Source: a virus (Duplodnaviria > Caudoviricetes). From it: 25,063 bases of DNA. This document shows positions 1 to 25,063 of the stretch, in pieces. Numbering within the stretch: position 1 is the stretch's first letter; every line of letters starts with the position of its first letter. Location of the stretch: positions 1 through 25,063 of the IMG/VR virus record IMGVR_UViG_3300017780_001066. The stretch is one strand, 5' to 3'. The notes under the pieces were generated by a model. The model did not search any database. It was not told the origin of the DNA and saw nothing but the letters and a program-made list of their open reading frames with translations. The position numbers and the translations under genes were made by a program.

Positions 1-2
1 AC

Positions 3-152
3 CCTGACGGGGATACAACTGACCTTATTATGTCGGTGTGGTTCCAGAAACTTGGCGTAGAAAACCATTACACTCCTCGTAACGATGGAATGTACAAAAT
101 GGTTCGTCCGTCATGGCTTGGGAAACAACGCGGAATGGTTGGAGCATATTAA
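3..152 (+). CDS. terL: Terminase large subunit, C-terminal end (5'-truncated by window)
   Basis: Frame 3 is open from the window start: PDGDTTDLIMSVWFQKLGVENHYTPRNDGMYKMVRPSWLGKQRGMVGAY*. The P-x-G-x-T-(T/D)-D-x-x-M-x-x-W-F pattern resembles the last catalytic Asp motif of TerL nuclease domains. Its stop overlaps the portal ATG (TAATG at 150-154). Confidence 0.75.
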   Translation, partial: PDGDTTDLIMSVWFQKLGVENHYTPRNDGMYKMVRPSWLGKQRGMVGAY

Positions 153-1996
153 TGCGTACTGCTGATGAAATCCTATCGCTATATAGGGAACGGTCAAAGT
201 ATTATCTTCCTTTACATGGAAAAATGCGAACCATTCAGTCTATTTACAACGGGACTATGACTATTCCTCTTCCTGAGGTTGAACGTAACGAGATGCCTTC
301 TGTCCCTAACTTGCTTGCTGCTGGTGTAGATCAAATGGCTGGACGTATTGCTTCTGTTATTCCTTCGGTTACTTTTGCTACAACTTCAGATACTCGCTCT
401 GACTCTAGAAGGGCTAAGGCTGCTGCGCGTGTAGTTACGGGTTGGTGGCAATTAGACCGTATTCCAATGAAGATGAAGCAGCGTGCCCGTCACATTATTG
501 CTTACGCTCAGGCTCCTTGCGTTATTCGGTGGGATGCTAAGACTAACCGACCTATTTGGCATATACGTCACCCTTTGGAAACCCTACCTTCAACAGATAT
601 TGAACCGGGTCGTTGCACTCCCACGGATGTTATCTTTAGTTACCGACGTTCCGTAACATGGCTTAAGTCTATGGGTTACGGTATGCAGGTAGGTGCTGTA
701 TCAGGTAAGTGGGATATTAACCCTGACACCGAAATGCTTCTTCTTGAGTACATTGATGCTGACGGAACTACTCTTTTGTTAACCGCTAAGTCCAGATCAG
801 ACGAAGGTTTCTATGGTTACGATCAGGAATTTGATCGTTCAGGAAGCATGAAGGGTGTTGTCCTAGAATACATCCCTAACGCTATTGACATGATGCCTTG
901 CACCGTCCCTATGCGTATAACCCTTGATGGTCCTACGGGACAGTTTGACAACATGATTGGCATGTACTACCAGCAGGCTAAACTTATGGCTTTGGAAACT
1001 ATTGCTGTTGAAAAAGGTATCTTTCCTGACACTTACTTGATTTCACGACCCGGTGAAGTAGGAAGGTTCCTTGATGGACCCCATGATGGACGAACAGGAA
1101 TGGTCAACATCATTAGTGGAGGAGAAATTCGAGAAATACAATCCCAACCGGGATACCTAACTAACCCTACAATCGATCGTCTTGAAAGAAACCAACGAGT
1201 TACTGCTGGTATTCCGGCAGAGTTTGGTGGAGAGTCAGGGTCAAACATCCGTACAGGGCGACGCGGAGATGCAGTTCTTTCAGCCGTAATTGATTTTCCT
1301 GTAAGTGAGGCTCAAGAAACTTTTGGGTTTACTCTTGAGAAGGAAAACGAGATTGCTATTGCTTTGTCAAAGAAGTATGACGGTTCAACAGCAAGAACAA
1401 TCTATGTTGGTGTAGGTAACACAAGTAAAGCGGTAACTTATGAATCAAACAAGATATTTACTAATACTGAGCATGTTGTTTCTTACCCTGCTGCTGGTAC
1501 TGACCTTAACTCTTTAATGATTGGTCTTGGTCAACGCGTTGGTTTAGGCATTATGTCTAAGGAAACCGCTGCTTCCCTTGACCCGTTTATTGATAATCCT
1601 GAGCAAGAGCATGACCGTATTATTGCTGAAGGTTTAGAACAAGCCCTTGTTAGTGGTATTCAACAGCAGGCTTCTTCTGGGGCTATCCCACCAATTACTT
1701 TGGCTAAAATTATGCAACTTGTTTCTAATGATCGCATGGAACTTGCTGAAGCATTAGACAAAGTAACTAAGGATGCTATTGCAGAGCAGGAAAAGAAGCA
1801 GGGTCAAGCCCAGAATCAAATGGCTGAGGAACAAATGACACCTGAAAGTATGGCTGCTGGTCCTTCTTTGCAGGCTTTAGCCGGTGGGCCACCTGAATCT
1901 TCCTCACCTATTCCTGGGCCCAACCAAGGTCAACAGGATTTGTTAAGTTTGTTGTCTACTCTTAAGCGTCCTACTGCTGGTATTGGTGGTGCGTAA
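152..1996 (+). CDS. Portal (head-tail connector) protein
   Basis: About 614 aa, directly after terL, with a helical and Q/P-rich C-terminal tail typical of podovirus portals. Start moved from 113 to ATG 152 because of the TAATG overlap and GGAG at 141-144. Confidence 0.8.
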   Translation: MRTADEILSLYRERSKYYLPLHGKMRTIQSIYNGTMTIPLPEVERNEMPSVPNLLAAGVDQMAGRIASVIPSVTFATTSDTRSDSRRAKAAARVVTGWWQLDRIPMKMKQRARHIIAYAQAPCVIRWDAKTNRPIWHIRHPLETLPSTDIEPGRCTPTDVIFSYRRSVTWLKSMGYGMQVGAVSGKWDINPDTEMLLLEYIDADGTTLLLTAKSRSDEGFYGYDQEFDRSGSMKGVVLEYIPNAIDMMPCTVPMRITLDGPTGQFDNMIGMYYQQAKLMALETIAVEKGIFPDTYLISRPGEVGRFLDGPHDGRTGMVNIISGGEIREIQSQPGYLTNPTIDRLERNQRVTAGIPAEFGGESGSNIRTGRRGDAVLSAVIDFPVSEAQETFGFTLEKENEIAIALSKKYDGSTARTIYVGVGNTSKAVTYESNKIFTNTEHVVSYPAAGTDLNSLMIGLGQRVGLGIMSKETAASLDPFIDNPEQEHDRIIAEGLEQALVSGIQQQASSGAIPPITLAKIMQLVSNDRMELAEALDKVTKDAIAEQEKKQGQAQNQMAEEQMTPESMAAGPSLQALAGGPPESSSPIPGPNQGQQDLLSLLSTLKRPTAGIGGA

Positions 1997-2370
1997 TGCC
2001 TAGAGGTGGTAAACGAGAAGGTACTCCCGGTAAGGGTTATTCAAACCGTACCGATTTACAGATGGATTACGATAATGAGAACACGTCGGCTGCTTCCGGT
2101 GGACAGAAAGCACAAGCACAAGCGCAACCTGCTCCCGGTCAAATGTTTCCAGAAGATACACCTATGCTTCTTGACCCGACTAATCGGCCAGATGAGCCTA
2201 TTACTTCGGGGTTATCTACAGGCGCTGGTAGGGGGCCGGAGGTACTTGATCCTCGTAACGAAGAAACAAGAAAACTTAAAAGGTTCTTGCCGTTAATTGA
2301 ACCAATGCTGGATAATGAAGATACTCCCAGTTCAGTAAGGGCACTTGTTAGATACATTAAAGGAGCGTGA
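1996..2370 (+). CDS. Hypothetical phage protein (124 aa, Pro/Gly-rich, follows portal)
   Basis: Coupled to the portal stop by TAATG. Begins MPRGGKR and contains PTNRPDEPITSG. Codon usage matches neighbouring genes. Confidence 0.75.
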   Translation: MPRGGKREGTPGKGYSNRTDLQMDYDNENTSAASGGQKAQAQAQPAPGQMFPEDTPMLLDPTNRPDEPITSGLSTGAGRGPEVLDPRNEETRKLKRFLPLIEPMLDNEDTPSSVRALVRYIKGA

Positions 2371-2513
2371 TGTTTACACAAAATCTTGGCGCTTTTACTG
2401 ATGCTTTAGGTGTTGAGAATGCACCTACTATTGTTTATTTTTCTATGATTCCTTGGCCTTCTGACCAAGAGCGTGATGAATTTATTAGTCTTCTTTCTAA
2501 GAACGGTGAGTAA
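2370..2513 (+). CDS. Small hypothetical protein, 47 aa (not in ORF track)
   Basis: MFTQNLGAFTDALGVENAPTIVYFSMIPWPSDQERDEFISLLSKNGE*. AGGAG SD at 2361-2365, TGATG overlap upstream and TAATG overlap downstream, so it fills the gap exactly. Confidence 0.75.
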   Translation: MFTQNLGAFTDALGVENAPTIVYFSMIPWPSDQERDEFISLLSKNGE

Positions 2514-5500
2514 TGGTTGAGAAGACAAAGAAAAAACCCGTTGTTTGGACAATGGAAGATTACGGTAATCTTGATGTTGCCGAGTATGTTTACAAACTAC
2601 GTCAAGGTAGTGGTAGCGGTGGAGGTAGTGGGGCTACTTTTGGTCAAGAAGGAGAGTTTAGTTTAGACAATCTTCTTCCCGGTGTTTCAACTAAAGCAGC
2701 AGTAACTACTGAGGGTGGGGTTGCTAAACCTTCTCCACAGTTGCAGGCAACTGCTCAAGAAATTCTTAAAGACCCAACAGCGTTTGTAAACAAAGCACCC
2801 GTTGAAGATGAAAACCTTATTAAAAAGGCTGGCGGTATTCTTTCTAACATTTTTGATTTTGAAGATGAATCAAATTCACCTGTTGAAACTGTGTGGGATG
2901 GTTTTCTTAGAGGACTTGACTGGGGTTATGACCGTTTAAACCAGTTTGCTGTTGTTGCTGTTTCTGATCTTCCCGGTGGAACCAGAACTCTTACTTATGA
3001 TGAAGCCGGAAATATTTCTTTTGGTCAACAACTTGTTGCAAGCATGGGTCAAACCGCTGGCCGTTTAAAGCGTAATGAAGGTCAATTTGGTGATTTTCTT
3101 TTAGCACCATTTAGTGCTATTGCTACTGGCGCTTCAATGATTGATCCTAATAGTGAAATTGAAGAAGCAGGATTTGATATTACTAGCGAGGAAGACAGAA
3201 AAGTATTTGATGAGGGGGAAGCAAAGTTTTTCTCTGGTGTTGCAGATTTTGGTTTTGTTTTTGCTGATCCTCTTATTGCTGCTGGTGTTGTAACTAAACT
3301 TGGTCGTTTAAAATATTTAGATAGAGCGTTTAAGACTGATGCAGAAATTAATGCTTTTGGTGTTGAACTAGGCGCTAAGGTTTTAACTGAAGATGAACCT
3401 TTAAAAGGTATAAGAATTCTTGATGATCTTGAATCAAAGGGTCAGGCTATTACTCGAGAAAATTATGATGAGGCTGGGCCTTACGCTGAGTTTATAGATC
3501 AAAGTTTTAATGGTAAAAAATCTTGGGCTCAAATTATTCAACAACCTGAAATTAAAGATTCAACCCATGCCGAGGCTATTGCTATGGGTATATCTGAGGC
3601 TACTACTCGTCAGCAAGCAGCAGATGTTATTATGGCAGCGTTAGGTGATAAAGACGCTTACACAAAACTTGTTGACGAACAATCAGATATTGCTGAGGCT
3701 ATTCGCGTTTCTGAACGTAGGGCTTTAGAAATTCAGGCTACTCTTGAACCTGAAAAATGGAAATCAGAAATTTTTAAATATGACAGTATTGTTAAAAATC
3801 TTGAAAAAGATGTTGCTAAGGCTAAAGAAGATTTAAATAATCAACTTATTAGTTCTGGAGATTACGATAATCGTTATGCACTTTTAGTTAACGCTCAAGA
3901 TGATCTTGTAGCAATCAAGGCTGGTATTGCTATTGACCCTGCTCAAAAGTTAAGTACTAAAGAACTTCAAAATGCTCAAAAAGCAGCGGTTGATGCTGCT
4001 AACGCTCAGGTTGAAAAAAACAAGTACCTGCAACGCGCTATTGATGCTGCTGGTTCAATGATGAATACTAACCGTGGAATAGTATCTAATACCGCTGTTG
4101 GTCGTGCTGTTGGACGTAGACGAACTAAAGTTGCTGGAGAACGATACAAAGCAATGAATGAACGTGGAACTTGGAGTGTTAACGATTTTTTTAGCAAAGA
4201 TGGTTTAAAGCACACTATTAGAGTATTTCGTTATTCACCGGGTATAGAGAATCCTGCTTATTATATGAGCACTAAAGGTACTGGCGCTACTGATCTTTAT
4301 AAAGAGAGTGGAGCCATTACAGGTGGTCTTAAAGTATTTAATGGTGAAGGTAAACAAATAGTAATTAATGGTCAAACTGTTACTGTTGGTGGTACTGCTA
4401 GAAAAGAATCTATTCAGGCTGATTTTCTTAAAGCAGTTTCTACACAAGAAGATGTTACTTTAGCAATGAAACAATTTGAAGATTCTATTAGCAGAGAACT
4501 TTCACTTTTTTATAATCTTGATGAAGATGTCATGGATCATATTATGCAAAGAGCACGTTTAAGTATGGCTAATGTTGCTGAACAAATTAAAGATCCTAAC
4601 CGTCAATTTTTTGCTGAAAACAATATTCCAGAAAGTGTTACAAATCTTGCAAAAGCACCTTTCTTAGAGTCACAACTTTTAGAAGGAGGTTATATTGTTC
4701 CTTTTGACCATTTAGAAGACATTCTTATTAATTTAAATAAAGGTAATATTGATAAGGGAACTCTTGCTGGAATGAGCGATAGCAATATGCAAATGCTTGT
4801 AGATAGATCCAGTTATACTCCTAAAGGTTTTATTGGTGAAAAAGCGGTAAGTGCTAACGAAATTTTTCAGTCTTTTTGGAGGCCAGCGGTTCTATTACGT
4901 CTTGGTTATCCTATGCGTAACGTGACTGAAGGAACTGTACGTTCAATGATTTTTAATCAGTCTCTTGCTCCTATGTTTTGGACTGCTAAAGGTTTGACTA
5001 AAGGGATGTACAACACTAGAAGAGTTAAACGTGCAGAAAAAGAATATGCAGGTTTGGCTTCTGCTCTTGGTGGAGATGCTCGTAATAAAAAAGTTTTTGA
5101 ATTAAAAGAATCTGTTAAAACTTTAATTGATGAACAAAATATTCTTGCTAATGTTATTGATGATGTTGTTGATAAACCAGACAAATATAATTTTAAACTT
5201 CTTCGTGATGGTGATAACGAGTACACAACACCAGACAACTTTTTTAAGGTTCGTCAGGAAATACCTGTTGGTGGTAAAAAGGCTGATGCTCAATGGGTTG
5301 TTTATGAAATAACCGAAGACGGCGAAATGATTAATAGTTTAGGTTTTGGCAAGTTAGTTGATGCTAAAAGTTATCTTAAGAACAGTATTGAAGATGCACA
5401 GAATTGGACTGTTGATGAATTTTCTCAATCTGTTGATGAATTTTCTCAGATTTCTCCTCGTTTGGCTCAAATTAATAAAGAGTATAATCCGGGTATTGTT

Positions 5501-8365
5501 CGTGCTGGAGTTACCCAAAAATCTATTGATGCTCAAAAAGCAAAACGAGCAAAGCGTATTGAAGAAATTAATAAAGAAGTAAAAAAACTTACAGAAGAAA
5601 TGGATGTTATTCCTCCTAGCCGTGTTAGAGAAAATCTTGAAGGTAGTAAGTTTCTTAAATGGCTTGATAAAGAATTAGATAATCTTAATGAGCAGGCAAA
5701 CACAAGCCTGTTGTTTGAAAATGAATTTATTAAAAATGCTGGTGGGTGGCTTAAATTAAGTTCTAAGGAACAAAGCGACATAATTAAACTTCGTAGTACT
5801 CGTTCAGAACAATTAATGCAAGCCAAGTTATTATCTACTGACGATTATTTTGCAATATCAGAATATGCTAATCGTCGTTCTCAAAAGAAATTTGTTGACC
5901 AAGGTAAAGATGTTCTTTTGGATAATGGTGTACTTTTGCATACTGCTTTTGGTAATGAACGGTACAGGGATATTGCTCGTAAAAACCTTTCAGCAGATAA
6001 TACTATTAAAGCAACTTTGTCTATCCGTGCTAATTTAACTCAATCATTTTTGTTGCGTAAGAACGCTGAGTTGTTTGTTGACGTTTCTCCTAATGATCCC
6101 GGTTATTGGGATGGTATGCAAGAAATGTTGCAACAGTATTCACAGTCAACTGTTGGACAAATGCTTGCTAAAGGTGAATCTAATGACGCTATTGTTAATT
6201 GGATTTTAAATGATCCTGCTGGACGTAAATGGCGTGATGAACTTGATGCTGCTACTTCCGTAATGGATAGTAACAATAACCGTTGGGGTTTAATTGGAGA
6301 GTCACCTAAAGTTGCTAACGATTATGTAAGTAATGTTCGTAGTGGTTTAGAAGTTATTACTCTTGGTGATCCTAGAGTTCTTGATATTATTACTCGTAGA
6401 CCACCTAAGGCTTCTGAGTTGCAACGGTACATGGGCGCAGCATATGAGGGTCGTCTTAATCCTGTTGTTGGTAATAAAGAAATGTTGACTGGTTTTAAAA
6501 AAGTTATGGACATCTATAGGTCTTCTATTGAAACTTCTTTTAAATATGTTGGTACTATGCCTGAGGATTCTCTTGTCCGTGGTCCTTTTTATAGTAAACA
6601 GTATTTAAAGTTTCGTGATGATGGTTTAGCGTTGCTTAAAGAACAGTACAAGGATAGTAATTTTATTCCTTTGGATCGTATTGAAACTTTGGAACGTAAT
6701 GCTCATAGGCGTGCTTTGAAAGATACTAAAGAGTTTCTTTACACTATTGATCGTCGTACAAATGTTGGTAAGTATGGTGAATGGGTGTTCCCGTTTATTT
6801 CGGCTTCTCAAAACTCTGTTGTTACTTTAGGTAAATTGTTTAGGCGTGATCCTCAAACCGCAGCAATTATGGTTGATTTGTGGAAAGCCCCTACTAAGGC
6901 TGGTTGGGAAGATGAAGAAGGAAACATTGTTTTTCCTCTGCCTAAGGCTTTGATTCCTGATGGTGTTGAAGATTTTTTTGGTATTCGTGGGGTTAGCAAC
7001 ATTAAAGTTTCTAAGTCTGGTTTAAATGTTTTGTTCCCTGAAACTGGTTTTGCTTTTGTTCCTCGTCCTGCTCCTCTTGTTCAAGTTGGTGCAAGTACGT
7101 TAATGAAAAAAGGTTTACTGTTTACTGTTGAACCTCCTTCAATGATGACAAGTTTTCTTGGTAAAGAAGACGCTAATCAGTTGTGGAAAGGTTTTAAGGA
7201 TTATATTTATGGAGAAGAGAATGGTGTTTCTACTGTGCCATTTTCAGCGGATAAAATTTTGCCACCTTGGGCTAATAGGTTTTATCAAATTATTCAAAAT
7301 GATTCTTCTACACAATACGCTTATCAGTATGCTTTGCAGGCTCGTACTCAAGAGTTGTTGTGGCGTGCAGGAGAGCGTGAGGATTATCCTACTTCTAAAG
7401 AAATCCAAGACCGTACTAATGGTCAATTTATTTTAAGAATTTTGGGTAACTTGCTTGCGTTTACTCCACCTGATTATGAATCTTCTATTCAACCTTTGAT
7501 TGATATGCAAAGAAAATACGATCAAGTTTATGGCCTTGAGGGTCCTATGAAATTTTCTGAAAATTTTGGTAACGAAACTTTAATTTTGTCTAATACTGAC
7601 ACAAGTAAAAATACTGGTGGGGCTTTGTCTAACATGGATGCTGTTGCTAACATTCGTCAAAACACGGCTTTGATTGAGGGTCTTTCTCCTCGTCTTGGTG
7701 ATGATTTAAGTATTCTTGGTATTATTGTTAACGATAAGGCTTCTAATGCTGAGTATGATGCTAGTGCTTATAGGTGGTTGACTCAGACTGAAATTCCTGG
7801 GGCTTCTAAGAATTGGCGTGATTTGTTGAGTGGTCCTGAGGCTATGCGGGAAACTCAGCGTACTGCTGGTTGGGTTGAGTTTGCTAAATTTATGGGTAGT
7901 TTGGATGCTTTGCTTGAGCAGCGTGGTTTGACAAGTTATCGTTCTAAGGCTGCTTCTGATCTTAATAGTTACCGTAAAGAGAAGATTGCTTTAATGAAAG
8001 ATGATCCTATATATGAGGGTTGGCGTATTGATTATGAGGATATTGGTGGGGATCGTGCTCAAAAAACTGTAATGGTTTTGGAGTCTGCTTTGTCTGATAG
8101 TAATTTTATGAAGAATAGGGCTGATGATCCTATGTGGCAGTCGGCTGCTTTATATCTTGAGGCTCGTAAAGATGTGCAAAACGCTCTTGCTAATGACCCT
8201 ACTGATGATGAGAAAGATATTATTCTGGCAGAATGGGATGAGTTTACTCAGGGTTTAAAGACTTATAGTAATGACTGGGCTGCTGTTGCAAACAGATTCT
8301 TGTCTGCTGATGACAACCCTATTGGTTCTCAGTCTAGTGTTTCGTTGTTTGAAGGAGGAATGTAA
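2513..8365 (+). CDS. Very large putative internal virion / DNA-ejection protein (1950 aa)
   Basis: Size, largely helical or coiled-coil character, location in the structural operon of a phage with no visible tape measure, and motifs such as LLRLGYPMRN and VFPFISA. No catalytic motif recognised. Function is inferred. Confidence 0.6.
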   Translation: MVEKTKKKPVVWTMEDYGNLDVAEYVYKLRQGSGSGGGSGATFGQEGEFSLDNLLPGVSTKAAVTTEGGVAKPSPQLQATAQEILKDPTAFVNKAPVEDENLIKKAGGILSNIFDFEDESNSPVETVWDGFLRGLDWGYDRLNQFAVVAVSDLPGGTRTLTYDEAGNISFGQQLVASMGQTAGRLKRNEGQFGDFLLAPFSAIATGASMIDPNSEIEEAGFDITSEEDRKVFDEGEAKFFSGVADFGFVFADPLIAAGVVTKLGRLKYLDRAFKTDAEINAFGVELGAKVLTEDEPLKGIRILDDLESKGQAITRENYDEAGPYAEFIDQSFNGKKSWAQIIQQPEIKDSTHAEAIAMGISEATTRQQAADVIMAALGDKDAYTKLVDEQSDIAEAIRVSERRALEIQATLEPEKWKSEIFKYDSIVKNLEKDVAKAKEDLNNQLISSGDYDNRYALLVNAQDDLVAIKAGIAIDPAQKLSTKELQNAQKAAVDAANAQVEKNKYLQRAIDAAGSMMNTNRGIVSNTAVGRAVGRRRTKVAGERYKAMNERGTWSVNDFFSKDGLKHTIRVFRYSPGIENPAYYMSTKGTGATDLYKESGAITGGLKVFNGEGKQIVINGQTVTVGGTARKESIQADFLKAVSTQEDVTLAMKQFEDSISRELSLFYNLDEDVMDHIMQRARLSMANVAEQIKDPNRQFFAENNIPESVTNLAKAPFLESQLLEGGYIVPFDHLEDILINLNKGNIDKGTLAGMSDSNMQMLVDRSSYTPKGFIGEKAVSANEIFQSFWRPAVLLRLGYPMRNVTEGTVRSMIFNQSLAPMFWTAKGLTKGMYNTRRVKRAEKEYAGLASALGGDARNKKVFELKESVKTLIDEQNILANVIDDVVDKPDKYNFKLLRDGDNEYTTPDNFFKVRQEIPVGGKKADAQWVVYEITEDGEMINSLGFGKLVDAKSYLKNSIEDAQNWTVDEFSQSVDEFSQISPRLAQINKEYNPGIVRAGVTQKSIDAQKAKRAKRIEEINKEVKKLTEEMDVIPPSRVRENLEGSKFLKWLDKELDNLNEQANTSLLFENEFIKNAGGWLKLSSKEQSDIIKLRSTRSEQLMQAKLLSTDDYFAISEYANRRSQKKFVDQGKDVLLDNGVLLHTAFGNERYRDIARKNLSADNTIKATLSIRANLTQSFLLRKNAELFVDVSPNDPGYWDGMQEMLQQYSQSTVGQMLAKGESNDAIVNWILNDPAGRKWRDELDAATSVMDSNNNRWGLIGESPKVANDYVSNVRSGLEVITLGDPRVLDIITRRPPKASELQRYMGAAYEGRLNPVVGNKEMLTGFKKVMDIYRSSIETSFKYVGTMPEDSLVRGPFYSKQYLKFRDDGLALLKEQYKDSNFIPLDRIETLERNAHRRALKDTKEFLYTIDRRTNVGKYGEWVFPFISASQNSVVTLGKLFRRDPQTAAIMVDLWKAPTKAGWEDEEGNIVFPLPKALIPDGVEDFFGIRGVSNIKVSKSGLNVLFPETGFAFVPRPAPLVQVGASTLMKKGLLFTVEPPSMMTSFLGKEDANQLWKGFKDYIYGEENGVSTVPFSADKILPPWANRFYQIIQNDSSTQYAYQYALQARTQELLWRAGEREDYPTSKEIQDRTNGQFILRILGNLLAFTPPDYESSIQPLIDMQRKYDQVYGLEGPMKFSENFGNETLILSNTDTSKNTGGALSNMDAVANIRQNTALIEGLSPRLGDDLSILGIIVNDKASNAEYDASAYRWLTQTEIPGASKNWRDLLSGPEAMRETQRTAGWVEFAKFMGSLDALLEQRGLTSYRSKAASDLNSYRKEKIALMKDDPIYEGWRIDYEDIGGDRAQKTVMVLESALSDSNFMKNRADDPMWQSAALYLEARKDVQNALANDPTDDEKDIILAEWDEFTQGLKTYSNDWAAVANRFLSADDNPIGSQSSVSLFEGGM
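5409..5448 (+). repeat. In-frame 21-bp-period tandem duplication (VDEFSQS/VDEFSQI)
   Basis: ctgttgatgaattttctca occurs identically at 5409-5427 and 5430-5448. Confidence 0.9.
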
Positions 8366-9114
8366 TGGTAGCACCACCAATTAATAATGTACCGGCTTCT
8401 CTTAGGCCCCGTACTCCTACTCAAACTAGATTTGGTATTGGCGGTAATCAAGACCCTAATACTGTCTATGTTGGTGACTTGTTTAAAGGCTCTGCCATTG
8501 GTGGTAAAAGTTTTTATAATTATGACGTTGTTGCAGATAACTGGTCTATGTTGTCTCCTGAGGCAATTCAAAAGGTTGCCACAGATGCTCAAGATTATGC
8601 TGGTTGGTCTAAGCCTGTTCCTAAACAAAACCTTCCCGGTTTTTGGGCAACTCTTGTAGATATTGCTTACAAGGCTAATACTCAATATGGGGAAACTATT
8701 AGTCCTATTGAGGCTTATGGATGGTATAAAAAAAAGTTTGGAAAATCATTAAACTCTGCTTCCGGCGGTAGTGGGGGTGGAGGCGGCTCTTCTGCGCCTA
8801 ATCAGCGTGTTAATTTGACTGATCCTGATACTGCTAACCAATTGGTTGATAGGGCCTTAGAAACGTATTTAGGGCGTAGGGCTAATGATAAAGAGCAGGA
8901 TCTTTTTCGTAAAGCGTTAAACCGTCAGGAAATGAATAACCCCGTTTCTACTGATGTTCAGGGTAATACTGCTGTTAATAAGGGTGGTATTAATCCTGCT
9001 GCTCGTGCTGAAAAGTTTGCTATGGCGCAAGAAGGTTCTGCTGAGTATCAGGCATCAACGACTCTACTTGATGCTTTTATTGATGGTATAAGAAATCCAG
9101 TAGGTGGTATGTAA
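8365..9114 (+). CDS. Hypothetical protein, putative virion/ejection protein (249 aa)
   Basis: GGAGG SD and TAATG coupling, with an internal Gly/Ser linker. Function inferred from context only. Confidence 0.6.
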   Translation: MVAPPINNVPASLRPRTPTQTRFGIGGNQDPNTVYVGDLFKGSAIGGKSFYNYDVVADNWSMLSPEAIQKVATDAQDYAGWSKPVPKQNLPGFWATLVDIAYKANTQYGETISPIEAYGWYKKKFGKSLNSASGGSGGGGGSSAPNQRVNLTDPDTANQLVDRALETYLGRRANDKEQDLFRKALNRQEMNNPVSTDVQGNTAVNKGGINPAARAEKFAMAQEGSAEYQASTTLLDAFIDGIRNPVGGM

Positions 9115-10016
9115 TGGCTAAGAATCCTGACATGAAGGCAGACAAGTTATCTAAAGAGGAACTTGCTTCTGATTATGGTTATGCTGTAGAAGTTATTTAT
9201 TCTAACCCTGAAATAGCGGCTTTGTTTGAAAAGGCTGTTAAGCAACAATGGTTACCAAACCGTTTTAAGGCTGGACTTCAAAACACTAATTGGTATAAGC
9301 AAAACAGTCAGTATGCTCGTGAAACTTTTATTAAGAAGTCTATGGGTGGGGCTGATTGGGAAGAGTCTCTTAATACTGCTAAAGAAATTGTTCAGGCAAG
9401 GGCTACAACGGTTGGTTCTACTTTAACTCCTGAAGAATTAAACTCTCTTGCATATAGAGTTCTTAACGAAGGTATGGATCGTCCCGGTCGGGAAAGTTTA
9501 TTAGATAAGGCTTTGTCTGAAAATATTAAAGTATCTAGTGAAGGATTTCTTCGTGGCGCTTCTGGTGATTTGGCTGATAATCTTCGTACTCTTGCTGAGG
9601 CTAATGGAGTTTCTTTTAACGATGATTTTTATGTTTCTGCTGCTAAGTCGGTCAATAGTAATTTAAGTACTGCTGAGGACTGGGAACGAGACATTAGGGA
9701 GCGTGCTGCTTCTTTATTCCCTGTGTATTCGGATAAGATTCGTGCTGGTGTAAATGCAATAGATTTGGCTTCTCCTTATATGACTTTAATGGGAGAGGAT
9801 TTAGAGATTAACGCTAAAGAAATTTCTTTGGATGATCCTTACATTCGTGAGGCTCTTGGTGGTTTTTCTTCAAATGGAACACCAGAGCCAACTAACCTTT
9901 GGGATTTTCGTAAAAAAATACGCAGTGATCCTCGTTGGATGGGTACTCTTAAGGCTAATAATGAGATTGCTGGTTCGTTTGATTCGCTGTTAAAAATATT
10001 TGGAGTTAGGAAGTAA
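9114..10016 (+). CDS. Hypothetical protein, putative virion/ejection protein (300 aa)
   Basis: TAATG coupling and predominantly helical composition. Function inferred from context only. Confidence 0.6.
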   Translation: MAKNPDMKADKLSKEELASDYGYAVEVIYSNPEIAALFEKAVKQQWLPNRFKAGLQNTNWYKQNSQYARETFIKKSMGGADWEESLNTAKEIVQARATTVGSTLTPEELNSLAYRVLNEGMDRPGRESLLDKALSENIKVSSEGFLRGASGDLADNLRTLAEANGVSFNDDFYVSAAKSVNSNLSTAEDWERDIRERAASLFPVYSDKIRAGVNAIDLASPYMTLMGEDLEINAKEISLDDPYIREALGGFSSNGTPEPTNLWDFRKKIRSDPRWMGTLKANNEIAGSFDSLLKIFGVRK

Positions 10017-10018
10017 TT

Positions 10019-11059
10019 ATGAGCATTGATTATTCTATGTTAAACGATCCTAATTTTATGAATAATATTGGGCAGAATGGTCCTGACGTTATTAAAGGTT
10101 ATGGTACTGGTATTAATAGAGCAACAGGTCAGTTCAATGCTCCTGCTGGTGGCTCTTCCGAAACTGATGTACAAACACAAGCGGATAATGCTGCTGCAAA
10201 ACGTCAAAAAAATCAACAAGATTATGAAGACCGAGTAAGAAACGCTGATAATCAAAGACGTATTGATAATGCTTCTGTAACTATGAAGCAGTTGGCTACT
10301 GACTATAATCTTATGTCTTTGTATAACAAAATGATTGAGTATGTTATTGCTGGCTATGATGATGCTGCTATTGCTTCTTTAATTAAGACAACTCCTGAAT
10401 ATAAGCAACGATTTCCTGCTATGGAGGCTCTTGCTCAAAAGGGTCGCGCTATGACTGAGGGTGAATATATTGAATATGAGCGTAAAGCCGCACAGTTAGA
10501 GAAGCAGTATGGTCTTCCTACAAGAATGATTCAAGACAATGTGACTACATTATTGACTCAAGAGATTTCTATTGATGAGTTAAATGATCGGGTTGTTTTG
10601 GCTTCTGGTGCTTCGGTTACTGCTCCTGCGGAGTTTAAGACCGCGATGAAAAATTATTATGGTGTTGATTCTGGTGGTTTGGCTGCCTACTATCTTGATC
10701 CTGGGATTGCTGCTCCTTTGCTTCAAAAGAACTATTCAACTGCTCTTATTGGTTCTGAGGCCATTAAACAGAATGTTGATCTTCAGTTGGATATTGCTAA
10801 TAACCTTCAAGATATGGGTGTTACTCAGGATACTGCTAGGCAAGGATTTGCTCAGGTTAATAGGGATCAGTCTTTGACTACTGGTAGGGGAGATGTTGTT
10901 GGACAAGAAAGTTTAATTAAGGGAACTTTTGGTGAACAAAACGCTGCTAAAGACATTGAACGTGCCAGAGGCGCGCGCGTAGGACAGTTCAAAGGTGGCG
11001 GTGGATTTACCTCTAGCGCACAAGGTGTCTCTGGTCTTGGCTCTGCTAAAACAAAGTAG
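10019..11059 (+). CDS. Hypothetical protein, putative virion/ejection protein (346 aa)
   Basis: SD-like AGGA upstream, helical body and Gly-rich C-terminus (FKGGGGF...SGLGSA). Last gene before the capsid promoter. Confidence 0.6.
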   Translation: MSIDYSMLNDPNFMNNIGQNGPDVIKGYGTGINRATGQFNAPAGGSSETDVQTQADNAAAKRQKNQQDYEDRVRNADNQRRIDNASVTMKQLATDYNLMSLYNKMIEYVIAGYDDAAIASLIKTTPEYKQRFPAMEALAQKGRAMTEGEYIEYERKAAQLEKQYGLPTRMIQDNVTTLLTQEISIDELNDRVVLASGASVTAPAEFKTAMKNYYGVDSGGLAAYYLDPGIAAPLLQKNYSTALIGSEAIKQNVDLQLDIANNLQDMGVTQDTARQGFAQVNRDQSLTTGRGDVVGQESLIKGTFGEQNAAKDIERARGARVGQFKGGGGFTSSAQGVSGLGSAKTK

Positions 11060-11069
11060 CGCGTTTCAC

Positions 11070-11098
11070 TTGACAGCCTAAATAATTGAGTCTACTGT
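11070..11098 (+). promoter_or_regulatory. Housekeeping sigma70-type promoter for the scaffold/capsid operon
   Basis: Perfect TTGACA (11070-11075), a 17-nt spacer and TACTGT (11093-11098, TAnnnT), in the only large intergenic region. Predicted TSS is near 11105. Confidence 0.8.
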
Positions 11099-11104
11099 TT
11101 AGTT

Positions 11105-11254
11105 AGAACTGAGTGCTCGCTTCTGAAAAGTAGATGGGCCGGTTCAATTATCCGCTGCATTTGACCCTGTGCGAGCGTGTACAAAAATGGGTGTACTTAA
11201 ACACAAACTCCAGCAGTGATGCTCCCGTTACTGCTGCGCTATGAAAGGGAAGTC
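11105..11254 (+). ncRNA. Putative structured cis-regulatory 5' leader RNA of the scaffold/capsid mRNA
   Basis: Four consecutive hairpins read by eye: 11106-11145 (GAAA tetraloop), 11153-11177, 11179-11196 and 11211-11236. The loop UCCC (11223-11226) is complementary to the SD GGGA (11247-11250). Confidence 0.55.
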
Positions 11255-11722
11255 ATGTCAACAAGTTACGACGAAGAATACGAAGTAGAGATAGACGAAG
11301 ATGAAGAGCAAGAGCCTTCAAACTTGAGGAAAGCCGCTAGACGAGGTTCTAAGGCTTCTAAAGAGAATGAAATGCTTAAACGGAAACTGGCTTTTTACGA
11401 AGCGGGAATCCCAATGAATGACCCGAAGATAAAGTATTTTATTAACGGTTATGACGGAGAGATTTCTTCTGACTCTATAAGGGCTGCTGCACTTGAAGCG
11501 GGTTTTATAGGTTCACAGAAACCAGAAGAAGTAAACGCTAACAATCAAGAAGTCTTTTCTGCTCAACAAAGAGTAGTAGAAGCATCACGCGGAGCAAATG
11601 TTCATCAAAACTCCGAAGCATCTGCTATGGCATTGTTGGAGCAGGCTATGGAAGAGGGCGGCGTCGAAGCAATGCTTGATATGGCACAACAATTTGGTAT
11701 GCAAATAGGCGAAGTCGAATAA
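11255..11722 (+). CDS. Capsid scaffolding protein (putative)
   Basis: Acidic N-terminus (MSTSYDEEYEVEIDEDEEQE), then a coiled coil (NLRKAARR...ENEMLKRKLAF), immediately upstream of the MCP. Start moved to ATG 11255 because of the AAGGGA SD; the track's 11216 start lies inside a hairpin. Confidence 0.75.
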   Translation: MSTSYDEEYEVEIDEDEEQEPSNLRKAARRGSKASKENEMLKRKLAFYEAGIPMNDPKIKYFINGYDGEISSDSIRAAALEAGFIGSQKPEEVNANNQEVFSAQQRVVEASRGANVHQNSEASAMALLEQAMEEGGVEAMLDMAQQFGMQIGEVE

Positions 11723-11737
11723 TAGGAAGGAACTTCA

Positions 11738-12775
11738 ATGCCAGCAGGTACAGGTACTCAAGGATCTAATCAAAACGGTCCTCTCGCAAATCCAGCGTAT
11801 TCACCGGGTGAGATTGTCACCGCAGCGGGTCCGCTATCAATTAACGCACCAGCACCAATCGTAGATATCACTCTTGGTAGTCAGTTTGTTACCAAGGCCT
11901 ACGACCTTATGGTGTACCCACCTCTACGTTCTGAACTGATCTTTGACCAGTTCGCTACTGTAAGGGCAAGCAATGTAACTCACCGTGGTGGTTCTGTTCG
12001 GTTCTCTTTCGTGGATGACCTTTCAATTCAAACCACTCCTCTACTCGAAAACAATGACGTTGATAGCATTGCGCTTAACAGCCGTGCTCTTACTCTGTCA
12101 ATGCGCGAGTATGGTACAGCGGTGACAAACACGGCTCTTATTCGTGGAACTTCCATGATTGCTATGGACCCACTTATTGCTGAGCGTGTTGGATACAACG
12201 CAGGAAAGTCTATTGACTCTCTTGCTCGTGTCGCTCTTGATGCTACGACAATCACTTATGATGACGCAAGCACCGCAACGATTGGTTCGATTGGTACAGG
12301 TTCAGGTTCATACTTGACAGGCCAAATTCTTCGTGATGGTGTGGCTCGTCTTCAGGCAGCAAATGTTCGTCCATTCCGTGGAGGTAACTTTGTTGCTGTT
12401 GTTTCTCCTTATCAGGCACAACAACTGAAGAGCGAATCAACTGATACAGGTTGGCGTTACACCGTTGGTCGTAATGACGGCGCTGGCGGAAACAGCATCT
12501 TCAACGGTGAGATTGGTACTTACGAAGGTGTTCGCATCGTCGTTAACAACAACCTCACTAACTTGGGTCAAGGATATTTGATGGGTGCTGAGGCTCTTGC
12601 CAAGGCATACAGCAACGCTCCCGGCTTTGGTCCTAATCCTTCAACCGTGGTTTCTCCTGTGGTTGACAAGTTGAAGCGTTTCGCTTCAGTCGGCTGGTAT
12701 CACTTGGTTGGTTACAGTGTGTTCCGTGCCGAGGCTTTGCTTCAGATTAAAACTGACGCTGGTCTGAAACCATAA
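11738..12775 (+). CDS. Major capsid protein (HK97 fold, N4-gp56-like family)
   Basis: 345 aa. Motifs LIFDQFA, TPLLE, LSMREYG, GYNAGKSID, GEIGTYEGVRIV and DKLKRFASVGWY are typical of this MCP family. Strong SD, more C-ending codons (suggesting high expression), and a terminator follows. Confidence 0.9.
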   Translation: MPAGTGTQGSNQNGPLANPAYSPGEIVTAAGPLSINAPAPIVDITLGSQFVTKAYDLMVYPPLRSELIFDQFATVRASNVTHRGGSVRFSFVDDLSIQTTPLLENNDVDSIALNSRALTLSMREYGTAVTNTALIRGTSMIAMDPLIAERVGYNAGKSIDSLARVALDATTITYDDASTATIGSIGTGSGSYLTGQILRDGVARLQAANVRPFRGGNFVAVVSPYQAQQLKSESTDTGWRYTVGRNDGAGGNSIFNGEIGTYEGVRIVVNNNLTNLGQGYLMGAEALAKAYSNAPGFGPNPSTVVSPVVDKLKRFASVGWYHLVGYSVFRAEALLQIKTDAGLKP

Positions 12776-12780
12776 TTTGT

Positions 12781-12818
12781 TGACTGGCTCCTCATTCGTT
12801 GGGGAGCCAGTCACTTTT
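12781..12818 (+). terminator. Intrinsic terminator after major capsid gene
   Basis: 14-bp stem TGACTGGCTCCTCA / TGGGGAGCCAGTCA (one G-U pair), TTCGT loop, then CTTTT. The short U tract suggests partial read-through. Confidence 0.85.
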
Positions 12819-12832
12819 ACTAAGGAGATATC

Positions 12833-13366
12833 ATGGCTAAACCTGCAAGTGGAATGTATAAGACTAAGGCTCGTAACCTTACTGACGCACAGTTAAAACG
12901 TGCTAAGGGTGCTGGTGCTGCTGCTAAACGAACTGTTTCTGTTAGTGACACTAAGCGTGAAACTACTGGCGCTAATAAAGGTTTTACTCTTGGTCCGGGT
13001 GGTAAGCGTCTTACGGGAACTGTAATTATGCCTAACGGTGATCGTGCTGTTTACAAGGGTGGAAAGCGTGTTACTAACGTACCTAAGGCTTCTGCTGTAA
13101 AAAGCGGTAGTAGCGGTGGTGGTTCTAAAACTAGTCCTTACTCAATGACTAAGGGAAAAACTTATAGCAACAATAGTGTTAGTTCTAGTGTTCGTGAACG
13201 TAAACCTGCAAAGCAATACACTATGACTGCTGCTCAAGCAAAAAAGATGGGCGCTGAAGGTCCAAAGGGTAATCCAAATTCTTCTAGTTACGTTCGGCCT
13301 AAGCCAACAAAGAACGCTTATAGTAAGAGGATTGAATCCGCACTTGCCAGTAGAAAAGGTAAATAA
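12833..13366 (+). CDS. Lys/Arg/Ser-rich basic hypothetical protein (177 aa)
   Basis: TAAGGAGA SD. Very basic and low-complexity, with one small beta-like segment (GKRLTGTVIMPNGDRAVYKGGKRV). Confidence 0.8.
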   Translation: MAKPASGMYKTKARNLTDAQLKRAKGAGAAAKRTVSVSDTKRETTGANKGFTLGPGGKRLTGTVIMPNGDRAVYKGGKRVTNVPKASAVKSGSSGGGSKTSPYSMTKGKTYSNNSVSSSVRERKPAKQYTMTAAQAKKMGAEGPKGNPNSSSYVRPKPTKNAYSKRIESALASRKGK

Positions 13367-13368
13367 TC

Positions 13369-14028
13369 ATGGCTACTAAATTTCGTGGATCTGAGGGTCC
13401 TAAGCGTAGTGTTGCAAAGTCAACTGCTGTTAACCGTATTGCTGCTTCTAAAAGGGCATCAGTAAAAAGGTCTTCTGCTGAAGGTCCTAAGAAGAGTACT
13501 TCTAAGCCTACTTCTATGCAAAGTTATATGGCTAAGAATCCTCCAAGGATTGTTGAGTCTGGTGTAGGAAATATCCCTATGACTATTGCTCGTGCTGGTA
13601 AAGCAGCGGTTGATTTTTTTAAGGGACCTGCTGTTAAAGTTACTCCTAAGCCTTCTTCTTTTAAGTCTACAACTTCAGGTGTTAGTAAAAAAACTGGTGG
13701 TCCATTGAAGAATGGTAAGCCAGTTAAGTTGGGTCCTCGTAATAAAACTTCTTTTACTCCTGCTGAAAAGGCTGCTCGAACTCGTGCCATGAAAAAGGCT
13801 CGTGCTGCTTATGCTGCTGAGGGTCCAAAGAAATCTGTTTCTTCTGCTCGTACTACTGCTTTTACTAACAAAAGAGTTATGGGTGCTGGTGCTGCTGTTG
13901 GTGGAACTACTGCTCTTGCTGCTGCTGCTTCAAAAAGAGGTAGTTCACCAAAATCAAATTCTCTTCCCAAAGGCGCTTCTATGGGCAAGATGGTTTGGAA
14001 TGGTAGTACTTGGGTTAAGAAGAAGTAA
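13369..14028 (+). CDS. Lys/Ala/Ser-rich basic hypothetical protein (219 aa), histone-H1-like composition
   Basis: AAGGT SD. Only 6 acidic residues, three EGPK motifs, and a C-terminal WNGSTWVKKK. Confidence 0.8.
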   Translation: MATKFRGSEGPKRSVAKSTAVNRIAASKRASVKRSSAEGPKKSTSKPTSMQSYMAKNPPRIVESGVGNIPMTIARAGKAAVDFFKGPAVKVTPKPSSFKSTTSGVSKKTGGPLKNGKPVKLGPRNKTSFTPAEKAARTRAMKKARAAYAAEGPKKSVSSARTTAFTNKRVMGAGAAVGGTTALAAAASKRGSSPKSNSLPKGASMGKMVWNGSTWVKKK

Positions 14029-14298
14029 GTGGCTACTCCTGCGTGGCAGCGGTCTGAAGGCAAGAACCCTAAAGGGGGTTTGAACGCTAAAGGTCGTGCG
14101 TCTTACAAGAAAGCAACTGGTGGGACTTTGAAGCCTCCTGTTAAGAAGGCTGCTGCTAAGAAGTCTCCTAAGGCTGCTGCTCGTAGGAAGTCGTTTTGTG
14201 CAAGAATGAAGGGTATGAAAAAAGTTAATACTTCGGCTAAGACAGCGAAGAATCCTAATAGTCGTATTAACAAATCATTGAGAGCGTGGGATTGCTAA
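14029..14298 (+). CDS. Conserved small basic phage protein (DUF6321-like, 89 aa)
   Basis: GTG start abutting the previous stop. PAWQRxEGKNPKGGLNAKGRASY...RRKSFCARM...SRINKSLRAWDC is a recognisable, widespread phage family signature. Confidence 0.8.
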   Translation: MATPAWQRSEGKNPKGGLNAKGRASYKKATGGTLKPPVKKAAAKKSPKAAARRKSFCARMKGMKKVNTSAKTAKNPNSRINKSLRAWDC

Positions 14299-14438
14299 TG
14301 TGTATGAAATGTGGTTGTGGCAAGAAGGCTGGTCAAAAGGGTTACGGTATGGGTCCTGCTAAGAAAATGGCCGCTAAACCGACTTCTAAGTCTTCTATGA
14401 TGAAGAAGCCTATGAAGAAAATGTCTCGTGGTAAGTAA
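14298..14438 (+). CDS. Small Cys/Lys/Met-rich basic protein, 46 aa (not in ORF track)
   Basis: MCMKCGCGKKAGQKGYGMGPAKKMAAKPTSKSSMMKKPMKKMSRGK*. TAATG coupling to the previous gene, and codon usage like its neighbours. Confidence 0.75.
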   Translation: MCMKCGCGKKAGQKGYGMGPAKKMAAKPTSKSSMMKKPMKKMSRGK

Positions 14439-14586
14439 ACCTTTTTGGGAAACGACTAATCCTAAGAAAAAATCTACGCCTTTGACAGCGAGCCAGAAGG
14501 CTGCTGCTAAGCGTAGGGCTAAGGCTGCTGGTCGTCCGTATCCTAATCTTGTTGATAATGCTGCGGTTAAAAGAAAGAAGAAGTAG
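14428..14586 (+). CDS. Small basic protein, about 52 aa, with AGRPYPNLVDN motif (not in ORF track)
   Basis: GTG start: MVSKPFWETTNPKKKSTPLTASQKAAAKRRAKAAGRPYPNLVDNAAVKRKKK*. The stop overlaps the next GTG (TAGTG). Confidence 0.75.
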   Translation: MVSKPFWETTNPKKKSTPLTASQKAAAKRRAKAAGRPYPNLVDNAAVKRKKK

Positions 14587-14918
14587 TGACTGTTCAGGTG
14601 CAGTTGTTGGGTCGTGGTACTTATGGTCCTAGTAATATTCAAGGCCCAGGAATTTCACCGTTGTGGTCGTTTTTTCTTTCTCCTCCAGCGCAGAATAGTG
14701 TTGTTATTTATAATGATGGTTCTGTTGTTGAGCGTCAGACTTTTGAAAATAAGGATATTCAGGATGATGACGTTCATACTTTTATTCTTGGTGGTACGGA
14801 TTATCGTACTGATGTTGGTTCCTTTGAGTACGATTCGTTGACAGAGGCAGGGTACACTTGGCGTAATGTTTACACGGATAACGTGTATCCTGAAACCTAC
14901 GATACACAGTTTAACTAG
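14586..14918 (+). CDS. Hypothetical acidic protein (110 aa), probable virion component
   Basis: TAGTG coupling and typical codon usage. Lies between the basic cluster and the fibre gene. Confidence 0.7.
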   Translation: MTVQVQLLGRGTYGPSNIQGPGISPLWSFFLSPPAQNSVVIYNDGSVVERQTFENKDIQDDDVHTFILGGTDYRTDVGSFEYDSLTEAGYTWRNVYTDNVYPETYDTQFN

Positions 14919-14927
14919 GAGTGTTTA

Positions 14928-15971
14928 ATGGCTAATTTGACGCTGCCTACCCCGAATAAGACTCCGGGTGATGGTACACCGGCTGGTGATACTAATCTTA
15001 TTATTGAAGCAATTAATACTCTTAATTCAGCGGTAGAGGGTCTTCCTGCTGGTCCTACTGGTCCTACTGGTCCTGAAGGTCCTCAGGGTCCTCAGGGTAT
15101 TCAAGGTCCTACTGGTCCTACTTCTACAACTCCGGGTCCTCAAGGTCCTGTTGGTCCTGAGGGTCCTCAGGGTCCATCTGGTGCTGATAACTATTCAACT
15201 ACTCCTGCTAGTAATCTTGGTACTGCTTCTGCTGGAAATACCAATACGGTGTCTCGCGGTAACCATGTTCATAATATGCCAACGTACACAGATGTTGGTG
15301 CTGCTCCTGCTACTGGGATAAGTCCTAGTGCTATTACGGGTACTGCCGTGGTTACGGCTGATTCACGATTGTCTGATGCTCGCACTCCAACGGCGCATAA
15401 GGTTTCTCATTCAACTGGTGGAACTGACGCTCTTGTTGCTAGTGATATTGGTGCTGCACCGGCAACTGGTATTTCTCCTTCGGCTATTACTGGCACAGCG
15501 GTTGTTACAGCGGATTCACGGTTGAGTGATGCGCGTACACCTACAGCGCACAAGGCTTCTCATTCTACGGGTGGTTCTGATGCTTTGGTGGCTAGTGATA
15601 TTGGGGCTGCTCCTGCCACGGGTATTTCACCGTCAGCAATTACTGGGACGGCTGTTGTTACCGCTGACTCTCGTTTGTCGGATGCTCGTACACCTACTGC
15701 TCACGCTGCTTCTCATCAAACGGGTGGGTCTGATGCTTTAACTTTGGCAGCAAATCAGGTTACTGGTACTGCAATTGTTCAGTCTATTGTTGATGCTAAG
15801 GGTGATTTGATTGCTGCTACTGGCGCGGATGCTGTTGCCCGTATAGCGGTGGGTACTAATGGTTATGTTCTTACTGCTGATTCTGCCGAAGCAACAGGGT
15901 TGAAGTGGGCTATTGCTGCTGCTCCTGTTGATGATCCACTTCCAACGGCTATGTTCCTAGGAGGTATGTAG
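14928..15971 (+). CDS. Collagen-like fibre protein with three 51-aa His-containing repeats
   Basis: AGGAG SD, G-X-Y triplets, triple repeat, and a C-terminal [39 protein letters not shown] module common in phage fibres. Confidence 0.8.
15051..15188 (+). repeat. Collagen G-X-Y repeat (8 + 6 triplets with an STTP interruption)
   Basis: [46 protein letters not shown], with ggtcct recurring at a 9-nt period. Confidence 0.9.
15291..15749 (+). repeat. Three tandem 153-bp (51-aa) coding repeats
   Basis: Units start at 15291, 15444 and 15597. The 34-aa core [34 protein letters not shown] is identical in all three. Confidence 0.95.
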
Positions 15972-16855
15972 TGACTACTGTTGCTGATCTTGTAGCGGAT
16001 GTTCGTAGGCGCGTGTATGGGTCTATGACTGAGAATGTAAATCTTGTTCAGACTTCTGCGTCAGCGGGTCAAACAAGTTTTCAGTTGGAACTTGGTGTTG
16101 ATGGTATTCAGAAAGGCATGTTGTTGTCTTCTGGTTTGAACGTGTGGTTTGTTAAGGGTGTTTACTCTACGGACAATACTGTGTTTGTTATTCCGGGTTA
16201 CGATAATTCACCTAAGACTGCTATTACTACTGGGGACATGGTGTATGTGCGTCCTCGTATGACTGACTGGTATGCGTTTAACGCTATCAATGACCAGTTG
16301 CGTAGGTTGTCTTCTCCTGATGCTGGGTTGTACAAGATTGGTACTTGGGTTGCTGATGTTGATTCAACATATCAGACTTATGTTGTTCCTGTTGAAGCAG
16401 AGAACATGATTAATCTTCTTCGTGTACGTTGGCGTTCTCCGGGTACTACTGATGTGTGGACTGAAATTTCTAATAGGTACTATCGTTGGATTTATAGTAA
16501 TGAACAAAACATTGTTCGTTTACTTTACAATGTTCCTTCTGGTACTGAAATTGAGTTTGTTTATAAGGCTCCCTTTTCACAGGCTACAAGTCTTGATGAT
16601 GATCCTGTTGAGGATCTTGGTTTGTCTGAGTCTATGTTGGATATTCCTGCTTTAGGTGCAGCGGTTGATTTGTTGCGTACTACTGAGTCTAGGCGTAATC
16701 AGGTTTCTAATCAGGGTGATTCTCGTCGTCCTGATGAAGTTTCTATGACTGCTAATAGTTCTATTGCTGGTGTTTTAGAAAGAGATTATCGTCGTCGTGT
16801 TCAGGATGAAATGGCTAGGTTGGTTAATCGTATACCTATCTATAGGGGTCTTTAG
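15971..16855 (+). CDS. Putative head-tail adaptor / tail tubular protein A-like (294 aa)
   Basis: GTG start with GGAGG SD. N-terminal MTTVADLVADVRR and internal AFNAINDQL helices are typical of adaptor proteins. Precedes the nozzle-like gene. Confidence 0.6.
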   Translation: MTTVADLVADVRRRVYGSMTENVNLVQTSASAGQTSFQLELGVDGIQKGMLLSSGLNVWFVKGVYSTDNTVFVIPGYDNSPKTAITTGDMVYVRPRMTDWYAFNAINDQLRRLSSPDAGLYKIGTWVADVDSTYQTYVVPVEAENMINLLRVRWRSPGTTDVWTEISNRYYRWIYSNEQNIVRLLYNVPSGTEIEFVYKAPFSQATSLDDDPVEDLGLSESMLDIPALGAAVDLLRTTESRRNQVSNQGDSRRPDEVSMTANSSIAGVLERDYRRRVQDEMARLVNRIPIYRGL

Positions 16856-18732
16856 TGTCTACACAGATCACCCAACCTTTTGATGAACCGTTTTTTGGTG
16901 GTGGTTCTGAAGGTGGCACTAGCGCTTTAGCAAACCTTGGTGGCTCTATGGTTGCTATCAACGGGCGTATTTATCCTATTGATACTGGTTCTAATGCTTA
17001 TAGTCAAAAAAGTATTGATGTGTTGCAGCAACGTAACACTACAGATAACCGTGACTTGTTGTTGTTGCCTCAAAACATTTGGCGTCAGCAAAGTTCTGAC
17101 TGGAGTTCGGGTGCTGGTCAAACTAACTTGGATCGTGATAACGCTATTCAATCACGGTATGAGGATTCGTTTGGTATTGATCCGTGGACTAAGTGGCGGT
17201 TTAGTTTGCTTCCTAAAACAGAGTTAATGCAGGCTACTAGCGGTAAAACGTGGCTTACTTTACAGAATGGTTATCTTGTTGTTGTTAATGGAAACACGAC
17301 TTACTGGTGGTCTGATTATGGAACAATGTCTGCTTCTGTTTCTATTGGTTCTTTACCTATTGTTGATATTGCTGATCGCGCACCAACTGTTCTTGCTCTT
17401 AATAACGGTGGATACATTTATCAGTTAACGGCTTCTGCTGGTCCTGCTACTACATACAATCCTAATGCGTTTAGTGGCGCTAACTTTATTGCTTGGGAAA
17501 AAGATTATCTTTTGTGTGGTGATGAAAACATTCTTAAATTGGTTACTGCAACTACAGCAACAACTATTTTTACTCATCCCGAATCTACTTTTCGGTGGGA
17601 ATCAGCGTGTAGTGGTCCTCAATGTATTTATGTTCTTGGTGGTGTTGGGGATCAATATGTTGTTCATAAGGTAACTATTAAAGATGATGGTACTGGTTTG
17701 AATCCAGCGATTGTTGCTGTTACTTTGCCTGATGGTGAGGTTGGGTACAAGATTGAAGAGTATCTTGGATACGTTTTTATTGGTACGAGTAAAGGTGTGC
17801 GTATGGCGCAGCCTGATGCTAATGGTGATCTTCTTCTTGGTTCTGTTATTCCTACTGTTGAACCTGTTCAAGCGTTTGAGGGTCAGGATCGTTTTATGTG
17901 GTATGGGGTTTCTAGTATGGACCCCGGTTATGTGACGGTGAATAATGATACGGCTGACGTTTTTCCCACTACTTCGGTTCCCGGTTTGGGTCGTTTAGAT
18001 TTGTCTACTTTTACTACTGGCCCTTTGACTCCAGCGTTTGCAAACGATATTGCTGCTTGGGATGAGGGTGCTGCTGTTGTTAACGCGATTGCTACTTGGT
18101 TGGGTCGTAAGGTTTTTACGGTTACTGATGGTGGTGTTTATTATGAGGGTGCTGATCTTGTTCCTGCTGGTTGGCTTACGCAGGGTTCTATGTCGTTTAG
18201 TGTTGAGGATTTGAAGGCTGCTTTATATATTCAGGCTAAGTGGGTTCCTAGTTGTGGTCAGTTAAATTTGGATTTGTCGTATGACTCTAGTGCTTATGCC
18301 CGTTATGCCAGTATTACTGTGGGTACGAATATTATTCGTAGCGACAACATTAATCTTTATGGAACTAAATTCTCTCGCATCAATGTTCGCTACGTTATAA
18401 GTCGCTGCCCTACTAACAATACTGAAGGCCCTATACCTACTCGCTGGGAACTACGCGCTTTTGCTGTCAAAGGGCAAGCATCTCGGTGGGACGTTCCGGT
18501 GATGATTGCTGACGAGGTTGACATCAACGGGATGGTAGAATCTAGGAACTCGCTAGATGACAAAAATGCGTTGCTTAGTTTGATTCAGAATGGAACGGTT
18601 TTTCAGTATCAAGAATCGGGCCAGTCGTATCAAGTTCTTGCTCGTGATTTTGTTTGGCAGCCTCAAAGGTTGTCTACTACGGGTAATGGTTGGCAAGGCA
18701 CATTTTTGATTACGCTTGAGGAAGTGGTGTAA
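16855..18732 (+). CDS. Putative tail nozzle / tail tubular protein B-like (625 aa, beta-rich)
   Basis: Beta-strand-rich, propeller-like composition and N-terminal WRQQSSDWSSGAGQ motif. Position after the adaptor matches podovirus gene order. Confidence 0.6.
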   Translation: MSTQITQPFDEPFFGGGSEGGTSALANLGGSMVAINGRIYPIDTGSNAYSQKSIDVLQQRNTTDNRDLLLLPQNIWRQQSSDWSSGAGQTNLDRDNAIQSRYEDSFGIDPWTKWRFSLLPKTELMQATSGKTWLTLQNGYLVVVNGNTTYWWSDYGTMSASVSIGSLPIVDIADRAPTVLALNNGGYIYQLTASAGPATTYNPNAFSGANFIAWEKDYLLCGDENILKLVTATTATTIFTHPESTFRWESACSGPQCIYVLGGVGDQYVVHKVTIKDDGTGLNPAIVAVTLPDGEVGYKIEEYLGYVFIGTSKGVRMAQPDANGDLLLGSVIPTVEPVQAFEGQDRFMWYGVSSMDPGYVTVNNDTADVFPTTSVPGLGRLDLSTFTTGPLTPAFANDIAAWDEGAAVVNAIATWLGRKVFTVTDGGVYYEGADLVPAGWLTQGSMSFSVEDLKAALYIQAKWVPSCGQLNLDLSYDSSAYARYASITVGTNIIRSDNINLYGTKFSRINVRYVISRCPTNNTEGPIPTRWELRAFAVKGQASRWDVPVMIADEVDINGMVESRNSLDDKNALLSLIQNGTVFQYQESGQSYQVLARDFVWQPQRLSTTGNGWQGTFLITLEEVV

Positions 18733-19233
18733 ATGAGACGTTCATATGCTGGTGCTGCTAAGCCTGCTCTTTTAACGGCTGTTTTGAATGGTACTACTGC
18801 TGCCCTGACTATTACTTGTAATGATCTGTCTAACTACCCTACGGGTTCTGGTGGACCGTTTTTTGTGGTGGTTGATCGTGGTGAGGTGACTGAGGAAAAG
18901 ATTCTTTGTGTTTCTCGTGCCGGTAATATCTTAACTGTTTACAATACTGGGTTGGTTAATGGTCGTGGTAATGATGGTACGACTGTGGCTTCTCATTCTG
19001 TTGGTGCTGAGATTGAGCATATTTTTACTGCCACGGATGCGGATGAGGCTAACTCTCACGTTAATTCAGCCTCAAATGTGCATAGTGTGACTGGTAGCGT
19101 GGTGGGTACTACGGACACACAGACTTTAACTAATAAGACTCTTACTAATGTGACTGTCAATGGTGCTACGTTTAGCGGTACTATTAATGGTATTGAAGTA
19201 GGATTAAACCCGTTATTCCTGATTGGAGCATGA
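18733..19233 (+). CDS. Putative tail fibre base / adaptor protein (166 aa)
   Basis: Motifs EEKILC, GRGNDGT..SHSVGAEIEH and the fibre motif TDTQTLTNKTLT. Ends LNPLFLIGA. Confidence 0.6.
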   Translation: MRRSYAGAAKPALLTAVLNGTTAALTITCNDLSNYPTGSGGPFFVVVDRGEVTEEKILCVSRAGNILTVYNTGLVNGRGNDGTTVASHSVGAEIEHIFTATDADEANSHVNSASNVHSVTGSVVGTTDTQTLTNKTLTNVTVNGATFSGTINGIEVGLNPLFLIGA

Positions 19234-19234
19234 C

Positions 19235-19567
19235 ATGGCAACAGCATACAAATACGCACAGGTTCAAGGCACGGCAGGAACAAGTACGTATGCCACCTTA
19301 TACAACACTCCTGCTTTGACTGAGGCAGTGATCTCTTCGCTAGTAATTACAAACCAGTCTTCAAGTGCCGTCACGGTACGGGTGGGTATGGACACTACTG
19401 CGGGTACACCGGGCGCTTCAGAGTTCCTTGTGTATGACGCTGCGGTTGCTGGTAACGATACGATTGCACTCACACTGGGTATTACTATGCCTGCGAGCAA
19501 CTTTATTCGTGTTTCGTCTAGTGCGAGTACATGCAACTTCACTGCGTTTTTAAGTGAGATTTCATAA
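19235..19567 (+). CDS. Small beta-sandwich tail-fibre-associated protein (110 aa)
   Basis: Start moved to ATG 19235 (GGAG SD). MATAYK..Q...TLY..P....VISSL.ITN...LTLGIT...F.SEIS is a common phage tail-module family pattern. Confidence 0.7.
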   Translation: MATAYKYAQVQGTAGTSTYATLYNTPALTEAVISSLVITNQSSSAVTVRVGMDTTAGTPGASEFLVYDAAVAGNDTIALTLGITMPASNFIRVSSSASTCNFTAFLSEIS

Positions 19568-20079
19568 TGGCTATGAACTCGCTTGCTCTTAGTACAAATA
19601 ATCTTACTTCTCAGTTGGCTGCAAAACTTGACCTTGCGGGTGGAAAAATATTGCAGATAGTAAGGGCAACAGATACAACAAGCCGAACAACGACCAGTAC
19701 AAGTTTTACGGATGTGACTGGGATGAGCGTTACAATTACTCCGCAAAAAAATACAAGTTCCATTTTGGTTTTGTCAATGTTCCGAGTAAACGTTCTTGAT
19801 ACTGCTTCTGATTTGGTTCTCAGCAATTTTCAACTAACAAATAGTTCTAATACCGCTCTTTCCGGTGCAGAAGCCATGCCGGTTGGAACTTTGAGATTTA
19901 CAACAACCGCTAATCCTCGTCTTTGGATGCCAATTTGTTTAGTTGGATATTCGTCACCGGCAACAACTTCAGCAACAACCTATAAATTAAGATTTAATAG
20001 TCAAAATGCCTCTATCACAACAGAATTAGAAAACAATGATAGTACAGGCCAAATGTACGCAATCGAGGTCAGCGCATGA
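19567..20079 (+). CDS. Tail fibre tip / receptor-binding-like protein (170 aa)
   Basis: Pattern GGKILQIV...TTSTSFTDVTGMSVTITP...SILV...DSP-like SSPATTSATTYK...MYAIEVSA. Thr/Ser-rich. Confidence 0.6.
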   Translation: MAMNSLALSTNNLTSQLAAKLDLAGGKILQIVRATDTTSRTTTSTSFTDVTGMSVTITPQKNTSSILVLSMFRVNVLDTASDLVLSNFQLTNSSNTALSGAEAMPVGTLRFTTTANPRLWMPICLVGYSSPATTSATTYKLRFNSQNASITTELENNDSTGQMYAIEVSA

Positions 20080-20339
20080 TAAGAACAAGTCAAGCAGTCG
20101 CATCCCTACGCCCTAACATTGAATGGAGCATGAACGGTGACGATGTTGAGGGCATCATTTGGCACACGCCAGACGTTGAACCATTAACCACCGCTGAAGT
20201 TGAAGCGGAAATCCTACGCCTTGAACAGGCTGCTATTGATGCTGATGCAGCCAAGGTTGCTGCGCGTGAATCGGCGATGGCGAAGTTGGCTGCTCTTGGT
20301 TTGAACGTGGATGAAATCACTTCACTGATTGGAAACTAA
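20076..20339 (+). CDS. Putative tail fibre assembly chaperone (87 aa)
   Basis: ATGA overlap. The LRPNIEW...IIW...P.T.AEVEAE pattern and C-terminal SAMAKLAALGL..DEI are typical of small fibre partners. Confidence 0.55.
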   Translation: MIRTSQAVASLRPNIEWSMNGDDVEGIIWHTPDVEPLTTAEVEAEILRLEQAAIDADAAKVAARESAMAKLAALGLNVDEITSLIGN

Positions 20340-22051
20340 TGACTATCTCTAAACTTTCAACAGCCCAAGGTGCAGGGTCAGCGATTCCAACAGCGGGTCG
20401 TTTCGCACAAATTTCTAGCGGTGGAACTGTAACGAGTTATGTGGACGGGGGGATTACTTATGAGGTGAGAACTTTCTCGTCTTCGGGAAGTTTAGTTGTT
20501 TCTAGTTCCGGTGTTGTGGATGTGTTGGTTATCGGTGGAGGTGGAGCAGGCGGTGATCGTGGAAGTGCATTTGACCGCAATCACGGTGGTGGCGGTGCTG
20601 GAGGATTTGTTAGCGCAACAAGTGTTTTTTTACCTGCTTCAACAATAACTGTAACTGTGGGTGCTGGAGCAGCACGGAAAACTGAAGGTGGCACAAGTAG
20701 TAGTTTTGACAAGATCGCTGCAATAGGTGGCGGTAGTGGCCCTTATCAAGATAGCGGTGACTTTCAACCTAATCGTGGCGGTTCAGGCGGTGGCGGTGCG
20801 GGTACAACTGGTGTGCCTGCTCGTACTGCTGCTGGTGGTATGGCTTCTCAAGGAAACAACGGTGGCGACGGAGTTAATGCTGCTGACGGTGCGGCAGCCG
20901 GTGGTGGGGGCGGGGGCGGGGCTGGTGCTGTTGGTGCTGTTGGAACATCTTCAGTTGGTGGCGCTGGAGGCGCGGGTAGTGCGAGTAGCATTACGGGCAC
21001 TTCGACAACTTATGCCGGTGGCGGTGGAGGTTCACGAAACTCAGGATCGCCCGGCGCTGGTGGTTCAGGTGGCGGTGGTGCAGGTGGTACGACGAACGGC
21101 ACTAATGGCACTGCGAATCTTGGTGGTGGGGGTGGGGGAGCGTTTAGTTCTAACACTGCGGGTACAGGTGGTTCCGGTGTGGTTATTGTCCGAACAATTA
21201 CTGCCGGTTCAGCAGCGGGTGTCAGTGCTACTGGTGGAACAGTTACGACGTACACGGGTGACGGAACAACAGGTATAAATGGTCAGTTGTACCGTGTCCA
21301 TTCTTTCACTTCGAGTTCGACTCTTGAAGTTAGTGGTTCTGGTTTTGTAGATTGCCTTGTTCTTGGCGGTGGCGGGGGCAGTGGCGGTTCGCAGGGCGGT
21401 GGCGGTGGCGGGGCGCAAGTTCTGTCAGTAACTTCCCATTTCTTGCAGACAGGCAGTATTACCGTAACGGTGGGTGCAGGCGGGGCTGGCACAGTTTATT
21501 CCACAAGTGCTGCCGGTGGCGGAGCAAACGGTGGTAGTTCAAAAGTCGGATCGCTTCAAGCGATAGGTGGTGGTGGCGGTGGATCAAATAATGGGCAAAC
21601 TAACTCTGGTTATTTTGGTTTCCGTGGCGGCAGTGGCGGTGGCGGTGCTGGTGGCAGTTCGGCTGCTGCGAGTAACGGTGGAGCAACTCTTATTGTTGAT
21701 GGTTTTGCTGGTGGAAATGGTTTTGTTGGCGCTAATGGCGCAGGCGGTGGCGGTGCTGGCAGTGGTGCAGTAGGTGCAAACGGCACAAGTTCAACGGCAG
21801 GTGGTGCTGGTGGCGCAGGAACGGCTTCAACGATCACCGGAACATCTGTCACTCTTGGAGGAGGCGGAGGAGGCGGTAGTCTTACTACTGGAGCGGGTGC
21901 TGGTGGCGCTGGTGGAGGCGGTGCGGGTGGAAACAATGCTGCTGGAACAGCGGGGACTGCGAACACGGGCGGCGGTGCGGGGGGAACAGGAAGCGCAGCG
22001 AACGGTGTGGCTGGCGGTTCCGGTATCGTAATCGTTCGCTACCCAATCTAA
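20339..22051 (+). CDS. Glycine-rich virion protein with two tandem glycine-rich domains (570 aa)
   Basis: Two homologous units, each GGTVT...Y.V..F.SS..L.VS.SG.VD.LV.GGGG...GSG(V/I)VIVR, at about 20414-21193 and 21224-22051. Confidence 0.85.
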   Translation: MTISKLSTAQGAGSAIPTAGRFAQISSGGTVTSYVDGGITYEVRTFSSSGSLVVSSSGVVDVLVIGGGGAGGDRGSAFDRNHGGGGAGGFVSATSVFLPASTITVTVGAGAARKTEGGTSSSFDKIAAIGGGSGPYQDSGDFQPNRGGSGGGGAGTTGVPARTAAGGMASQGNNGGDGVNAADGAAAGGGGGGGAGAVGAVGTSSVGGAGGAGSASSITGTSTTYAGGGGGSRNSGSPGAGGSGGGGAGGTTNGTNGTANLGGGGGGAFSSNTAGTGGSGVVIVRTITAGSAAGVSATGGTVTTYTGDGTTGINGQLYRVHSFTSSSTLEVSGSGFVDCLVLGGGGGSGGSQGGGGGGAQVLSVTSHFLQTGSITVTVGAGGAGTVYSTSAAGGGANGGSSKVGSLQAIGGGGGGSNNGQTNSGYFGFRGGSGGGGAGGSSAAASNGGATLIVDGFAGGNGFVGANGAGGGGAGSGAVGANGTSSTAGGAGGAGTASTITGTSVTLGGGGGGGSLTTGAGAGGAGGGGAGGNNAAGTAGTANTGGGAGGTGSAANGVAGGSGIVIVRYPI

Positions 22052-22074
22052 AAAATAACGAGAGGAAAATAATC

Positions 22075-22335
22075 ATGGCACATGCAGCGCGTATTGAAGA
22101 TGGAATTGTTCGGGAAGTAATTGTTGTCCCTGACGATTTGGATGCAACGGAATCGGATGCAGCGATTGAGGCGTACATTCACGGTATTGGTTTGACGGGT
22201 ACTTGGATTCGTACAAGTTATAACGCTACTAATGGTTTCCGTGGATGCTATGCGGGTATCGGTTACTCGTATGACAGCGAGAATGATGTGTTCGTTGCTC
22301 CTGTCACAGTTGAGACACCTGAAGATGCAGCGTGA
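22075..22335 (+). CDS. Small conserved partner of glycine-rich proteins (86 aa)
   Basis: GAGG SD. Pattern MAH.A.I....V..VIVV...WI.TSYN...FR..YAGIG.SYD...D.F. Confidence 0.75.
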   Translation: MAHAARIEDGIVREVIVVPDDLDATESDAAIEAYIHGIGLTGTWIRTSYNATNGFRGCYAGIGYSYDSENDVFVAPVTVETPEDAA

Positions 22336-22532
22336 AAAACGCATTAAGTAAGTTAATGTCGCGTGAAGGACGCAAATACATTTACATTGTGTCCCTCGCT
22401 GTTGTTGCTTTGCTCGGGTTTTATGGGGTGATTACTGATGAGGCAGCCCCTATGTGGATTGCTCTTGTAGCAGCGATTATTTCTCCTCCGCTTGCTTTGT
22501 CTCACCTGTCTCCGAAAGAGCCTGTAGAGTAA
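22332..22532 (+). CDS. Putative holin (66 aa, two TM segments)
   Basis: GTGA overlap. RKYIY followed by two hydrophobic helices (IVSLAVVALLGFYGVI; MWIALVAAII), like actinophage holins. Near the endolysin. Confidence 0.7.
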   Translation: MKNALSKLMSREGRKYIYIVSLAVVALLGFYGVITDEAAPMWIALVAAIISPPLALSHLSPKEPVE

Positions 22533-22536
22533 ACCC

Positions 22537-22851
22537 ATGTTGTTCCCTACCTCTGTAGTGGATGAGTGGATTCTTGCTCTTGCTGCTTTCATTATTGCCG
22601 TTGGCATTATCTGGAAAGGTATGTCTAGTATTTATAATGTTGTTAGGCGCATGGAGGAAACCTTAGGGGTGGATGAGCAAGGAAGAAGCATAAGTGACCG
22701 TTTGAATCGGGTGGAACATCAGTTGTTTCCTAACGGCGGGTCGTCCTTGACAGACAAGATTAACCGTATAGCGTTTGAGCAAAAAGAACTAAAACATGAA
22801 CTTGACCTAGTGAAGGTGCAGATCAATGGGATACCCAAAAGAACAGATTAG
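22537..22851 (+). CDS. Membrane-anchored coiled-coil protein of the lysis cassette (DUF2746-like)
   Basis: N-terminal TM helix, then coiled coil with the NGGSSL.DKINRI motif seen in actinophage lysis-region proteins. Confidence 0.6.
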   Translation: MLFPTSVVDEWILALAAFIIAVGIIWKGMSSIYNVVRRMEETLGVDEQGRSISDRLNRVEHQLFPNGGSSLTDKINRIAFEQKELKHELDLVKVQINGIPKRTD

Positions 22852-22930
22852 CGATTGCGCTATACCTGACGATCTTGACAACAACATTGAATTGGATGTG
22901 GAGAAATCGTGGCTTTCCATACTTCGTTGA
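22826..22930 (+). CDS. Possible 34-aa acidic micro-ORF overlapping both neighbours
   Basis: GAAGGTG at 22812-22818, then ATG: MGYPKEQISDCAIPDDLDNNIELDVEKSWLSILR*. Spans the 57-nt gap between neighbouring genes. Confidence 0.3.
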   Translation: MGYPKEQISDCAIPDDLDNNIELDVEKSWLSILR

Positions 22931-23514
22931 AAAGGGCTTTGAGTAAGAATCTTCCTAATCGTGTTGTGTATATGAAGGATTGGAAGGTTCAGCAGCGGGT
23001 TAATTGGCGGGGTACTCCTGCTCTTCCTGTTGCTCTGATGCTTCATCACACTGCTGGCGCTGCTACTGAGTCCACTAGCCCTACGGTTGCTGGTAATCAG
23101 AAGGGTGCTAACAACGGGATCATTAACTATATTCAGAATCATTTTGAGGTTCCGGCAGCGAACTTTACGTTGGACCGTGATGGCACTGTGTATGTTCATT
23201 CCGCTTACCCTGTGTGGCATGCGGGGGTTGGTTCTTTTAAGAAGAAGTTTCCTTGGGAAGTTTTTGGTATCCCGGACAACATGGGTAACGATTACTTGTT
23301 GGGCGTGGAGATCATGTCTAAGGGTAAGAAGAAGGACTTTACTGCTGCCCAGAAGTCTTCGTTGGATAAGTTGATGGAGGCGTGTGGGGTTGCTGCTAAG
23401 TGGCCTGAGGAGAAGCGTAAGGCTGATGTTCGTCATCCTCGCCATAAGGATTGGACTCGCCGTAAGCCAGATATTTTGTATGAACAGTCTGAAGTAAATC
23501 GTTGGTTGATTTAA
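22909..23514 (+). CDS. Endolysin, N-acetylmuramoyl-L-alanine amidase (Amidase_2/PGRP-like)
   Basis: GTG start with GGAG SD. Zn-amidase motifs LHHTA, WHAG, LGVEI and RHKDW...KPD. No separate cell-wall-binding domain seen. Confidence 0.9.
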   Translation: MAFHTSLKRALSKNLPNRVVYMKDWKVQQRVNWRGTPALPVALMLHHTAGAATESTSPTVAGNQKGANNGIINYIQNHFEVPAANFTLDRDGTVYVHSAYPVWHAGVGSFKKKFPWEVFGIPDNMGNDYLLGVEIMSKGKKKDFTAAQKSSLDKLMEACGVAAKWPEEKRKADVRHPRHKDWTRRKPDILYEQSEVNRWLI

Positions 23515-23515
23515 T

Positions 23516-24253
23516 ATGCGCGTATGGCTGATAAGCGACCTTCAGGTTCCCTATCACGATAGGAAAGCCGTGGACGCTGTATCTGAAGCGATACGGGATC
23601 TTCGTAGCCCTGACGATATTGTGGTTACGGTTGGTGATGAAATTGATTTACCTCAAATTGGACGCTGGACGCAGGGTAAGGCTGGTGAGTGGGAGCGCAC
23701 GATTGGGCGTGACCGCGACATGACCGTGGAGATATTAGCCAATCTGGGGGTCAATCATTGTATCCGGTCAAATCATACGGATAGGCTGCTAAATGCCCTC
23801 ACAAGCCGCTTACCGGGCCTCTTAGGGCTACCTGAGTTGGATCTGAAGAACTTCCTGCGTCTGGATGAGTTAGGAATTACTTACCATGAGGAGGCTTTTC
23901 GAGTTGCTCCAGGCTGGGTAGTCATGCATGGGGACGAATCGGGCGTAAGCGGCGTACCGGGACAAACCGCATGGTCGCTTACTCAAAAGGTTGGTATGTC
24001 GGTGGCTTGTGGTCATACGCATAGAGCCGGTATCCGACCTCACACTCAGAGTGTTAATGGCAAGATAACCCGAACCATGTATGGGATGGAAGTCGGATGT
24101 CTAATGGATTTCAACCAAGCCAAATACACGAAGACACACAACTGGCAGCAAGCCTTCGGTATCCTCTATGTCGAAGGAACAAAAGTGTCACCTTCACTGA
24201 TTTACATAGACAATAAATCGTTCGTTGTGGAAGGGCACAGGTACTCGTGGTGA
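23516..24253 (+). CDS. Calcineurin-like metallophosphoesterase
   Basis: Motifs ISDLQ.PYHD, GDEID, SNH, HGD and GHTH in canonical order. Confidence 0.9.
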   Translation: MRVWLISDLQVPYHDRKAVDAVSEAIRDLRSPDDIVVTVGDEIDLPQIGRWTQGKAGEWERTIGRDRDMTVEILANLGVNHCIRSNHTDRLLNALTSRLPGLLGLPELDLKNFLRLDELGITYHEEAFRVAPGWVVMHGDESGVSGVPGQTAWSLTQKVGMSVACGHTHRAGIRPHTQSVNGKITRTMYGMEVGCLMDFNQAKYTKTHNWQQAFGILYVEGTKVSPSLIYIDNKSFVVEGHRYSW

Positions 24254-24525
24254 TAGATCCAACAGTCGCTGTAGATGCTATACGTCTTGTTGACGAGGAT
24301 CGTAATGATTCGTATGGCCCCCCTGAAAAGAACCTGCAACGCATAGCAGAAATGTGGAGTGGGTATCTTGGTATCCCAATTACTAAAGAAGATGTCTCGC
24401 TGATGATGGTTCTGCTCAAAATTAGCCGGTCTAAGGCTGGATACAGCAGGGATAACGCTGTTGATGGTGTCGCATATTTTCTTATCCATGACAGCATGGC
24501 AAGATATGAACATGGCAATAAGTAA
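24247..24525 (+). CDS. DUF6378-like protein (92 aa)
   Basis: Signature DR...YGPP..N..RIA.MWS.YL.....EDV..MM.LLK.SR......DN.VD...Y. Confidence 0.8.
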   Translation: MVIDPTVAVDAIRLVDEDRNDSYGPPEKNLQRIAEMWSGYLGIPITKEDVSLMMVLLKISRSKAGYSRDNAVDGVAYFLIHDSMARYEHGNK

Positions 24526-24712
24526 AAACCTGATAGCAAAAGTCACTTACGGTGAGTTGCGTGTGGAACTTATCGCTGAAGGTGCATCGTGGAATCCTGA
24601 TGTAGCGGATGATCTTATTAAGCGTGTGAATAACCTGTGGAAAGAATCATTGAACTCCATGATTGAAACGAACGCATGGAAGTTGATTGATGCGGATGAA
24701 GAAGATGACTGA
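24506..24712 (+). CDS. Small hypothetical protein with acidic C-terminus (about 66-68 aa)
   Basis: Likely start at ATG 24506 or 24512, overlapping the previous stop. Ends DADEEDD with TGATG coupling to the next ORF. Confidence 0.65.
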   Translation: MNMAISKNLIAKVTYGELRVELIAEGASWNPDVADDLIKRVNNLWKESLNSMIETNAWKLIDADEEDD

Positions 24713-24849
24713 TGGACGAACCTGTAATACCCTGTGATCGTTGCGGTAAACCCGGTGGTGTAGCGCATAAGGGCTGGAATTTGTTGTGTGATCCGTGTGC
24801 TATACAAGATGAGTTAGAGTTTTGGGAAGACAAACTAGATCCTTGGTGA
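24712..24849 (+). CDS. Small zinc-finger protein, 45 aa (not in ORF track)
   Basis: MDEPVIPCDRCGKPGGVAHKGWNLLCDPCAIQDELEFWEDKLDPW*: CxxC-x14-CxxC, with TGATG coupling. Confidence 0.75.
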   Translation: MDEPVIPCDRCGKPGGVAHKGWNLLCDPCAIQDELEFWEDKLDPW

Positions 24850-24863
24850 AAGCGAAGGGAACC

Positions 24864-25063
24864 ATGAATATTTTTATTAGTGGAGATGCAGGATTTGTTG
24901 GCTCCCATTTCAGAAAATTTTTGTTAGAAGCAGGACATCGGGTTCAAGGATGTGACATAAAATATGGTGAAAATGTTTTAGACTGGTTTGGTTCTTCTAA
25001 TGACATTGATTTGTTTATTCATTGTGCTGCTAACGTCGGAGGAAGATTAGCAATAGATAAGTC
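24864..25063 (+). CDS. NAD-dependent epimerase/dehydratase (extended SDR), 3'-truncated
   Basis: AAGGGA SD. MNIFISGDAGFVGSHF...V.GCD...DLFIHCAANVGG contains the GxxGxxG Rossmann motif and the H.AA motif of nucleotide-sugar epimerases. Confidence 0.9.
   Translation, partial: MNIFISGDAGFVGSHFRKFLLEAGHRVQGCDIKYGENVLDWFGSSNDIDLFIHCAANVGGRLAIDK

Follow-up and report, generated by a model that had tools for sequence, protein, structure and literature searches.

A conserved modular RNA leader 5' of a putative phage scaffold gene, with a candidate role as a translational operator

The scaffold-capsid locus and its homologues

The window analysed here, a stretch of 25,063 nt, covers the virion-gene region of a tailed phage, in which 20 of the 27 junctions between main open reading frames (picked by hand) measure 4 nt or less. 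The longest junction, a gap of 195 nt, lies between a 346-aa ORF (10019-11059) and a 155-aa ORF (11255-11722, + strand) whose acidic, predicted all-helical product belongs to phrog_7813 and is putatively a head scaffolding protein. The gene for the 345-aa major capsid protein follows 15 nt past the scaffold stop codon with a Shine-Dalgarno (SD) sequence of its own (11738-12775, + strand; phrog_1357, E 7e-36), and a terminator-like 14-bp hairpin (12781-12813, + strand) marks the end of the scaffold-capsid unit. Past this terminator a series of small, very Lys/Arg-rich ORFs (12833-14586) possibly encodes DNA-condensing core proteins, and another long gap, A+T-rich and 142 nt in length (2371-2512), lies 5' of a 1950-aa gene and could hide a short ORF or a promoter.

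A preliminary description of this DNA had proposed that about 150 nt, almost all of it able to pair, are kept between a consensus promoter and the scaffold ATG. The exceptional length of the gap bears this out; the promoter falls short of consensus. The promoter-like site (11070-11098, + strand) combines a -35 element TTGACA (11070-11075), a 17-nt spacer and a -10 element TACTGT (11093-11098) that matches 3 of 6 consensus bases, and the site is unlisted by a consensus promoter scanner. Promoter-like sites are nonetheless kept among homologues, with scores of at least 13 in 94 of 124 leaders versus 23 of 124 coding controls, and the position of the site in the window would place the transcription start at about 11104-11106. 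Freshwater RNA libraries from three studies contain contigs that start at 11115, 11127 and 11136 and extend, with 0 mismatches, into the scaffold coding sequence; they reveal neither start nor strand, and their lack of cover 5' of 11115 carries no evidential weight. These contigs fit a 5' UTR beginning near 11105, and DNA carry-over is possible.

All strings quoted in the preliminary description, including the ATG at 11255, sit where it had placed them, so the capacity to pair is present in the leader; the fold itself shows no excess over chance, as the whole leader of the window scores z = -0.92 and -1.18 against shuffles and module 3 alone (see below) has a median folding z of -0.29 (n = 107 cores). 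Since the single sequence folds no better than its shuffles, the case for structure rests entirely on comparison.

Homologous loci were gathered through the capsid protein (25) and through an alignment of scaffold proteins (the best 79 viral and the best 80 metagenomic), with some loci repeating contigs; a search with the window scaffold as a single protein query returned no viral loci. The 185 sequences yielded 183 with a scaffold match, and removal of 6 incomplete ones left 177 leaders, 125 of them distinct. Of the homologous loci, one is part of an Actinomycetales MAG contig; two others come from MAGs of other phyla, in which the binning is uncertain. In three loci (L057, L075, L089) a tiny Cys-rich ORF (CxxC...CPxC) separates the scaffold promoter from the gene 5' of it.

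Position, helicity, weak profile matches and annotators' labels make the 155-aa protein a likely head scaffold, an identity that stops short of proof because homology to characterised scaffolds is weak. It shares phrog_7813 with the pre-capsid protein of Beephvirinae; the label 'scaffolding protein' appears in 5 of 29 Streptomyces phage records with homologues, and one homologue matches phrog_206 weakly (E 4e-4). No Pfam family matches the window protein and none of 27 aligned proteins matches PF06810, which is the nearest Pfam-bearing Atlas cluster (0.89; a lead only). A fold search with a model of the scaffold (pLDDT 68, pTM 0.36) gave no match, and prediction of a scaffold-capsid complex scored 0.03. 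The family has a median net charge of -14, yet Lys/Arg residues are conserved at positions 22, 32, 42, 43, 49, 58, 64 and 76, and a YFxxGYxG motif is invariant.

Hairpin modules and their loop pairings

The hairpin next to the scaffold gene, which we term module 3 (P4 of the preliminary description; 11210-11238, + strand), consists of CC (11210-11211), a stem, the loop CUCCC (11222-11226) and a return strand that ends in GCG (11236-11238); the arms described earlier (11211-11219 and 11228-11236), the loop UCCC (11223-11226) and the SD GGGA (11247-11250) are all present. Across homologues the order of elements is CC, a stem of about 8 bp, loop, return strand, GNG, linker and a loop-pairing strand that overlaps the SD. 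A descriptor made of CC, stem, loop, return strand and GNG, 12-40 nt 5' of the start codon and blind to the pseudoknot, found module 3 in 124 of 125 distinct leaders, and scores of at least 12 were reached by 107 of 107 distinct cores versus 25 of 535 dinucleotide shuffles. The sole exception is leader L186, in which the scaffold start is possibly miscalled or the element lost. Leaders vary in their modules, the shortest (about 60 nt) keeping module 3 only. Many leaders (L002-L015, L114-L187) have an optional, variable hairpin inserted after module 2 and 5' of module 3, frequently with ACC within its loop or close to it; the window lacks this hairpin.

Stem pairs 1-4, counted ungapped from the base, hold in 103-107 of 107 cores with 4-6 pair types each. 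Aligned on sequence only, 50 chosen cores show 90.8% pairing in the stem and 145 double changes, a result matched by 0 of 500 shuffles, and sliding the registers of this same alignment drops pairing to 25-54%. G.U pairs far outnumber A.C pairs in the module (108 versus 5), which indicates an RNA of the + strand. In 150 simulations under our own tree-aware null, none equalled stem pairs t1-t7, a result that is partly circular because the columns were anchored by the parse.

The invariant nucleotides of module 3 number only five, namely C22, G33, G35 and G45 in the sequence-only alignment together with the anchored CC; both G of GNG are invariant in that alignment, CC and GNG having served as anchors of the parse. 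Conservation is also at least 90% for an unpaired C that precedes the loop strand and for an A that precedes the SD strand, and the distance from loop to G1 is 8-9 nt in 103 of 106 cores. Of 107 cores, 61 have U.U below the C1-G2 pair and 32 have G.G, depending on the clade, which possibly represents a non-canonical pair switching by clade and is not significant in the tree-aware test.

Beneath CC and GNG, a basal stem of 2-4 bp covaries (CCU/AGG, GCU/AGC, AGGU/ACCU, CCG/CGG), and every one of the 32 distant-type cores has it, as GC/GC (21), AC/GU (8) or GU/AC (3). Strands score higher with their own partner than with foreign ones (2.69 versus 2.27; 0 of 2000 permutations); the tree-aware test flagged no basal-stem columns, and the copy in the window is degenerate. 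The stem uses tail bases just 5' of the SD strand and, once formed, leaves about 3-5 nt to span at least 10 bp to the loop, from which helix geometry would imply either a kinked helix or mutually exclusive states. The basal stem is a candidate for a real alternative state.

The preliminary description had further suggested that the P4 loop pairs with the SD. In the window this loop-SD pseudoknot (11223-11250, + strand) joins UCCC (11223-11226) to GGGA (11247-11250), the latter lying inside the purine run GAAAGGGA (11243-11250) that ends 4 nt short of the ATG. The complement of a core's own loop four-mer is present in 106 of 107 tails, and the strand on the SD side leaves 4-11 nt to the start codon, 6 nt being the spacing in 66 of 106, a distance that implies overlap with the SD. 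In the sequence-only alignment of 107 cores the four pairs are UA (63) or CG (40); CG (64), UA (38) or AU (1); CG (107); and CG (98), UG (5), GC (1) or UA (1), and a fifth pair is unformed in 103 of 107 cores. Observed loop/SD variants include UCCC/GGGA, CUCC/GGAG, CUCG/CGAG, CUCU/AGAG, UACC/GGUA and CCCC/GGGG. On the scaffold tree the distant clade has CUCY/GGAG in place of UCCC/GGGA, a change that recurs in L044/L176/L177/L181, and UACC/GGUA (L170), CUCG/CGAG (L093), CUCU/AGAG (L104) and CCCC/GGGG (L046) are variants of single branches; one further contig, L310, has CACC/GGUG. Several of these compensated variants keep pairing though the SD becomes weaker.

Part of this complementarity is cheap, since the SD is constrained to be purine-rich in any case. 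The UC/CU swap acts as a single event, parsimony counts 4-6 changes per column, and, in an alignment with five rows shifted by one column, the two variable pairs reach E 0.06 and 0.067, which is borderline under our own tree-aware null. Taken together with the compensated changes across homologues, the comparison leads us to regard the loop-SD knot as very probably real.

The same design recurs upstream. Module 2 (P2, described earlier at 11153-11177; 11152-11179, + strand) has CC (11152-11153), a stem, a loop (11161-11168) and GUG (11177-11179), and a 4-bp pseudoknot (11164-11192, + strand) joins ACCC of the loop (11164-11167) to GGGU (11189-11192). In the leader types closest to that of the window (L108, L112) this knot extends to 5 bp, GACCC/GGGUC. 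The general order is again CC, stem, loop, GNG, linker and partner strand, with UA after GNG in 73 of 87. Module 2 was parsed in 87 distinct leaders, including a few wrong parses, all of which were kept; 32 leaders remained unparsed. The pairing of CCC in the P2 loop with GGG in the P3 loop, a second pseudoknot of the preliminary description, is borne out in that loops favour their own partner (4.55) over foreign ones (3.93 +/- 0.09; 0 of 2000 permutations). Its types include GGCC/GGCU, GACC/GGUC, AGCC/GGCU and GGCG/CGCU as well as GGUCC/GGAC, UGACA/UGUCA, UGGC/GCCA and CCCC/GGGG. When 73 of the 87 parses were aligned with MAFFT, a column count gave 59% pairing at the chosen register and 73.5% one column over, a misregistration caused by variable linker lengths. 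A model built from module 3 places module 2 as its second-best match in the window, weakly so (11 bits, E 0.36). Judged from these sequences, P2 and P4 are two copies of a single CC/GNG module, a relationship that the preliminary description had overlooked. A lower stem beneath module 2 is unsupported in the homologues. The module 2 loop of the window has a further possible partner in the SD/start region (about -6.3 kcal/mol), a pairing that we did not take as general given that most homologous loops differ in sequence.

Module 1 (P1; 11106-11145, + strand) is a hairpin with a GAAA cap (11125-11128) and pair probabilities of 0.6-0.99, in which GAACUG (11106-11111) faces CGGUUC (11140-11145) and GCUCG (11115-11119) faces UGGGC (11135-11139). 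This GNRA-type hairpin is kept in the clade of the window, where the window's own is a diverged copy with a U.U mismatch that the homologue parser missed, and it is absent from the shortest leaders.

The comparative data thus back P1, P2, P4 and both loop pairings. Two other elements of the preliminary description fared less well. The strings of P3 are present (GUACA 11179-11183, UGUAC 11192-11196); as a helix it is found with at least 5 bp in 12 of 87 leaders and is absent from L108 and L112. A switch pairing of GCUCGC (11115-11120) with GCGAGC (11171-11176), proposed as mutually exclusive with P1 and P2, exists in the window without being conserved across leaders: the window scores best of 75 leaders (6.5), the mean is 3.12 versus 3.0 for swapped partners (37 of 2000 permutations), the ensemble probability is 0.009 and forcing the pairing costs 3.3 kcal/mol. 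Both the P3 helix and this pairing look like accidents of one genome's sequence.

Gene linkage, relatives and known RNA systems

A distant-type RNA pattern, which contained neither gene nor SD, matched at least 120 loci. Among the matches listed, 94 bear the stem and 93 of these lie 5' of a scaffold homologue, the remaining one being cut by a contig end; of the 26 stemless matches listed, none precedes a scaffold homologue. Similarly, all 11 contigs matched by a consensus pattern of module 1 were already known from this locus. The placement of the leader before the scaffold gene, as initially described, is therefore a one-to-one association. When the model was run on 151 genomes of one actinobacterial order, with 38 candidates scored per genome, no true host copy emerged: of the 9 matches, 1 is a phage contig (L308/L316) and 8 lack the hairpin and are mostly antisense to coding sequence.

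The nearest cultured relatives are Streptomyces Beephvirinae, whose capsid proteins are 28-30% identical to that of the window. Their leaders (8, of which 7 are distinct) resemble the window's in outline, with a lower stem, G.G, C-G, a bulged U and an upper stem, and the loop CCUAG is complementary to CUAGG in the SD. The stems are 98.9% paired with 18 double changes; the knot is invariant and so holds no covariation information. A covariance model from module 3 failed to detect the Beephvirinae leaders, so that homology rests on position, gene family and architecture. A covarying hairpin occupies the first 45 nt of the Beephvirinae leader, and the bases immediately 5' of this hairpin may pair with its loop in a further pseudoknot. 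In L105-L107 and L311-L315, about 19-22 tRNA genes (the whole cluster in L105-L107) end right at the scaffold leader.

The preliminary suggestion that the motif is undescribed is in keeping with Rfam 15, whose covariance models gave 0 matches in the window or in 20 homologous loci and chance-level matches elsewhere (E up to 5-10). The c-di-GMP-I riboswitch was rejected, as its alignment is confined to the GAAA hairpin of L004 (positions 16-31 of 80; 10.6 bits versus 59), and resemblances to HDV-like or pistol ribozymes were dropped with no Rfam match. In preQ1-I, SAM-II and SAM/SAH riboswitches, an H-type pseudoknot in which a hairpin loop pairs with the SD sequesters the latter. The window leader shares the loop-SD pseudoknot, borderline in the tree-aware test, and differs in having no model match, no conserved ligand core and no ligand-related genes or metabolic gene context. 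We conclude that the leader is a real RNA family absent from Rfam, structured leaders before scaffold genes being already known as orphans.

PF06810, which we take to be the GP20 family, now carries the Pfam name Phage_scaffold. Orphan motifs 5' of GP20 genes comprise GP20-a (RF02991), GP20-b (RF03003) and six more candidate RNAs (Fremin et al. 2023, PMC10690425). As far as the accessible text of that paper extends, GP20-a and GP20-b are like the window leader in being orphan structured RNAs directly 5' of a scaffold-family gene with the same proposed role, and the hosts given for six GP20 candidates are Firmicutes (PMC10690425). RF02991 and RF03003 are not among the Rfam matches to the leaders, and the window leader, compared at the level of covariance-model matches and gene context, differs from them in having no model match and in preceding a protein without PF06810; four Firmicutes phage head regions contained no GP20-a or GP20-b instance. 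The leader is not described in the accessible portions of the literature searched, which include bioRxiv 10.64898/2026.09.22.753630, and may be among the candidates of Fremin et al. 2023 (PMC10690425) or Weinberg et al. 2017 (PMC5737381).

With autogenous operators the leader shares a conserved 5' structure that overlaps the initiation region and a one-to-one link to its gene. Autoregulation of the P22 gene 8 scaffolding protein reportedly goes back to Wyckoff and Casjens in 1985. The P22 scaffold (gene 8) is implicated in translational autoregulation (bioRxiv 10.1101/2022.12.13.520362) and is recycled (PMC3185693). In the available excerpts of this literature, the P22 gene is like that of the window in lying directly 5' of the coat gene and in translational self-control as the proposed logic; no sequence relation is shown between the two, and a defined RNA structure for P22 scaffold autoregulation does not appear in these excerpts, whereas here a covarying RNA target is defined and the regulation is only proposed. 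A 5' leader pseudoknot bound by the gene's own product with repression of initiation, as we propose here, is described for T4 gene 32 and E. coli rpsO/S15 in the accessible sections of the sources (PMC3014915, PMC3985624). According to these, the T4 gene 32 knot is located far 5' and serves as the nucleus for cooperative coating of a ribosome-binding region rich in A+U, whereas in the window leader the knot includes the SD strand as one of its two strands and the module occurs as a repeat.

Candidate regulatory roles of the leader

At the level of sequence, comparison has shown the stems and their fixed length, the pairing of both loops, the repetition of the module and its exclusive link to this gene. 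From there we infer that the pseudoknot forms in vivo and that scaffold is the ligand. The ratio of scaffold to coat protein governs correct procapsid formation. In the model to which we give an even chance, the conserved modular leader would be a translational operator autoregulated by scaffold. Free scaffold would bind the repeated CC/GNG hairpin modules and, once bound, would stabilise the loop-SD pseudoknot and thereby turn off its own translation; capsid protein would titrate scaffold away and so relieve repression, and the capsid gene, with its own SD, would escape direct control. With 4 bp and a duplex of about -5 kcal/mol the knot is presumably marginal without ligand, and nested folding of the window favours a closing pair G11221-C11226 that competes with it, so that a stabilising ligand would make the leader a switch.

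Protein sites usually show a small, invariant bulge motif that recurs in variable stems whose length is fixed. The few invariant nucleotides and the occurrence of the module once or twice per leader resemble such iterated protein sites, which favours an operator, and the basic/aromatic patch kept in an acidic scaffold, along with autoregulation and recycling in P22, favours scaffold autoregulation; the conserved basic residues could instead serve capsid or DNA binding, and strict gene linkage equally fits any cis element, including a ligand-free one. A broader form of the operator model, possible and in our judgement slightly short of an even chance, is a class of tandem-pseudoknot operators in which scaffold would sense its free pool via the CC/GNG sites, with the last module toggling between basal stem and SD knot.

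Loop-SD pairing beside the start codon (spacer 4-11 nt, mostly 6) and the separate SD of the capsid gene are all that is needed by a ligand-free attenuator, in which a knot formed part of the time would fix scaffold initiation at a rate below that of the capsid on the same mRNA. We consider this unlikely: it leaves unexplained the C-G/bulge/C-G motif that recurs in the SD-less module and the fixed 8-9 nt from loop to G1 (103 of 106), and for plain attenuation a hairpin burying the SD would be simpler. The identity of a binder lies beyond what RNA data can tell, and the basal stem under CC/GNG could be an alternative state, so the same operator might be bound by capsid, another phage protein or a host protein, possibly as an activator that opens the knot. 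Such a binder seems quite improbable to us, given that, among the matches listed, the motif is seen before no other genes, that no true host copy occurs in the 151 genomes of one actinobacterial order, and that the sole precedent found for a scaffold gene is self-regulation.

That module 1 starts at the inferred transcription start, and that the Beephvirinae leader follows directly on a tRNA cluster, whose processing would leave a 5' end in need of protection, could point to a role of the upstream modules, perhaps of the whole fold, mainly in preventing decay at the 5' end of the head mRNA, with SD pairing secondary. The shortest leaders retain just the SD-linked module, and the SD strand co-varies with the loop, which argues against mRNA protection and makes it a very doubtful account. 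Least credible, and in our view highly improbable, is a small-molecule, ion or temperature riboswitch, with tandem pseudoknot aptamers closing over the SD. Its H-type loop-SD topology would be like that of preQ1-I, SAM-II and SAM/SAH, and the unpaired C and A beside the knot strands, at least 90% conserved, could form triples; against it stand the absence of an Rfam match, the five invariant nucleotides of the module, the linkage to one structural gene and the lack of a true cellular copy among the genomes searched.

Where orphan RNA motifs before scaffold genes have been without a mechanism, the leader family offers a covariation-backed structure that includes the ribosome-binding site; its natural compensatory variants are a guide for mutagenesis, and cultured phages that grow on laboratory Streptomyces strains allow direct tests. 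If the operator model is true, the tandem-pseudoknot class would span uncultured aquatic phages and cultured Streptomyces podoviruses, and would provide scaffold autoregulation with an RNA target of defined structure and Actinobacteria with a portable switch that responds to protein.

As a separate observation, the scaffold leaders of phages LL-H and A118 (L336:6430-6495 and L337:4530-4590), which have no Rfam match, each contain a short hairpin and, after it, GUAAAA immediately 5' of the SD, loosely similar to module 2.
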